DNA from: an uncultured Erysipelotrichaceae bacterium
Lineage (GTDB): Bacteria > Bacillota_I > Bacilli_A > RFN20 > CAG-826
NCBI GenBank assembly: GCA_900315885.1
Contig: ONAT01000001.1
Location: forward strand, 81,920 to 145,919
Reading direction: 5' to 3'
Length of the DNA stretch: 64,000 bases
The notes beneath the pieces are model-generated. The model did not search any database. It saw only the letters and a list, made by a program, of their open reading frames with translations, and was not told the origin of the DNA. A program made the translations under genes and the position numbers. Shown here one piece after another: positions 1 through 64,000 of this stretch (its first letter is position 1; the number at the start of each line of letters is the position of its first letter).

Positions 1-96
1 GAAAAATATAATTCTCATCCCCTAGTCGTAGACTTTAAAGAAATATCTAAAGAAGTAAATATGTTGCTTTTGCAATTAAAAAATATTATTAATTAG
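1..96 (+). CDS. 3' end of an upstream gene (partial, product unknown)
   Basis: Frame 1 is open from the window edge to TAG at 94-96 (..EKYNSHPLVVDFKEISKEVNMLLLQLKNIIN*). A terminator hairpin follows directly. Confidence 0.35.
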   Translation, partial: EKYNSHPLVVDFKEISKEVNMLLLQLKNIIN

Positions 97-122
97 GCAC
101 ACGAGAAATTGTGTGCTTTTAT
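96..122 (+). terminator. Rho-independent terminator
   Basis: Stem GCACAC (97-102) / GTGTGC (111-116) followed by a T-run. Confidence 0.6.
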
Positions 123-171
123 TGTGGCACAAATTGACTTTACAAATCATATATTTTAATGGTGATTATTT

Positions 172-693
172 ATGAATAGAGAAATTATTGTCAAGACTTT
201 AGTGGGCAAAGGAAAACTTGCTTTACAAGATAAACAAATTGTTAAGGTTGAAGAAAATATTTCTAAACCTTTGGGATGTTGGATTATTAATCATACATTT
301 AAAACAAAACAAAATGGCAAAAGTGTAGAATTAATGGGTTCGTATGATATCCAAATATGGTACGCATATGATGAAGATAAAAAGACTAATGTTGTTTATA
401 AAACCGTGCCATTTTCAGGTGTATTTATGGTCTCTTGGAAAAAAGTCAAAACTATTGATGACGAGATTAAAGACAAAGTTCATATTATCAAGTATCCAAC
501 TGCGACAGGAATGAGCTTAATTAACGACCATGAAGTTGAAATTATCATTGAATCAGTGTATTTAGTAGATGTGTTCCAAGACTCCGTTATTATGGTTAAC
601 ACTATTGAAGAAGATAATAACGAAGAACTAATGGATGAAGAAATTATCATGAACGTTAATCCAAATTACTTGACAAATAAAAAAGAAGTTTAA
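172..693 (+). CDS. cotE: Outer spore coat morphogenetic protein CotE
   Basis: The blocks REIIVKTLVGKGK and GCWIINH..GKSVELMGSYDIQIWYAYD..KT.VV, plus an acidic C-terminus ending NPNYL, match Bacillus CotE as I recall it. The Bacillus gene order cotE-mutS-mutL is conserved. Confidence 0.8.
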   Translation: MNREIIVKTLVGKGKLALQDKQIVKVEENISKPLGCWIINHTFKTKQNGKSVELMGSYDIQIWYAYDEDKKTNVVYKTVPFSGVFMVSWKKVKTIDDEIKDKVHIIKYPTATGMSLINDHEVEIIIESVYLVDVFQDSVIMVNTIEEDNNEELMDEEIIMNVNPNYLTNKKEV

Positions 694-764
694 AAATTAA
701 TTAATATAATTTTTAATATATGGTATCATTATACTAGTTAAAAAGTAATTTGGGGTGAAGCAGT

Positions 765-3284
765 ATGAAAGAAAAATATTCTCCAATGATGATGCAATAT
801 TTAAAAATTAAAGAAAGTTATCCTGATGTCTTAATCTTGTTTAGATTAGGAGATTTTTATGAATTGTTTTTTGATGATGCGAAAATAGCGTCAAAAGAAC
901 TTCAATTAGCTTTAACTGGTAAAAATGCGGGAGTAGAAGAACGTGTTCCAATGTGTGGAGTTCCACATCACGCTATTAAAAGTTATATAGCTAAATTAAT
1001 CAATCGCGGTTATCGTGTTGGTATAGTTGAGCAAATGGAAGACCCAGCATTAGCTAAAGGTTTAGTGGAACGCGATGTCGTTCAAATTATTACTCCAGGT
1101 GCTTTTATGGATGTTAGTTCCGATGATAATAACTACACTGTGGCAATAGATGAAACAGACTATTGCTATGTTTTAAGTTATGCTGATTTATCTACTGGTG
1201 AAATAAATGTCATGAACATTGAAAAAGATACCAATAGCCTCATCTCCGAATTAGATAATATTTTAACTCACGAAGTAGTTGTTAAATCTAATTTTAATAA
1301 AGAAACATTAGATTTAATTCGTAGCAAAAGAAATATTTTAATTTCTCACGAAGATAACGACACAATTGAATTAGAATTTGAAGGAATTCTTCAAGAAGTT
1401 AAAGATTTATATCAAATGCGCACTATTATGCGTTTGATTAATTATTTTAGAAAAACCCAAAAAAGAGGACTAGATTACTTACAAGTAGCGAAAGTAATTA
1501 AGTCAAATAAAGCATTACAAATTGATGCATATTCAAGATTAAATCTAGAACTAACACGAACAATTCGTAGTGATGAAAAATTTGGCTCGTTATTCTGGCT
1601 TTTAGATGAAACTAAAACTGCGATGGGTGGAAGACTTCTTAAACGTTGGATTTCTAAACCTTCTTCAGATATAAATGAAATAACAAATCGTCAAGATATG
1701 ATTCAAAGTTTTATTGATTCATTTATGATACGTAATGATGTTCGTACAATGCTTGATGAAGTATACGATTTAGAAAGATTAATCGCACGTATTTCTTTTG
1801 GTAACGCAAACGGAAGAGATATGTTGCAATTAAAGAACTCATTAAAACCATTACCAAACATTAAAAATCTTTTGTATAAATTAAATAATCAAAGCATTAA
1901 TACAATTATTGATAAAATGGGTGATTTTACTGATATTGTGGAATTACTTGAAAATGCAATTTCAGAAGATGCTCCAATAACAATAAAAGAAGGTGGCATT
2001 TTTAAACCAAACTTTAATAAAGAATTAGATGAAATAGTGGCACTTTCTCATGGTGGAAAGAAATGGATTGCGGATTTAGAAGAGCAAGAAAGAGAAAGAA
2101 CTGGTATTAAAACACTACGTATCGGTTATAATCGTGTATTTGGTTATTACATTGAAGTTTCTAAAGGCGCTAAAGACCAAATCAAAGATGAATGGGGATA
2201 TGAAAGAAAACAAACTACAATTAATGGGGAACGATATATTACCCAAGAATTAAAAGAAAAAGAAGCTTTAATTCTTAACGCTGATGAAAAGCGTATGAGA
2301 TTAGAATATGATCTTTTCTTAGATATTAGAAAGAAAATTCAAGATAAGACAACTTTAATTCAAAGATTAGCAAACAATATTGCACTTATTGATGTCTTAA
2401 CTTCTCTTGCTGAAGTATCATCGGCTAATAATTTTGTACGTCCAAAGTTTAATTTTGAGCGTCGTATTAACATCGTAGAAGGAAGACATCCAGTCATTGA
2501 AAAAGTTTTAAAAGATAAACACTATGTGCCTAATGATGTCGTTTTGAATTCTGATATAGATATTTTACTTATTACTGGTCCTAATATGGGCGGTAAGTCA
2601 ACATATATGCGTGAACTTGCTGTCATTGTTGTTATGGCTCAAATTGGTTGTTTTGTTCCAGCAAAAGAAGCGGATTTGATGGTGTTTGATCAAATCTTTA
2701 CGCGAATTGGTGCAAGCGATGATTTAGTTTCAGGCCAATCAACATTTATGGTGGAAATGAATGAAACGAATAATGCTTTACGTCATGCGACGGAAAACTC
2801 TTTATTAATATTTGATGAAATAGGAAGAGGTACTGCCACATTTGATGGTATGGCTTTGGCACAAGCAATTATTGAATATATAACAGCGAGAATTCACGCT
2901 AAAACATTATTCTCAACACATTATCACGAATTAACAAAACTTGATGAAGAACTAACAAGTTTAAAGAATGTTCATGTATGCGTTAAAGAAAATGAAGATA
3001 AGATTACTTTCCTTTACAAAGTAAGTGATGGAACAATGAATAAGTCTTATGGCATCAATGTTGCGCGTTTAGCTCATTTACCAGATGAACTTTTAAGTAG
3101 AGCAAAAGAGATTCTCCTTACTTTAGAATCTAAAGGAGTTACATTCTCCAATAATGTTCTTATTAAAAATGATCCAGTTGAAGAACAATGGATTAAGGAT
3201 TTACGAAATCTTGATCCTTTAAATATGTCGCCATTAGAGGCTTTAAATTATTTATATGATTTAAAGAAGAAAATGAAAAAGTAG
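765..3284 (+). CDS. mutS: DNA mismatch repair protein MutS
   Basis: N-terminal TPMMQQYL-like motif (SPMMMQYLKIK), Walker A GPNMGGKST and FDEIGRGT. RBS GGGGTGA lies upstream. Confidence 0.97.
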   Translation: MKEKYSPMMMQYLKIKESYPDVLILFRLGDFYELFFDDAKIASKELQLALTGKNAGVEERVPMCGVPHHAIKSYIAKLINRGYRVGIVEQMEDPALAKGLVERDVVQIITPGAFMDVSSDDNNYTVAIDETDYCYVLSYADLSTGEINVMNIEKDTNSLISELDNILTHEVVVKSNFNKETLDLIRSKRNILISHEDNDTIELEFEGILQEVKDLYQMRTIMRLINYFRKTQKRGLDYLQVAKVIKSNKALQIDAYSRLNLELTRTIRSDEKFGSLFWLLDETKTAMGGRLLKRWISKPSSDINEITNRQDMIQSFIDSFMIRNDVRTMLDEVYDLERLIARISFGNANGRDMLQLKNSLKPLPNIKNLLYKLNNQSINTIIDKMGDFTDIVELLENAISEDAPITIKEGGIFKPNFNKELDEIVALSHGGKKWIADLEEQERERTGIKTLRIGYNRVFGYYIEVSKGAKDQIKDEWGYERKQTTINGERYITQELKEKEALILNADEKRMRLEYDLFLDIRKKIQDKTTLIQRLANNIALIDVLTSLAEVSSANNFVRPKFNFERRINIVEGRHPVIEKVLKDKHYVPNDVVLNSDIDILLITGPNMGGKSTYMRELAVIVVMAQIGCFVPAKEADLMVFDQIFTRIGASDDLVSGQSTFMVEMNETNNALRHATENSLLIFDEIGRGTATFDGMALAQAIIEYITARIHAKTLFSTHYHELTKLDEELTSLKNVHVCVKENEDKITFLYKVSDGTMNKSYGINVARLAHLPDELLSRAKEILLTLESKGVTFSNNVLIKNDPVEEQWIKDLRNLDPLNMSPLEALNYLYDLKKKMKK

Positions 3285-3294
3285 GTGATTACAC

Positions 3295-5106
3295 ATGGGA
3301 AAAGTACAAGTATTAGATACTAAACTAGCTAATATGATTGCAGCTGGAGAAGTTGTTGAACGTCCAAGCAGCGTCTTAAAAGAATTAGTGGAAAATAGTA
3401 TTGATGCGGGAGCAAAAACTATTTCAGTTTATGTCTATGAAGCAGGAAGAAAAAAGATTGTTGTTGAAGATGATGGAAGTGGAATGGACCATGATGATGC
3501 CTTATTAGCGTTTAAACGTCACGCAACAAGCAAAATATCATCAACTTTTGATTTATTTAGAATTAAAACTCTTGGCTTTAGAGGAGAAGCTTTGCCTTCA
3601 ATTGCCTCTGTTTCAAAGATGCATGTTGTTACCTCTACTGGTCAAGGCGTTGGAACAGAATTAAAAGTTATTAACGAAGAAATAAGTGCAAATGATGCAC
3701 CTTTAAGAAAAGGCACAACAATAGAAGTTGAAGAATTGTTTTATAACACACCAGCACGTCTTAAATATTTAAAAACAGATTACACTGAAAATGCTAACAA
3801 TATTGAAGTTATGAGCCGTATTGCTTTGGCACATCCAGAAATATCCATAAAGTTTTATATTGATGACAAGAAACAATTCCAAACCACAGGAAGAGGAGAT
3901 TTGTTAGAGGCTATTGCCAATATATTTGGCTATGCTGTCGCAAAATCTATGGTAGAATTTGAATATAAGGCTGTCGATTATGAAGTTACAGGATATTTAG
4001 GAAAACCTGATATTGCTAAAGCCTCAAGATACTATATGATTACATTGCTAAATGGTAGGAATGTCTATATGCCAAAAGTGCAAACTGCGATTAAAGATGC
4101 ATATCAAGACTTTTTACCACCAACAAAATATCCATTTTGCGTTTTAGCTTTTAAAGTAGATTATTCTCTTGTTGATGTTAACGTTCATCCTTCTAAACGT
4201 GAAGTAAGATTTTCTAAAGAAGATGAATTGCGTTTAGCGTTACTTGAAAAAATACCAGAAGCATTAAAACCAAAAACAATTTTTGATGAGGTTAGTATTA
4301 ACAAAGAACGTTTTCCAAAAGAGACAATTGAACATGTCGATATCTTTAAACAAAGCGAAGAAGAAAATTATACAAAAACTCAAGAAAAAGAAGAAAAAGT
4401 AACGATATTTGATGATTTTGATGACGATATCAATACTGAAAACAAAGTGGTAAAAGAAGTAGAAATTAAAGCAGAACCTATAATTGAAAAAGAAGTAAAA
4501 GCAACGACAAGAAAAGAATCACCGATTAAACCTCTTGCGCAATTAAACAGAGCTTATATTATTGGTGAAGATTATACAGGTGAAGGTGGATTTTACCTTG
4601 TTGATCAGCACGCAGCAATGGAAAGAATTAATTATGAATATTTTTCAAAATTATATTCCGAAAACATCACAACAATGATGCCACTTATCCCTACAATTTT
4701 AAATTTAAAACCAAGCGACGCCAAATTATTAACAGAAGAAAAATTGGATTTATTAAAATGTGTAGGAGTGGAACTTGAACCATTTGGTTTAAATGCTTAC
4801 AAAGTTGTAACTGTTCCAACATGGATTCAAAAAGATAACGAAAAAGAATATGTTGATGATTTAGTCAATATGGCTTTACATGAAGATAAAGTTGACATAT
4901 TTAGATTAAGAAAACACGCAATCGCCACGATGGCGTGCAAAGCGTCATTAAAAGCAAATATGAATTGCACTATGGAAGAAGCAAAGGTAATGCTTGACCG
5001 CTTATATAATTGTGAGAATCCACATAACTGTCCACATGGAAGACCAATTATTATAAAATTCAGCAAATATGAAATAGAAAAACTATTTAAGAGGACTGGT
5101 GTATGA
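3295..5106 (+). CDS. mutL: DNA mismatch repair endonuclease MutL
   Basis: GHKL ATPase motifs (IAAGEVVERP, ELVENSIDAG, DDGSGM) and the C-terminal DQHAAMERI endonuclease motif. Confidence 0.97.
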   Translation: MGKVQVLDTKLANMIAAGEVVERPSSVLKELVENSIDAGAKTISVYVYEAGRKKIVVEDDGSGMDHDDALLAFKRHATSKISSTFDLFRIKTLGFRGEALPSIASVSKMHVVTSTGQGVGTELKVINEEISANDAPLRKGTTIEVEELFYNTPARLKYLKTDYTENANNIEVMSRIALAHPEISIKFYIDDKKQFQTTGRGDLLEAIANIFGYAVAKSMVEFEYKAVDYEVTGYLGKPDIAKASRYYMITLLNGRNVYMPKVQTAIKDAYQDFLPPTKYPFCVLAFKVDYSLVDVNVHPSKREVRFSKEDELRLALLEKIPEALKPKTIFDEVSINKERFPKETIEHVDIFKQSEEENYTKTQEKEEKVTIFDDFDDDINTENKVVKEVEIKAEPIIEKEVKATTRKESPIKPLAQLNRAYIIGEDYTGEGGFYLVDQHAAMERINYEYFSKLYSENITTMMPLIPTILNLKPSDAKLLTEEKLDLLKCVGVELEPFGLNAYKVVTVPTWIQKDNEKEYVDDLVNMALHEDKVDIFRLRKHAIATMACKASLKANMNCTMEEAKVMLDRLYNCENPHNCPHGRPIIIKFSKYEIEKLFKRTGV

Positions 5107-6005
5107 TAATTCTTATTGTAGGTCCTACATGTTCTGGAAAATCAGAACTTGCTATAAGAGTTGCTCAAAACATAAATGCTGAAATAATAAATGGTGATGC
5201 TTTTCAAGTTTATCAAGAACTTGATATTGGTACAGCAAAGCCAACAAAAAAAGAACGTGAAATAGTGCCACATCACTTATTTGATTTTGTTTCACCTAAT
5301 AAAGAATACAATGTCAAAGATTATCAAAGTGATGCGCGAAATGTTATAAAAGAACTACAATCAGGACATAAAAATATCATTATTGTTGGAGGAACAGGAT
5401 TATATCAAAAAGCTACATTATATGATTTTAATTTTGGCGATGAAGACAATGAAGTTGACATGTCTGATTTAGATGATTTATCAAACGAAGAACTTTATGA
5501 AGTGCTCAAAAAACTAGATTTTGAAGCAACAAGAACGATACACATGAATAATCGAAAAAGAGTTTTAAGGGCTATAGAAATTTATAGAGCGCATGGTGTA
5601 ACAAAAAGTTCGATTATTCAATCACAAAATCATAAACCAATTTACGAAGATATTGTCTTTGTAGGATTAGATGTTGAAAGAGCATCTTTATATGATGCTA
5701 TTAATAAACGCGTAGATAAGATGATGGAATGTGGTCTATTAGAAGAAGTCAAAAATCTAAAAGATAAATATGATACAACCAAACACGCTTTTCAAGCGAT
5801 TGGTTATAAAGAATTGCTTAGTTATTTAAATGGTGAAATTAGTTTTGAATCAGCCATAGAATTGATAAAAAAGAATTCAAGGAATTACGCTAAACGACAA
5901 ATGACATACTTTAAACATCAAATGCCAGTTGTTTGGTTTAATGATAAAAATGAAGCTTATGCTTATATTTTAGGTAAGGTGAAACAACATGACACAAATG
6001 TATGA
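5103..6005 (+). CDS. miaA: tRNA dimethylallyltransferase MiaA
   Basis: P-loop GPTCSGKS, GTAKPT and GGTGLY motifs. It overlaps the mutL stop by 4 nt (ATGA). Confidence 0.95.
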   Translation: MIILIVGPTCSGKSELAIRVAQNINAEIINGDAFQVYQELDIGTAKPTKKEREIVPHHLFDFVSPNKEYNVKDYQSDARNVIKELQSGHKNIIIVGGTGLYQKATLYDFNFGDEDNEVDMSDLDDLSNEELYEVLKKLDFEATRTIHMNNRKRVLRAIEIYRAHGVTKSSIIQSQNHKPIYEDIVFVGLDVERASLYDAINKRVDKMMECGLLEEVKNLKDKYDTTKHAFQAIGYKELLSYLNGEISFESAIELIKKNSRNYAKRQMTYFKHQMPVVWFNDKNEAYAYILGKVKQHDTNV

Positions 6006-6675
6006 TCGAAGTATTTTGTTAATTGGTGAAGAAGATTTTGCCAAACTAAATAATAAATGTGTTCTTGTTGTTGGTCTTGGTGGTGTTGGAGGCACAGCCT
6101 TTGAATGCTTAGCAAGATCTGGTATAAAAAACTTTCTAATTATAGATTTTGATGTTGTGAGTGAGAGTAATTTAAATCGTCAAATATTATATACTTATAG
6201 TGATGTGAATCAAAATAAAGTTGATTGTGCGAAGAAAAGAATACAAGCTATTAATAAAGATATAAATGTTATCGCTATTAACGAAAGATTTTCTGAAAGC
6301 ACAATCACAAAACTAAATGATTACAAAATAGATTTTATTATCGATGCAATTGACTCTATTGATGCAAAAATCAGTTTAGTTAAATTTGCTCTTGATAAAA
6401 ACATAAGAATTATTTCATCTTTAGGGATGGCTAATCGTTTAGATCCAAGCAAGGTAACAATTATGCGACTTGATAAAACATATAATTGTCCACTTGCTAA
6501 AAAGTTTAGATTTGAATTAAGAAAAAATGGTGTCAATTTGAAAGATGTTATGTGTGCATTTTCAAGTGAAGGACCAGTGAGAAAAGGCATAGTTCCTGCT
6601 TCAATGATGATGGTACCATCTTCAGCGGGATTAAATATTGCCTATTACGTACTAAAATGTTTGAAAGGAGAATAG
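5989..6675 (+). CDS. tcdA: ThiF/MoeB-family tRNA threonylcarbamoyladenosine dehydratase (TcdA-like)
   Basis: Rossmann motif VVGLGGVGG and DFDVVSESNLNRQ. The size (~228 aa) is typical of TcdA/YgdL. Confidence 0.75.
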   Translation: MTQMYDRSILLIGEEDFAKLNNKCVLVVGLGGVGGTAFECLARSGIKNFLIIDFDVVSESNLNRQILYTYSDVNQNKVDCAKKRIQAINKDINVIAINERFSESTITKLNDYKIDFIIDAIDSIDAKISLVKFALDKNIRIISSLGMANRLDPSKVTIMRLDKTYNCPLAKKFRFELRKNGVNLKDVMCAFSSEGPVRKGIVPASMMMVPSSAGLNIAYYVLKCLKGE

Positions 6676-6677
6676 TT

Positions 6678-8294
6678 ATGGAAAATAATTTATTAAAAAT
6701 TAAAGATATTGCTAAAAAAGCAGGTATTAAAGAAGAATACATTGAACCATATGGTAATTACAAAGCTAAAATTAATATGGATATTCTTAAGGAATTAGGT
6801 GATAAACCCAATGGAAAATTAGTGCTTGTTACCGCAATCACGCCAACGAAAGCTGGCGAAGGTAAAACAACAACATCTATTGCTTTAGCAGATGGCTTAG
6901 CAAAAATAAAACAAAAATGTATGCTTGTACTTCGTGAACCTTCCTTAGGGCCAGTGTTTGGTATTAAAGGTGGTGCGACAGGTGGCGGAAAAGTTTGTAT
7001 TGCTCCAAGCGAAGAAATTAATTTGCATTTTACTGGTGATATGCACGCTTTAACTTCTTCTATAAATTTAATTTCGGCAATTATTGATAACCATATTTTT
7101 CAAGGAAACGAACTAAACATTGATCCAAATAAGATTGTTTGGCGTAGAGCTCTAGATATGAATGACCGTGCTTTACGAGAAATAACAGTAGCGCAAGGTA
7201 AGAATAATGGAACAGTTAGACAAGATGGCTTTGTCATTACAGTAGCATCAGAATTGATGGCTATTATGTGTTTAGCAGAAAATCCAGAAGATTTTATTAA
7301 TAGAGTTAATAAGATAACCGTTGCTTACACTTATGATGATAAGGCAATCACTGTTAAGGATTTGAAAATTTCTAAAGCTATCTATAAACTTATGAGAGAA
7401 GCCTTAAAACCAAATTTAGTTCAAACTCTTGAGCATAATCCATGTTTAGTGCATGGTGGACCATTTGCAAATATTGCACATGGTTGTAACTCAATTATTG
7501 CAACAAAATTAGGCTTAAAATTAGCGGATATTGTGGTTACAGAAGCAGGATTTGGCGCGGACTTAGGAGCGGAAAAATTCTTAAATATAAAATGTAGATT
7601 TGGTGGTTTAAAACCAAGCATGGCTGTAATGGTTGCCACGATTCGTGCTTTAAAAGTTCATGGTGGAGTGCAAATAGAAAACATAAAAGAAGAAAATGTT
7701 GAAGCCTTAATTAAAGGTTGTGCAAACCTTGAACGACATGTGGAAAACATCAAGAAATTTGGCTTACCAGTCGTTGTAGCTATCAACCATTTTGCGGATG
7801 ATACAGAAAACGAAATTCAAGCCTTAACTAAATGGTGTAAAAATAAAGGCTATCCAGTCTCATTCTTAGATGGATTTATGAAAGGTGGAGATGGTGCAGT
7901 TGATTTAGCTAATAAAGTTATTGAAACTTTAGAAACTAAAAAATCTAATTATCACCCTCTTTATGATGTTAATTTACCAATAAAAGAAAAGATTGGAATT
8001 ATCGCTAAAGAAATTTATCGCGCAAAAGACGTAGTGTTTTCTGCTGAAGCAATAGAACATATCGCTAAGTTTGAAAAAATAGGATTTGCTAATACTCCAG
8101 TATGTATTGCAAAAACCCCTCAATCATTCACTGATAATGCAAAAATTGTTGGAGCGCCGACAGATTTTGTAGTTACAGTACGTGATGTAACTTTATCTAG
8201 TGGTGCAGGTTTTGTGGTGGCTTTAACAGGAAACATTCTAACAATGCCAGGGTTACCAAAAATACCTGCCGCAATAAAAATGGAAGAGGAATAA
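6678..8294 (+). CDS. fhs: Formate--tetrahydrofolate ligase
   Basis: PTKAGEGKTTT P-loop with full-length family similarity. I moved the start to ATG 6678, which sits 8 nt after RBS AAAGGAG; the track start at 6657 has no RBS. Confidence 0.95.
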   Translation: MENNLLKIKDIAKKAGIKEEYIEPYGNYKAKINMDILKELGDKPNGKLVLVTAITPTKAGEGKTTTSIALADGLAKIKQKCMLVLREPSLGPVFGIKGGATGGGKVCIAPSEEINLHFTGDMHALTSSINLISAIIDNHIFQGNELNIDPNKIVWRRALDMNDRALREITVAQGKNNGTVRQDGFVITVASELMAIMCLAENPEDFINRVNKITVAYTYDDKAITVKDLKISKAIYKLMREALKPNLVQTLEHNPCLVHGGPFANIAHGCNSIIATKLGLKLADIVVTEAGFGADLGAEKFLNIKCRFGGLKPSMAVMVATIRALKVHGGVQIENIKEENVEALIKGCANLERHVENIKKFGLPVVVAINHFADDTENEIQALTKWCKNKGYPVSFLDGFMKGGDGAVDLANKVIETLETKKSNYHPLYDVNLPIKEKIGIIAKEIYRAKDVVFSAEAIEHIAKFEKIGFANTPVCIAKTPQSFTDNAKIVGAPTDFVVTVRDVTLSSGAGFVVALTGNILTMPGLPKIPAAIKMEEE

Positions 8295-8296
8295 GC

Positions 8297-8500
8297 ATGA
8301 ATAATGTAATCATTAAAATTGGTGATATTGTTGAAATGAAAAAAGAACATCCATGTGCTAAACGCTCAAAACAATTTGAAGTAGTTCGTGTTGGTGCGGA
8401 CATTAAATTAAAATGTTTAGGATGTGGAAATGTGATTATGCTTGACCGCGAAACTTTTAATAAAAAAGTTAAAAGTGTTATAAGTTCGTCGGATAAATAA
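8297..8500 (+). CDS. DUF951-family small protein
   Basis: 67 aa with the MKKEHPC....F.V.R.GADI.L.C..CG pattern typical of DUF951. Confidence 0.7.
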   Translation: MNNVIIKIGDIVEMKKEHPCAKRSKQFEVVRVGADIKLKCLGCGNVIMLDRETFNKKVKSVISSSDK

Positions 8501-8505
8501 ATATT

Positions 8506-8533
8506 GCCTCCTATATTAATTAGGAGGCTTTTT
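8506..8533 (+). terminator. Rho-independent terminator whose 3' arm doubles as the RBS of the next gene
   Basis: GCCTCCT (8506-8512) pairs with AGGAGGC (8522-8528), followed by TTTTT. ATG 8535 lies 7 nt after the AGGAGG. Confidence 0.6.
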
Positions 8534-8534
8534 A

Positions 8535-10418
8535 ATGCTCATAATAAAAAAGTTAACTAAAAAATATGAAAATAAAACAATATGTAATAAAATATCATTA
8601 ACTTTTCCTAATCAAGGTTTATATAGCATTATTGGTGAGTCAGGATGTGGAAAATCAACATTATTAAATCTAATTGGGTGCCTTGATGAAGAATATGAAG
8701 GCGAGATGTTTTTTGATGGTCATAATTATCGAATTGAAGCAAATAACATTAGAAAAAAAATAGGAATAATATATCAAAGCTATAATTTATTAGAAGATTT
8801 ATCGGTTAAAGACAATATTACGATATCTTTAAAAATAAAAGGATTAGTAGATGATAAGATTATTGAAAAGACATGTGAAAAATTAAATTTATCAACTGAT
8901 TTATTAAATAAAAAAGCTAAAGTTTTATCAGGTGGAGAGAAGCAAAGAGTTGCTTTAGCGCGTATTTTAGTTACAAAACCAAAAATAATTCTTGCAGATG
9001 AGCCAACAGGTTCTCTTGATTCTTCAAATGGTAATAAAGTTTTGGAATATCTAAAAGAAGTTTCAAAAGATACGCTTGTTATATTGGTAACACATAATAA
9101 AGATTTGGCTTATAAATATAGCGATGATGTAATTTTATTTGAATCTTTAAATGGCTATGATAAACGTGATAAAAAAAGGAAATATGATTATAAAGAAAAT
9201 AAAGATAATTCGAATTTCTTGATTTTAAAAAGTCATTTTAAGAGTAATGCGTTTAGGCATATTTTATCATGTATTGCTTTAGTTGTTTCTTTTGTGTTTT
9301 CATCTTTTAGTTTATCCTTTTTCTTAAATGCCACACCCTTATTAGAAAATGTCTCAAGTAATTATGTAGATAAAGATGTTTTTTCAATATCTAAGACCTT
9401 TTCTCATAAAATTGATAATTCGTTTTTTTCGTTAACAACAGTTGAAAGACCAACTTTTGATGAGCTTAAATCTTTAAGTAAAATCTTGCCTCCCATAGAT
9501 TTTTATTATTCCTTAAATCCATTTGTTCCAGAAATAATTGATATAAACGATTACACTATTTTAAATGTATCATTTGTGCCATGCTTTGTTCCAATGGAAT
9601 CTAATGAAGTAATAATAAATTCTTTGCTTTTTAAGGAAATGAAAGAAGAAAAGATATTTTTTGATATAGAAAAAAGTTATTTTATAGAAGATCAAGGATA
9701 TAGTTTTTCGCATCGTTTTTCTTATGAAATAAAAAGTGTGGTGGAAGAAGTAGGACTTTTAAACACGAAAAAGATATATTATAACTATTTTAATATGTAT
9801 AATTTGTTAGATTCTTATATAACAAGAGATAAATCCCCAATTGAATTAATAAAAGAAGCAAAAAGTGATGAAGAATTATCATCTTATAAAATGTTAATGC
9901 ATTTAAAAAGCAAACAAAATGTTTCGCTTCTTTATGAAATTATTAATAGAGGCATAACAAATTATGAAATAACATCAAACGCATATTCTATTGATTCCAC
10001 ACTTTATCAAATTGCGGATGCTTTAAAATTAGTGTTAACGATGTTTGAGATTATTATTGCGATATCATGTTTTGCTATTGTCTTCTTTTTAGTAGTATCT
10101 TTATTAAATGATTATACGAAGGAAAAAGCTATTCTTTTAAGTTTGGGTAAAAATCGTAAATCTTTTTTTACATTATATTTGCAAGAGATTTTAATAGTTT
10201 TATTGTTTAGTTTTGTAATTGGAGTAATAACTTTAATATTTTTAAAGCAACTAATTCAAAAATTTATAATTACTTATAATTTTGGGATTAGTTTTAATGT
10301 TTTGCCTGCAACGCTTATAGTGATGATTACTTATATTGTGATTATGACTTTAATTCTTTTGATTACTAATAAACAGTTTGAAAGAAAAAATCTTATTAAT
10401 TACTTGAGGAATGAATAA
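8535..10418 (+). CDS. Fused ABC ATPase / FtsX-type (MacB-like) permease
   Basis: GESGCGKST, LSGGEKQRVALAR, LADEPTGSLD and VTHN motifs. These are followed by TM1, a ~230-aa extracytoplasmic region and a C-terminal 3-TM FtsX-like block. Confidence 0.85.
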   Translation: MLIIKKLTKKYENKTICNKISLTFPNQGLYSIIGESGCGKSTLLNLIGCLDEEYEGEMFFDGHNYRIEANNIRKKIGIIYQSYNLLEDLSVKDNITISLKIKGLVDDKIIEKTCEKLNLSTDLLNKKAKVLSGGEKQRVALARILVTKPKIILADEPTGSLDSSNGNKVLEYLKEVSKDTLVILVTHNKDLAYKYSDDVILFESLNGYDKRDKKRKYDYKENKDNSNFLILKSHFKSNAFRHILSCIALVVSFVFSSFSLSFFLNATPLLENVSSNYVDKDVFSISKTFSHKIDNSFFSLTTVERPTFDELKSLSKILPPIDFYYSLNPFVPEIIDINDYTILNVSFVPCFVPMESNEVIINSLLFKEMKEEKIFFDIEKSYFIEDQGYSFSHRFSYEIKSVVEEVGLLNTKKIYYNYFNMYNLLDSYITRDKSPIELIKEAKSDEELSSYKMLMHLKSKQNVSLLYEIINRGITNYEITSNAYSIDSTLYQIADALKLVLTMFEIIIAISCFAIVFFLVVSLLNDYTKEKAILLSLGKNRKSFFTLYLQEILIVLLFSFVIGVITLIFLKQLIQKFIITYNFGISFNVLPATLIVMITYIVIMTLILLITNKQFERKNLINYLRNE

Positions 10419-13060
10419 TGTTAAAACTTATTAATGTTTCAAAATCTATTTTATCAAGAAAAGTTTTACAAGATATAAATTTATGTTTTAATTCAAGTGG
10501 CTTTTATGTCATTACAGGGCCATCAGGATGTGGTAAAACTACTTTACTCAACATCCTTGCTAAGTATGATAAAAATTATCAAGGATTAATATTATATAAA
10601 GGCTTACAAAGTGGATACGATAATTGTTCTATTGCGTATATGACACAAAAAAGTATATTATTAAATGATGAAACATCAATTAGTAACCTAGAAATATCGT
10701 GCTTTTTAGATACTTTGGCTTATACAAAATCAAATTTAAGTAAGCAAATAAATAACATAAATATCAATGGAACTAATTACGTGAAATATTTGTCAGGTGG
10801 GCAAAAACAAAAAGTAGCGTTTTTGTCACAGTTTATTAAAAAAGCAAACGTGATATTATGCGATGAAATAACATCGGGATTAGATGAAAATAATGCAATT
10901 ACAATTGTAAAACGATTAAAAGAACTTTCAAAACATCGCCTGGTAATTATGGTTACACACAATATAAATGTTGTGGAAGGATTTTATGATGCTATGTATA
11001 AAATGATGGATGGTAAAATAGTTGAAAAAATTGTAAATCCATCAAAAAATAGTAATCTTTTCATAAGAAAAATTAGCAAAAAGAAGAAACACTTGAATTT
11101 TCGTTTGTTATTCCGTATTGTTTTAAACAAAATAAGAACAAAATTTCATCGAACGTCGATTTGTATAAGCATGTTATCAATTGGCTTTACTTGTTTTACA
11201 CTTTCAACTTTGATTACTTCATCTATTAAGCAAAACGTATTAAATGCTTTTAATTCAATTCTAAAATCTGATGAACTAGTTTTTAGACCAAAAATTGCAA
11301 ATAAAAAAGAGAATTTAGTCCCCGTTAGTAAAGATATTTATAATGATATTTTAAACAAATATCCAGAATATTTTGATAATTTATGTGTAAAATATACGAC
11401 GAATATTGATAGCGCTTTAGAGAAAAGTGATTGTGTTTTGTTGTTAGATAAAAAGAAAGTGGCATTGCCATCATTATCATTAAATTGCGTAAATGATTTT
11501 GTTTTAGAAAACGATTTATCATTAGACAATGACCAAATTGTTTTAACTTTGACAAAAAGTACTTTGACATTAGTGCGTCTATTTTTAGATATTAAAAGTG
11601 ATGATTTACAAATAATTAATAATTTTATCAAAGGGATAAATTTGTCGTTATCATTTTATGTTAGTAATAGTAAATGGGATTATAAAGATCAAATATCGTT
11701 TCGGATAATGTCAATTAATGAAGGAGAAAAAGATTACATTATCCACTCAAATCCTTTATTTAACCAATATATTTATGAAGATTTAATGCGCTTTAAGGAC
11801 ATAGATAATCTCATAAACTATGTTCCATGGGCTTTAGAAAAGCAAACATATCTTCATAGTTTAAATGTTTCAAGATTTTTAAATGATAGTTTTTTTATAG
11901 ATGAATTTAAGAAATATATTCCATCAAAATATAATGATTTTGGTATAGTTTTTTTTGATTTTAGTGGCAAGTCCATAAATGAAAATGATATAAAAAAATA
12001 TTTATCACACGACTACATTTATGATATTAAATTTAATACTTTAAATAGTTATTGTGTCATTAATGATACGATGATATCAGGTTTTGCAAATGACTTCTTG
12101 CTAACAAGTGATGAAAACAAATTAGAAGAAGTAATAGAGGCAAATTCAAGACTTAAAAAGAATGAAACTAGTGTTTATCCAGATGATATAGCGTTAGGGA
12201 ACGCCACTAATTTAAAATCAAATAATGTTACATTTTCAAGTTATTTTTCTAAAGAAATAGCTTTAAAAACAAACGAAGTATATGTTTCAAAATCACTCTT
12301 TTTCCATTTGTTTAAAAAAGATTTTTCTAGTGTTCAAAAAGCAAAAATTGCTTATTTAAATAGAGTATCTTATGATGAAAATAGCCGTATAAACACATAT
12401 ACATGTGCTGATATTTATATTAAAGGTGTCATCGAAAGCGAAGGATATTGTGTTTTTCAACGACCAAAGTGGTTAATTACTTATTTCCGCGATTATCTTA
12501 ATGTCCCTAATGAAGAATTAATTGTTAAAAGTGTGCAATTTAAATGCAAAGATAAATATAAATCAAATTTGTTAAGAGAAAATTCTAATAATAATGATTT
12601 TGAAATAATAGATGATTCACAAAATGTATCAAGTATTATTACTAATACCATTGATATAACACAAGCGATTCTAAAAATCTTATCGTATTGTACGCTGTCT
12701 CTATCTTTAATAATGATAATTTTAGTTGCGTATTTATTTAACAAAGAAAACATCAACGATTTTGTAGCTATTTATGTTTTAGGTGGTGGCAAAAAAGATG
12801 TCAGAAATTATAAAATCGTGTACCTTTTTGTAATTGTTTTTAGTTCATTCCTTTTAACTTGCTTTTCGATGATATTTATATATCTTTTACTTAAAATCTC
12901 CAATATTTCTTTTATTGAAATTGGTATAAAAGAAGTTATGAATGCTTTTAAAACAACATTAAAACTATTATTTGGAATATGTGTGCTTTTATTAATTCTA
13001 AATGGCACGTTTTTAAAGACAAGTGAAAAAATAGATAAGTTAATTAAAGACTACAAATAA
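10418..13060 (+). CDS. Fused ABC ATPase / FtsX-type permease with a very large (~480 aa) extracytoplasmic domain
   Basis: GPSGCGKTT, LSGGQKQKVAF, LCDEITSGLD and VTHN motifs, then TM1 at about aa 245-270 and a C-terminal 3-TM block. It overlaps the preceding stop by 1 nt. Confidence 0.8.
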   Translation: MLKLINVSKSILSRKVLQDINLCFNSSGFYVITGPSGCGKTTLLNILAKYDKNYQGLILYKGLQSGYDNCSIAYMTQKSILLNDETSISNLEISCFLDTLAYTKSNLSKQINNININGTNYVKYLSGGQKQKVAFLSQFIKKANVILCDEITSGLDENNAITIVKRLKELSKHRLVIMVTHNINVVEGFYDAMYKMMDGKIVEKIVNPSKNSNLFIRKISKKKKHLNFRLLFRIVLNKIRTKFHRTSICISMLSIGFTCFTLSTLITSSIKQNVLNAFNSILKSDELVFRPKIANKKENLVPVSKDIYNDILNKYPEYFDNLCVKYTTNIDSALEKSDCVLLLDKKKVALPSLSLNCVNDFVLENDLSLDNDQIVLTLTKSTLTLVRLFLDIKSDDLQIINNFIKGINLSLSFYVSNSKWDYKDQISFRIMSINEGEKDYIIHSNPLFNQYIYEDLMRFKDIDNLINYVPWALEKQTYLHSLNVSRFLNDSFFIDEFKKYIPSKYNDFGIVFFDFSGKSINENDIKKYLSHDYIYDIKFNTLNSYCVINDTMISGFANDFLLTSDENKLEEVIEANSRLKKNETSVYPDDIALGNATNLKSNNVTFSSYFSKEIALKTNEVYVSKSLFFHLFKKDFSSVQKAKIAYLNRVSYDENSRINTYTCADIYIKGVIESEGYCVFQRPKWLITYFRDYLNVPNEELIVKSVQFKCKDKYKSNLLRENSNNNDFEIIDDSQNVSSIITNTIDITQAILKILSYCTLSLSLIMIILVAYLFNKENINDFVAIYVLGGGKKDVRNYKIVYLFVIVFSSFLLTCFSMIFIYLLLKISNISFIEIGIKEVMNAFKTTLKLLFGICVLLLILNGTFLKTSEKIDKLIKDYK

Positions 13061-13148
13061 TAAAATGTTTTATTTATTAATAAAACGTGTTAAAATATAT
13101 ACGAAGTTAGTATGTCGGTAAAGTTCATAAGCTTCAGAAAGGGTCATT

Positions 13149-13346
13149 ATGAAAGGTACAGTAAAGATGTTCAATGCGGAAAAAGGCTATGGCTTCATTC
13201 GCACTGAAGATGGTAGAGATGCATTCTTCCACTATTCTGCATTAGTGATGGATAATTACAAAACAGCAGAAAAGGGTGAAGCTGTAGAATTCAATTTAGA
13301 AGAATCTGATCGTGGTCTTCGCGCCAACAACATCCATAAATTATAG
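13149..13346 (+). CDS. Cold-shock protein (CspA family)
   Basis: GTVKMFNAEKGYGFI (RNP1) and DAFFHYS (RNP2); 65 aa. Confidence 0.95.
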   Translation: MKGTVKMFNAEKGYGFIRTEDGRDAFFHYSALVMDNYKTAEKGEAVEFNLEESDRGLRANNIHKL

Positions 13347-13360
13347 TGTTTGATTGTTTA

Positions 13361-13390
13361 AAGTCACTTCGTTAAGGAGTGGCTTTTTTT
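13361..13390 (+). terminator. Rho-independent terminator
   Basis: AGTCACTTC / GGAGTGGCT hairpin (with G-U pairs) followed by T7. Confidence 0.6.
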
Positions 13391-13522
13391 ATAGAAATTT
13401 TCGAAATTTGGTTATTAAGAATAACCACTTGAATTTGTAATCTTTACAAGATACAAATAATTCTTTTTACTTTATACAATTTTAATTGTATAATATATTG
13501 AGTTTACATAGGAGTGATTTTT

Positions 13523-14629
13523 ATGGGATTAAAAGCAGGAATCGTTGGTTTACCAAACGTTGGAAAATCAACTTTATTTAATGCAATTACAAATTCTCAT
13601 GTTGAAGCCGCGAATTATCCTTTTGCGACTATTAACCCAAATACAGGAATAGTTTTAGTTCCCGATGAAAGATTAGATGATTTAACAAATATCTTCCATC
13701 CAAAAAAGAAAATAAATGCAACATTTGAATTTTATGATATTGCAGGTTTAGTTAGAGGTGCTTCTAAAGGTGAAGGCCTTGGTAACCAATTTCTGGCGCA
13801 TATTCGTGAATGTGATGCAATTGTCGAAGTTGTTCGTTGCTTTGATTCTACAGAAATTATTCACGTTGATAATACTGTTGATCCAAAAAGAGATATTGAG
13901 ACTATCAATCTTGAATTAGTTATGGCGGATTTAGAAAGTGTTCAAAAACGAATTGATAAAGTTGCAAATAAGGCACGTGTGAGCAAAGACAAAATTTCTT
14001 TGTTTGAAATGAATATATTAACGCCACTTCACGATGCTTTAGAGCAAGGACTTCCTGCTCGTTCTGTTTCTTTAACAAGTGAACAAAAACAATACGCTAA
14101 AGTTAATTTTGGTTTATTGACTTTAAAACCTATTATTTATGTTGCTAATGTTTCGGAAGACGATTATGGCAATATTGGAGGATGCAAATATTATCAAATA
14201 GTAAAAGAAATCGCTGAAGCTGAAGGAGCGCAAGCAATTCCAGTTTCTTGTGAGATTGAAAGCCAATTAACAGAACTTTCTAAAGAAGAAAAAGAAATGT
14301 TCTTAAAAGATTTAGGCGCAACTGAATCAGGACTTGATAAAGTTATTAAGTCTGCTTATAAATTATTAAATTTATGCACTTTCTTTACCGTTGGTGAAGA
14401 CGAATGTCGTGCCTGGACTTTTAAAGAAGGAATGTTAGCGCCTCAATGTGCAGGTATTATTCATACTGACTTTGAAAAAGGATTTATTAAAGCAGAAGTT
14501 TATACTTATGAAGACATTATGCAATATAAGACAGAACTTGGTGTTAAAGAAGCTGGTAAACTAAGAATTGAAGGAAAAGATTATGTTGCAAAAGATGGTG
14601 ACATAATGCACTTTAGATTTAATGTTTAG
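13523..14629 (+). CDS. ychF: Ribosome-binding ATPase YchF
   Basis: [16 protein letters not shown], with an Obg-like GTPase domain plus a TGS domain. The start is set at ATG 13523, 8 nt after AGGAG. Confidence 0.95.
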
Positions 14630-14639
14630 AGGTGAACTT

Positions 14640-15119
14640 ATGTTTAGAATTGGATACGCTAGTGACATACATCGTTTAGTCAAAGATCGAAAACTAATTT
14701 TAGGCGGAGTTGAAATACCTCATGAGTTTGGTTTATTAGGGCATAGTGATGCTGATGTAGTTATACATGCTCTAGGAGAATCAATATTAGGAGCTTTAGC
14801 ATTAGGAGACTTAGGCACTCATTTTCCAGACACTGATGAAAAATATAAAGATATTGATTCAAAGATTTTACTTAAAGAAATTTATAAATTAATGAGAGAT
14901 GAAGGATATAGTTTAGAAAATGCGGATGTTTCTATTAGCCTAGAAAAGCCAAAGCTTAAAAACTATATACCTCAAATGAGAAAAATACTTGCTGAAATAT
15001 TAAATGTTGACGTTTCAGCAATATCAATAAAAGCTGGCACAAATGAAGGCGTCGGACCAGTAGGACGCGGCGAAGCTTGTGTTGCCACGAGCGTTGTGCT
15101 TTTAAGAAAGGATATTTAA
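14640..15119 (+). CDS. ispF: 2-C-methyl-D-erythritol 2,4-cyclodiphosphate synthase
   Basis: RIGYASDIHRL and GHSDADV motifs. The start is set at ATG 14640 after AGAGGTG, giving the typical 159 aa. Confidence 0.95.
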   Translation: MFRIGYASDIHRLVKDRKLILGGVEIPHEFGLLGHSDADVVIHALGESILGALALGDLGTHFPDTDEKYKDIDSKILLKEIYKLMRDEGYSLENADVSISLEKPKLKNYIPQMRKILAEILNVDVSAISIKAGTNEGVGPVGRGEACVATSVVLLRKDI

Positions 15120-15120
15120 T

Positions 15121-16563
15121 ATGGAGAAAAAAGTTCGTGTAAGATATGCACCATCACCAACAGGTTTTTTACATATCGGCGGAGCAAGATCAGCATTATT
15201 TAATTACTTATATGCTAAAAAATATAATGGTGATTTTGTATTTAGAATTGAAGATACTGACATTGAAAGAAATGTTAAAGGTGGAGAAGAGAGCCAATTA
15301 AATGATTTAATGTGGTTAGGAATTGTTCCTGATGAATCTCCAATGAATCCAAATCCTAAATATGCACCATATCGTCAAATGGAAAGAATTGAAACATATC
15401 ATAAATACGCTCAATGGTTAATTGATCATGGTTATGCATATGAATGCTACTGCAATGAAGAAGAACTAGATGCTAGTAGAGAAGAACAATATTCACGTGG
15501 TATTAATGCACCAAAATATGACCGTCATTGTTTAAATCTAACTGAAGAAGAAAAAGAAAAATATAGAAAAGAAGGACGTAAACCTTGCATTAGATTAAAA
15601 CTTCAAGACCATTTGGAAATTAGTTTTAATGACTTAATTAGAGGTAAAGTTACATTTAATAACGATGACATTGGTGACTGGGTTATTATGAAATCCAGTG
15701 GTATTCCAACATATAATTTTGCTGTTGTTATCGATGATCACCTTATGGAAATTAGCCATGTTTTACGTGGCGAAGAGCACTTATCAAATACGCCAAAACA
15801 AATTCAATTATATAAATATTTTGGCTGGGAAGTTCCAACTTTTGGACATATGACAATTATTATTAACGAAAATGGTAAGAAATTATCAAAACGTGATAAT
15901 AATATCTTACAATTTATGTCTCAATATCGTGAACTAGGATATTTGCCAGAAGCAATTTTTAATTTCATCTTATTATTAGGATGGACTCCAAATAGCGAAA
16001 AAGAATTCTTTACATTAGAAGAAGCTAAACACGAATTTGATCCAAGTCGTATGTCTTCATCCCCATCAATGTTTGATCAAAACAAAATGAATTGGATGAA
16101 TGCTCAATACATTAGAAAACTTGATGAAAAAAAATATTTAGAATTCATCAAACCATTCTTAGCAAAAGTAGTAGATATCACTAAAGTTAGCGATGAAAAA
16201 TTACTTTTTATGGCTAATATGTTTAAAGAAGAAATACAATATGGCCAAGAAATAGTCAATTTATTGAAGCCATTATTTGAATATCATTTAGATGAATCAG
16301 ATGAAGCAAAAGAAATTCTTGCTTTAGAAACAACTCCTCTTGTTGTAAAAGAATTTATAAAACAAATTGACAATGTTAATGATTTAGAACAAGATACTCT
16401 CAAGATGATGTTTAAAAATATTGCTACTTCTACAGGTGTAAAAGGCAAGAACTTATATATGCCAATTAGACTTTTATTAACAGGCCAAATGCATGGGGCA
16501 GAAATAGTAAACATTATAAAACTTTTAGGAAAAGAAGAAGTTTTAAAAAGAGTTAGTAAATAG
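15121..16563 (+). CDS. gltX: Glutamate--tRNA ligase
   Basis: Class I HIGH motif (PTGFLHIGGAR) and KLSKR (KMSKS-type) motif. Confidence 0.95.
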   Translation: MEKKVRVRYAPSPTGFLHIGGARSALFNYLYAKKYNGDFVFRIEDTDIERNVKGGEESQLNDLMWLGIVPDESPMNPNPKYAPYRQMERIETYHKYAQWLIDHGYAYECYCNEEELDASREEQYSRGINAPKYDRHCLNLTEEEKEKYRKEGRKPCIRLKLQDHLEISFNDLIRGKVTFNNDDIGDWVIMKSSGIPTYNFAVVIDDHLMEISHVLRGEEHLSNTPKQIQLYKYFGWEVPTFGHMTIIINENGKKLSKRDNNILQFMSQYRELGYLPEAIFNFILLLGWTPNSEKEFFTLEEAKHEFDPSRMSSSPSMFDQNKMNWMNAQYIRKLDEKKYLEFIKPFLAKVVDITKVSDEKLLFMANMFKEEIQYGQEIVNLLKPLFEYHLDESDEAKEILALETTPLVVKEFIKQIDNVNDLEQDTLKMMFKNIATSTGVKGKNLYMPIRLLLTGQMHGAEIVNIIKLLGKEEVLKRVSK

Positions 16564-18409
16564 AATAATAAGTTTGTGATTCATGACCACCATTTTTGAT
16601 TTTAAAAGGCTTTAAAGAATCACTAGGTTTATAAAAATTATTCGTTTTATTTTCAGTTAAAGAATCGGCGATACTTACGAACAATTTCTTTGCAAGTGCG
16701 CCGTTTTTTAATTTTTCATTATTATCGTTGCCTACATATACAGCAATAGTGAAGTCTTTATTAAATCCTACAACCCAAGAATTTGATTCAGTTGAGCCAG
16801 TTTTTGCCGCAAAAATATTTTTAGTTTGATAATTAACAAGTGATGGAGATGTATATGATACTAAGCCAGCATCAAATGGAGCACGCATCATATAGTTTAA
16901 AGCTAAAACATAGTCTTTATTAAGACGAAATTTAGCCTTGTTATTCTTTTTATATATAACATCTCCGTTTTTTAAAGTCGATTCTTTTATGACTCGTGGT
17001 TCATAATATGCACCTTCACTTGCGAATGTGTTAAAAATTGTTGCTAATTGAAGTGGAGACATCTCATTTGTGCCAAGGCCGATTGTAGGATTAGTTATGA
17101 CATTATCAATGCCAAATCTTTTCAAAAGAGCACCGAATTTATCGCTTCCTAATAGCAATAATGTTTTAGTAGCGTAAATGTTATCTGATAGTGCTAGGGC
17201 TTCAACCATAGTTATTGGTCCATTTGCGTATGTATTAGTGGCATTAGAAGGAGAATATTCGCCGACATTTTCTAAATGAAAAGTTGTAGGTTTAGAGATT
17301 AAAGTTGTGGTAGTGTCTAGTCCAGATTCAAGCGCTAAATAATATAGTAAAGGTTTTATTGTGGATCCTGTTTGACGCTTAGCTTGTGTCGCACGATTGA
17401 ATTGGGAACTATTATAATTTACGCCACCAACTAACGCTAACACATCGCCAGAATATGGCTTCATAACCACCACGGCAACTTGTGATTTTGTTTCATCAAT
17501 AGTTTCTTTTTTGATGATATTACTTACTTTTTTAGATATTTTCTTATCTAAAGTAGTATGAATATTTACTCCATTAATTAAATTTGTCTCATTTAAGGCG
17601 TTTTCATTTGTTAGTATTTCTCTTGTGTAATCATAAAAGTATAAATCACTAGGATTGGTACTACTTTTCTTTTGAAAATTATATTGTAAATCTTCGCTTA
17701 AAGCTTCTTGATATTCGTTTAAAGAAATTTTGCCAAGGTTATAGGTGGTTTTTAAAACTTGCTCTTTCTTGCGATTGCTTTGCTCGAGATTAATTTCTGG
17801 CGAATAATAAGAAGGCGCAGATATTATACCTGTTAATAAAGCACATTGTGCTAAAGATAGATTTATAGGTTTTTCCTTAAAAAAATAATAACTTGCTTCA
17901 TCTATTCCGTATATGTTGTGGCCAAAATATATGGAATTTAAATAAGCCTCAAATATATCTTTTTTCGAGAAAGTCATTTCGATTTTTTTAGCAATTAAGG
18001 CTTCTTTTATTTTTCTTGCGATGCTTTTTTCATTTGATAAATATAATGTTCTTGCTAGTTGTTGCGTAATTGTGGAAGCGCCAGCAACGATTTTGCCACT
18101 TTTTAAATTACTTAATAAACTGCCAACTATTCTTTTATAATCTAGTCCATGATGACTATAAAAGTTTTTGTCTTCTGAAGCGATAATACATTTTTCTAAG
18201 TATGGTGAGATTTTATCTATGGGTACATATTCTCCAATTCCATAGTAATGATAGGACAAAGATTCTTCATCGTCGTTGTCATAAAATGTGTAGCACTTGT
18301 TGTATTTTATAACGGGAGTGGGGACAAAAAAAGCGCAAATATTCCCTATGATTATTGTAAAAATAGGAATAAGTATTGCGATAATAATTGGTTTGCGTTT
18401 TGCTTTCAT
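16553..18409 (-). CDS. Class A penicillin-binding protein (transglycosylase/transpeptidase)
   Basis: N-terminal TM segment. GT51 motifs EDKNFYSHHG and GASTITQQL, and transpeptidase motifs STIKP, SDN and KTGST. Confidence 0.9.
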   Translation of the reverse strand: MKAKRKPIIIAILIPIFTIIIGNICAFFVPTPVIKYNKCYTFYDNDDEESLSYHYYGIGEYVPIDKISPYLEKCIIASEDKNFYSHHGLDYKRIVGSLLSNLKSGKIVAGASTITQQLARTLYLSNEKSIARKIKEALIAKKIEMTFSKKDIFEAYLNSIYFGHNIYGIDEASYYFFKEKPINLSLAQCALLTGIISAPSYYSPEINLEQSNRKKEQVLKTTYNLGKISLNEYQEALSEDLQYNFQKKSSTNPSDLYFYDYTREILTNENALNETNLINGVNIHTTLDKKISKKVSNIIKKETIDETKSQVAVVVMKPYSGDVLALVGGVNYNSSQFNRATQAKRQTGSTIKPLLYYLALESGLDTTTTLISKPTTFHLENVGEYSPSNATNTYANGPITMVEALALSDNIYATKTLLLLGSDKFGALLKRFGIDNVITNPTIGLGTNEMSPLQLATIFNTFASEGAYYEPRVIKESTLKNGDVIYKKNNKAKFRLNKDYVLALNYMMRAPFDAGLVSYTSPSLVNYQTKNIFAAKTGSTESNSWVVGFNKDFTIAVYVGNDNNEKLKNGALAKKLFVSIADSLTENKTNNFYKPSDSLKPFKIKNGGHESQTYYSIY

Positions 18410-18486
18410 GTAATTATTTTTAACGATTTAAGTATATTTATACTTATTATTTATTAATTAGTAATTTTGAAGTATAATTTTTTTAG

Positions 18487-18876
18487 GTGATAGAAGTGAA
18501 TGAAATTGTAAAAGTTAAGCAAATACAAACTGTTGATAAAGAAGAAGTGCTCCTGTTTGTAGGCAAAGTTTTGCATCATGATGATTCAAAGATAGTTCTT
18601 AAAATAGAATATGAAAACAAGTACATTAAAACATTAACAATTGAAAGAATAAATGACACCACTATCACATTACGCAATAATTTTGAAGAACCAACGATAC
18701 TTAAAAAAGGTGAAAAGTCACAGTTTAAGTACTCGTTAGGTAATCAATATATTTTGCTTGATTGCATTTTAAATGAACTCAGTTTTAAAAAGGATTACAT
18801 TGAATTAGATTATAATTTTTATCAAAATAATAGTCATGTAAGTCATAATAAGTTAATTATTTCTAACGATATTTAA
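18487..18876 (+). CDS. Hypothetical protein, possibly DUF1934 (YwiB-like beta-barrel)
   Basis: 129 aa with a GTG start. The beta-strand-like pattern and the position just upstream of rpoE resemble DUF1934 genes; this comes from memory only. Confidence 0.4.
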   Translation: MIEVNEIVKVKQIQTVDKEEVLLFVGKVLHHDDSKIVLKIEYENKYIKTLTIERINDTTITLRNNFEEPTILKKGEKSQFKYSLGNQYILLDCILNELSFKKDYIELDYNFYQNNSHVSHNKLIISNDI

Positions 18877-18989
18877 TAAAACATATCATTTCGCTTGAAA
18901 TTTTAGTCAAAATAGTTCATTATTTATTAGGTTGAGTTATTAATAGTTTCTATTAATTACTCATAGTTACATTATTTGGAGGAATAAAT

Positions 18990-19391
18990 ATGTCACAAAA
19001 ATCAATGGTTGATATCGCATACGATTATGCAAAACAATTTGACGAACCAGTACCATTTAAAGATATTTGGGAAGTTGTTGTTAACGAATTAGGTTTAAGT
19101 GAAGAAGAAGCAAAAGCTAAAATTAGTATTTTCTACACTAACTTATCACTTGATTGCCGTTTCCATAGCAAACCAGATAATACATGGATTTTACGTTCTA
19201 AATTGTCTTTTGATGACGCTACAGCAGATATCTTCTTAGTCAAAGAAGACTTAGATGGCGATACTGATGAAGATTACGAAGAGGACGAAGAAGAGGAAGA
19301 AGAATCTGAAGACGAAGAAATTGAGTCAGAAGATGATGACGACACATTAAACAGTAATATGTATAATGCGGAAGATGACGAGGAAGAATAA
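18990..19391 (+). CDS. rpoE: DNA-directed RNA polymerase delta subunit
   Basis: HARE-HTH-like N-terminus (MVDIAYDY...FKDIW) followed by a long Asp/Glu tail. Confidence 0.9.
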   Translation: MSQKSMVDIAYDYAKQFDEPVPFKDIWEVVVNELGLSEEEAKAKISIFYTNLSLDCRFHSKPDNTWILRSKLSFDDATADIFLVKEDLDGDTDEDYEEDEEEEEESEDEEIESEDDDDTLNSNMYNAEDDEEE

Positions 19392-19427
19392 ACCAAAATA
19401 AATGTTTGAGTGAAAGGAGATTTTATT

Positions 19428-20285
19428 ATGGGTTTAGTAAATATGAAAGAAATGCTTATCAAAGCAAGAAAAGAGCATTACGCTGTTGGTCAATTCAACA
19501 TTAATAATCTTGAATGGACACAAGCAATTTTGGATGAAGCACAAGCTCTTAATGCACCAGTTATTCTTGGTGTTTCTGAAGGTGCTGGCAAGTACATGGG
19601 TGGATGGACAGTTGTCTATGCAATGGTCAAAGCATATATTGAAGCTAAGAACATCACAGTTCCAGTTGCATTACATCTTGACCATGGTACATCATTTGAA
19701 GTATGTAAAGCTGCTATTGATGCAGGATTTACTTCAGTTATGATTGATGCTTCACATTATCCATTTGAAGAAAATATTGAAATGACAAAGAAAGTCGTTG
19801 AATATGCACACGCACGCGGTGTTTCAGTTGAAGCTGAATTAGGTAAAGTTGGAGGACAAGAAGATAACATTGTTGCTGAATCAATGTATGCCGATCCAGA
19901 AGAATGTAAGATTTTAGTTGAAAAGACTGGAATTGATTGCTTAGCACCAGCTTTAGGCTCAGTTCACGGACCATACCATGGCGAGCCAAAATTAGGCTTT
20001 ACAGAAATGGCTTATATCAATGAATTATTAAATATGCCACTTGTATTACATGGTGGTTCTGGAATTCCTGATGAACAATTAAGAAAAGCTATTGACCGTG
20101 GTACAGCAAAGATTAATGTTAATACTGAATCACAACAAGCTTGGACAGCTATTGTACGTAAAGTATTAAGCGAAGATAGCAAAGTATATGATCCACGTAA
20201 GGTCATTGGTCCTGGTAAAGAAGGAATCAAAGCTGTCGTTCGTGCAAAATGCGAAGTTTTCGGTTGTATCAACAAAGCTAACTAA
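19428..20285 (+). CDS. fba: Class II fructose-1,6-bisphosphate aldolase
   Basis: AVGQFN, LHLDHG and LVLHGGSG motifs. The start is set at ATG 19428, 8 nt after AAGGAG. Confidence 0.95.
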
Positions 20286-20289
20286 TGAA

Positions 20290-20316
20290 GAATGCCTCTC
20301 AAAGGCATTTTTCTTT
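20290..20316 (+). terminator. Rho-independent terminator
   Basis: AATGCCT / AGGCATT hairpin followed by a T-run. It lies inside the 5' extension of the track ORF that starts at 20285. Confidence 0.6.
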
Positions 20317-20338
20317 ACATGTTGAAAGGAGTGCTAAA

Positions 20339-21298
20339 ATGCGAATTGAGAAAAAAATATTTGAAAGAATTAAAGAATACGATGTTATAACAATTTTTGG
20401 ACATGTAATGCCAGATGGTGATTGTTATGGCTCAGAGATTGGTCTAAGAGAAGCGATTAGAGCGACATTTCCTAACAAAAAAGTATTTGCGTTAGGTAGC
20501 GGTTTACCTAATATGTTTAATCGTTTAACAACGATGGATGAAGTTGATGATGAAACAATATCTAATTCATTAGCTATTGTTGTTGATGTGGCAAATGCTG
20601 AGCGTGTTGAAGATCAACGCTTTCATTTAGCAAAAGATATTATTAAAATTGATCACCACATTTTCGTTCATAAGTTTAGCTCTCTTGAACTTGTGGACAA
20701 TAACGCAATTGCGGCAGCCCAAATAATAACAAGAATTATTCGTTTAAATCGTATGAATTTATCGACATTAGGAGCAGAGGCTTTAATCTTAGGAATTATT
20801 ACTGATTCGGGCCGTTTCCAATATGGTTTAACAAGTGATAAGACATTTTTAGAAGCACAATTCTTAATGAAACATGGAGTCAATTTGCGTTCATTATATG
20901 ACACTCTTTATGCAGTAGAATTAAAAGATGTTAAGTTTAAAGGTTTCTTCTTGAATTCTTTTGAAACAAAGGAACATGTTGCATTTATGAAAATCCCATA
21001 TGCAGATAGTGTTAAATTATCTGTTAGCCCTGATTATGCGGCTAGCCAAGTTAATTTAATGGCAGGTATTAAAGGTTATCCAATTTGGGCATCATTTGCG
21101 GAAAAAGAAAATGGTGAAATTAGATGTGAACTGCGTAGTAAATCACCTGATTTAAATGTTCAATTGGTAGCAAAAAAATATGGCGGCGGAGGTCATATTC
21201 AAGCCTCAGGATGTCGTGTGCTTTCTTTTGAAGAGGTAGATAAGATTATAGAAGATTTAGAACTCTTAGCTAAAGGAGAATTTAAATATGTGGAATAA
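20339..21298 (+). CDS. nrnA: DHH/DHHA1 phosphoesterase (NrnA-like nanoRNase / pAp phosphatase)
   Basis: GHVMPDGDCYGS, DHH and GGGH motifs. The start is set at ATG 20339 after AAAGGAG. Confidence 0.8.
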   Translation: MRIEKKIFERIKEYDVITIFGHVMPDGDCYGSEIGLREAIRATFPNKKVFALGSGLPNMFNRLTTMDEVDDETISNSLAIVVDVANAERVEDQRFHLAKDIIKIDHHIFVHKFSSLELVDNNAIAAAQIITRIIRLNRMNLSTLGAEALILGIITDSGRFQYGLTSDKTFLEAQFLMKHGVNLRSLYDTLYAVELKDVKFKGFFLNSFETKEHVAFMKIPYADSVKLSVSPDYAASQVNLMAGIKGYPIWASFAEKENGEIRCELRSKSPDLNVQLVAKKYGGGGHIQASGCRVLSFEEVDKIIEDLELLAKGEFKYVE

Positions 21299-22070
21299 AG
21301 AATTAGAAGCCGCTATTAAAGCAGGTTTAGCAGCCAAAGAAAAAATAATGGAAATTTATAATCACGGATTTGAAGTGGAAATTAAATCAGACCATTCACC
21401 TGTTACTCTAGCGGATAAAACAGCAGACAAAATGATTCGCGAAGCACTTGCTAAAGAGTTTCCAAAATATGGATTTTTAACTGAAGAATCTGAAGACAAT
21501 TTAGAAAGAAGAAAAAAAGATTGCATTTGGATTGTTGATCCAGTCGATGGAACAAAAGACTTTGTAGCTAAAAATGGTGAATTTACTACTAATATTGCCT
21601 TAGCTTATAAAGGCGAAGCTGTTCTTGGCGTTGTAGTTTTACCAGCTTTTGATACATATTATTATGCAGTCAAAGGTCAAGGAGCGTATAAAGTTATAAA
21701 AAACGGCAAACCAGAAAGAATACATGTTAATGATAAAACTGATGATTTAACAGTTCTTTGCTCTAATTTTCACTTAAGTGATTTAGATAAAGCTGTTATT
21801 AAAAAACATGAAGACCGCATTAAACATGTCAAACAATTTGGTTCAAGCATTAAAACTTGTAAAATCGCTGAAGGTTCAGCAGAATTATCATATCGTATGA
21901 CTAATGGCACCAAAGAATGGGATACCGCAGCAATGCAAGTTGTAATTGAAGAAGCTGGTGGATATCTTTTAAAACTCGATACATTGGAGCCAATAAGATA
22001 TAATCGCGAAGATGTTTATAACCGCGAAGGTTATATAGTCGTTAATCGTAAAGAAAACATATTATTATAA
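21288..22070 (+). CDS. Inositol monophosphatase / CysQ-family phosphatase
   Basis: FLTEES, WIVDPVDGTKDF and WDTAAMQVVIEEAGG motifs. Confidence 0.85.
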   Translation: MWNKELEAAIKAGLAAKEKIMEIYNHGFEVEIKSDHSPVTLADKTADKMIREALAKEFPKYGFLTEESEDNLERRKKDCIWIVDPVDGTKDFVAKNGEFTTNIALAYKGEAVLGVVVLPAFDTYYYAVKGQGAYKVIKNGKPERIHVNDKTDDLTVLCSNFHLSDLDKAVIKKHEDRIKHVKQFGSSIKTCKIAEGSAELSYRMTNGTKEWDTAAMQVVIEEAGGYLLKLDTLEPIRYNREDVYNREGYIVVNRKENILL

Positions 22071-22091
22071 AAGAGCGAAAGCTCTTTTTTT
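22071..22091 (+). terminator. Rho-independent terminator
   Basis: AAGAGC-GAAA-GCTCTT followed by T8. Confidence 0.7.
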
Positions 22092-22126
22092 TATTTATAA
22101 ATACATCATCTAAAACATATATTCTA

Positions 22127-22849
22127 TTGGTGATATTAGTGAAGATATCAGTTGTAGGTAAAGTGTTTGTTATTTTTATATCATTGTGTTTTTCTTCTAT
22201 TTATGGGATTAAAGTCACTGGTGATGCTTTTAATGTGCACATAATGAGTTATGCCACAATGCAAGCGAAGAAAGTTGTGACATATGCTTGCAATAATGTG
22301 GTTGAACAATTAATGGATAAAAAACAAATAAAAAATACGGAAATTGTGGCATGTAGTGAAAGTAATGGCATTAAAACCATTAATATAGATACAGATTATT
22401 TAAAAACATTTTTAAAAGAAGCAACAAGAGAAACTTTAAAAGAATTAAAAAGAATAGAAAATGGAGAATATGAAAAAGAACTATTTCCTGATGTGACTAC
22501 AATTAAAAGCAAAAATGGCGCTATTTATGAAATACCTTTTGCACTTGTGACTAATAATGTCATTTTAAGTAATATTGGTTCTAAAGTGCCAATACGCTTT
22601 ATCTCATTAGGTAGTATTGAAAGTAATATTGTAAGTAATACATCTTCGTTTGGTATAAATAATGCTTTGATTAATATATCTTTAAATATGTCGATAAGTA
22701 CACAAGTAGTCGTGCCATCATCATCAAAAAAAGAGAGTTTTGATGTAGAATTACCAATCTTTATGTACGTTATTAACGGTGAGATTCCTACTTATTATTT
22801 TGGTACAAAAACAGTGTGTTCAAATATAGAAAGTGAGGTACAAATATAA
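22127..22849 (+). CDS. Membrane-anchored protein, possibly sporulation protein YunB-like
   Basis: N-terminal TM segment. The size and overall pattern resemble YunB as I recall it. The start codon is uncertain (TTG or GTG, with no clear RBS). Confidence 0.45.
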   Translation: MVILVKISVVGKVFVIFISLCFSSIYGIKVTGDAFNVHIMSYATMQAKKVVTYACNNVVEQLMDKKQIKNTEIVACSESNGIKTINIDTDYLKTFLKEATRETLKELKRIENGEYEKELFPDVTTIKSKNGAIYEIPFALVTNNVILSNIGSKVPIRFISLGSIESNIVSNTSSFGINNALINISLNMSISTQVVVPSSSKKESFDVELPIFMYVINGEIPTYYFGTKTVCSNIESEVQI

Positions 22850-23748
22850 TGCGAGCTTTTATTTTCGATAAGTATGGTTATTATGAAGATGATGAATATG
22901 GAGTGGAATTTGATTATTTGGGTTGGCATTTCAAATTAGAAAAAGTAGATAAAAACGAGAATGAATTAAAAGAATTAAATGAATTTGTAAAAAAATTAGA
23001 GGCCATATTTTATGATAGTGGCGTCGCAATTATTAAGAATAGAGATAATAAATATATGTCAGTAGCAGATTTTGGAAATTGTGCATTAGTGTCAGTAAAA
23101 CAAAGACTAATGAAACTCGATGATTTATTTAAAATGCACGCTTATTTTAAAAATGAAGAAAAAAATGCGAGTTACACTATTAAAGAAATGCAAAAACTAT
23201 GGGAAGATAAAATTGATTTATTAGAAGAAAAAATATTACCTGCAATAAAAGCAGATGATTATTCTTATGAAAAAATGATGACGATTATTATTTATGCTCT
23301 AGGTGTTGCGGAAAACGCTTTGCAGTATTTAGCAGAAACTATTCTAGATTATGGCGAAGAAATTGAAAATCTCACTTTATGTCATAAGAGGTTTTCGGAT
23401 TATTCTAGCTATGAATTCTTTTCACCTTTTAATTTAATTGTAGATTCGCCAATGCGCGATTTAGCGGAACTATATAAGAGTAATTTAATTAATAATGAAA
23501 GGCTCATAGAAGTATTAAATATGTATTCCGCAACTCAAAAAGATGTATCTATTTTACTTGCGCGCATTTTGTATCCAACGCCAATTCTCGATTTATTAGA
23601 TGATTACTACATTATGCATAAAGATGTAAAACACGATATTTTTAAATATCAAGACAATGTAAAAGAGTACATTAAAAGAGTGAGTGAATTAGAAAAAGCA
23701 TTTGTTTATAAATATAAGATACGTCCAATTAACTGGCTTAATCTTTAG
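22849..23748 (+). CDS. Hypothetical protein, possibly YutH/CotS-like spore-coat pseudokinase
   Basis: The segment GVAENALQYLAETILDYG..LCHKRF..NLIVDSPMRDLAELY and ARILYP resemble the CotS/YutH kinase-like fold. The H-x-D catalytic motif is degenerate (HKR). Confidence 0.35.
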   Translation: MRAFIFDKYGYYEDDEYGVEFDYLGWHFKLEKVDKNENELKELNEFVKKLEAIFYDSGVAIIKNRDNKYMSVADFGNCALVSVKQRLMKLDDLFKMHAYFKNEEKNASYTIKEMQKLWEDKIDLLEEKILPAIKADDYSYEKMMTIIIYALGVAENALQYLAETILDYGEEIENLTLCHKRFSDYSSYEFFSPFNLIVDSPMRDLAELYKSNLINNERLIEVLNMYSATQKDVSILLARILYPTPILDLLDDYYIMHKDVKHDIFKYQDNVKEYIKRVSELEKAFVYKYKIRPINWLNL

Positions 23749-24631
23749 ATAATAGCTTTATAACTTTTTTCCTAGCATCTTGACCTTCTTTGATTGGATA
23801 TAAGACATAAACGTGATTTTGCTCTTTTCCAACAAATAAATCATAGTCAATTTCGTCGCTTTTTAATATATTACATAATTTCATTACTTCAGGATAGAAT
23901 ATTTCTCTTGTTCCAACAAAAATAGAAATTCTTCCCAAATTTGCGAACGAGCCAAAAATAGGGCTGACGAGATAATTATTCATATTTTCTTTTCCATTTG
24001 CCCAATATTCGCCATCAACTTGTAATTCCCAAGAAGCAAGCATAGGATCATCTTTTTCATATTTTGCTATTTCAGGGTTATTAGTGTTTAAATCTAACCA
24101 AGGAGAGAATAAGACAATACGCGTAGGCCCTGCAATATTTTCGTTTCTTAAGTATTGCGCTAAAGAAAGAACAAATCCTCCACCAGCGGAATCTCCCATA
24201 AAGATAATTTTCTCGCTAGGAGTTTGGGATAATATTTTTTTATATAGGTCAACAATAATAGGGTAATTATCTTTATACGAAAAGCGAGGTGCTTTAAAAT
24301 AAATTGGCATAATTATTTTAGCATCTAGTTTTGTGGCAAATTCTTGTAAAGCAAAATAATGTGCTTGTAATGGCTGGTGTATATAAGCACCACCATGGAG
24401 ATAGAGAATTGTTTTTTGTTCAGTTTTTTGTTTGTTATTAAATACTAGTATTTGCATACCTTCAAACATCTCATTTTTAATGTCTGTAAGAATAACAGGA
24501 GGTTTAACAGTGATATCTTTATTTAATGATTCAAGATATTTACGATATTCTTTAATATCTGTAGTTTTAGGGCGAGAAACATATAACAAAATAAATTCTG
24601 CCATTTTACTTCCGAAAGATCTTTTTGCCAT
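23738..24631 (-). CDS. Alpha/beta hydrolase (HSL-type esterase/lipase)
   Basis: HGGAY oxyanion motif and GDSAGG nucleophile elbow. Confidence 0.85.
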   Translation of the reverse strand: MAKRSFGSKMAEFILLYVSRPKTTDIKEYRKYLESLNKDITVKPPVILTDIKNEMFEGMQILVFNNKQKTEQKTILYLHGGAYIHQPLQAHYFALQEFATKLDAKIIMPIYFKAPRFSYKDNYPIIVDLYKKILSQTPSEKIIFMGDSAGGGFVLSLAQYLRNENIAGPTRIVLFSPWLDLNTNNPEIAKYEKDDPMLASWELQVDGEYWANGKENMNNYLVSPIFGSFANLGRISIFVGTREIFYPEVMKLCNILKSDEIDYDLFVGKEQNHVYVLYPIKEGQDARKKVIKLLSKD

Positions 24632-24688
24632 ACATTAATTGCCTCTTTTCTAAAAAAATTATATCAAAAGCGCAGTGGCTTCGCAATT

Positions 24689-24722
24689 AAAAGAAAAGCG
24701 ACTATTCATTTTGAATAATCGC
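24689..24722 (-). terminator. Rho-independent terminator of nfu
   Basis: GCGATTATTC / GAATAGTCGC hairpin (one mismatch) followed by TTTTCTTTT on the minus strand. Confidence 0.55.
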
Positions 24723-24739
24723 TATTTAGTAATAAATAA

Positions 24740-24991
24740 TTATTTTGCTTCTTTTGGCATTTCGCTAGCCAATTTAACACCGAGGACACCAGGAACTTCC
24801 TCCATTAAGATAATTTCAATACCTTCGGAGATTGTTGTATCAATCATCATGCAATCGGAACAAGCGCCAATCATATTAATGTAGACAATTCCATCCTTGA
24901 AGGCAACAAATTCGACATCGCCACCATCACGACGGATGAAAGGACGTAATTTATCAAGTGTTAATTCAATTTGTTCTTCTATGCTGACCAT
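24740..24991 (-). CDS. NifU C-terminal-domain (Nfu/YutI-like) Fe-S assembly protein
   Basis: RPFIRRDGGDVEFV and GACSDC motifs, with RBS GAGGTGA. Confidence 0.85.
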   Translation of the reverse strand: MVSIEEQIELTLDKLRPFIRRDGGDVEFVAFKDGIVYINMIGACSDCMMIDTTISEGIEIILMEEVPGVLGVKLASEMPKEAK

Positions 24992-25118
24992 ATTATCACC
25001 TCATGACGTTATTTATATTAGCACTTTTTAAAAAATATATAAATATAAATTGATTAAATATGGAGAAAAGATAAAATATAAGTGTAGAATAAGGAAAATA
25101 ATATTAGGGGCGAGCATT

Positions 25119-25847
25119 ATGGAAAAGTTTTTATATCAGTTGGTTATTTGTGTATTTGCGTATTTACAAACGTTTGGTTTTTGGTTTGTAGTAGGCACAA
25201 CTATTGATGGAATAGCGTCGATAATTTTGGCATTTTTGGTTTTAGTTTTATCATGTATTCTTGAAATATTTCTTACATGTTATAAGAAGTGGTATTGTGC
25301 ATTTTTAAATCTTTTCTTTGTTCCTATTAAATTCTTTGTACGTGTTGTTGCGGTTCTTTGCTATTTTATTAAAAAACATGAGTTCCCTTCACAAGGCACT
25401 AATAGGAATGATTTTAAAACTAATTTTGTTTATGCTTTAACAGGAATTGATATTTCGCCTGAAGAAGAAAGCAAAATTAATCAAAACGAAGAAGAAAAGC
25501 AACATTTACTTGAAAATGATTTAGATTTTAAATATTTTGAGTCTTTGTTTTCTTCTTTAAAAGATGAACCTAAAAATCAAGCAATTAAAAAAAATTATTA
25601 TTTTTCAAAACCACATGGATATTGCAAGGATTTTAAATATCATTTTGAAGAAAGTGAAGCTTTTATGGTGCTTGATGTAGTGTATTGTTGGAATGATAGA
25701 GATATTGACGCTAAGGACAATTATGAAATATTTAAGGAAGAATACAAGCAAAAAATACTTAATTATTGGGATGAGTATGTTAATCGCTTTATCGGTGTGA
25801 CGAAAATGCATTATATAATTAATTTTAGCGCAGAATACAAATATTAG
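25119..25847 (+). CDS. 3-TM membrane protein with a conserved C-terminal domain of unknown family (paralog A)
   Basis: ATG 25119 lies 8 nt after TAGGGG. Three hydrophobic helices are followed by a charged linker and a C-terminal domain ending GVTKMHYIINFSAEYKY. It is paralogous to the next gene. Confidence 0.7.
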   Translation: MEKFLYQLVICVFAYLQTFGFWFVVGTTIDGIASIILAFLVLVLSCILEIFLTCYKKWYCAFLNLFFVPIKFFVRVVAVLCYFIKKHEFPSQGTNRNDFKTNFVYALTGIDISPEEESKINQNEEEKQHLLENDLDFKYFESLFSSLKDEPKNQAIKKNYYFSKPHGYCKDFKYHFEESEAFMVLDVVYCWNDRDIDAKDNYEIFKEEYKQKILNYWDEYVNRFIGVTKMHYIINFSAEYKY

Positions 25848-25918
25848 ATTTTCGAATAGACAAAGTCACTATTTGGTAATAAAATATAAATGTTTATTTT
25901 ATTAAGGAGACTTTGTTT

Positions 25919-26692
25919 ATGAAAAGACTTATTTATCACGTCATCATGCTTATGTTAATCTCTGCTCAAACCGGGGTACTTTTGTTTGCGCTTTCTGATT
26001 CTGATCCTTCAAATATGACATTAGCGCTTGTCGGAGTAGTGGCTTTAAGTATTATTGAAAAATTTTTATCTGGTGAAAGAAAATGGTATTGTATTATTTT
26101 AAATATCATTCTTATACCACTCAAATTAATTGTTAGACCAATAATGCTTTTGATTTATCTCCTTACGAATCATAGATTACCAGAAAGAGGTTGCGCGGAA
26201 GATACTTTTGGTGGGAATTTTGTCTATATTTTAACTGGTACAGATTTTGGCTTACCTAAAAAACAAAAAATGTCTTACGAAGAGTTTCGTGAGGAATTAG
26301 CTAATAACAGAAGAGAATATGAAAAAGAGAAAAGAGAAAGAAAAGAATTCGAAGAAGCCTTAAAAAGTGGAAGAATTATTCCAGATCCAGACTTTAAATA
26401 TTTTAAGAAAGATTTTGAATATATAAAAAAAGGCGCTATTACAGGTTATATAGGTGGAAGCTCTAGATATTTTTCTTGTCGTTTCAATGGAACTAAAGCA
26501 CATATTACTTTTGATGCGATTTTCTATTGGCATTTGGACTATAATCAAGACAGCGAAGCTGATTCTTATGAAGAATTTAAACGAAAATGCAAAAGAAATA
26601 TAGAAGCAACTTATGAAGATTATTGTAGACATTTTAGAGGTGTAACAGAATTACAATATAATATTAACTTTAGTGTGGAATATAAAAAATAA
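25919..26692 (+). CDS. 3-TM membrane protein with a conserved C-terminal domain of unknown family (paralog B)
   Basis: ATG 25919 lies 9 nt after AAGGAG. It shares KWYC..LN....P.K..VR, NFVY.LTG.D, D.DFKYF and GVT...Y.INFS.EYK with paralog A. Confidence 0.7.
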   Translation: MKRLIYHVIMLMLISAQTGVLLFALSDSDPSNMTLALVGVVALSIIEKFLSGERKWYCIILNIILIPLKLIVRPIMLLIYLLTNHRLPERGCAEDTFGGNFVYILTGTDFGLPKKQKMSYEEFREELANNRREYEKEKRERKEFEEALKSGRIIPDPDFKYFKKDFEYIKKGAITGYIGGSSRYFSCRFNGTKAHITFDAIFYWHLDYNQDSEADSYEEFKRKCKRNIEATYEDYCRHFRGVTELQYNINFSVEYKK

Positions 26693-26887
26693 TTTAAGTG
26701 TGGTTTATTATTTGATTTTAAAATGATATCATTGCATTTTAAATCAACACAATAATTTGTTTTAAATTTCGAATTTTAAGGAATTTATTAAGTGTAAAAA
26801 AATCCCATTTTTAGATAGAATTATGAATATTTTTAAACTTTCAACGGAAATATTATGCTTATGATTGACTTAAAAAGATAAATTATA

Positions 26888-29308
26888 TCAATATGTTAAC
26901 TTAATTAGTATTATTATAAGTACTAAAACAAAAACTATGAAAATTATAGATGCAATTATAAGTTTGATTTTTTCTCTTTTAAAATATTCTTCGACCTCCT
27001 GTCTAATTAAGATATATTTATTTCCTTGTTTGTATTTCTTTAATACACCCGAATGAACTATTTTCATTACTCTGTACCTAGAATTTTTATAAACGTGCAT
27101 TATTTCGTTGACAGTTATGTACTTCCATGCATTTTCATTAGTTGTATTTTTTATTGGTGACACATATGGATAATCATTCATTAGCGATAGCACATTTTTA
27201 ATTGCTAATACAAATCTGTTAGTACTTAATTGATCGAATTTTATATTTAATCCATTTTTAGATAAATCTATTCCAATGATTGTTCCGGTGCCAAATGAAA
27301 TATGCTTCACTCTTTGACCTATTTTTGCGCTTTTAATTAATTGATAGTCAATATCGGCTGTTGTACAATTGCTCACAGATGAAATGCTTTTTTGCTTATC
27401 CGATAGTTTGGCACCAATCCACTCAATTTGGGTTGGATTAATATCAAAAATAAATCTAGATGGTTGCATTTCTCCACTTGTAGAATAATCAAATCCTTCA
27501 GCATCTGACAAATATAATTGTTTTTCTGCTCGCGTGAAGGCAACATAAGCTAATCTGCGTTCTTCTTCCATTTGTTTCTGTGTGGTGGCTCGGCTTATTG
27601 GAAAATTATTTTCGTTTAATGCGCAAACAAAAACATATTTAAACTCTTGACCCTTTGATATATGTGCGGTCATCATTTTTATCTTGTCTATGCAATCATC
27701 ATCTTTATCAGAATTTGCGACAAGTGTAATATTTTCTATATATTGTAATAATGTTAAATTTTCCCCATCAGAATCTTCATAATTCTTAATTGATTCTAAT
27801 AGTTCGTTAACATTATCGATTCTATCATCATCTGCTTTCGTGATGAGATTTTCTTCATAACCTGATTTTTGGTACAAAAAACTTAAAATATCAGATACCT
27901 TATTATTTTTGATTTGCAATACAGAGTTGATCAAATCGATAAATTCTTTAACTTTTGCACCTTTAAGAATTGCATCATCCTTATATAACAACAAGTTTTC
28001 ATAAAGACTCTTACCATTCTCTTTTTGCTTTTCAGTTAAGAATTGGATTTTTTTATTGCCAAATTGTCTTGAGGGAGTGTTAATGATTCTTTTGAATGAA
28101 ACATCATCAAAATTTATTACAAATCTTAAATAAGAAATCAAATCCTTAATTTCTTTTCTTTCGTAAAATCCAATACTGCCATAAATTCGATAAGAAATAT
28201 TTGCTTTTAATAACCCTTCTTCTACGAACCTAGAATTCCTATTTGTTCGGTAAATAATAGCAATATTATTAGCTGACTCACCACTTGATATTATTTCTTT
28301 TATAGTAGAGCATATCCAGTTAGCTTCTTCATCTCTGCTTTTAGCATGATAATAGATTGGTTTAGCAAAAGATATATTGCCAGTTTTCATTTGTTTATCA
28401 AGTCTCTCACTATTGTGTTTTATTAAAGTATTTGATAATTCAATTATTTCTGGTGTGGATCTATAATTTGTATTAAGAAAAATAGTCTTACAATTAGGGT
28501 AAATTTTATCAAATGAGTATATATAATCTTTCGCACCTCTCCAAGAATAAATCATTTGGTCTGGATCGCCAACTACAAAAAGATTTTTATGCTTGCCTGA
28601 AATGAATTGTGCAATTGTAAATTCGGATTCGGTAACATCTTGGAATTCATCTATTAGCACATATTGAAATTTCTCTTGATATTTTTCTAGGACATCGGGA
28701 TATTTTTCAAATATATATATACACATATAAATGAGATCATTAAAATCAAGATAATAATTCTTTCTTTGATATTTAAGAAATTCAACTACTGAATTTGGCG
28801 CATCTATTTCTTTGGACAAAAGTGGATCTGTCAAAAATTCAATGTACGATTCTAGGTTAAATTTTTTATAACTTCCGATGGTGTCTGCAAATTGCTTATA
28901 GTTCATTTCTTTTTTATCAATTGATAATTTCTCATAAATGTCTTTATATATACTTTCTAAATCTTGCTCATCTAGTATATTGAATGATTTGGGGTAGTTA
29001 ATATGAAAAATCTCATCTCTTAGTATTCTCGCACAAAAGCCATGAAATGTATGAATGTAACCAGAAAAGTTATTTCCAAAGACTTTTTTTAATCTATTTT
29101 TCATTACATCAGCAGCTTTATTTGTAAATGTAATACATAAAATATTATCAGAAGAAATACCACAATTAGAAATTAAATATCCATATCTATTAACTAACGT
29201 TCTAGTTTTTCCTGAACCAGGACCTGCAACTACTCTTACATATCCTTCAGTATTAATAACGGCTTCTTTTTGGGCGTCATTCAATCCGCTAATAAAACTA
29301 TTGTCCAT
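26888..29308 (-). CDS. PcrA/UvrD-type SF1 helicase with a C-terminal Tudor-like segment, an extra HTH and a C-terminal TM anchor
   Basis: AGPGSGKT, LIDEFQD, VGDPDQMIYSWRGA, NYRSTPEI, MTAHISKGQEF and VAFTRAEKQLYLS motifs, then GQRVKHISFGTGTIIG. An HTH-like block follows (YITVNEIM...KYILIRQEVEEYF), and the last 26 aa are entirely hydrophobic. RBS GGAGG. Confidence 0.9.
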   Translation of the reverse strand: MDNSFISGLNDAQKEAVINTEGYVRVVAGPGSGKTRTLVNRYGYLISNCGISSDNILCITFTNKAADVMKNRLKKVFGNNFSGYIHTFHGFCARILRDEIFHINYPKSFNILDEQDLESIYKDIYEKLSIDKKEMNYKQFADTIGSYKKFNLESYIEFLTDPLLSKEIDAPNSVVEFLKYQRKNYYLDFNDLIYMCIYIFEKYPDVLEKYQEKFQYVLIDEFQDVTESEFTIAQFISGKHKNLFVVGDPDQMIYSWRGAKDYIYSFDKIYPNCKTIFLNTNYRSTPEIIELSNTLIKHNSERLDKQMKTGNISFAKPIYYHAKSRDEEANWICSTIKEIISSGESANNIAIIYRTNRNSRFVEEGLLKANISYRIYGSIGFYERKEIKDLISYLRFVINFDDVSFKRIINTPSRQFGNKKIQFLTEKQKENGKSLYENLLLYKDDAILKGAKVKEFIDLINSVLQIKNNKVSDILSFLYQKSGYEENLITKADDDRIDNVNELLESIKNYEDSDGENLTLLQYIENITLVANSDKDDDCIDKIKMMTAHISKGQEFKYVFVCALNENNFPISRATTQKQMEEERRLAYVAFTRAEKQLYLSDAEGFDYSTSGEMQPSRFIFDINPTQIEWIGAKLSDKQKSISSVSNCTTADIDYQLIKSAKIGQRVKHISFGTGTIIGIDLSKNGLNIKFDQLSTNRFVLAIKNVLSLMNDYPYVSPIKNTTNENAWKYITVNEIMHVYKNSRYRVMKIVHSGVLKKYKQGNKYILIRQEVEEYFKREKIKLIIASIIFIVFVLVLIIILIKLTY

Positions 29309-29369
29309 TGAATTTTCCTCCTAACAAGTTACGATAAATTATTAAAGAAATAAAATATTTGATATTTTA

Positions 29370-29398
29370 ACTATATTATTGTGACTATTCTTTTTCAA
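29370..29398 (-). promoter_or_regulatory. Putative sigma-A promoter of the helicase gene
   Basis: On the minus strand: TTGAAA (29398-29393), a 17-nt spacer, then TATAGT (29375-29370). Confidence 0.4.
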
Positions 29399-29412
29399 GT
29401 GTTTTTCAAGTA
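29391..29412 (-). repeat. Tandem 11-nt direct repeat spanning the -35 region
   Basis: Plus strand reads TTTTTCAAGTG TTTTTCAAGTA. Each unit carries a TTGAAA on the minus strand. Confidence 0.6.
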
Positions 29413-29653
29413 AGATTTTTGTTGCTTTTTATAAATTTCTTAACTGTCACTTTCGAAGAAGTGCCAAAAAAATTAATGACGAGGCATTTTTGTGTATCCG
29501 GCAAAATAGAAATGGAGGAAATGAAATACAGACACTTTTTTGGACTATGTTTGGCAATAATTTAGTATAAATTCGGAAACAAATAATTTGTATTTATTTA
29601 AAACTCTTTGATTTCTTGTGTAGCCAAATCCTCGACATAGAATGAACCATCGT

Positions 29654-29905
29654 TTATTTCTTAAGTCTAGTTTTAATTTTTACAAGTAATTCAAGAATCT
29701 CTTTTTTGTTTTTCTTGGCAATCTCTTTATTAAATATACATGGTTGATTGTCAGTATCAAATTCATAACATTCAGAATATAATTCAGAACATCTTAAATT
29801 TAATTTAGAAAGCGTTGTATCATCGTCGATGATGGCTACTCCAGTTAAAGATTGAACTGTTTCAACATCGCTAATCCAAATAGGACATTGCAAATAATCA
29901 AACAT
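29654..29905 (-). CDS. Orphan 83-aa protein (acidic, Cys-containing, Lys-rich C-terminal helix), no recognisable family
   Basis: ATG-to-stop ORF in an otherwise non-coding AT-rich stretch, with only a weak RBS. The composition looks protein-like. Confidence 0.45.
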   Translation of the reverse strand: MFDYLQCPIWISDVETVQSLTGVAIIDDDTTLSKLNLRCSELYSECYEFDTDNQPCIFNKEIAKKNKKEILELLVKIKTRLKK

Positions 29906-30025
29906 TAATTTTACTTTTTCTATTTTTCTACCTCGCTTTTAATTTCATTAACTATTTTTATTTTATAAGATATGTAAATGGAATTAAATAATTTATGCGT
30001 ACAGCAGCAAATTGATATATCTACA

Positions 30026-30058
30026 TAAAGAAAAAGTTGATACTTTTGGTATCAACTT
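30026..30058 (-). terminator. Rho-independent terminator of the tRNA operon
   Basis: On the minus strand: AAGTTGATAC-CAAAA-GTATCAACTT followed by TTTTCTTT. Confidence 0.65.
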
Positions 30059-30071
30059 ATTTACTCTACGA

Positions 30072-30158
30072 TGGTGCCCGGGACCGGAATTGAACCGGTA
30101 TGGTATTGCTACCGCAGGATTTTAAGTCCTGTGCGTCTACCTATTCCGCCACCTGGGC
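30072..30158 (-). tRNA. tRNA-Leu (anticodon UAA), type II with long variable arm, CCA encoded
   Basis: Hand-folded cloverleaf with anticodon loop CTTAAAA and T-loop TTCAATT. There is one A5-C68 mismatch in the acceptor stem. Confidence 0.9.
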
Positions 30159-30165
30159 ATCAAGA

Positions 30166-30241
30166 TGGTGACTCGCCGGAGATTCGAACTCCGGACCCCT
30201 TGATTAAAAGTCAAGTGCTCTACCGACTGAGCTAGCGAGTC
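30166..30241 (-). tRNA. tRNA-Lys (anticodon UUU), CCA encoded
   Basis: GACTCGCTAGCTCAGTCGGTAGAGC..., anticodon loop CTTTTAA, acceptor GACTCGC/GCGAGTC. Confidence 0.95.
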
Positions 30242-30247
30242 ATATAT

Positions 30248-30323
30248 TGGCTGGGGTAACTGGGATCGAACCAGTGAAATGACAGAGTCAAAGTCTGTTG
30301 CCTTACCGCTTGGCTATACCCCA
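30248..30323 (-). tRNA. tRNA-Gln (anticodon UUG), CCA encoded
   Basis: TGGGGTATAGCCAAGCGGTAAGGC..., anticodon loop CTTTGAC, acceptor TGGGGTA/TACCCCA. Confidence 0.95.
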
Positions 30324-30330
30324 ATAAGGA

Positions 30331-30414
30331 TGGTGGAGGAAGGTGGATTTGAACCACCGAACCCTAAGGAACTGATTTACAGTCAGCCGCGTTTGGCCGC
30401 TTCGCTATTCCTCC
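30331..30414 (-). tRNA. tRNA-Tyr (anticodon GUA), long variable arm, CCA encoded
   Basis: GGAGGAATAGCGAAGCGG..., anticodon loop CTGTAAA, acceptor GGAGGAA/TTCCTCC. Confidence 0.95.
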
Positions 30415-30435
30415 ACGAAGTTACTCTACACATAA

Positions 30436-30511
30436 TGGTGGATGTTGAGGGGATCGAACCCCCGACCTCTACCTTGTAAGGGTAATGCTCTCCCAGCTGA
30501 GCTAAACATCC
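30436..30511 (-). tRNA. tRNA-Val (anticodon UAC), CCA encoded
   Basis: GGATGTTTAGCTCAGCTGGGAGAGC..., anticodon loop CTTACAA, acceptor GGATGTT/AACATCC. Confidence 0.95.
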
Positions 30512-30534
30512 GCATATTGATTACGCGCTTTTAT

Positions 30535-30563
30535 AATATAACATCCACTAAATAATTAGTCAA
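30535..30563 (-). promoter_or_regulatory. Sigma-A promoter of the tRNA operon
   Basis: On the minus strand: TTGACT (30563-30558), a 17-nt spacer, then TATATT (30540-30535), about 25 nt upstream of tRNA-Val. Confidence 0.6.
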
Positions 30564-30621
30564 TAATTTTTGTTGAAAAATTCCGTTTTGTGAAATATTG
30601 TTCGTTTTATACTAACTGTGA

Positions 30622-30656
30622 TAAAAAAGAAGGAAAGTTGTGGAGCTTTCCTTCTT
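30622..30656 (-). terminator. Rho-independent terminator downstream of pgi
   Basis: 11-bp stem AAGAAGGAAAG / CTTTCCTTCTT followed by T6 on the minus strand. Confidence 0.7.
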
Positions 30657-30665
30657 ATTAATGTT

Positions 30666-32324
30666 CTAGTAACCTTTCTTTCCTAATAAGTGGAACATAT
30701 TCTTTTTATAGATTTCTACACCTGGTTGATTGAATGGGTTGATTTCTAATAAATATGCGGACATTGCGCATGCACGCATGAAGAAGTAGAACAAGCCACC
30801 TAAACTATATGCATCCATTTTATCAACAGAAATGATAATGTTTGGAACATGACCGTCTTCTTCATGAGCTTTTAATGTTCCTTGCATTGCTTGTTCATTA
30901 ACGAATGATAACTTTTTACCTTCAAGATAATTTAAGCCATCAAGATTTGCATCATCATGAGGGACTTCAATATCGATAAATGGTTTATTTACTTTAATGA
31001 TTGTCTCAAACAAAATTGGGGAACCATCTTGAATAAATTGTCCAAGTGAATGCAAGTCAGTAGAGAATGTGACAGATCCAGGGAATAAACCTTTCTTTTC
31101 TTTTCCTTCTGATTCACCAAATAATTGTTTTAACCATTCGCCAATTTGTGTTAAAGAAGGTTCATATGTTACAAATAATTCAACAGATTTATTGTGGTGA
31201 TAGAAGTAGTCACGAATTACAGCATATTGATAGCATTCATTAGTAGCTAAATCAGGATTGTTATATTTAATCATTGAATCTTTAGCACCTTTGAGCATTT
31301 CTTTAATGTCAACACCTGCACATGCGATTGGGAACAACCCAACAGCAGTAAGGACGCTATATCTTCCACCAATATCATCAGGTAAGATAAATGTTTCATA
31401 ACCTTCAATATTGCAAAGTTCTTTTAAAGCACCACGTGCCTTGTCAGTAGTGGCAAATATTGCTTTTTTGCTTGCTTCTTCGCCGACTTGTTTGATTAAT
31501 AATTCACGAACAAGTCTAAAAGCAATGGATGTTTCAGTGGTTGTACCTGATTTTGAAATAACATTAATAGCAAATTTCTTTCCTTCTAAATATTTCATAA
31601 CTTGTGCAATATAAGTAGGAGAGAATGTTTGACCCAAATAAATAATTTTAAGTTTATCATCACTATATAAACCTTTAAGAGCGTCGATAGCGGCACGTGC
31701 ACCTAAATAGGAACCGCCGATACCACATACAACTAATATATCAAAATTATTTCTAACATATTCAGCGCATTTAATCATTCTTTCGACTTCTTCTTTGTTA
31801 TAATCTTCCGGCCAAGTTGTCCAGCCTAAGAAGTCATTACCTAATCCTGTTTTTTCGTTAATTTTTTTGTTTATTTCTTTGACTTTTTCAGCGTAATTTT
31901 GCATATCGACTTTGTCGATGATGTGTGTAAAATCTGTTTTAATCATATTATTTTCCTCCAATGATTCATTTATCCAACCGTCAAGGTGGTTTCTTAATAT
32001 TTCAAAATCCTTATCATCATGCCTTATTTTTACTCTTTTAGGTTTATTAAAAGATAAAGGATTTTTAATTTGTTGTCTTTCACGGTCATTAACAGCTTTT
32101 AAAGATAATTTTAAATAGTTATTCTTTTCTTCAAAACCGAGAACTTTAACACGGATAGTCTCGCCAATCTTAACATAATCTTCAATATTTTTTACAAATC
32201 TTGATGATATTTCTGAAATGTGGATAAGACCAGTTTGCCCGTTATCTAATGAAACAAAAGCCCCATAATTTTGAATGCCTGTTACTTTTCCGATTGCTAT
32301 ATCATTTTCTTTATAAATCTTCAT
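30666..32324 (-). CDS. pgi: In-frame fusion ORF: GSP13/YugI-like S1 RNA-binding protein (aa 1-126) + glucose-6-phosphate isomerase (aa 127-552)
   Basis: S1 domain IGKVTGIQNYGAFVSL..GLIHISE plus a GSP13-like tail DFEILRNHLDGWINES. It is followed with no stop by MIKTDF...GNDFLGWTTWP...CGIGGSYLGARA, a Bacillus-type Pgi from its first residue. An internal GGAGG (31959-31955) lies 8 nt upstream of ATG 31946. Confidence 0.9.
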   Translation of the reverse strand: MKIYKENDIAIGKVTGIQNYGAFVSLDNGQTGLIHISEISSRFVKNIEDYVKIGETIRVKVLGFEEKNNYLKLSLKAVNDRERQQIKNPLSFNKPKRVKIRHDDKDFEILRNHLDGWINESLEENNMIKTDFTHIIDKVDMQNYAEKVKEINKKINEKTGLGNDFLGWTTWPEDYNKEEVERMIKCAEYVRNNFDILVVCGIGGSYLGARAAIDALKGLYSDDKLKIIYLGQTFSPTYIAQVMKYLEGKKFAINVISKSGTTTETSIAFRLVRELLIKQVGEEASKKAIFATTDKARGALKELCNIEGYETFILPDDIGGRYSVLTAVGLFPIACAGVDIKEMLKGAKDSMIKYNNPDLATNECYQYAVIRDYFYHHNKSVELFVTYEPSLTQIGEWLKQLFGESEGKEKKGLFPGSVTFSTDLHSLGQFIQDGSPILFETIIKVNKPFIDIEVPHDDANLDGLNYLEGKKLSFVNEQAMQGTLKAHEEDGHVPNIIISVDKMDAYSLGGLFYFFMRACAMSAYLLEINPFNQPGVEIYKKNMFHLLGKKGY

Positions 32325-32330
32325 TACTAT

Positions 32331-33020
32331 CTACTTCCTTATCAATGCTTCTAGCAAATCTAAATCTTGAATGGTCGTAACTTTAAAATTAGTTTTTGAA
32401 CCTTCGACAAGATAAAAGTTTTTATTAATTAATTTTACGAGTTGAGCATCGTCGCTAGCGTTTTTAATGCTATTTTGTATAGCTTTTTTATGTGCTCGAT
32501 AAATAACGCTATAAGTAAATGCTTGTGGTGTTTGAATACTCATTAGTTCATCACGTGGCACAATATCAACAAATTTGTTACGTTTAGTCACTTTAGCAGT
32601 TGTGTCAAATACTTTACTTCCAAGAGTAGCGGCTTTATGCTTTTTAGCACACTCAATCAAACGATTTACATCATCGTTTTTAACTAATGGTCTGGCACTA
32701 TCATGAATTAAAATAATATCATCTTTATTAGCGAATCCGTGTAAAGCCATTAAAGCGTTATAGGTTGATTCTTGGCGATATTTGCCACCTTTAACAAGCA
32801 TATGAACTTTATCCAAATTATATTTATCAATTAAGTCATAAATTTTAGCAAAATATTTCTTTTTTGTGACAATTATAATTTCATCAATGTTTTTATTTGC
32901 GTTAAAAGTTTGAAGTGAATAGCAAATAAGAGGCTTACCTAATACATCAATAAATTGTTTTGGTGTACTAGTTCCCATTCTTTTACCTGAGCCAGATGCT
33001 AATACGATTATATAATTCAT
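32331..33020 (-). CDS. ispD: 2-C-methyl-D-erythritol 4-phosphate cytidylyltransferase
   Basis: VLASGSGKRMG..PKQF and IHDSARP motifs. Confidence 0.9.
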   Translation of the reverse strand: MNYIIVLASGSGKRMGTSTPKQFIDVLGKPLICYSLQTFNANKNIDEIIIVTKKKYFAKIYDLIDKYNLDKVHMLVKGGKYRQESTYNALMALHGFANKDDIILIHDSARPLVKNDDVNRLIECAKKHKAATLGSKVFDTTAKVTKRNKFVDIVPRDELMSIQTPQAFTYSVIYRAHKKAIQNSIKNASDDAQLVKLINKNFYLVEGSKTNFKVTTIQDLDLLEALIRK

Positions 33021-33107
33021 GTAATCACCTCGCGAAAATATTATAGAACAAAAATCAGCCTAAAAAAAGCGATAAATCAAGAAGTGAATAGATTTTCTTA
33101 TTCAAAA

Positions 33108-33131
33108 CAAAAAAAGCACATTATTGTGCTT
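33108..33131 (-). terminator. Rho-independent terminator
   Basis: On the minus strand: AGCACA-ATAAT-GTGCTT followed by T7. Confidence 0.6.
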
Positions 33132-33964
33132 TATTTGTGTTCACTTAATTTTGTTTCAACAGTGGTTAATTCATTAGTGATTGCAACAGAGTTTATAACG
33201 AGTTTAATAACTTTCTCTAATTGGCTGTTACTAGAATAATCAGCTTTACAGATAAAGTTGACACGGTTTTCGTTATATAGTTCCATAGCTTTATCTTTGG
33301 AATCTTTAGTGTAGATAGCAATAGATTTACCACCGCTTTCTTTTACTAGAGCCATACATGGAATATCAGTCATTCCATCTCCTAAGTAAACGATATTTTG
33401 GAAAGGAACGCGTTTTGTATTAATACGTTTATTAACGTTGCTATCATCAGTAACATCAAGAACACCTTTGGTGATTCGATAGATGAATTGAGTTTTAGCA
33501 GTGTAGTTAATAGTTAATTTAGGCCAAATTGGTAAGCCATCTTCTCCGAAAAGGAATTCACAACCATAAATAGCTTTAAATTGATCGGCGATAGCGCATC
33601 CATCAATAATTTCTTTTGTTCCAGAAGAAACGAGATAGTGCTCAACTTGAATGCCAAGAGATTCACCATATTCATTAATTCTCTTAAACCAAGTAAGAAC
33701 GCCAGGATAGAATTTAATATCTTTTCCGAGTCCTTTTAAATATTCTTTTGTTAAATTAATACCTTTATCCTTAGCTAGTTTAATCATCATATACATGTAA
33801 GAAAGAATTCTTTCAACATTTGTTTTTTCTGAAAAAGCAGAAGTGGCGCCCCAGAATTCTTCTGGAGTCATACCTAACGCAGGAATAAAAGAGTAGTTTT
33901 GCATATCTTCACTACAAAGTGTTTTATCAAAATCATAAACTATAGCAACAATGGGCTTTTTCAT
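33131..33964 (-). CDS. HAD-superfamily hydrolase
   Basis: DFDKTL (motif I) and GDGMTD (motif IV). The start is set at ATG 33964, 8 nt after GGAGG; the track start adds 17 aa and has no RBS. Confidence 0.8.
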   Translation of the reverse strand: MKKPIVAIVYDFDKTLCSEDMQNYSFIPALGMTPEEFWGATSAFSEKTNVERILSYMYMMIKLAKDKGINLTKEYLKGLGKDIKFYPGVLTWFKRINEYGESLGIQVEHYLVSSGTKEIIDGCAIADQFKAIYGCEFLFGEDGLPIWPKLTINYTAKTQFIYRITKGVLDVTDDSNVNKRINTKRVPFQNIVYLGDGMTDIPCMALVKESGGKSIAIYTKDSKDKAMELYNENRVNFICKADYSSNSQLEKVIKLVINSVAITNELTTVETKLSEHK

Positions 33965-34046
33965 AATAAGTCCTCCAAGTAGAATAATTATACAAATAAA
34001 TGACAAAATAGTCAAATTATGGCGATTTTAAGGGTTATTTTACTTA

Positions 34047-34814
34047 TTAAGAGTATAATTTTCTTAAGATAAAAATAACTAAGCGACGAGGTAAAATTCT
34101 TTGTAAAAATATAAATAATTTATATGAAAAACCTACGGCGACACGAATAGGAGGATTTTTTGCTTTCATAACTTTTAATATTACTTTCGATACTTTGCGA
34201 GGAGAAGCCCCGTTTTGTTCATCTTTTTCCATCTTTTTTATTGATTTTGTGGCAATTTCATTATCCTTAATTGTAGTTTTTCTATTCGCGGTAAATCCTG
34301 TTTTAGTATCACCAGGTAAAATAGTGGTTACTTTAATTTTTTTATTATGAAGTTCAATACGTAAACACTCACTAAATTTATCAATCGCAGATTTACTCAT
34401 AGAGTAAAATCCTTGATAAGGAATGGTTAAATCACCAGCGACTGAGCCGATGTTTATTATTTTCCCACCATCTTTAATAAAAGGTAAAAATTCTTTTGTT
34501 ACCATAATGGTGCCCATAACATTAGTATCGAAAATAGTTTTTATATCGCTATAATTACTATCAATAACTGGACCAGCAATACCCATACCAGCGTTATTAA
34601 TTAGATAGTCTATTTGTTTTTCGTTTGCAATTATTTTAGAACAGGCTTCCTTAATTTGTTCTAAATTGGTTACATCACATTCAATAGAAGTAACGCCATT
34701 TATATCTATTTTTCTTCTTGATAAGCCATAAATTTTATAGCCTTTTGATGCTAGAAGAATAGATAGATCTTTACCAATTCCACTGCTTGCGCCAGTTATA
34801 ACTGCAACTAACAT
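34047..34814 (-). CDS. Short-chain dehydrogenase/reductase (SDR)
   Basis: TGASSGIG, NNAG and YxxxK (YSMSK) motifs. The start is set at ATG 34814 after GAGGAG. Confidence 0.9.
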   Translation of the reverse strand: MLVAVITGASSGIGKDLSILLASKGYKIYGLSRRKIDINGVTSIECDVTNLEQIKEACSKIIANEKQIDYLINNAGMGIAGPVIDSNYSDIKTIFDTNVMGTIMVTKEFLPFIKDGGKIINIGSVAGDLTIPYQGFYSMSKSAIDKFSECLRIELHNKKIKVTTILPGDTKTGFTANRKTTIKDNEIATKSIKKMEKDEQNGASPRKVSKVILKVMKAKNPPIRVAVGFSYKLFIFLQRILPRRLVIFILRKLYS

Positions 34815-34939
34815 ATAATCACTCCTCATTGGTTATTATAGTAAAAACTTTATGCAGGAAAATGTCAACATGAATGCTTTGTAATTTCTTGACTACAAGT
34901 ATAATAAAAAGATAAAATTATTAAAGGAGATGGTAAAAA

Positions 34940-35482
34940 ATGATTTTAACTCTATCACCTTTTTTAATTACCACAATTATTATTGTTAGCGTTATCCTAA
35001 TTTTATTTATATTTATCGAAGTTTTAGGCTTTGTTTTATTAAAGAAACATTCAGAACGAGTTGAAAAAAGAAACTACAATATGAATGTCTTATTAGCGCA
35101 AAAATACGATATTTTGGTGCTGCTTGCTAAAGTTTTTAAAAAATATCAAGTTGCAATTCCAAATGAATTTGAAGATGAATTATCACCAAAGATGGATGAA
35201 TCTTTGAAGCGCTTGACTTTAACTGAACGTTTGACTGTTAAAGCTTATTTAATGAAAGCATCACAAAATCTTTTATATTTTGCAGAAGCAAATCCTAAAG
35301 TCAAAGAAGACCAAGAATATAAAATTCTTAAAACATCTTTGCTAGAAATTGATAAAAATCATCGCAAAGCTATCGCATTATATAATGCAGATGCTTTAGG
35401 TTTTAACTATTGGATTCACTTTTGGATTTTAAGGCCTATTACAAAGATAGCGCACTTTGAAGATAAAGAAATTGTTTCATAA
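34940..35482 (+). CDS. Single-pass membrane protein, possibly LemA family
   Basis: N-terminal TM segment. The pattern ..YN....L..KYD.L..L..V.KKY... and the C-terminal YNADALGFNY resemble LemA. Confidence 0.45.
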   Translation: MILTLSPFLITTIIIVSVILILFIFIEVLGFVLLKKHSERVEKRNYNMNVLLAQKYDILVLLAKVFKKYQVAIPNEFEDELSPKMDESLKRLTLTERLTVKAYLMKASQNLLYFAEANPKVKEDQEYKILKTSLLEIDKNHRKAIALYNADALGFNYWIHFWILRPITKIAHFEDKEIVS

Positions 35483-35507
35483 AATCACTTCGGTGGTTTT
35501 TTCTTTT
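35483..35507 (+). terminator. Rho-independent terminator
   Basis: AATCAC-TTCG-GTGGTT followed by a T-run. Confidence 0.55.
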
Positions 35508-35580
35508 ATTTTGTTGAGCGTTTTACTTTTATTGCTTTTTTAAATGTGTATAATATTTAATCGGAAGAGGTGTTTAATTT

Positions 35581-37179
35581 ATGAATAAATTACCAATAGT
35601 TTTAACAATTATGGATGGCTATGGAATTCGCAAGGAAACATATGGTAACGCCATTGCGGAAGCACGTAAGCCACACATTGATATGCTCATGAAAAAGTAT
35701 CCAATGACTTTGATTGAAGCATCAGGAGAATATGTCGGTTTGCCAGAAGGACAAATGGGAAACTCAGAAGTAGGACATTTAAATTTAGGAGCAGGAAGAA
35801 TAGTTTATCAATCTTTATCTTTATTAAACAAAGCTGTTAAAGATGGAACATTCTACAAGAATGAGCACTATTTAGACGCTATTAAACATGTTAAAGAAAA
35901 TAAATCTCATTTGCACATTATGGGTTTACTATCTGATGGTGGTGTTCACTCACACATCAATCACATTATTGCAATGATTAGAATGGCAAAAAGAGAAGGC
36001 TTAGATGATGTTTTTGTTCATGCATTTATGGATGGAAGAGATGTTGATCCTCAAGTAGGGGCAACATATGTTAAACAAATCATGGATGTTATGGAGGAAG
36101 AACATTTTGGTCATTTAGCAGATATATCAGGAAGATATTATGCTATGGATAGAGATAAGAACTTAGATCGTAATGATGTTGCTTATCGTGTTATGGTTGA
36201 CCATGATGGACCAAGCTTTGATGATTATAAAGAATTCTTTAAAGAACAATATGCTTATCTTCCAACAACTGGAAAAGATGCTTCTGATGAATTTATTGTC
36301 CCTCATTACAATGCGAAAGTTGATGGAAGAATTAAAGATAATGATGCTGTTATCTTTATGAACTTTAGACCTGATAGAGCTATTCAAATTGGCACTATTA
36401 TCTCAAATCCATACTTCTATGAACATCCAAGCAAAAAAGAAGATGGCACTTTAGCTTATAAACCTTACGTACCAAAACATGTTTTAAAGAATATTTTCTT
36501 TGTTTCAACAATGAAATATGCTGATTCTGTAAAAGGTGAAATTGCCTTCCATTTACCAACATTAAATAATACATTTGGCGAATGGCTAGCTAATAACAAT
36601 TATCACCAATTACGTATTGCCGAAACTGAAAAATATGCACACGTTACATTCTTCTTTGATGGCACTATTAACTATGATGGTGTCGAAAGACCAGAATTAA
36701 AGAATTGCCGTCGTGTATTAGTAAATTCACCAAAAGTTGCAACATATGATTTACAACCAGAAATGTCCGCATATGAAGTAACTGATAAATTACTCAAAGA
36801 ATTAGATAAGAAAGATTTAGATGTAGTAATTTTAAACTTTGCAAACTGCGATATGGTTGGCCATACTGCTGTTGAACCTGCAGTTGTCAAAGCTGTTGAA
36901 ACAGTTGATGAGTGTGTTGGTAGAATTTATGATTACTTACAAAAGAATGGCGGCACAATGGTTTTAACTGCAGACCATGGTAATGCTGAAATTATTAAAG
37001 ATGAAGAAGGCAGACCATTTACTGCTCATACAACAAGTAAAGTACCTGTTGTCATCACGATTCCGGGCTTAAAACTTCGTAAAGATGGTAAATTATCTAA
37101 TATAGCTCCTACAATTATTGATTTATTAGGTGCTAAAAAGCCTGTTGAAATGACAGAAGATAGTTTAATTATCAAATAG
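35581..37179 (+). CDS. gpmI: 2,3-bisphosphoglycerate-independent phosphoglycerate mutase
   Basis: ILDGYG-like motif (TIMDGYG), GNSEVGHLNLGAGR and ADHGNAE. Confidence 0.95.
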   Translation: MNKLPIVLTIMDGYGIRKETYGNAIAEARKPHIDMLMKKYPMTLIEASGEYVGLPEGQMGNSEVGHLNLGAGRIVYQSLSLLNKAVKDGTFYKNEHYLDAIKHVKENKSHLHIMGLLSDGGVHSHINHIIAMIRMAKREGLDDVFVHAFMDGRDVDPQVGATYVKQIMDVMEEEHFGHLADISGRYYAMDRDKNLDRNDVAYRVMVDHDGPSFDDYKEFFKEQYAYLPTTGKDASDEFIVPHYNAKVDGRIKDNDAVIFMNFRPDRAIQIGTIISNPYFYEHPSKKEDGTLAYKPYVPKHVLKNIFFVSTMKYADSVKGEIAFHLPTLNNTFGEWLANNNYHQLRIAETEKYAHVTFFFDGTINYDGVERPELKNCRRVLVNSPKVATYDLQPEMSAYEVTDKLLKELDKKDLDVVILNFANCDMVGHTAVEPAVVKAVETVDECVGRIYDYLQKNGGTMVLTADHGNAEIIKDEEGRPFTAHTTSKVPVVITIPGLKLRKDGKLSNIAPTIIDLLGAKKPVEMTEDSLIIK

Positions 37180-37198
37180 TTAATTAATTGCATAAATA

Positions 37199-37231
37199 GC
37201 GTAAAACTTTCTGGTTTTGCGTTATTTTTTT
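37199..37231 (+). terminator. Rho-independent terminator between gpmI and eno
   Basis: CGTAAAAC / GTTTTGCG stem followed by TTATTTTTTT. Confidence 0.6.
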
Positions 37232-37256
37232 ATAATTACGATAATACTAATTTCGG

Positions 37257-38531
37257 GTGATTAAATTGAAATTAGAAAGATTATATGCATTACAAGTATT
37301 TGACTCACGAAGTGAACCAACGTTAAAAGTTTTTGCGGAAGCAAATGAAGAAATAGCAAGTGCCATAGTTCCCAAAGGTGCTTCAACTGGAAAAAAAGAG
37401 GCTTTTGAACTAATAGATAAAAAAACTGATTTTGATGGCTTAGGCGTAGAAAAAGCTGTGTCCTTCATTAATGATAAGATTTTTAATTTGCTTAAAGATA
37501 TAGATATTTTTAAACAAAGTGAAATTGATAACGCGATGTTAAAGTTAGACAAAACTAAGTATAAAACTAGTATAGGTGGTAATACAATGTTAGGAGTCTC
37601 TTTAGCAATATCACGTCTTGCTTCTAGAATTAAAAATATTGAACTTTATAAATATTTAGGTGGAATAAATGCTTTTACATTACCAATGCCGATGTTTAAC
37701 GTTTTAAATGGTGGAAAACACGCAAGTAACGGACTAAGTATTCAAGAAATAATGCTTGTGCCTATAGGAGCGAAAACATTTAAAGAAGCTTATGAATTTG
37801 GTGTTAAAGTATATCGCGAATTAAAGAAAATATTGTTAGACAAGAATATTTCTACCTCATTAGGTGATGAAGGTGGATTTGTTGTACCTTTTAAAAAGAC
37901 AAGTGAAGCACTAAAACTTATTAAAAAAGCGACAGAAAACGCTAGTCTAGTTTTTGGAAAAGATATTTATATATCGCTTGATGTCGCTGCGAATTCATTT
38001 TATGAAAGAGACAAATATTTGTTTGAAGGCAAGAACCTAAATTCTCTTGAAATGATTGATTTTTATATGCAATTATGCAAAAAATATCCGATTTTATCTA
38101 TTGAAGACGGATTAGCAGAAGAAGATAATAATTGGAATGAATTATATAAAAAACTTGGCAACAATGTGCTTATTGTTGGCGATGATTTGTTTGCTACGAA
38201 CAAAGAATTACTCGCAAAAGGCATAAAGAATCAAGTGGCAAACGCGATGGTTATTAAACTCAATCAAATCGGAACATTAAGTGAGACTTTAGAGACAATT
38301 CATTTAGCAAATAAGGCAAATGTATTTACTATTGTCTCGCATCGATCAGGAGATTCTGAAGACGATTATATTGCCGATTTAGCAGTGGGAGTAAACTCAT
38401 TGTTCATTAAGTCTGGCGCTCCAGCAAGAAGTGAAAGAACTAGTAAGTACAATAGGCTTTTAGAGATAGAAAACGAGTTGAATTCTAGTAGTGAATTCGC
38501 AGGTAGTTTTATTCGCAAGTATTTAGTATGA
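37257..38531 (+). CDS. eno: Enolase (divergent)
   Basis: All catalytic blocks are present: GASTG, GDEGGF, DVAA, SIEDG, GDDL, KLNQIGT, SHRSGDSED and KSGAPARSER. It has a GTG start with a weak RBS. It is visibly more divergent than typical enolases. Confidence 0.85.
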   Translation: MIKLKLERLYALQVFDSRSEPTLKVFAEANEEIASAIVPKGASTGKKEAFELIDKKTDFDGLGVEKAVSFINDKIFNLLKDIDIFKQSEIDNAMLKLDKTKYKTSIGGNTMLGVSLAISRLASRIKNIELYKYLGGINAFTLPMPMFNVLNGGKHASNGLSIQEIMLVPIGAKTFKEAYEFGVKVYRELKKILLDKNISTSLGDEGGFVVPFKKTSEALKLIKKATENASLVFGKDIYISLDVAANSFYERDKYLFEGKNLNSLEMIDFYMQLCKKYPILSIEDGLAEEDNNWNELYKKLGNNVLIVGDDLFATNKELLAKGIKNQVANAMVIKLNQIGTLSETLETIHLANKANVFTIVSHRSGDSEDDYIADLAVGVNSLFIKSGAPARSERTSKYNRLLEIENELNSSSEFAGSFIRKYLV

Positions 38532-38626
38532 ATTTGCTAGATATTTAGGAAATTAAAATATTGTTAAAATAGTATGAATTCTAGTGTTTTTGTAGTATAA
38601 TCATTACGAAAAAGAGGTTGATAATT

Positions 38627-40321
38627 ATGAAATTTGAAGAATATCCTTTAGTAGTACCTTCTTTAGAAGAACTCTCCAAAGAATATGAAAAGTTAATAGC
38701 TAAACTAGAAAATGCTAAAAACGCGGATGAACAAATTAATACATTCCGTCAAGTTATCAAATTTGATGACCATGTTGAAACTATGTTCACAATTATTTCT
38801 ATTCGTTATTCCCTTGACACTACGAACGAGACATATGCTCATGCTCAAGATGTAATGGATGAAGTCGCACCACAACTCCAAGTTTATTCGGAAAAGATTA
38901 ACAAAATTATGCTTAATTCCCCATATCGTAAAGAATTAGAGGATGCTTTTGGTACATATCTATTCAAGCAATTGGAATTGGCTTTAAAATGTTTTGATGC
39001 CAAAATCATTGAAGATTTGCAAAAAGAAAATAAACTTGTCTCAAAGTATGACAAAGTTATGGCTGGGGCAAAAATTAAATTTAATGGCCAAACTTATAAT
39101 TTGTCACAAATGGGTAAGTTCACCACTGATGTTGATCGTAATGTTAGAAAGAAAGCTACAAAAGCAGTTGCTAAGTTCTTTGAAAAGAATCACGAAGAAA
39201 TCGGACAAATCTATGATGATTTAGTCCATGTTCGTGACAATATGGCAAAGAAACTTGGATTCAAAAACTTTATTGAATTAGGTTATGCTCGTTTAGGACG
39301 TTTAGATTATAACGATAAAGATGTCGCTAATTATCGTAAACAAATTCAAGAAGTATTTGTTCCTATTTGGGTTAAATTATTTAAACGCCAAATGAAACGT
39401 ATCAAAATTAGAAGCCCACGTTTCTATGATTTAGGATTAAATTATTTGACTGGAAATCCACGCCCAATTGGCGATGCACACTTTTTAGTAGAACAAGCTC
39501 GTACAATGTATAAAGAAATGTCTAAAGAAACTGGTGAATTCTTCGACTTTATGACTGAAAATCACCTTATGGATTTAGAAGCAAGACCTGGTAAACAAGG
39601 CGGCGGATATATGACATATCTTGCTGAATACAAATCACCATTTATTTTTTCTAATTTTAACGGAACATCAGGTGATGTTGACGTATTAACTCATGAATTT
39701 GGTCACGCATATCAAGGTTACTGCTCAAGAAACATTAAAGTTCCTTCATATCGTAGTCCAACACTTGAAGCATGTGAAATACACTCAATGTCTATGGAAT
39801 TCTTTGCTTGGCCTTGGATGGATAAATTCTTTGGCGAAAACGCTGACAAATATCGTTATGCTCATCTTGCAGATGCAATGATGTTCTTACCATATGGAGT
39901 TACAGTTGATGAATTCCAACACTTTGTCTATGAACATCCAAATGCTACTCATACTGAACGCTGTGCTAAGTGGCGTGAAATAGAAAAGAAATATACGCCA
40001 TTAAAGAATTATAAAGGCTTTGATGTGTATGAAGAAGGTAATTTATGGTTAAGACAATCACATATCTTCCAAACACCATTCTATTATATTGATTACACAT
40101 TAGCACAAGTTGTTGCTTTCCAATTCTTAGTGGAAATGCACAAGAATCAACCACGTGCTTGGGCAAAATACAATAGATTATGTAAGATGGGTGGAAAATA
40201 TCCATTTACAGAATTATTAAGTCATGCCCATTTACGTAATCCATTTGAAGATGGTAGTTTAAAGAAAATTGCTCGACCATTAAATAAGATTTTAAGATCA
40301 TTTGATGATCAAAATATGTAA
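38627..40321 (+). CDS. M3-family oligoendopeptidase (PepF-like)
   Basis: HEFGH zinc motif (LTHEFGHAYQG). The start is set at ATG 38627 after AGAGG. Confidence 0.9.
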   Translation: MKFEEYPLVVPSLEELSKEYEKLIAKLENAKNADEQINTFRQVIKFDDHVETMFTIISIRYSLDTTNETYAHAQDVMDEVAPQLQVYSEKINKIMLNSPYRKELEDAFGTYLFKQLELALKCFDAKIIEDLQKENKLVSKYDKVMAGAKIKFNGQTYNLSQMGKFTTDVDRNVRKKATKAVAKFFEKNHEEIGQIYDDLVHVRDNMAKKLGFKNFIELGYARLGRLDYNDKDVANYRKQIQEVFVPIWVKLFKRQMKRIKIRSPRFYDLGLNYLTGNPRPIGDAHFLVEQARTMYKEMSKETGEFFDFMTENHLMDLEARPGKQGGGYMTYLAEYKSPFIFSNFNGTSGDVDVLTHEFGHAYQGYCSRNIKVPSYRSPTLEACEIHSMSMEFFAWPWMDKFFGENADKYRYAHLADAMMFLPYGVTVDEFQHFVYEHPNATHTERCAKWREIEKKYTPLKNYKGFDVYEEGNLWLRQSHIFQTPFYYIDYTLAQVVAFQFLVEMHKNQPRAWAKYNRLCKMGGKYPFTELLSHAHLRNPFEDGSLKKIARPLNKILRSFDDQNM

Positions 40322-40333
40322 TTAGAACATATA

Positions 40334-40364
40334 AAAAGTCACACCCTTAACGATGTGACTTTTT
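40334..40364. terminator. Bidirectional rho-independent terminator
   Basis: AAAAGTCACA / TGTGACTTTT stem with A/T runs on both sides, between convergent genes. Confidence 0.65.
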
Positions 40365-40378
40365 AAATTTGGAAAAAA

Positions 40379-40612
40379 TTAATCAATCCACCAAATGTCT
40401 CTCTTTGTTGCGACACGGAAAATGTCCCAAATCCATAAGACACCTAAACCACCAGCACATAAGAGAATAATTGCTAAAATAATTCCAACGACATCTTCTT
40501 TGGCGATAGATCTCATTAATCTTAAGATGTTACCATAAACACCATATAAAATTGTGAGTAATAATTTTACAATCCATGGTAATCCATCTAATGCTTTTAA
40601 TGCTTCGTTCAT
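40379..40612 (-). CDS. Small 2-TM membrane protein, unknown family
   Basis: Two hydrophobic helices and a Trp-rich C-terminus (IWWID). The start is set at the ATG 8 nt after GGAGG. Confidence 0.5.
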   Translation of the reverse strand: MNEALKALDGLPWIVKLLLTILYGVYGNILRLMRSIAKEDVVGIILAIILLCAGGLGVLWIWDIFRVATKRDIWWID

Positions 40613-40758
40613 ATTCTTTTCCTCCATCTACTACATTATAACGCAAATAAATTTTTTTTCATTCCATATTTTTACTTTTTATTTACCATTTGAATTTATT
40701 TTTTAATAATAAAGATTTCATACCTTTAAACTATAATGGTATAAAATTAAGTTTTGCT

Positions 40759-40787
40759 TTGAATTATTATATCATTATTGATATAAT
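40759..40787 (+). promoter_or_regulatory. Sigma-A promoter of the atp operon
   Basis: TTGAAT (40759-40764), a 17-nt spacer, then TATAAT (40782-40787). Confidence 0.55.
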
Positions 40788-40816
40788 ATAAGCCTGAAAG
40801 AGGTGGAGAAAGAAAT

Positions 40817-41230
40817 ATGACAAATTTCAAACTTGAAAAACAAGATGTTAGATTGTTTTTATTGTCATTTATTTTTGGATTTGTGATACTTGCAACACTT
40901 ATCGTTTTATCTTGCTTTAACCTTTTTGATTATAAAATACCAGTCGCTTACGCAATCGGATTTATAACAGGTGATTTTTTGCATTACCTAACTATTAGAA
41001 GTTTTTCTAATTCTGAAGTAGGTAATTATAAAACCATGACTTATGTTTTATCAATTTTGCGTAAAATAATCTATGTTGGAACATTGATTGGTATTTATCT
41101 GATTACTAGAAGCGTATGGGCGTTTCTAAGTAATCTTGGAGGAATAGTCACTATTAAATTAGTAGTCTTAATTTATTTTCTCCGCGGAACAAAAAACATA
41201 AAAAAAGAAGAAGAGAAGAGTAGTAACTAA
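40817..41230 (+). CDS. atpI: ATP synthase protein I-like membrane protein
   Basis: 137-aa multi-TM protein at the first position of the atp operon. The call rests on position and topology only. Confidence 0.5.
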   Translation: MTNFKLEKQDVRLFLLSFIFGFVILATLIVLSCFNLFDYKIPVAYAIGFITGDFLHYLTIRSFSNSEVGNYKTMTYVLSILRKIIYVGTLIGIYLITRSVWAFLSNLGGIVTIKLVVLIYFLRGTKNIKKEEEKSSN

Positions 41231-41233
41231 GAG

Positions 41234-41983
41234 ATGGAAAAGATTTGGGATTATATCGTAAATAAGATGCCTGGCGAATTAATGGTCTCATTAATCGTTA
41301 TGCTAATAATTGCAATTGTTGCAATTGTTTTTGGCTGTAAAATCAAAAAAGCTGACCCAACTAAACCTACTAAAGGTGTAGCAATGCTAGCTGAATGGCT
41401 CGTTGAATTTTCCACAAATACAATTGATGAATATTTAGGTGATGCTTATGAGTTTGCAGTTCCTTATTTCATTTTCTTGATTACTTATATTCCTTTAGCG
41501 TTTATGTCAGGACTATTTGGTCTTGCTTCACCAATGACATATTATACGATTCCATTATGTCTAGCTCTTGTAACTTGGATTACTATTCAAGTATCCGCGA
41601 TTAGATTTCAAAAAATCGAATATTTCAAGAGTTTTACAAGTCCGTTACCTACTTGGTTACCATTATTTATTCCAATTAATATATTAAGTAAACTCTCACC
41701 ACTATTATCATTATCCATACGTATGTTTGGTAATGCTTTAGCGGGTTCAATATTGATGTTCCTTGTCTACTGGGCAACAGGTTCATTGAGCAGTTTAATA
41801 TTTGAACATTTAAATGTCTTTGCGTTATTTGTAACCCCAGTATTACATGCGTATTTTGATGTGTTTGGCACGTTCGTGCAAACCCTAATATTTGTTTTAT
41901 TATCGATGCTGTTAATTGCAACAGAAATTCCAGCACCGGTTCATAAAAAGAAAAAAGTTAAAAAGGAGGAAAAATCATGCTAA
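41234..41983 (+). CDS. atpB: F0F1 ATP synthase subunit a
   Basis: The conserved Arg region LSLSIRMFGNALAG, plus operon context. Confidence 0.93.
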   Translation: MEKIWDYIVNKMPGELMVSLIVMLIIAIVAIVFGCKIKKADPTKPTKGVAMLAEWLVEFSTNTIDEYLGDAYEFAVPYFIFLITYIPLAFMSGLFGLASPMTYYTIPLCLALVTWITIQVSAIRFQKIEYFKSFTSPLPTWLPLFIPINILSKLSPLLSLSIRMFGNALAGSILMFLVYWATGSLSSLIFEHLNVFALFVTPVLHAYFDVFGTFVQTLIFVLLSMLLIATEIPAPVHKKKKVKKEEKSC

Positions 41984-42234
41984 GTTTATTACAAAACGTT
42001 GATGTCGGAACAGGTTTAGCACTTATTGGTGCAGGTTTAGCAGTATTTACTGGTTTTGGTTCTGGCGTTGGAGAAGGTAACATCGCTGCTCATGCTATGG
42101 ACGCAATTGGTAGAAATCCAGAAGCCGCTTCAACAATTAGATCAAACATGATCTTAGGTATTGCTCTAGCAGAAACTACAGGTATTTATGGTTTCGCTAT
42201 TGCTATTTTAATTGTTGTTATGACTTTATTCTAA
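41977..42234 (+). CDS. atpE: F0F1 ATP synthase subunit c
   Basis: Hairpin proteolipid with the GIALAETTGIYG carboxylate motif and RBS AAGGAGG. Confidence 0.93.
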   Translation: MLSLLQNVDVGTGLALIGAGLAVFTGFGSGVGEGNIAAHAMDAIGRNPEAASTIRSNMILGIALAETTGIYGFAIAILIVVMTLF

Positions 42235-42258
42235 TTATTTAAGTAGGAGGTAATTATT

Positions 42259-42834
42259 ATGAGTAATATTTTAAATAAAATGTTTTTAATATTTCTCGCC
42301 GATAATGGTGATGATCCTTTTGCATCTTTAAAAGATATCGGTAACAAAATTATCCCTAGTGATATTTGGTCTTTTGTCATACAAATTGCTGCGACATTTA
42401 TTTTAGTGCTTATTTTGGCAAAGTTTTTAGTTAAACCTGCTCGTAAATTTATTGAAGCAAGAAAAGCTTATATTGCCTCAAATTTATCAGAAGCAGAAGA
42501 AAAGAATAAGCAAGCAGATGCAAATTTACAAGCTTCTGAAGAAAAACTAAAACAAACTCGTAAAGAATCTATGGAAATCATAGAAAGTGCTCGTATCAAT
42601 GCTATGAGTGAAAAGAATAGAATTGTTGATGAGACCAAACAAGAAGTTAATTCGTTACGTGATAAAGCGTTAAAAGATATTGAAAGTGAAAGAAATAAAA
42701 TGCGCGAAGATATTTCAAATGAAGTTATCGACGTTGCTTTACTTGCCGCTTCTAAAGTCGTAAATCGTAATATCAATGACGAAGATAATCGTAAAATTGT
42801 TTCAGATTTTGTTAATAAAGGAGATAACGAATAA
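42259..42834 (+). CDS. atpF: F0F1 ATP synthase subunit b
   Basis: N-terminal TM segment plus a long charged coiled coil, with operon context. Confidence 0.88.
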   Translation: MSNILNKMFLIFLADNGDDPFASLKDIGNKIIPSDIWSFVIQIAATFILVLILAKFLVKPARKFIEARKAYIASNLSEAEEKNKQADANLQASEEKLKQTRKESMEIIESARINAMSEKNRIVDETKQEVNSLRDKALKDIESERNKMREDISNEVIDVALLAASKVVNRNINDEDNRKIVSDFVNKGDNE

Positions 42835-43379
42835 TGGATAGTGTAGCTAATCGTTACGCTATTGCTTTACTTTATGTTGCTCGAGAAGAAAATAAAATAC
42901 GCGAGTATATTAATGAAGTAGAAAGCATTATCCAAATACTTGATGATAACGAGGAACTTGAAAGAATTTTAAAAGATTATGGATTAACTATTGATGAAAA
43001 GAAAGAAACCATTGATTTATGTTTTAAAGGCAAAATCAATGAGTACATTTTGAATCTTTTCTATGTCATTATTGATAATAAAAGAGGAGCAATTTTTAAA
43101 CAAATCTTGGAAGAGTTCGTTCGTATTGGATATAAAGATTTAAATATTAAAAATGGAACAGTTTATTCGACGATTAAGTTAACAGATGAAGAAATTAAAA
43201 GCATTGAAAAACGTGCCTCAAGCATTTTGAATTCAACAGTTATTTTGAAAAATAAAATTGATGAAAAATTACTTGGTGGTTTTAAAATTCAAGTCGATGA
43301 CTTTGTTATTGATGAATCAATACAAAAGAGGTTATCAGACTTAAAAAGTAGCCTATTGAAGAAGGAAGGGAAAGAATAA
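42834..43379 (+). CDS. atpH: F0F1 ATP synthase subunit delta
   Basis: OSCP-like protein starting VANRYAIAL, with operon context. Confidence 0.88.
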
Positions 43380-44887
43380 TGGAAATCAAAGCAAATGAAA
43401 TTTCATCCCTTATCAAAGAACAAATTAAAAAATACCATCACAAAATGGAATTGTTAGATACAGGTAAAGTTATTTCTGTCGGTGATGGTGTCGCAATGAT
43501 ACATGGCTTAGAAAATGCAATGTTATCAGAACTTGTACTCTTTAATAATGGAATTTATGGTATGGTTTTGTCATTAGAAGAAGACGCAGTTGGCGTTGTT
43601 ATTTTTGGTGATGATTCCACAATCAAAGAAGATGATGAAGTAAGAAGAACAAATAAAATTGTTGAGATTCCGGTTGGAGATAATTTCTTAGGACGTGTTA
43701 TTAACCCTTTAGGTCAACCTATTGATGGATTAGGACCTATTGAGTCAAAGAAAACAAGACCTATTGAAAGGATTGCTCCTGGTGTCATTACTCGTAAATC
43801 AGTTGATACACCTTTACAAACAGGTATCAAAGCCATAGATTCTATGATTCCAATTGGTCGAGGACAAAGAGAGTTAATAATTGGTGACCGTCAAACTGGT
43901 AAAACCGCAATTGCGATTGATACAATTATTAATCAAAAAGACCAAAATATTAAATGTGTTTATGTGGCAATTGGACAAAAAGCTTCTACTGTTGCACAAG
44001 TAGTAGAAAAATTAAGAGTCCATGGAGCATTAGATTACACAGTTGTGGTTGTTGCAACCGCAAGTGAAATGGCTCCAATCCAATATATTGCACCATATTC
44101 TGGCGTTACTCTTGCCGAAGAATGGATGGAAAGAGGAGACGATGTGTTAGTTGTTTACGATGACTTAAGTAAACACGCAGTTGCATATCGTACATTGTCA
44201 CTGTTACTAAGAAGATCACCTGGACGAGAAGCATATCCTGGTGACGTATTCTACTTACATTCACGTCTTTTAGAACGTGCAGCAAAAATGGATGATAAAT
44301 ATGGTGGAGGATCAATTACCGCTCTTCCAATTATTGAAACACAAGCAGGAGATATTTCAGCTTATATTCCTACTAATGTTATTTCAATTACGGATGGTCA
44401 AATATTCCTTCAATCCGATTTATTCGCTAGTGGACAAAGACCAGCTGTTGATACAGGTTTATCTGTCTCTCGTGTTGGTAGTGCCGCTCAATTAAAAGCA
44501 ATGAAGCAAGTATCAAGCACATTAAAAATCGAATTAGCAAACTATCGTGAACTTCAAGCTTTTGCTCAGTTTGGTTCCGATTTAGATAAAACAACAAAAG
44601 ATGTCTTAAATCATGGTGCGAAAGTCTATGAATTATTAAGACAAAAACAATATTGTTCTTTAAATGTTTTTGATCAAGTCATTCAATTATTCACAGCTAA
44701 GCACAAAATTATTGATGTTATTCCAATGAATAAAATTCAAGACTATGAACAATCACTTATAAGCTATATGCATTCAAATCATAAAAAATTGATGGATGAG
44801 TTAGCAAGTAAAAAAGCTATTGATAGCAAATTAGAAGAACAATTATTGAAAGCAATTAATAAATTTACAACAAATTATTTGGCATAA
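43379..44887 (+). CDS. atpA: F0F1 ATP synthase subunit alpha
   Basis: GDRQTGKT Walker A and full-length similarity. Confidence 0.97.
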
Positions 44888-44907
44888 AAGAAAGGTAGGT
44901 GTTACTT

Positions 44908-45759
44908 ATGGCAATGAGTATGCAACAAACAAAGGCAAGAATTAAATCTGTAGCTTCCACTAAAAAAATAACAAAAGCTATGGAATTAGTTGCTACTGCC
45001 AAATTGAAAACTGCAAAAAGCATCAATGCAAAAGTAGCGCCATATCGTGACGAAGTATTTGAAATAGTGTCATATTGCGTAGAAAATGTTGATAAATCCA
45101 CAAATAAATATCTAAATGAAAACACTAATAGTGATAAAAAACTATTTATTATTGTTACTTCAACTTTAGGGTTATGTGGTGGATATAATATCAATATGGA
45201 AAAATTCGCTGCTTCACAAATTAACAAAGAAAAAGATGAAATTGTATTAATTGGTACTAAAGCAACATCGTATTTCAATAACAATGGTTACACCATTAAT
45301 AGAATTATTGACTTACCATCTTTAGATATCAAAGAAACATCCTCAAAAGATTTAATGAATTACATTATTCATCAATATGACTTAGGAAAATATCAAAGTG
45401 TCCAATTCTTAACTACGAGATTTATTAATTCTATGACCTTTAATCCAGAAAGCATTCAGCTTTTACCATTAAAGAATTTGAAAAATACACAAAAATTAAA
45501 GAAAGAATTGCTTTTTGAGCCATCACCAGAAGAAGTATTAAACAATTTAATTCCTTTCTATTTGGTTACTGCTCTTAAAACATTAATTTTAGAATCTATG
45601 TTATGTGAGCAAGCATCTAGACGCACTGCGATGGAAACTGCTACAGATAACGCAGAAGAAATTCAAGAAAAATTATTGCTTGAATTTAACAAATCAAGAC
45701 AAGCATCGATTACTCAAGAAATTACTGAGATATCAGGTGCTGCAAACGCAAGAAAATAA
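44908..45759 (+). CDS. atpG: F0F1 ATP synthase subunit gamma
   Basis: IKSVASTKKITKAMELVA and the C-terminal ITQEITEI motif. The start is set at ATG 44908 after AGGTAGG. Confidence 0.93.
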   Translation: MAMSMQQTKARIKSVASTKKITKAMELVATAKLKTAKSINAKVAPYRDEVFEIVSYCVENVDKSTNKYLNENTNSDKKLFIIVTSTLGLCGGYNINMEKFAASQINKEKDEIVLIGTKATSYFNNNGYTINRIIDLPSLDIKETSSKDLMNYIIHQYDLGKYQSVQFLTTRFINSMTFNPESIQLLPLKNLKNTQKLKKELLFEPSPEEVLNNLIPFYLVTALKTLILESMLCEQASRRTAMETATDNAEEIQEKLLLEFNKSRQASITQEITEISGAANARK

Positions 45760-47169
<1,410 letters not shown>

Positions 47170-47170
47170 G

Positions 47171-47572
47171 ATGAAACTACATCTTAGAATTATTGATTTA
47201 GATGGCGAATATTTCTCTCAAGATGTTGACTTTGTAATTGTAAACACTAGTGATGGAGAAATTACAGTTTTAGCAAATCATATTCCTTTGATTTCAAACA
47301 TTAAAATTTCACGTTTAACTATCTCTAATGATGAGGAGGTTACCGAATACGCTATCGCAGGAGGAACATTATTCATTAGTGAAACAGAATGTAAAATTAT
47401 TACAACTGCGATAGAAAAAACTGATGAAATCGATGAAAATAGAGCTCAAGATGCTAAAAGACGTGCGGAAGAGCGCATTAAAACACAGGATGATTCTATT
47501 GATATGGCAAGGGCACAAGCTGCTTTAGCTCGCGCTATTAACAGAATTTCATTGCTTAATAGAACAAAATAA
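47171..47572 (+). CDS. atpC: F0F1 ATP synthase subunit epsilon
   Basis: 133 aa at the last operon position, with a beta-sandwich plus helical hairpin pattern. Confidence 0.9.
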   Translation: MKLHLRIIDLDGEYFSQDVDFVIVNTSDGEITVLANHIPLISNIKISRLTISNDEEVTEYAIAGGTLFISETECKIITTAIEKTDEIDENRAQDAKRRAEERIKTQDDSIDMARAQAALARAINRISLLNRTK

Positions 47573-47573
47573 A

Positions 47574-47600
47574 AATTTCCGTATTATACGGGATTTTTAT
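47574..47600 (+). terminator. Putative terminator/attenuating hairpin after atpC
   Basis: TTTCCGTA-TTA-TACGGGA hairpin followed by TTTTTATTT. Confidence 0.5.
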
Positions 47601-47620
47601 TTGAAAGGAGATTGTTAGTT

Positions 47621-48691
47621 ATGCAAAAAATTATACTTACAGGAGATAGACCAACTGGTCGCTTACATATTGGACATTATGTAGGCTCATTAAGACGAAG
47701 AGTGGAATTACAAAACACTGGTGATTTTGATGATATTTTTATCATGATTGCGGATGCACAAGCTTTAACTGATAATTATGATAATCCTAAAAAAGTCCGT
47801 GATAATATCATTGAAGTAGCATTAGATTATCTTTCCGCAGGTCTTGACCCAAAGAAATGTCATATTTTTATTCAATCGCAAATTCCTGAATTAACTGAAT
47901 TAACATTTTACTTCGCTAATTTAGTTACTCTTTCAACTTTAGAAAGAAATCCAACGATTAAAAGTGAGATTAAAATGCGAGGATTTAATGACTCAATTCC
48001 AGTAGGCTTTTTAACTTATCCAATTAGTCAAACTGCGGATATAACAGCGTTTAATGCTACAATTGTTCCAGCAGGTGAAGAACAAGAACCAATGCTTGAA
48101 CAAGCAAGAGAAATTGTCCGTAAGTTTAACGATATATATGGTGATACTTTAGTGGAACCTAAAATATTATTACCAGACAATAAGAATTGTTTACGTTTAC
48201 CAGGTACTGATGGCAAAGCAAAAATGTCTAAGTCATTAGGAAATTGTATATATTTGTCCGATACAAAAGAAGAAGTAAATAAAAAAGTAATGTCGATGTT
48301 TACGGATCCTAATCACCTTAAAGTTAGTGATCCAGGAAAGATTGAAGGAAATACAGTATTTATCTATCTTGAAGCGTTTGTGACAGATGAAATGTTTACT
48401 AAATATTTACCAGAATATAAAAACATCAAAGAACTTGAAGACCATTATCGACGTGGGGGACTTGGCGATGTTAAAGTTAAACGCTTTTTAGCGCAAGTCT
48501 TGAATGAGGTATTAGACACAATTAGAGAAAAAAGAAAAGAATTAGAAAGCAACATTCCTTATGTGTATAACATTTTAAAAGAAGGAACAGAGTACGCTAA
48601 AAATGTGGCTTCTCAAACACTAATAAAGGTTAAAAAAGCCATGAAGATTAATTACTTTGATGAAGACCAACTAATGAAAGAATATAAATAA
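47621..48691 (+). CDS. trpS: Tryptophan--tRNA ligase
   Basis: HIGH-type motif (TGRLHIGHYVG) and KMSKS. The start is set at ATG 47621 after GAAAGGAG. Confidence 0.95.
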   Translation: MQKIILTGDRPTGRLHIGHYVGSLRRRVELQNTGDFDDIFIMIADAQALTDNYDNPKKVRDNIIEVALDYLSAGLDPKKCHIFIQSQIPELTELTFYFANLVTLSTLERNPTIKSEIKMRGFNDSIPVGFLTYPISQTADITAFNATIVPAGEEQEPMLEQAREIVRKFNDIYGDTLVEPKILLPDNKNCLRLPGTDGKAKMSKSLGNCIYLSDTKEEVNKKVMSMFTDPNHLKVSDPGKIEGNTVFIYLEAFVTDEMFTKYLPEYKNIKELEDHYRRGGLGDVKVKRFLAQVLNEVLDTIREKRKELESNIPYVYNILKEGTEYAKNVASQTLIKVKKAMKINYFDEDQLMKEYK

Positions 48692-48693
48692 AT

Positions 48694-48718
48694 GACTGAG
48701 CGATGCTCAGTTTTTTTA
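48694..48718 (+). terminator. Rho-independent terminator
   Basis: GACTGAGC-GAT-GCTCAGT followed by T7. Confidence 0.7.
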
Positions 48719-48812
48719 TTACTTTAGTTATTTAAATTCGTATCAAATCGTATCACGCAAGTTTTAAAAAGTATTAAAAAAGCCCGATACAATCAGACTA
48801 TTTTATGAAAAT

Positions 48813-48897
48813 TGGTGCAGGAAATGAGACTTGAACTCACACGGGAATTCCCATACGCCCCTCAAACGTACGCGTCTACCGATTCCGCCATTCCTGC
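48813..48897 (-). tRNA. tRNA-Leu (anticodon GAG), type II, CCA encoded
   Basis: GCAGGAATGGCGGAATCGGTAGACGC..., anticodon loop TTGAGGG, long variable arm, acceptor GCAGGAA/TTCCTGC. Confidence 0.9.
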
Positions 48898-48906
48898 GAC
48901 TTTTAT

Positions 48907-48935
48907 ATTATAAGCAAAAAATTTTCTTTTTTCAA
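48907..48935 (-). promoter_or_regulatory. Sigma-A promoter of tRNA-Leu(GAG)
   Basis: On the minus strand: TTGAAA, a 17-nt spacer, then TATAAT, ending 9 nt before the mature tRNA 5' end. Confidence 0.55.
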
Positions 48936-49031
48936 CAAGTTTTATAAAACTGTACTGAAGCCTAGAAAAAGTAGTAAACTTGATTTTTTTTGCCATCTAT
49001 GGTACTCTATGCAACAGTGGAAACTTTCTAC

Positions 49032-49051
49032 TATAATTGTTTTACAATTAT
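49032..49051 (+). promoter_or_regulatory. TATAAT -10 box overlapped by a perfect 8-3-8 inverted repeat (candidate operator)
   Basis: TATAAT at 49032-49037. ATAATTGT-TTT-ACAATTAT at 49033-49051, about 70 nt upstream of ATG 49123. Confidence 0.4.
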
Positions 49052-49122
49052 GTAATATGTAAAATGCTTATCTTAAGCACTTAAAATGTTTCTACGACTC
49101 CAAATAAATAAGGAAAAGCATT

Positions 49123-50235
49123 ATGAAAAAGAAAAACAAAATTAATACTGTGGATGAATCAGTTAATGTTGCAGAAGAAACAGCTAATGCTAAAGAAGAT
49201 GTAACTACTGCTCCTAGTAAGGACGCGAATACTGAAGAAAAAGCAGTTGATGTTGATATAGATAAAAAGAAAAATAAACCAAAAAAAGCAAAAAAACCAA
49301 TTAATAAAGCTAATCTAATAATTACTATTTCAGTAGTTATTTTTGGTATTGTAAGTGGTGGCTTTATTGGCGATTACTTAATACAAAAAAATAGATCAAA
49401 CGAAGTGAATTATAACGCTGATGAATATCAAGGCGAATTAAAAACAACTCAAGCAAAGTGGGAAGACCTTCAAAAAAGAAATGTTTCTAAATTAGAAGAA
49501 GAATTAACGGCAGTTGAATTTGTGCAAATTGCTATTTCAGAAACACAAAAACAAAATTATTTATGTGAGGGCTTTGGTGTTACCAAAGCTGGATCTTTAT
49601 CTACGCAAAATGTCACATCAATTAAAGCAAAAATAAATGATAAATCGTATTTTGAAAGTATATCAGGTGGTGCGATGGCGCAAGTTGCGGCTAGATATGT
49701 AGGAAGCAATGACAAAATCACCAAGTATACTTCAGAAGCAAAATATATTGTTAAAGACCGTTCGACAGAAAAAGTTGATATATACTTAGCCACATATACA
49801 AAGCAAGAAGAAATGACTTATGAAAAATACGAAGAAACTTTTGGAGCCGCATTTACTTCTTTGCTTGATTACGTTATTTATTCTAAAACAATTGATACTA
49901 GTACTGAGCCAAGCGTAAAAACTGAAAATGGTGGCTATCGCATTAAACTAGCTTTAAATGACGATGCAACTCCACTTTACAAGAAAAAAATTGCAGCAAC
50001 TGAAGATAGAGTGGACTCTGTTAGTGAATTTTTCTTTGTGAACTTAGATATAGTTTTAGATAGTTCACTTCGCATTAAACAAATGAATATCGTTGAACGT
50101 TATAAAATGTATGCTTTTAATATTCCAATTACTTGTGATGCATTCTTGGATGCAAATTATTTTTATGACGATATAAACGAAAGCATTATTCCAAATATGA
50201 ATAAAGAATATTCCGTAAGGAGTGATTTAAAATGA
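49123..50235 (+). CDS. Single-pass membrane protein with a Lys/Glu-rich cytoplasmic N-terminus and a ~280-aa extracytoplasmic domain, unknown family
   Basis: RBS AAGGAAAAG. The TM helix is ANLIITISVVIFGIVSGGFIG. Its stop overlaps the next start (ATGA). Confidence 0.75.
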   Translation: MKKKNKINTVDESVNVAEETANAKEDVTTAPSKDANTEEKAVDVDIDKKKNKPKKAKKPINKANLIITISVVIFGIVSGGFIGDYLIQKNRSNEVNYNADEYQGELKTTQAKWEDLQKRNVSKLEEELTAVEFVQIAISETQKQNYLCEGFGVTKAGSLSTQNVTSIKAKINDKSYFESISGGAMAQVAARYVGSNDKITKYTSEAKYIVKDRSTEKVDIYLATYTKQEEMTYEKYEETFGAAFTSLLDYVIYSKTIDTSTEPSVKTENGGYRIKLALNDDATPLYKKKIAATEDRVDSVSEFFFVNLDIVLDSSLRIKQMNIVERYKMYAFNIPITCDAFLDANYFYDDINESIIPNMNKEYSVRSDLK

Positions 50236-53150
50236 AAAAAATCTTTAGTTATATTATAACTTATTTTAGTGTAACAGCCTGTGTAGCAACTGGTGTCACA
50301 CAAGTTGATAGACTTAGCAATCAAAACCATGGAGGACCAACTTCAATTTCATCTTCGGTTAATAAACCACATGTTGAAATAACTCCAATGCAAAAATTCC
50401 TTGAAAAGGCTATGACAAGTCAAGGCATTGAATTAGAAGCAAAAGTAGAAGTTAGTAAAAACAATGAAAATATGTTAAATGCAAATGTTGATGGATGTGT
50501 GGATTTATCAACTTTAGCAAATACTGGTGAAATTAAACTGGCAATGGATCTTTCTATTGACTCTGATTTAGTGGATACAAGTTTCTCAATTGGTTATTTT
50601 GCACCTTATGCATATATCTATAACGATGCAATACACGCTAAACTTGAGACTAGCGATACAATTGAGGGCGTAAAAGATTTACTTAAAATATTTGCCCCAT
50701 CTTTAGACTTAAATGGCTTTAAAGATATGACAAGTGGAATATCTACAAACGAATTAGTTAATGAATTGACAAACTTAGAACTTGATAATATGCCGGATGG
50801 CACACTTAAAGGTGTACTAAGTATTGGTGATTTAGTGGATGTTGCTTTGTATTTAGATAAAGATTCTAATTTAGTGCGCGCACAAATTGAAGAATTATGT
50901 GTTAAAGATTTTGTGGTATCAATTGATGCAAAAACCAATTTCTTACAAGAGTGTTCTTTATCTTCACCAGAAGAGAAAATCGCCTTTGATGATTACACAA
51001 GTCTTACAAGTATTGTGCGTAATACCTATGACTTTGTAAATCAAAAACAATATGCTTTATTATTAAATGCTTCTTTACAAAAAGAAGAAGATGTAATTGC
51101 GTTAAACGCTGATACAATCTTTGATTTAGCTAAGAACGAATACTACGCTAAAGCAAAAGTGGATTATCTAGATAAATCTCTCGACCTAGAAGCTAATTAT
51201 AGTGACGATAACAGTTTATTATTCTCTATTGGTGACAAGATTAAAGGTCAACTTAGTAAGGAAAATATTACACGTATTAAAGATATAATAAGTAAATATT
51301 TACCTAATGATGGAGACTTTACAAAAATTATCAATGATGCATTAGAAAAAGTATTCACTAATGAAGAAATCAATAAATTAAAGAGCATAACAATTAATGA
51401 TGCGCTTAAATTATTCTCTAGTGTTATAAAAAATGACGATGTTATCGAAATTAAATTAAATGCGAATGACTATATTGAAGGTAATGGCGAAATTATCTTA
51501 GATATTGATGTTATAGATGAGCAAATTAAAAATGTAAAACTAAAGAATGTATTCTTAAAAGGTTACAAAATTAATTTAGGTTTAGAAGTAAAAGAGTTTG
51601 AATCTGTGCCTAATCTTAATGTTGACGAGTATCCAAGTTATGAGCCATTAATCGATATTTACGATGAAGTGATGTTGTTAAGTGAAGAAACGCATTTTGG
51701 CTTTAATGTTAATATGCATTTTGAAAACAAAGGAAAACAATACGATATTAATGGTTTAGTACAATTTGCTTTAGATAAAGAGAATAAAGAAAATAACAAA
51801 GCCTATGTTGAATTATTGATTAACGATAGTGTTAAAGAACATACCTTAATCATGGATTTAAATAACGCAAATATGTATTTCTGTTATGACACAGATTTAA
51901 AAGGCAGAATGCAAATAAATACCTTGAAAAATATGGTTCAACAAATTAAAACTCTTTTAGAGGATGATGACCCTTTATTAAGTGGAATAACAAGTTTAAT
52001 CCCTTCAGAAGAAGACCTTGCGGTTTTAATGCAAATACTTAACAAAGATTATTCTTCAATTTCCTTAGATTTGTTAAAAGTATTTAATGTAACAAGTGAA
52101 AACTTATGTGTTACTTTTGATAAATCATTATTTGGCACAATGGAAGATGTTTCATTAAGTGTTTCTTATAACAACAAAAAATTAACAGACCTTGCTATTA
52201 CAAATGTTAATTTAAATGGTCTTAAAATGAATCTAAGTGCAACAATGGGAACTTATGATGAAAATAAACACTTGGATTTAACACAAAATTATTTAGATTT
52301 AGATGCTTTGGATATCTTATTAAAATTAGGTATCACTACAATGCATCAAGAATATTATCACTTAAGTGGTTCGGCAGATGTTGACTTTGTTTTAGTTGGT
52401 TCTGATATGAAAATAGGCATTGATGTTTATATTCATAATAATAACGGCGAGCCAGAAGTTCGTGTAGATTTAAAGAACATTCCTATTATTAATTTCTTAG
52501 GATACGGTAATGCTTTACCAGCTTCTTTAGTCGCTAACGAGCATAGTGGTTATAAAGGCGGTTTAACTAGCACATCTAGTGATAATCGTAATGCTTCATT
52601 ATACTTCAATAATGGATTAGTTTACGTAAATAGAAGCGAAGATGCTACTTTCAAAAAGATCTTTAAATCAGATGTTAATGAAAAATACGAAGTAAGAAAA
52701 AAGATGTCAACAGAAGATTTCTTAAACGATGTATTTAATGTAATGTTTGATGCAGTTTTAGGATTTAATTCTAAAACAATGGATATTATTAATGACCAAT
52801 TAACAATGCAACCTGTTGAACAAATGCAATTTAATAAGTTGATTAATGATATGAGTTATGATGCCGCGAACCAAGAATTCTTATATAACCTTAATATGAG
52901 TGCAATTACCGGTAATGATGCAATAAAATCAACTGTCTTAAAAATTAATCACGCTGTAAGTGATGGCGAAGACCATTTAAGCGCTGCAAATATTGCAATG
53001 AAGATTGGTTTATCAGTATTTACCATTAAAATTAATGTAAATTTAAATATAGTTGATTATGGTCAAGAATTTAATATTGAGACTTTGATTTATGATTATA
53101 TCAATAATCACAAAGATGATGAAGAAAGCTATGTTTCACATACTAAGTAA
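50232..53150 (+). CDS. Large (972 aa) predicted lipoprotein with three internal ~210-aa repeats, unknown family
   Basis: Signal peptide with a lipobox (YFSVTA-C). Three modules each contain Y.Y.D...K..M....T....V....K.L and end in a ..V.L.G.K.NL.. type strand. Confidence 0.8.
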   Translation: MKKIFSYIITYFSVTACVATGVTQVDRLSNQNHGGPTSISSSVNKPHVEITPMQKFLEKAMTSQGIELEAKVEVSKNNENMLNANVDGCVDLSTLANTGEIKLAMDLSIDSDLVDTSFSIGYFAPYAYIYNDAIHAKLETSDTIEGVKDLLKIFAPSLDLNGFKDMTSGISTNELVNELTNLELDNMPDGTLKGVLSIGDLVDVALYLDKDSNLVRAQIEELCVKDFVVSIDAKTNFLQECSLSSPEEKIAFDDYTSLTSIVRNTYDFVNQKQYALLLNASLQKEEDVIALNADTIFDLAKNEYYAKAKVDYLDKSLDLEANYSDDNSLLFSIGDKIKGQLSKENITRIKDIISKYLPNDGDFTKIINDALEKVFTNEEINKLKSITINDALKLFSSVIKNDDVIEIKLNANDYIEGNGEIILDIDVIDEQIKNVKLKNVFLKGYKINLGLEVKEFESVPNLNVDEYPSYEPLIDIYDEVMLLSEETHFGFNVNMHFENKGKQYDINGLVQFALDKENKENNKAYVELLINDSVKEHTLIMDLNNANMYFCYDTDLKGRMQINTLKNMVQQIKTLLEDDDPLLSGITSLIPSEEDLAVLMQILNKDYSSISLDLLKVFNVTSENLCVTFDKSLFGTMEDVSLSVSYNNKKLTDLAITNVNLNGLKMNLSATMGTYDENKHLDLTQNYLDLDALDILLKLGITTMHQEYYHLSGSADVDFVLVGSDMKIGIDVYIHNNNGEPEVRVDLKNIPIINFLGYGNALPASLVANEHSGYKGGLTSTSSDNRNASLYFNNGLVYVNRSEDATFKKIFKSDVNEKYEVRKKMSTEDFLNDVFNVMFDAVLGFNSKTMDIINDQLTMQPVEQMQFNKLINDMSYDAANQEFLYNLNMSAITGNDAIKSTVLKINHAVSDGEDHLSAANIAMKIGLSVFTIKINVNLNIVDYGQEFNIETLIYDYINNHKDDEESYVSHTK

Positions 53151-53180
53151 TTTTTAAAGTTGAATAAAAAAAATACGAGC

Positions 53181-53210
53181 GATAGTTATTATTTTAAATA
53201 ACTATCTTTA
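53181..53210 (+). terminator. Putative terminator hairpin
   Basis: 10-bp AT-rich stem GATAGTTATT / AATAACTATC followed by TTTATC, a weak T-run. Confidence 0.45.
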
Positions 53211-53271
53211 TCGTTATATATGGTATATTTTAATTAAGTTAGCATTATAAATGCTAAGGGAGGCACATGAT

Positions 53272-54381
53272 TTGAAAAAGTACGATTATGTTATAGTTGG
53301 TGCTGGTTTGTATGGTGCGACAGTAGCTTACGAAATGACTAAACGCGGATACAAATGTTTAGTTTTAGAAAAAAGAAATCATATAGGTGGAAATATCTAT
53401 ACAGAAAAAATTGAAGGTATTAATGTTCATAAGTATGGAGCACACATTTTTCATACTTCTGATAAAGATATTTGGAATTATATTAATCAATTCGCAGAAT
53501 TTAATAACTATGTAAATTCTCCAATTGCAATATATAAAGATGAATTATATAATTTGCCGTTTAATATGAATACATTCTCAAAATTATTTAGTATTAAAAC
53601 TCCAGAAGAGGCAAAAAGAATTATTGAAAAAGAAAAACAAGAATCCTATGTTGAAAATCCAAGTAATCTAGAAGAACAAGCTAGGAATCTAATTGGTAAC
53701 ACAATTTATGAAAAACTCATTAAAGGTTATACTGAAAAGCAATGGGGGAAAAAGTGTTCGGAATTACCAGCATTTATTATCAAAAGATTACCAGTACGTT
53801 TTACTTTTGATAACAATTACTTCAATGATCGTTATCAAGGTATTCCAATGGGCGGATATACTCCTATCATTGAAAAGATGTTAGAGGGTTCGGATGTTTT
53901 ATTAAACGAAGACTTTTTGTTAAATAAAGAAAAGTATATGTCAATGGGTACAAAGATTATCTATACGGGACCAATTGACGCATTTTATGATTATTGTTTT
54001 GGACCATTAGAGTATCGAAGTGTAAGATTTGAAACTGAAGTTTTAGATATGGAAAATTATCAAGGTAACGCAGTTGTAAATTACACAGATTACGATGTTC
54101 CATATACAAGAATTATTGAACATAAACATTTTGAATTTTTGAACACTCCTAAAACGGTTATATCAAGAGAGTATTCTTCAAAATGGAAATTAGGCGATGA
54201 ACCATATTATCCAGTTAATGACGCTAAAAATGGTGAATTGCTTAGTAAATATCAAGAATTAGCAAAACAAGAGCCAAATGTTCATTTTGGTGGCAGACTA
54301 GGACAATATAAATATTTCGATATGCATATAGTCATTAAGGAGGCATTAGATTTTGTTAAATCGGAGGACTTAAATAGATGA
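53272..54381 (+). CDS. glf: UDP-galactopyranose mutase
   Basis: YDYVIVGAGLYG FAD-binding motif, YGAHIFHT and YTRIIEHKHF. The start is set at TTG 53272, 8 nt after GGGAGG. The track ATG at 53251 has no RBS and lies inside a hairpin. Confidence 0.92.
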   Translation: MKKYDYVIVGAGLYGATVAYEMTKRGYKCLVLEKRNHIGGNIYTEKIEGINVHKYGAHIFHTSDKDIWNYINQFAEFNNYVNSPIAIYKDELYNLPFNMNTFSKLFSIKTPEEAKRIIEKEKQESYVENPSNLEEQARNLIGNTIYEKLIKGYTEKQWGKKCSELPAFIIKRLPVRFTFDNNYFNDRYQGIPMGGYTPIIEKMLEGSDVLLNEDFLLNKEKYMSMGTKIIYTGPIDAFYDYCFGPLEYRSVRFETEVLDMENYQGNAVVNYTDYDVPYTRIIEHKHFEFLNTPKTVISREYSSKWKLGDEPYYPVNDAKNGELLSKYQELAKQEPNVHFGGRLGQYKYFDMHIVIKEALDFVKSEDLNR

Positions 54382-55547
54382 AAATAGTATTAGCTATGGA
54401 TTCTTTTTATCCAAGTATTGAAGGACCAGTCGTTGTCTTAAATAACTTTGCCACAATTATGTCTAAGACAGAAGATGTGCAAGTATTTGTTCCTTCATAT
54501 GGTAAAAAGACTGACGAAGCCGAAGAAAAGAAACGCAACTTTCCATATAAAATTCATCATGTAAAATCAAAATATGAAAAGGTGTCCAAATATTATTGTG
54601 CAACACCAAGTTATGATAAGTTTTTAAGAGGATATATGAAAAATGAAAGTATTGACATCGTTCATATACATTCACCTTTTCTTATGTCTTCATATTTAGT
54701 CAAAAAGGCTAAAAAAAGAAATATTCCCACAGTTATGACATTTCATACAAAATTCCGCGATGAATTTTTACGAATCACAAAAAACAAAGCAATCACAAGT
54801 TTTTTAATGGCAGTGATTATGAAAAACTTTAACCGCGCAGATTATGTATTTACTGTCTCAGAAGGCGCTAAACAATGTTTGATTGATTACGGATATAAAA
54901 AGCAAATCAAAGTAATTAGAAATGGTACAGATTTAGTGTGTCCTACAAATATCGAAGAAAGATGCGAAGAAATAAACAAAAAGCATTCGCTTAAAGGTCA
55001 AGAAAATGTCTTTCTTTTTGTCGGAAGAATGGTTATGACTAAGAATTTGAAATTAGTGTTCGATGCATTAAAAATTGTTAAAGAAAAAGAATATGATTTT
55101 AAGTTTTTAGTAGTAGGAGATGGACCGGATTTAAATAAATTTAAATCAATGGCGGAACAAAATGCTCTTTTAGATCGTGTAATTTTTGTCGGAGCAATTT
55201 CTGACCGCGACTACTTGAGATCTTATTACGTGAGAAGTGATTTGTTCTTATTTCCTTCAGTCTTTGATACGGCAAGTTTAGTGCCAATTGAAGCCGCAAC
55301 ATTCTCTTTGCCAACATTACTTGTTAAAGATTCTCCAACTTCGGAAATTGTTAAAGACAATGTTAATGGATACGCAGAAATTGAAGATAAAGAGGCTTGG
55401 GCACAAAAAATTATTGAAATTATCAATAATAAAGAGCATCATAAAGAAGTTCGTGAAAATTGTCATAAAGAAGTTTATCGAACATGGGATGATGTCGTAA
55501 AAGAAATGCTTGCTGAATATAAATGTATTATAGATAAAAGAAAGTAG
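54378..55547 (+). CDS. GT4-family (GT-B) glycosyltransferase, resembling diacylglycerol glycosyltransferases
   Basis: The N-terminus MKIVLAMDSFYPSIEGPV and the E-x7-E region FPSVFDTASLVPIEAATFSLP. It overlaps the glf stop (ATGA). Confidence 0.88.
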   Translation: MKIVLAMDSFYPSIEGPVVVLNNFATIMSKTEDVQVFVPSYGKKTDEAEEKKRNFPYKIHHVKSKYEKVSKYYCATPSYDKFLRGYMKNESIDIVHIHSPFLMSSYLVKKAKKRNIPTVMTFHTKFRDEFLRITKNKAITSFLMAVIMKNFNRADYVFTVSEGAKQCLIDYGYKKQIKVIRNGTDLVCPTNIEERCEEINKKHSLKGQENVFLFVGRMVMTKNLKLVFDALKIVKEKEYDFKFLVVGDGPDLNKFKSMAEQNALLDRVIFVGAISDRDYLRSYYVRSDLFLFPSVFDTASLVPIEAATFSLPTLLVKDSPTSEIVKDNVNGYAEIEDKEAWAQKIIEIINNKEHHKEVRENCHKEVYRTWDDVVKEMLAEYKCIIDKRK

Positions 55548-55568
55548 TTTCTCACAAAGGAGATTATT

Positions 55569-56852
55569 ATGAAATCAAAAGAAAGAACAAAAAAAGAATT
55601 GAAGATGGAGCAGGATGCTAATAAAAAAATTCAAGAGGAAGAAATTAAAAAAACTCAAGAAATAATTATTAGTGAAGATGTTCTGAATACTGCAATTGCG
55701 GAAACAGAAATTGAAGAAAAATCAAAAAAGAATAACAAAAAGAACTTATTTGGTTTATTATTTGTCTTATTAAACATTATATTTGTTGTCATTCTTGGCT
55801 TTACTTCATTTAACAATGGTGAAGAAACCGCTTCGTCAATTGGTGAAATGTTTAAAATTTGGACAACTGGTACAAATATCATTTATTGGCTTACTGCTTT
55901 AGGACTTGGCCTTTTAACTCTTGTAGCGGAAGCTTTGAAGTTCTTCATTATGATTAAGAAGACAACAAATCGTAGTTTGCCAGGTTTATCACTTAAGACG
56001 GCGATAATGGGAAAATATTACGATAATATTACTCCTTTAGGAAGTGGCGGACAACCATTCCAAATCTTCTACCTTGCTAAAGGTGGAGTACCTGGGGCAG
56101 AGTCAATGTATCTACCAGTTGCCTCATTCTTCTTAAATCAATTAGCGTTCTTGATTTTATGTATTGTAGCATTTATATTTGGTGGAAGTTTATTAGCGGG
56201 AAATCCAGTATTATTAACAATGGCTATCATTGGTGCTGTGTTCTCAATCTTCTTACCAACAATGATATTTGTTATTTCTTTCATGCCAAAATTACGTGCT
56301 AAAATTATAAGATTATGTGTTCGTGTTTCTTTTAAGTTTAAATTTATTAAAAATAAAGGTGCGGCGACAAGAAAAGCAAATAAACTCATTAACGATTACA
56401 AAAGAAGTTTAATCTTACTTGCTAAAAGTAAAGGTACACTAATATTAGTAATCTTATTATCACTTATTTATCAACTAGCCTTATGCTCTATTCCTTATTT
56501 TGTAATTAGAGCGTGTGGAATTGCTCCAGGACAATATACATATATGGGTTCAACAATTGAATTCAATTGGATTATCTCATTGTTCCAATGTATATTCGTC
56601 TATGCTGCAATTTCATTTATTCCTACACCTGGTAACTCTGGGGCTGCAGAATTATCATTTGCTTCATTATTTACTATATTTGGTGCTTTCAATATGTCAA
56701 AATATTGGCCAATGGCGTACTGGAGATTTTGTTGTTACTTCTTAATTGTTTTAATCGGTGTCATCTTTGTTGTTGTAGGTATGATTAAATCAAGTAAGAA
56801 AAGAAAACAAGAATTAATGGAACAAAAAGAAAAATTAATGAACAAAGAATAG
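55569..56852 (+). CDS. UPF0104 / LPG-synthase-TM-type (flippase-like) membrane protein
   Basis: Multi-TM protein with ITPLGSGGQPFQIFYL and PTPGNSGAAE motifs, characteristic of the MprF flippase-like domain family. Confidence 0.8.
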   Translation: MKSKERTKKELKMEQDANKKIQEEEIKKTQEIIISEDVLNTAIAETEIEEKSKKNNKKNLFGLLFVLLNIIFVVILGFTSFNNGEETASSIGEMFKIWTTGTNIIYWLTALGLGLLTLVAEALKFFIMIKKTTNRSLPGLSLKTAIMGKYYDNITPLGSGGQPFQIFYLAKGGVPGAESMYLPVASFFLNQLAFLILCIVAFIFGGSLLAGNPVLLTMAIIGAVFSIFLPTMIFVISFMPKLRAKIIRLCVRVSFKFKFIKNKGAATRKANKLINDYKRSLILLAKSKGTLILVILLSLIYQLALCSIPYFVIRACGIAPGQYTYMGSTIEFNWIISLFQCIFVYAAISFIPTPGNSGAAELSFASLFTIFGAFNMSKYWPMAYWRFCCYFLIVLIGVIFVVVGMIKSSKKRKQELMEQKEKLMNKE

Positions 56853-56853
56853 C

Positions 56854-56894
56854 AAAAAAGGATGTAAGTCATTTGGAAACTTACATCCTTTTAT
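56854..56894. terminator. Bidirectional rho-independent terminator
   Basis: 12-bp stem AAGGATGTAAGT / ACTTACATCCTT flanked by A6 and a T-run, between convergent genes. Confidence 0.7.
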
Positions 56895-56900
56895 TGTTTG

Positions 56901-58286
56901 TTATACAAGAGCAAATATTTTTGTACAAAGAATAAAGTAAATAATTAAGGAAGTTGCATCAACAAGAGTGGTAACAATTGGTCCAGACATAAGCGCTGGG
57001 TCAAGGCCAATCTTTTGCGCTAACATCGGTAGAGAAGCGCCTAAACACTTAGCAATGATGATGGTAAAAAACAAGGTCATAGCTACAAGTCCTGCGACTT
57101 GCCAGTTTGGAATTGAACCAGTGTTATTAACTAAATTGACTGATAATTCAAAATATATCCAAGCAAAGTTACAAACGGCAATGACTAATCCTGTTACAAT
57201 AGCAACACGGAATTCTTTCCATATAACTTTACCATAATCTTTTACAGTTACTTCGTTTGTGGCTAATCCACGAGTAATAAGAGAAGTGGTTTGACCACCA
57301 GAATTGCCACCAGTATCCATAAACATCGGAATGAACGCAGATAATACCGCCGCAGATTTTAATGCATCTTGGAAGCCGGATATAATCATACTTGTGAACG
57401 TTGCGGAAATCATTAATATTAATAGCCAAGTGATACGTTTTCTTGCAAGGGTAAAGACACTTGTTTTTAAGTATTCATCTTCTAGAGGTTGCATACCAGC
57501 TTGGATAGCCATATCTTCACTAGTTTCTTTTTCGATAACATCGATAACATCGTCAACAGTAATAATACCAATTAATCTTTTCTCGTTATTTAAAACAGGA
57601 AGAACAGTGATGTCATATCTTTTGAATGTTTGCGCAACAGCTTCTTGGTCATCGTAGACATTCGCAGTTTTAAAATCTTCATTCATGATATCTTTAATTG
57701 GTACATTAGTGTCCGATAAAACAAGTTTATCAAGATATAAAACACCAACCAAATTACGCTTTTTATCGATTACGAAGGTTGAAGAAATTGTTTCGGCGTC
57801 TTGGCCACGTTTCTTAATTTCTTTAAGAGCTTCTTCAACATTTAAATCATCAGATATCTCAACATATTCTGTTGTCATGATTGAGCCAGCGGTGTCTTCT
57901 TTGTAATTTAATAATTTGTTGATTGTGGCACGATCGTCTTTATCAGATGCTTTTAATACACGTGTGACAAGATTTGCAGGCATATCTTCCAAAAAGTCGA
58001 CAATATCATCAGTATAGGAGTTATTGATAAGTTCATTTAATTGTTTATCAGTAAATAATTTGATGAGGTTTTGTTGTTGCTCATCATCTAAGTAAGTAAA
58101 CAATTCAGCGGTGTATTCACTTTTGACAGTTTTGAATATAAAGAGAAGTTGTGAAGTATCTTCTAAATCATCACAAACATCCGCAATATCAATGATGTCA
58201 ACTGATTCGAATATTTCTCGAAGCTTGGAAACGTTTTTACTTTCAATTATTTCTCTTAGTTCATCTAATGATATTTTGTTTTCCAT
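56901..58286 (-). CDS. mgtE: Magnesium transporter MgtE
   Basis: MgtE N-domain, a CBS pair and a C-terminal 5-TM domain (FIPMFMDTGGNSGGQ). RBS GGGAGG. Confidence 0.95.
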   Translation of the reverse strand: MENKISLDELREIIESKNVSKLREIFESVDIIDIADVCDDLEDTSQLLFIFKTVKSEYTAELFTYLDDEQQQNLIKLFTDKQLNELINNSYTDDIVDFLEDMPANLVTRVLKASDKDDRATINKLLNYKEDTAGSIMTTEYVEISDDLNVEEALKEIKKRGQDAETISSTFVIDKKRNLVGVLYLDKLVLSDTNVPIKDIMNEDFKTANVYDDQEAVAQTFKRYDITVLPVLNNEKRLIGIITVDDVIDVIEKETSEDMAIQAGMQPLEDEYLKTSVFTLARKRITWLLILMISATFTSMIISGFQDALKSAAVLSAFIPMFMDTGGNSGGQTTSLITRGLATNEVTVKDYGKVIWKEFRVAIVTGLVIAVCNFAWIYFELSVNLVNNTGSIPNWQVAGLVAMTLFFTIIIAKCLGASLPMLAQKIGLDPALMSGPIVTTLVDATSLIIYFILCTKIFALV

Positions 58287-58457
58287 ACTATCAAACCTCC
58301 CACGTCCTTAATCATAGCATTATAAAACCATTTTGCAAACGTTTTATTTCATAAAATCTATTAATATTATTTTACTTGTCTAATTGACTTTTATGTATAT
58401 TTAGATATAATCAAATTGCAAAAAAATATTGTAAATATTTTAAGGAGAAAAAGAATT

Positions 58458-59027
58458 ATGAAAAATATTTTAGTAGAAACCTCAGCTAGACATGTTCATG
58501 TAACTAAAGAAACACTAGAAGTTTTATTTGGTAAAGGATATGAATTAACTGTTAAGAAAATGCTTTCTCAACCAGGGCAATTTGCTTCTAATGAAAAAGT
58601 AAAAGTTGTTGGTACAAAAGGAGAATTAAATGCTTCAATTTTAGGGCCAGTTCGTAACGCTGACCAAGTTGAATTATCATTAACTGACGCTCGTTCAATC
58701 GGTGTTGTTGCACCTGTAAGAGAGTCTGGAGATATTAAGGGTTCTGGTGCTTGTAAACTAGTTGGACCATGTGGTGAAGTTGAAATTAAAGAAGGCGTTA
58801 TTGCTGCAAAAAGGCACATCCATATGACTGAAGAAGATGCTAAAGAATTTGGTGTAAAAGATAAAGATGTCGTAAGTGTTAAAGTAACATCTCAAGAACG
58901 TTCACTCGTATTTGGTGATGTTGTAGTTCGTGTATCAAGCAAATTTGCGCTTGCTATGCATATCGACACTGATGAAAGCAACGCTGCTGGATTATCAGGC
59001 CAAGTATTTGGTGAAATCGTAAAGTAG
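58458..59027 (+). CDS. pduL: Phosphate propanoyltransferase/phosphotransacylase PduL
   Basis: Duplicated PduL signature (SARHVHV ... AKRHIHM). The start is set at ATG 58458 after TAAGGAG. Confidence 0.85.
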   Translation: MKNILVETSARHVHVTKETLEVLFGKGYELTVKKMLSQPGQFASNEKVKVVGTKGELNASILGPVRNADQVELSLTDARSIGVVAPVRESGDIKGSGACKLVGPCGEVEIKEGVIAAKRHIHMTEEDAKEFGVKDKDVVSVKVTSQERSLVFGDVVVRVSSKFALAMHIDTDESNAAGLSGQVFGEIVK

Positions 59028-59036
59028 GTTTTTTAA

Positions 59037-59291
59037 ATGAATTGCTATACATATAAACCAAGTGGCGTATGTTCTCGCGAAATGAAGATTTATTATGAAG
59101 ATGATGTCATAAAAGGTCTTGAAGTCGTGGGAGGTTGTAACGGCAATTTAAAAGGTGTTGCAGCTTTAATTGAAGGTATGAAAATCGAAGACGCCCAAAA
59201 GAGATTAGAGGGAATTAAGTGTGGCTTAAAAGGCACATCTTGTCCTGACCAAATATCCAAAGCATTAAAAGAAATTTTAAATAGCAAATAA
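59037..59291 (+). CDS. TSCPD-domain small protein (TIGR03905-like)
   Basis: 84 aa with GVCSREM....GGCNGNLKG......G......L.GIKCG.KGTSCPDQ. Confidence 0.7.
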   Translation: MNCYTYKPSGVCSREMKIYYEDDVIKGLEVVGGCNGNLKGVAALIEGMKIEDAQKRLEGIKCGLKGTSCPDQISKALKEILNSK

Positions 59292-59337
59292 GTATAAGTT
59301 TTCATTTTTACAACATAATTATTAATAGGTGATAATT

Positions 59338-59610
59338 ATGAGAATGAAAGCAAAACACAAGAAAGAACAACTTCAAATCGCTAATGCGTTATTTGAATTA
59401 GGAATGGATTTTGAAGTTATTGAAAACATATGTGGAGTTGACGCCACAGACTTGTTGCTAAACAAGGCTGGCTTACTTGATTGTGATGAAGAAAATGTTG
59501 ACTCTAAGCGTAATTTGGACAATAATATAGAAGTAAAAGAAAATAGCTTGTCTTATCAAGAATCACGTAGCAAGGGAACGAACAAACGTGATAGCAACCC
59601 TGACAAATAG
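59338..59610 (+). CDS. Hypothetical small protein (doubtful 3' part)
   Basis: ATG follows AGGTGA, and the N-terminal ~45 aa look protein-like (LQIANALFELGMDFEVIENICGVDATDLL). The last ~35 codons overlap the metK promoter and the 5' half of the SAM riboswitch. Confidence 0.3.
   Translation: MRMKAKHKKEQLQIANALFELGMDFEVIENICGVDATDLLLNKAGLLDCDEENVDSKRNLDNNIEVKENSLSYQESRSKGTNKRDSNPDK
59498..59526 (+). promoter_or_regulatory. Sigma-A promoter of the SAM riboswitch-metK transcript
   Basis: TTGACT (59498-59503), a 17-nt spacer, then AATAAT (59521-59526). Confidence 0.5.
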
Positions 59611-59703
59611 TTATGTAGGTGCTTTTCCCTAGCAGGGCCCACCCTGAGCGATAAGATATTTGGATAGTTTTTATAGCTTTCCTTTGTGGGAAAGCTTTTT
59701 TCT
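59551..59703 (+). promoter_or_regulatory. SAM-I (S-box) riboswitch with intrinsic terminator, leader of metK
   Basis: P1 is TCTTATC (59551-57) / GATAAGA (59650-56). P2 is ATCACG/CGTGAT with AGGGA in the loop, followed by AGCAACC and GGTGC. J3/4 TCCCT is complementary to AGGGA (pseudoknot). P4 is CAGGG-CCCA-CCCTG. The terminator is AGCTTTCC/GGAAAGCT followed by T7 (59675-59703). Confidence 0.8.
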
Positions 59704-59721
59704 ATGAGAAAAGAGGAAATT

Positions 59722-60882
59722 ATGGAAGAAAAGATTTTATTTACAAGTGAATCTGTATCAGAAGGACATCCAGATAAATTATGTGATCAAATCTCTGATG
59801 CAATTCTAGATTATTGCTTACAAAAAGACCCTGATTCACATGTAGCGTGTGAATGCTTTGTAACAACCGAACATTTAATTATTGGGGGAGAAATTACCAC
59901 TAAAGCATCTTTAAACAAAGTAAAAATTGCGGAAATTGCGCGTAATGTTATGCGTAAAATTGGTTACACTGATGCAACGTTAGGTATTGGTGCAGATAGT
60001 TGTAAAATTGATGTGTTGATTAAACCTCAATCCCCAAATATTGCTCAAGGTGTCAATCAACCTATTCAAGGCGCAGGTGATCAAGGAATTATGTTTGGCT
60101 TTGCCACAACTGAGTCAGAAGGTTATATGCCTTTGGCGTTAGTTATTTCACATAAACTTGTTCGTTATGCTTCAAATTTAAGAAAAATGGGAGCGTTCAA
60201 ATGGGCAAGACCAGATATGAAAGCACAAGTAACTATTGATTATACTGATATGAAAAATATCCGTGTTGATACAGTGTTAATGTCAATCCAACATGATGAA
60301 GACTACAACGAAAAACAATTTAAAGATTTCATCTATAACGAAATTATGAAAAAAGTTGTAGCATCGTTTGGCTTAAATACTGATTTTAAGTATCTAATCA
60401 ATCCAACTGGCAAATTCGTTATTGGCGGTCCAGCTGGCGATACTGGTTTAACTGGTAGAAAAATAATTGTCGATACTTATGGCGGAAGTGCACGTCATGG
60501 CGGAGGTGCTTTCTCTGGTAAGGATCCAAGTAAGGTTGATCGTTCTGCGGCTTATATGGCACGTTATGTAGCAAAAAACCTTGTAGCAGCAGGTGTTGCT
60601 GATAAATTAGAAATTCAATTAAGCTATGCAATAGGAGTGGCAAAACCATTAAGTGTCAATGTTGAAGGATTTAACACTTTAAAATATGACACTAAAAAGA
60701 TACTTAAAATTATTGATAAGGTATTTGATTTGACTCCAGCTGGTATCAATAAAGCATTCTCTTTAACACATCCTTCATTTAAATATGAAGAATTAGCGAG
60801 TTATGGCCATTTTGGTAGACCAGATTTAGATTTACCTTGGGAAAAACTTGATAAAGTTGAAACAATAAAAAAGCTTCTCTAA
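59722..60882 (+). CDS. metK: S-adenosylmethionine synthase
   Basis: FTSESVSEGHPDK, GAGDQG and GGGAFSGKD motifs. The start is set at ATG 59722 after AAGAGG. Confidence 0.97.
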   Translation: MEEKILFTSESVSEGHPDKLCDQISDAILDYCLQKDPDSHVACECFVTTEHLIIGGEITTKASLNKVKIAEIARNVMRKIGYTDATLGIGADSCKIDVLIKPQSPNIAQGVNQPIQGAGDQGIMFGFATTESEGYMPLALVISHKLVRYASNLRKMGAFKWARPDMKAQVTIDYTDMKNIRVDTVLMSIQHDEDYNEKQFKDFIYNEIMKKVVASFGLNTDFKYLINPTGKFVIGGPAGDTGLTGRKIIVDTYGGSARHGGGAFSGKDPSKVDRSAAYMARYVAKNLVAAGVADKLEIQLSYAIGVAKPLSVNVEGFNTLKYDTKKILKIIDKVFDLTPAGINKAFSLTHPSFKYEELASYGHFGRPDLDLPWEKLDKVETIKKLL

Positions 60883-60898
60883 TTTGAGAAGTTTTTTT
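60873..60898 (+). terminator. Rho-independent terminator
   Basis: CTTCTC / GAGAAG hairpin spanning the stop codon, followed by T7. Confidence 0.65.
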
Positions 60899-61013
60899 CC
60901 ATATGCACCTACATTATAGCAAAAAAAATTATTTAATAAAATACTATATTTTATTTAAATAAAATGCGAAAATAATAGTGTGAGATATACTCACATTATT
61001 TGGAAAGGAGATT

Positions 61014-61568
61014 ATGAAGATGAAATACCAAATAATAGGAAAAAATATTGAAGTAACAGATGGAATTAAAGAAGCTCTATTAAAAAAAATGAGCAGAATG
61101 GACAAATACTTTGTCATTGATGATGATGTTACATGCCGCGCAGTTGTGAGAACTTATAAAACTGGCCAAAAAGTTGAAATTACAATCTTTACAAAAATGA
61201 TGGACTTCCGTGCTGAAGTCGTTGATGACGATTTATATGCCGCCTTTGATTTAGCTATTGATAAACTAGAAGGACAAATGCGTAAATTAAAAACAAGATT
61301 AGACCGCCGCAACCGCGAGGGACTTGGAAAATCTATTGCATTTGAAAACTTTGACGCTGAACAAGAAGAGGAAGAAAACGACGAAGTTATTCGTACAAAA
61401 TCATATATGCTTACACCAATGTCCGTGGATGAAGCAATTACAAGAATGGAAGCATTAGGACATAACTTCTTTATGTATCTAGATGATGAAGATCAAATGA
61501 TTTCTGTCTTGTATCGCCGTGCTGATGGTGGCTTAGGTATTATTCAAGCTGAAAACTCATTGAAATAA
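61014..61568 (+). CDS. hpf: Ribosome hibernation-promoting factor (long HPF)
   Basis: N-terminal YfiA/S30AE domain (IIGKNIEVTDGIK) plus the C-terminal dimerisation domain (KSYMLTPMSVDEAI..MEALGHNFFMY). Confidence 0.92.
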   Translation: MKMKYQIIGKNIEVTDGIKEALLKKMSRMDKYFVIDDDVTCRAVVRTYKTGQKVEITIFTKMMDFRAEVVDDDLYAAFDLAIDKLEGQMRKLKTRLDRRNREGLGKSIAFENFDAEQEEEENDEVIRTKSYMLTPMSVDEAITRMEALGHNFFMYLDDEDQMISVLYRRADGGLGIIQAENSLK

Positions 61569-61569
61569 G

Positions 61570-61592
61570 AAGAGGCTTAGGCCTCTTTTTTG
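61570..61592 (+). terminator. Rho-independent terminator
   Basis: AGAGGC-TTAG-GCCTCT followed by T6. Confidence 0.75.
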
Positions 61593-61671
61593 TTTGCTAA
61601 GGGAGCGTTACTTTAACTTTCTTAGCTTTTTTGGTAATTTTTTTAAGCAAAATCTCGTTTATTTGTAATGG

Positions 61672-62619
61672 GTGATTTTTGTGAAAATTAAAGTATTAAA
61701 ATTTGGAGGAACAGCCACAAGCACAAAAAACAATCGGGATTATATTATAGAAATTGTTAAAAAAAGAAAAGATGAGAAGGTATTAATTGTTTGTAGTGCG
61801 ATGGGAAGAATTGGTTTTCCTTATGCGACTGACACATTGCTTTCATTAATTGAAAAAGAAAAGATTACCATTAACGAAGTTTCTCGCCTTCTTTCTTGTG
61901 GAGAAGTAATTTCTGGTGTTGTTTTATCAAATGATTTAAACAAACAAGGAATTAAATCTTACGCCTTATCTATAGAAGAAGCGGGGATGCATAATCAAAG
62001 TGTGGATAATAGATTAATTTTAAAACTTTTTAGAAAATATGATGTACTTATTATGCCAGGCTTTCTTTATTTAAATGATAATAATGAGATTAGGACTTTT
62101 GCGCGTGGAGGCAGTGATTTATCCGCGGTTATCTGCGCTAAATCGTTAGATTTAAAAGAAGTTACATTATATAAAGATGTAGACGGCATAATGCCATATG
62201 TGTTCCCAGGTTTTAAACAAGCAACAGAATTTGACTTTTTAAATTATCAAGACGCTCTCGCTTTATGTTCAATTGGCTATAAGGTAATTCAAAAAGAAGC
62301 ATTAGAGTACGCTAGAAAAAATGAAATAGAAATTGTCATAAAAAATTATGTAAATGACTATCAAGGAACAAATATAGGAACAAATTATCCAAGTGTTGAT
62401 ATAATTGGTGTTTCTTTTAGCAAAGATTCGTTATTTGTTGCTACTCGTAAGATAGAAAAATATAAAAAAGAACTGGAAAATTGCTTTCTAGAAAAACATT
62501 TATTTGTTAAAAAACTTACTATACAAAAAACTTGTTTGATATTCCAATTTGGCATTAATCAACTTCAAATTGCGAAAAAATTAGTGATAGAAAAGTACTT
62601 TTCAAATTATATAAAATAA
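61672..62619 (+). CDS. Amino-acid-kinase family protein (short aspartokinase-like)
   Basis: KFGGTA(TS) N-terminal motif and GGSDLSA. At 315 aa it is too short for the usual double-ACT aspartokinase. The GTG start is uncertain (61672 or 61681). Confidence 0.7.
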   Translation: MIFVKIKVLKFGGTATSTKNNRDYIIEIVKKRKDEKVLIVCSAMGRIGFPYATDTLLSLIEKEKITINEVSRLLSCGEVISGVVLSNDLNKQGIKSYALSIEEAGMHNQSVDNRLILKLFRKYDVLIMPGFLYLNDNNEIRTFARGGSDLSAVICAKSLDLKEVTLYKDVDGIMPYVFPGFKQATEFDFLNYQDALALCSIGYKVIQKEALEYARKNEIEIVIKNYVNDYQGTNIGTNYPSVDIIGVSFSKDSLFVATRKIEKYKKELENCFLEKHLFVKKLTIQKTCLIFQFGINQLQIAKKLVIEKYFSNYIK

Positions 62620-62672
62620 TTTGTCTCTATGATTTATTCAAGAATGTGTGTATAATGTTTTTGGTGATTTAT

Positions 62673-63506
62673 ATGGCAAAAACTCTCGCTATAGACTTAG
62701 ATGGAACTTTGTTTTATCCACGCGAAAAAGTCAAAATGATACCTCAAGAAAACATTGATTTTATTCATGACTTTATCGATAATGGTAACAGAGTTGTTTT
62801 ATGCACTGGTCGTAATTTACCATATGCTTTAATGGTCCAAGAAAAGTTAGAGCGACAAGTTGATGTCATTGGATGTAATTCCGCATATATCTACATTAAT
62901 GGCGAAGTTAAAAAAATGTCGACATTTGAACCAAGTGTTATTGAAGAAATGGTTCAAGTATTTAAAGAAAAGTTTGATATTCATGCTTGGCTTTTAATGT
63001 CAAAAGATCAAAGTCTTGTCATCACTGGTAAAATGGGATTCTTTAAGAAAACTTTTTATAAGGCGTTTTACGCAAGCCAAGGTATTTATGCTGAAAAATA
63101 TGTTATTTCTGATAAAGTTTTTGAAGAAGAACTTGAACATGGAAAAATATTCAAATTGATGATGTTTTTTGGCTTAGGACAAAAAAATAAAAATAGAGCG
63201 TGTGAAGCAAATAAGTATTTAAGAGAGCATTATGGCGATAAAATTGAAGCGTCATGGACGGATAATTTTATTGAATTAACGCCAGCAGAAGTAAATAAGT
63301 CAAATGGCTTAAAACTATACTGTGAGATGACAAACACTAACGCAGATGATGTGTATGTCGTGGGAGATTCTGGCAATGATATTTCAATGTTTCAAACATA
63401 TAAAGAACATAGTTTTTGCATGAATCATAGTCCAGAAAAAATAAAGAAATTTGCTAAATATCATGTTGATATGGTCGCGGATATAAAGAACTATTTAGGA
63501 GAGTAG
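62673..63506 (+). CDS. Cof-type HAD-IIB phosphatase
   Basis: IDLDGTL and GDSGNDISMF motifs. The start is set at ATG 62673. Confidence 0.85.
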   Translation: MAKTLAIDLDGTLFYPREKVKMIPQENIDFIHDFIDNGNRVVLCTGRNLPYALMVQEKLERQVDVIGCNSAYIYINGEVKKMSTFEPSVIEEMVQVFKEKFDIHAWLLMSKDQSLVITGKMGFFKKTFYKAFYASQGIYAEKYVISDKVFEEELEHGKIFKLMMFFGLGQKNKNRACEANKYLREHYGDKIEASWTDNFIELTPAEVNKSNGLKLYCEMTNTNADDVYVVGDSGNDISMFQTYKEHSFCMNHSPEKIKKFAKYHVDMVADIKNYLGE

Positions 63507-63510
63507 AAAA

Positions 63511-64000
63511 ATGGATAACTTTAAACACACAGAAATGATTACGTACTTTTATTTAAAGAATTTAAGAGAATTATTAGAGTACGCTACAAACAAGAACAAA
63601 ACAAAAGAAGATTATGATACTAAGAAAAAGATATTTGAACAAGTAATATCAGAAAATGGTTTAATTACCACAATTGTTATTAAAAATAATCCGGATCAAA
63701 CTGATAAAATTAAAGAATTATTTGAGGACTTTATGTTTAATGTCTTCAACGATCGAGTTATTTCTTTTGAAGATAACAAAATGCATTTTGATGTAGCCTT
63801 GAAATTAAATTTCTTCAAATCAATTCATGATGTTCATGAATTATTTAATTCAGTATCTTTATCACAAATTAATTTTGCTCATAACAAACAACAAGAAAAT
63901 TATGATAAATCAATTGAAGAATTATTAAATAAAGAAGATGTATTATATCGAACATTCTTCTTAAGTGTTTTAGATTTTGCAGTTCGTGAAACATTCTTAG
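63511..64000 (+). CDS. Hypothetical protein, 5' part (runs off the window)
   Basis: ATG 63511 lies 7 nt after TAGGAGAG. I translated the frame by hand and it stays open to position 64000 (MDNFKHTEMITYFYLKNLRELLEYA...). No family recognised. Confidence 0.5.
   Translation, partial: MDNFKHTEMITYFYLKNLRELLEYATNKNKTKEDYDTKKKIFEQVISENGLITTIVIKNNPDQTDKIKELFEDFMFNVFNDRVISFEDNKMHFDVALKLNFFKSIHDVHELFNSVSLSQINFAHNKQQENYDKSIEELLNKEDVLYRTFFLSVLDFAVRETFL

What the first reader, a model, noticed from the sequence alone, without database searches (positions are those of the whole stretch)
26888..29308. PcrA/UvrD-type helicase carrying an extra excisionase-like HTH and a C-terminal membrane anchor
The 806-aa ORF has the full SF1A motif set: AGPGSGKT, LIDEFQD, VGDPDQMIYSWRGA, NYRSTPEI, MTAHISKGQEF and VAFTRAEKQLYLS. 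It also has a PcrA-like C-terminal Tudor/SH3-like segment (GQRVKHISFGTGTIIGIDLSKNGLNIKF). Unlike housekeeping PcrA/UvrD, it then continues for about 50 aa (nt ~26969-27127) that read like an excisionase/MerR-type HTH (YITVNEIM..RYRVMKIVHSGVLKKYKQGNKYILIRQEVEEYF). It ends in 26 uninterrupted hydrophobic residues (IKLIIASIIFIVFVLVLIIILIKLTY, nt 26891-26968), which makes it a predicted tail-anchored membrane protein. I do not know of a described membrane-tethered SF1 helicase with its own HTH. The gene has its own promoter, sits among AT-rich spacers next to a tRNA operon, and has no repair or replication partners nearby. That context fits a defence, plasmid-exclusion or mobile-element-derived role better than a core repair role.
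Basis: partly seen in the sequence, partly recalled or inferred. Interest (0 to 1): 0.7.

Follow-up and report, generated by a model that had tools for sequence, protein, structure and literature searches.

The report
Membrane-tethered accessory PcrA-like helicase
A gut bacterium carries an optional extra DNA helicase whose tail is a small DNA-binding domain followed by a membrane anchor, and the same tail also occurs on known anti-phage nucleases, so it probably guards the cell membrane against incoming foreign DNA, though this is untested.

Summary
Window 26888-29308(-) encodes an intact 806-aa SF1A UvrD/PcrA-type helicase. After the core come a Tudor-like barrel, a disordered linker, an excisionase/BldC-type winged HTH (aa 729-780) and one C-terminal TM helix (aa 781-803).

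The tail is real. It is kept in five further protein clusters down to 49% identity and is under purifying selection.

It is not the housekeeping PcrA:
- It scores 561 bits against the NCBIfam PcrA cutoff of 911.
- The gene sits in a 3,338-bp segment (26722-30059), starting right after tRNA-Leu, that is replaced by an unrelated 718 bp in strains with 99.2-99.5% identical flanks.
- Another strain carries a Type IIG restriction-modification system at the same spot.

A profile of the tail, searched against 1.84 billion protein representatives, found this helicase as the only helicase carrier. It found the same HTH+TM tail on homologues of the defence proteins UzuA (Uzume, GIY-YIG) and PDC-S61 (PD-(D/E)XK-like), and on an exonuclease with a PcrA-type Tudor domain.

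Best reading: an accessory, membrane-tethered DNA-binding helicase from the defence or mobile gene pool. It probably acts on DNA entering at the membrane, analogous to SNIPE but not homologous to it. The defence function is inferred, not shown. It is a new variant of a known kind.

The parts
26722..30059 (.). Strain-variable cassette (3,338 bp, GC 27.4% against 32.1% in the flanks). It holds ORF83 and the helicase, and is replaced by an unrelated 718-bp AT-rich stretch in near-identical strains.
   Evidence: blastn of the window against L014 and L016-L022: the flanks are 99.2-99.5% identical and homology breaks at window 30060 and 26721.
26888..29308 (-). CDS of the 806-aa PcrA-like SF1A helicase with Tudor-like, wHTH and TM tail.
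27389..29308 (-). Helicase core (aa 1-640; domains 1A/1B/2A/2B; all motifs intact).
   Evidence: Pfam UvrD-helicase plus UvrD_C. Motif scan. Foldseek to PcrA 1pjr with TMt 0.82. dN/dS 0.09-0.16.
27173..27346 (-). Tudor/SH3-like beta barrel (aa 655-712), a divergent PcrA/UvrD C-terminal domain.
   Evidence: PF21196 at 15 bits, below its cutoff. AlphaFold2 strands at 666-709 with pLDDT 80-89.
27125..27172 (-). Disordered linker (aa 713-728). Its length and sequence vary among homologues.
   Evidence: pLDDT below 50 for 712-725. dN/dS above 1. Alignment.
26969..27124 (-). Excisionase/BldC-type winged HTH (HTH_17-like, aa 729-780).
   Evidence: Invariant V10, N11, R21, Y22, H29, S30, K37, G39, N40 and K41 in the tail alignment A1.
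26891..26968 (-). C-terminal tail anchor (aa 781-806): a hydrophobic helix of about 22 residues, preceded by KREKIK and followed by only KLTY.
   Evidence: Hydropathy. A continuous helix 769-805. Terminal TM in all five homologue clusters.
29370..29398 (-). Sigma-70-like promoter match (TTGAAA-17-TATAGT) 62 nt upstream of the ATG.
   Evidence: Consensus scan only. Promoter-like sites are not significantly enriched in this AT-rich region.
29654..29905 (-). ORF83, a small gene of unknown function inside the cassette. It is probably not an obligatory partner.
   Evidence: No Pfam, PADLOC or PHROG hit. It is broken in the 94%-identical helicase locus L009. It is absent next to P0002, P0003 and P0004.
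30072..30158 (-). tRNA-Leu(taa), the last gene of a five-tRNA cluster. Its 3' end marks one cassette boundary. A terminator-like hairpin lies at 30034-30058.

Best explanation
This is an accessory, strain-variable PcrA-like SF1A DNA helicase. It sits as cargo in a variable hotspot next to a tRNA-Leu gene in a ruminant and pig gut Erysipelotrichaceae chromosome.

Anatomy: it is anchored to the cytoplasmic face of the membrane by a C-terminal tail anchor. An excisionase-type winged HTH lies directly against the membrane. The ATPase/helicase core and a Tudor-like barrel hang from it on a flexible linker.

Proposed mechanism (inferred): the enzyme polices DNA that appears at the membrane, such as injected phage DNA or incoming conjugative or transforming DNA. 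The HTH holds the DNA at the membrane. The 3'-5' translocase then unwinds it or strips proteins from it, which blocks establishment or exposes it to host nucleases. Self and non-self are told apart by location, as shown for SNIPE.

Shown here: domain composition, conservation, purifying selection on the tail, presence/absence polymorphism, the hotspot, and sharing of the tail with defence nucleases.

Inferred: membrane insertion and topology, DNA binding, the substrate, and the defence phenotype.

The confidence given (0.5) is for the full statement including the defence or exclusion function. For 'accessory membrane-tethered helicase' alone it is about 0.85.
For: Anatomy and conservation.

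Not PcrA:
- TIGR01073 gives 561 bits against a cutoff of 911 for this protein. Its relatives score 495-624.
- Canonical PcrA of Staphylococcus and Listeria is only about 36% identical.

Accessory:
- Of 22 contigs carrying the identical NifU neighbour, the helicase is present in L015 (+3 similar) and L019.
- It is absent from L014 (+6 similar), L016, L017, L018, L020, L021 and L022. Flank identity is 99.2-99.5% for L014 and L016.

Hotspot: L022 carries a Type II MTase (365 bits) and a Type IIG REase-MTase (1093 bits) at the same place.

No conserved operon among homologues.

Tail module:
- A profile search over 1.84 billion representatives found the P0001 cluster as the only helicase carrier.
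- 25 of the 149 top relatives have a terminal TM.
- Of the 17 that are at least 120 aa, 8 have PDC-S61 N-termini (up to 358 bits) and 3 have UzuA (213-273 bits).
- P0243 combines PDDEXK_3, an apparent DEDD-type exonuclease segment (read from the sequence, no Pfam hit), a PcrA Tudor, HTH_17 and a TM.

Precedent for membrane-localised DNA-targeting immunity: SNIPE (PMC13190303).
Against: - There is no functional data.
- The cassette has no nuclease, no partner gene conserved across homologues, and no integrase or repeats.
- A helicase alone is an unusual single-gene defence.
- PADLOC GajB and RTasHel hits only reflect general UvrD similarity.
- Only one alternative cargo at the hotspot is a recognised defence system. 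The commonest allele is a 718-bp spacer with a small membrane ORF.
- PDC-S61 is a candidate defence family, not a validated one.
- Transcription evidence is minimal: one 240-nt metatranscriptome contig at depth 2.2.
- The TM was predicted without a dedicated topology predictor.
Confidence: 0.5

Rival explanations
1. It is a helicase derived from a mobile element. It would be a remnant or cargo of a plasmid, ICE or prophage that uses a PcrA-like helicase with an Xis-like DNA-binding domain for rolling-circle replication, excision or DNA transfer at the membrane, rather than for defence.
For: - Insertion is immediately 3' of a tRNA gene, with presence/absence polymorphism.
- The HTH is of the excisionase family.
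- UvrD-like genes are common on plasmids and phages.
- The P0002 and P0003 loci carry HTH_3 regulators.
Against: - The cassette holds no integrase, relaxase, Rep or structural gene, and has no flanking direct repeats.
- No phage, plasmid or viral-contig record carries the tail.
- The homologues' neighbourhoods are chromosomal and unrelated to each other.
Confidence: 0.17
2. It is a non-essential genome-maintenance paralogue. Through its Tudor-like domain it would bind RNA polymerase. It would resolve R-loops or transcription-replication conflicts at membrane-proximal (transertion) sites, or act during sporulation.
For: - It retains a PcrA-like Tudor/SH3 barrel, and that domain binds RNAP in PcrA/UvrD (PMC5397179, PMC8318588).
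- The host is a spore former, with YutH and YunB nearby.
- One homologue sits in an apparent operon with SbcD- and SbcC-like genes.
Against: - Patchy strain distribution and placement in a hotspot that elsewhere holds an R-M system.
- The Tudor match is below the Pfam threshold.
- The tail is shared with nucleases of defence families, not with repair proteins.
Confidence: 0.1
3. The HTH+TM tail is mainly a regulatory leash. It would keep a potentially toxic helicase or nuclease away from the nucleoid until a signal, such as proteolytic release or envelope damage by phage, frees it. This would be an abortive-infection-like mode rather than direct interception of entering DNA.
For: - The tail recurs on nucleases that would be toxic if free.
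- A disordered, fast-evolving linker precedes the HTH.
Against: - The conserved, purifying-selected DNA-binding surface right at the membrane suggests that DNA is bound there.
- No protease or sensor partner is conserved.
Confidence: 0.12
4. It is the organism's housekeeping PcrA with a lineage-specific C-terminal decoration, or the tail is an assembly or frameshift artefact.
For: The best-scoring NCBIfam model is PcrA and the best PDB match is Geobacillus PcrA.
Against: - It scores 350 bits below the equivalog cutoff.
- The gene is absent from strains 99.2-99.5% identical in the flanks, although pcrA is essential in Bacillus (PMC7385302).
- It is never next to ligA.
- The tail is found on 11 independent contigs and in five diverged clusters.
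Confidence: 0.02

Closest known systems
PcrA / UvrD / Rep (SF1A helicases; G. stearothermophilus PcrA 1pjr/3pjr, E. coli UvrD 2is1/3lfu)
   Same: It has the full four-subdomain core with every motif. It is 36% identical to PcrA, with TMt 0.82 to 1pjr. A C-terminal Tudor/SH3-like barrel follows the core.
   Different: - It is below the PcrA equivalog threshold.
- It is strain-variable rather than essential, and is not linked to ligA.
- It carries about 95 extra residues: linker, wHTH and TM.

It belongs to a PcrA-like paralogue group of Clostridia and Erysipelotrichia. All ten relatives tested fail the PcrA cutoff.
SNIPE (membrane-bound GIY-YIG nuclease that cuts phage DNA during injection; PMC13190303)
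   Same: The logic is the same: a single-pass membrane anchor, a DNA-binding module and a nucleic-acid enzyme facing the cytoplasm. Self and non-self would be told apart by location.
   Different: - There is no homology.
- SNIPE has an N-terminal TM, DUF4041 and a GIY-YIG nuclease. Here the order is reversed (enzyme, wHTH, C-terminal TM) and the enzyme is a helicase.
- No interaction with phage tape-measure or host transporters is known for this protein.
Gabija GajB and other defence-associated UvrD-family helicases (DRT RTasHel, DarH)
   Same: They are UvrD-family helicases recruited to phage defence. PADLOC GajB profiles match along the whole core at up to 313 bits. UvrD-like helicases in DarHTG and Gabija variants are described in PMC13069673.
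   Different: - There is no GajA/TOPRIM, RT or DarTG partner anywhere in the cassette.
- GajB has no HTH or TM tail.
- The similarity is generic to the superfamily.
Uzume (UzuA, GIY-YIG) and PADLOC candidate PDC-S61 (PD-(D/E)XK-like)
   Same: Variants of both families carry the same HTH_17+TM C-terminal module as this helicase.
   Different: The catalytic domains are unrelated to a helicase. The reference profiles of UzuA (277 positions) and PDC-S61 (253 positions) end before any HTH or TM, so the tail is an add-on in these variants too.
Excisionase / BldC / MerR-N-terminal winged HTH (Pfam HTH_17)
   Same: The fold and sequence signature of aa 729-780 match.
   Different: Known members are small soluble proteins or N-terminal domains of regulators. 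Here the domain is fused directly to a tail anchor at the end of an enzyme.

Membership tests
SF1A UvrD/Rep/PcrA helicase superfamily | UvrD-helicase and UvrD_C domains with motifs Q, I, Ia, II, III, IV, V and VI | tested here: met
   Pfam gives 236 and 218 bits. All motifs were found. Foldseek to 1pjr and 3lfu gives E 1e-50.
PcrA (NCBIfam TIGR01073 equivalog) | Whole-protein score at or above the curated cutoff of 911.2 bits | tested here: not met
   561.2 bits. Relatives P0002-P0112 score 495-624 bits.
PcrA (housekeeping orthologue) | Present in all strains of the species (essential in Bacillus) and typically linked to ligA | tested here: not met
   It is absent from L014 (+6 similar), L016-L018 and L020-L022 despite 94-99.5% identical flanks. 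There is no ligA next to it or to its relatives. The essentiality statement comes from PMC7385302.
PcrA/UvrD C-terminal Tudor domain (PF21196) | Profile match above 23.9 bits and RNAP binding | tested here: inconclusive
   15 bits, E 0.023. AlphaFold2 gives a five-strand barrel at 666-709. RNAP binding cannot be tested with these tools.
HTH_17 (PF12728, excisionase-type wHTH) | Profile match at or above 27 bits, and the beta-alpha-alpha-beta-beta winged-helix fold | tested here: inconclusive
   This copy scores 24.6 bits, E 3e-5, just below the cutoff. P0001, P0002 and P0005 carry PF12728 in the precomputed tables. The fold criterion is met: TM 0.75-0.84 to phage HTH/excisionases and 0.61-0.68 to BldC, RdfS and Xis.
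Tail-anchored membrane protein | A single hydrophobic helix within the last 30 residues or so, no other TM or signal peptide, and the bulk of the protein cytoplasmic | tested here: met
   The only hydropathy peak is at aa 778-806, maximum 3.7. A helix spans 769-805. KREKIK lies on the cytoplasmic side and 3-4 residues lie outside. Actual insertion cannot be tested with these tools.
Gabija (GajA+GajB) | A GajB helicase encoded next to a GajA ATPase-TOPRIM nuclease | tested here: not met
   GajB profiles match at 313 bits, but no GajA-like gene is in the cassette or the flanks.
SNIPE | An N-terminal membrane-targeting region, DUF4041 and a GIY-YIG nuclease | tested here: not met
   Pfam and PADLOC show none of these domains. 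The architecture is taken from PMC13190303. The resemblance is functional analogy only.
Defence-island / hotspot cargo | Presence/absence polymorphism at a fixed chromosomal site that holds known defence systems in other strains | tested here: met
   The breakpoints are identical in all strains. A Type IIG R-M plus MTase occupies the site in L022. Only one such alternative cargo was seen.

The most novel reading that the evidence does not exclude
Gut Firmicutes possess a portable 'excisionase-type wHTH + tail anchor' module. It converts otherwise soluble DNA enzymes into membrane-stationed sentinels that intercept foreign DNA as it enters the cell. The enzymes so far are a PcrA-like helicase, Uzume-like GIY-YIG nucleases, PDC-S61 PD-(D/E)XK-like nucleases and an exonuclease. 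This helicase would then be the first membrane-tethered SF1 helicase acting as an immune effector. The module would be a second, independently evolved solution to the location-based self/non-self discrimination shown for SNIPE.
Probability: 0.3. Interest if true: 0.8.

Novelty: new variant of a known kind. Interest (0 to 1): 0.62.

Why it matters
If the reading holds, it extends the newly shown principle of immunity by location (SNIPE) in three ways: to a different enzyme class (a helicase), to Gram-positive gut bacteria, and to a different, modular anchoring device.

The wHTH+TM tail would be a searchable signature for finding further membrane-stationed defence enzymes. It would also be a compact handle for tethering DNA enzymes to membranes.

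The case also shows that a 'PcrA' annotation in Clostridia and Erysipelotrichia hides a large paralogue family with varied C-terminal elaborations. Ten of ten relatives tested here fail the PcrA equivalog cutoff.

Tried and rejected
- Two scans of the GTDB representative genomes, one with the tail profile and one with the whole protein, found nothing. This fits the one named genome of the species seen here (GCA_022777715.1 = L016), which lacks the cassette. It meant I could not look for the canonical pcrA in the same genome.
- Word-indexed searches with the tail alignments were nearly empty. The exhaustive profile search was the informative one.
- Viral contigs, GenBank phages and PLSDB plasmids hold no tail-bearing relative.
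- The metagenome scan added only one P0005-like locus.
- A sequence search of the PDB with the HTH profile was uninformative.
- ORF83 as a partner was rejected. It has no family hit, it is broken in L009, and it is absent next to other homologues.
- The two flanking paralogous membrane proteins as partners were rejected. They are present in helicase-less strains and absent from homologues' loci.
- No att-like flanking repeats were found, only AT-rich chance matches.
- No link was found between the Sel1 protein of L007 and the Sel1+HTH+TM protein P0163.
- No Rfam element other than the tRNAs lies in 26000-31000.
- A literature search found no membrane-tethered UvrD-family helicase.
Full report
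**1. What is there**

Window 26888-29308 on the minus strand is an uninterrupted 806-codon ORF. Pfam places UvrD-helicase at aa 9-264 (236 bits) and UvrD_C at 276-603 (218 bits). It also gives HTH_17 at 730-778 (E 3e-5, 24.6 bits, gathering score 27) and a weak PcrA_UvrD_tudor match at 663-693 (15 bits).

All SF1A motifs are intact. The only strongly hydrophobic segment is aa 778-806. Its Kyte-Doolittle 19-residue mean reaches 3.7.

An AlphaFold2 model built on 55 homologues (pLDDT 86.7) shows these parts in order:
- a PcrA-like core. Foldseek matches 1pjr at E 7e-51 with TMt 0.82. phmmer gives 418 bits to 1pjr;
- a five-strand barrel at 666-709;
- a disordered stretch at 712-725;
- a beta-alpha-alpha-beta-beta winged HTH at 730-768;
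- a last helix that runs unbroken from 769 to 805, through the hydrophobic segment.

The HTH therefore sits directly on the membrane surface. It is preceded by the basic stretch KREKIK, and only three or four residues lie beyond the bilayer.

A separate model of the HTH (pLDDT 92) superposes on several known proteins:
- phage HTH/excisionase proteins, with TM 0.75-0.84 and rmsd 1.2-1.3 A;
- BldC, the RdfS excisionase and Tn916 Xis, with TM 0.61-0.68.

E-values are weak because the domain is short.

**2. The tail is real and selected**

The identical protein is encoded on 11 independent contigs from cattle, pig and other gut metagenomes. All 13 members of its 90% cluster are 806 aa.

Five further clusters, at 94, 70, 65, 54 and 49% identity, keep the same HTH+TM ending. 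Sequence in the TM is free, but hydrophobicity is preserved.

Nei-Gojobori dN/dS values are as follows. Synonymous sites are near saturation in the distant pairs.

| Region | dN/dS |
|---|---|
| Core | 0.09-0.16 |
| HTH | 0.24-0.39 |
| TM | 0.24-0.35 |
| Linker | above 1 |

In a neighbour-joining tree the tail-bearers form one clade. One tail-less member, P0006 (68.7% identical to P0004), is nested inside it. Tail-less P0007 and P0010 lie outside. This fits one gain and one loss. No remnant of the tail lies downstream of P0006.

**3. It is not PcrA**

The best NCBIfam model is the PcrA equivalog TIGR01073, but at 561 bits against a cutoff of 911. Ten relatives score 495-624. They include the 710-725-aa proteins that metagenome pipelines name 'pcrA' and the long Clostridium paralogues. 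The whole group is therefore a PcrA-like paralogue family.

Canonical PcrA of Staphylococcus and Listeria is about 36% identical, against 42-46% for this paralogue family. Neither this gene nor its relatives lie next to ligA. The window holds no second UvrD-like gene.

**4. It is strain-variable cargo in a hotspot**

The decisive result came from looking up the neighbouring 83-aa NifU protein. Its identical sequence lies on many contigs with the same gene order, from eno, gpmI, ispD, S1-pgi and the tRNA cluster through two membrane paralogues, nifU, yutH, yunB and fba. The stretch after the tRNA cluster differs between them.

blastn shows that homology to the window stops at 30060, twelve bases past the 3' end of tRNA-Leu(taa). 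It resumes at 26721, just beyond the stop of the 259-aa membrane protein.

- In L014 (plus six similar contigs) and L016, the flanks are 99.2-99.5% identical to the window. There the 3,338 bp between the breakpoints are replaced by an unrelated 718-bp AT-rich sequence.
- L017, L018, L020 and L021 have variants of that 718 bp.
- L022 instead carries an HTH_3 gene, a Type II methyltransferase (PADLOC 365 bits) and a 1,337-aa Type IIG restriction-methylase (1,093 bits).
- The helicase allele is in the window, L015 (+3 similar) and L019.

L016 belongs to GCA_022777715.1, named 'Erysipelotrichaceae bacterium'. It lacks the cassette, which would explain why both scans of species-representative genomes found nothing.

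Because pcrA is essential in Bacillus (PMC7385302), near-identical strains without this gene must rely on another helicase. This is inference; the canonical gene was not seen.

The cassette has lower GC than its flanks (27.4% against 32.1%). It has no integrase and no flanking repeats. Its only other ORF, ORF83, has no family match. It is disrupted in the 94% variant L009 and is absent from the other homologues' loci.

Homologues at 70, 65 and 54% identity sit in unrelated neighbourhoods. P0002 is followed after 17 nt by an SbcD-like and an 849-aa SbcC-like gene.

**5. The tail is a shared module of defence enzymes**

A profile of the six tails was searched against 1.84 billion representatives and gave 316 hits. 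The only helicase among the 150 best hits listed is the P0001 cluster, so the fusion is very rare.

Most hits are soluble single or tandem HTH_17 proteins. However, 25 of the top 149 end in a TM helix right after the HTH. Of the 17 that are at least 120 aa:
- eight have N-termini matching the PADLOC candidate PDC-S61 (up to 358 bits, full-length);
- three match UzuA of the Uzume system (213-273 bits). P0174 also has a GIY-YIG Pfam match, and Uzume is listed among GIY-YIG single-gene systems (bioRxiv 10.1101/2024.10.26.620412);
- P0243 combines PDDEXK_3, an apparent DEDD-type exonuclease segment (read from the sequence, no Pfam hit), a PcrA-type Tudor domain (23.5 bits), HTH_17 (52 bits) and a TM. 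It therefore shares the whole Tudor-HTH-TM back end with the helicase.

The UzuA and PDC-S61 profiles end before any HTH, so the tail is an add-on there too. The PDC-S61+tail gene P0202 neighbours a DUF4379/REase-like gene.

**6. Mechanism**

Shown:
- an intact SF1A motor;
- a conserved wHTH abutting a terminal TM;
- a flexible, fast-evolving leash;
- accessory distribution in a hotspot that can hold an R-M system;
- a tail shared with nucleases of defence families.

Inferred: the protein is tail-anchored with its bulk in the cytoplasm. The HTH binds DNA at the membrane. The helicase acts on DNA that appears there, such as phage DNA being injected or ssDNA entering by conjugation or transformation. 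It would unwind that DNA from ends or nicks, or strip proteins from it. Location would supply the self/non-self discrimination.

This is the logic demonstrated for SNIPE, which has an N-terminal TM, the DNA-binding DUF4041 and a GIY-YIG nuclease (PMC13190303). There is no homology to SNIPE and the domain order is reversed.

I put about 0.85 on 'accessory membrane-tethered helicase' and about 0.5 on the defence or exclusion function.

Rivals:
- a mobile-element replication or transfer helicase (0.17);
- a non-essential RNAP-linked maintenance role at the membrane (0.1);
- the tail as a sequestration leash for an abortive response (0.12);
- housekeeping PcrA or an artefact (0.02).

**7. Novelty**

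Full-text searches found no membrane-tethered UvrD-family helicase. Known defence UvrD-like helicases (GajB, DarH, the RT-associated helicase) are soluble and work with partners.

I file this as a new variant of known kinds: a UvrD-family helicase in the defence gene pool, and membrane-stationed DNA-targeting immunity. It is not a member of PcrA, Gabija or SNIPE.

Transcription evidence is minimal: one 240-nt contig in a pig-gut metatranscriptome.

Noticed in passing
window 30666-32324 (-): Glucose-6-phosphate isomerase carries an N-terminal S1 RNA-binding domain (PF00575 + PF00342, 552 aa). The fusion is kept in nearly all related strains; in L016 the gene is called without S1.
   Followed up: no
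window 25050-25847 (+) and 25913-26692 (+): Two tandem paralogues (30% identical) with N-terminal TM helices and a soluble C-terminal domain. They have no Pfam or PADLOC hit. They are variable themselves: one is missing in L018 and L021, and they are truncated or broken in L016, L019 and L022. They border the hotspot but are not linked to the helicase.
   Followed up: partly
L022 228-5390: In another strain the same hotspot carries an HTH_3 gene, a Type II methyltransferase and a 1,337-aa Type IIG restriction-methylase (ResIII plus an NPPY methylase).
   Followed up: yes
window 29654-29905 (-); L009 1-821: ORF83, of unknown function, lies inside the cassette. It is disrupted by an indel or frameshift in the 94%-identical helicase locus. 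The upstream region there is only 81.6% identical and has 58 gaps.
   Followed up: partly
P0018, P0022, P0044, P0111 (Clostridium spp.): The same PcrA-like paralogue family carries other C-terminal elaborations. These are 130-270 aa of charged coiled-coil repeats, for example LRLELDSQEKDRLEK repeated many times, ending in a shared 'KNK..FFGKG..KK' motif.
   Followed up: no
L007 4917-10979: The 70%-identical tail-bearing helicase P0002 is followed after 17 nt by a Metallophos (SbcD-like) gene and an 849-aa AAA_23/AAA_15 (SbcC-like, weak LmuB) gene. This is a possible three-gene operon.
   Followed up: partly
P0243 / L026 1074-2753: A 559-aa protein combines PDDEXK_3, an apparent DEDD-type exonuclease segment (read from the sequence, no Pfam hit), a PcrA-type Tudor domain, HTH_17 and a terminal TM. 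It shares the whole Tudor-HTH-TM back end with the helicase.
   Followed up: partly
window 27090 / 29966 (run X26): One contig of a public run joins positions 27090 and 29966 through 35 unrelated bases. The matches are short and AT-rich, so it may be another hotspot allele or a spurious alignment.
   Followed up: no
window 50232-53150 (+): A 972-aa ORF with no Pfam match at E <= 0.001.
   Followed up: no
L014 7551-8268; L017 7786-8211: The common 'empty' allele of the hotspot is a 718-bp, 24% GC stretch. In some strains it encodes a 141-aa small multi-TM protein.
   Followed up: partly
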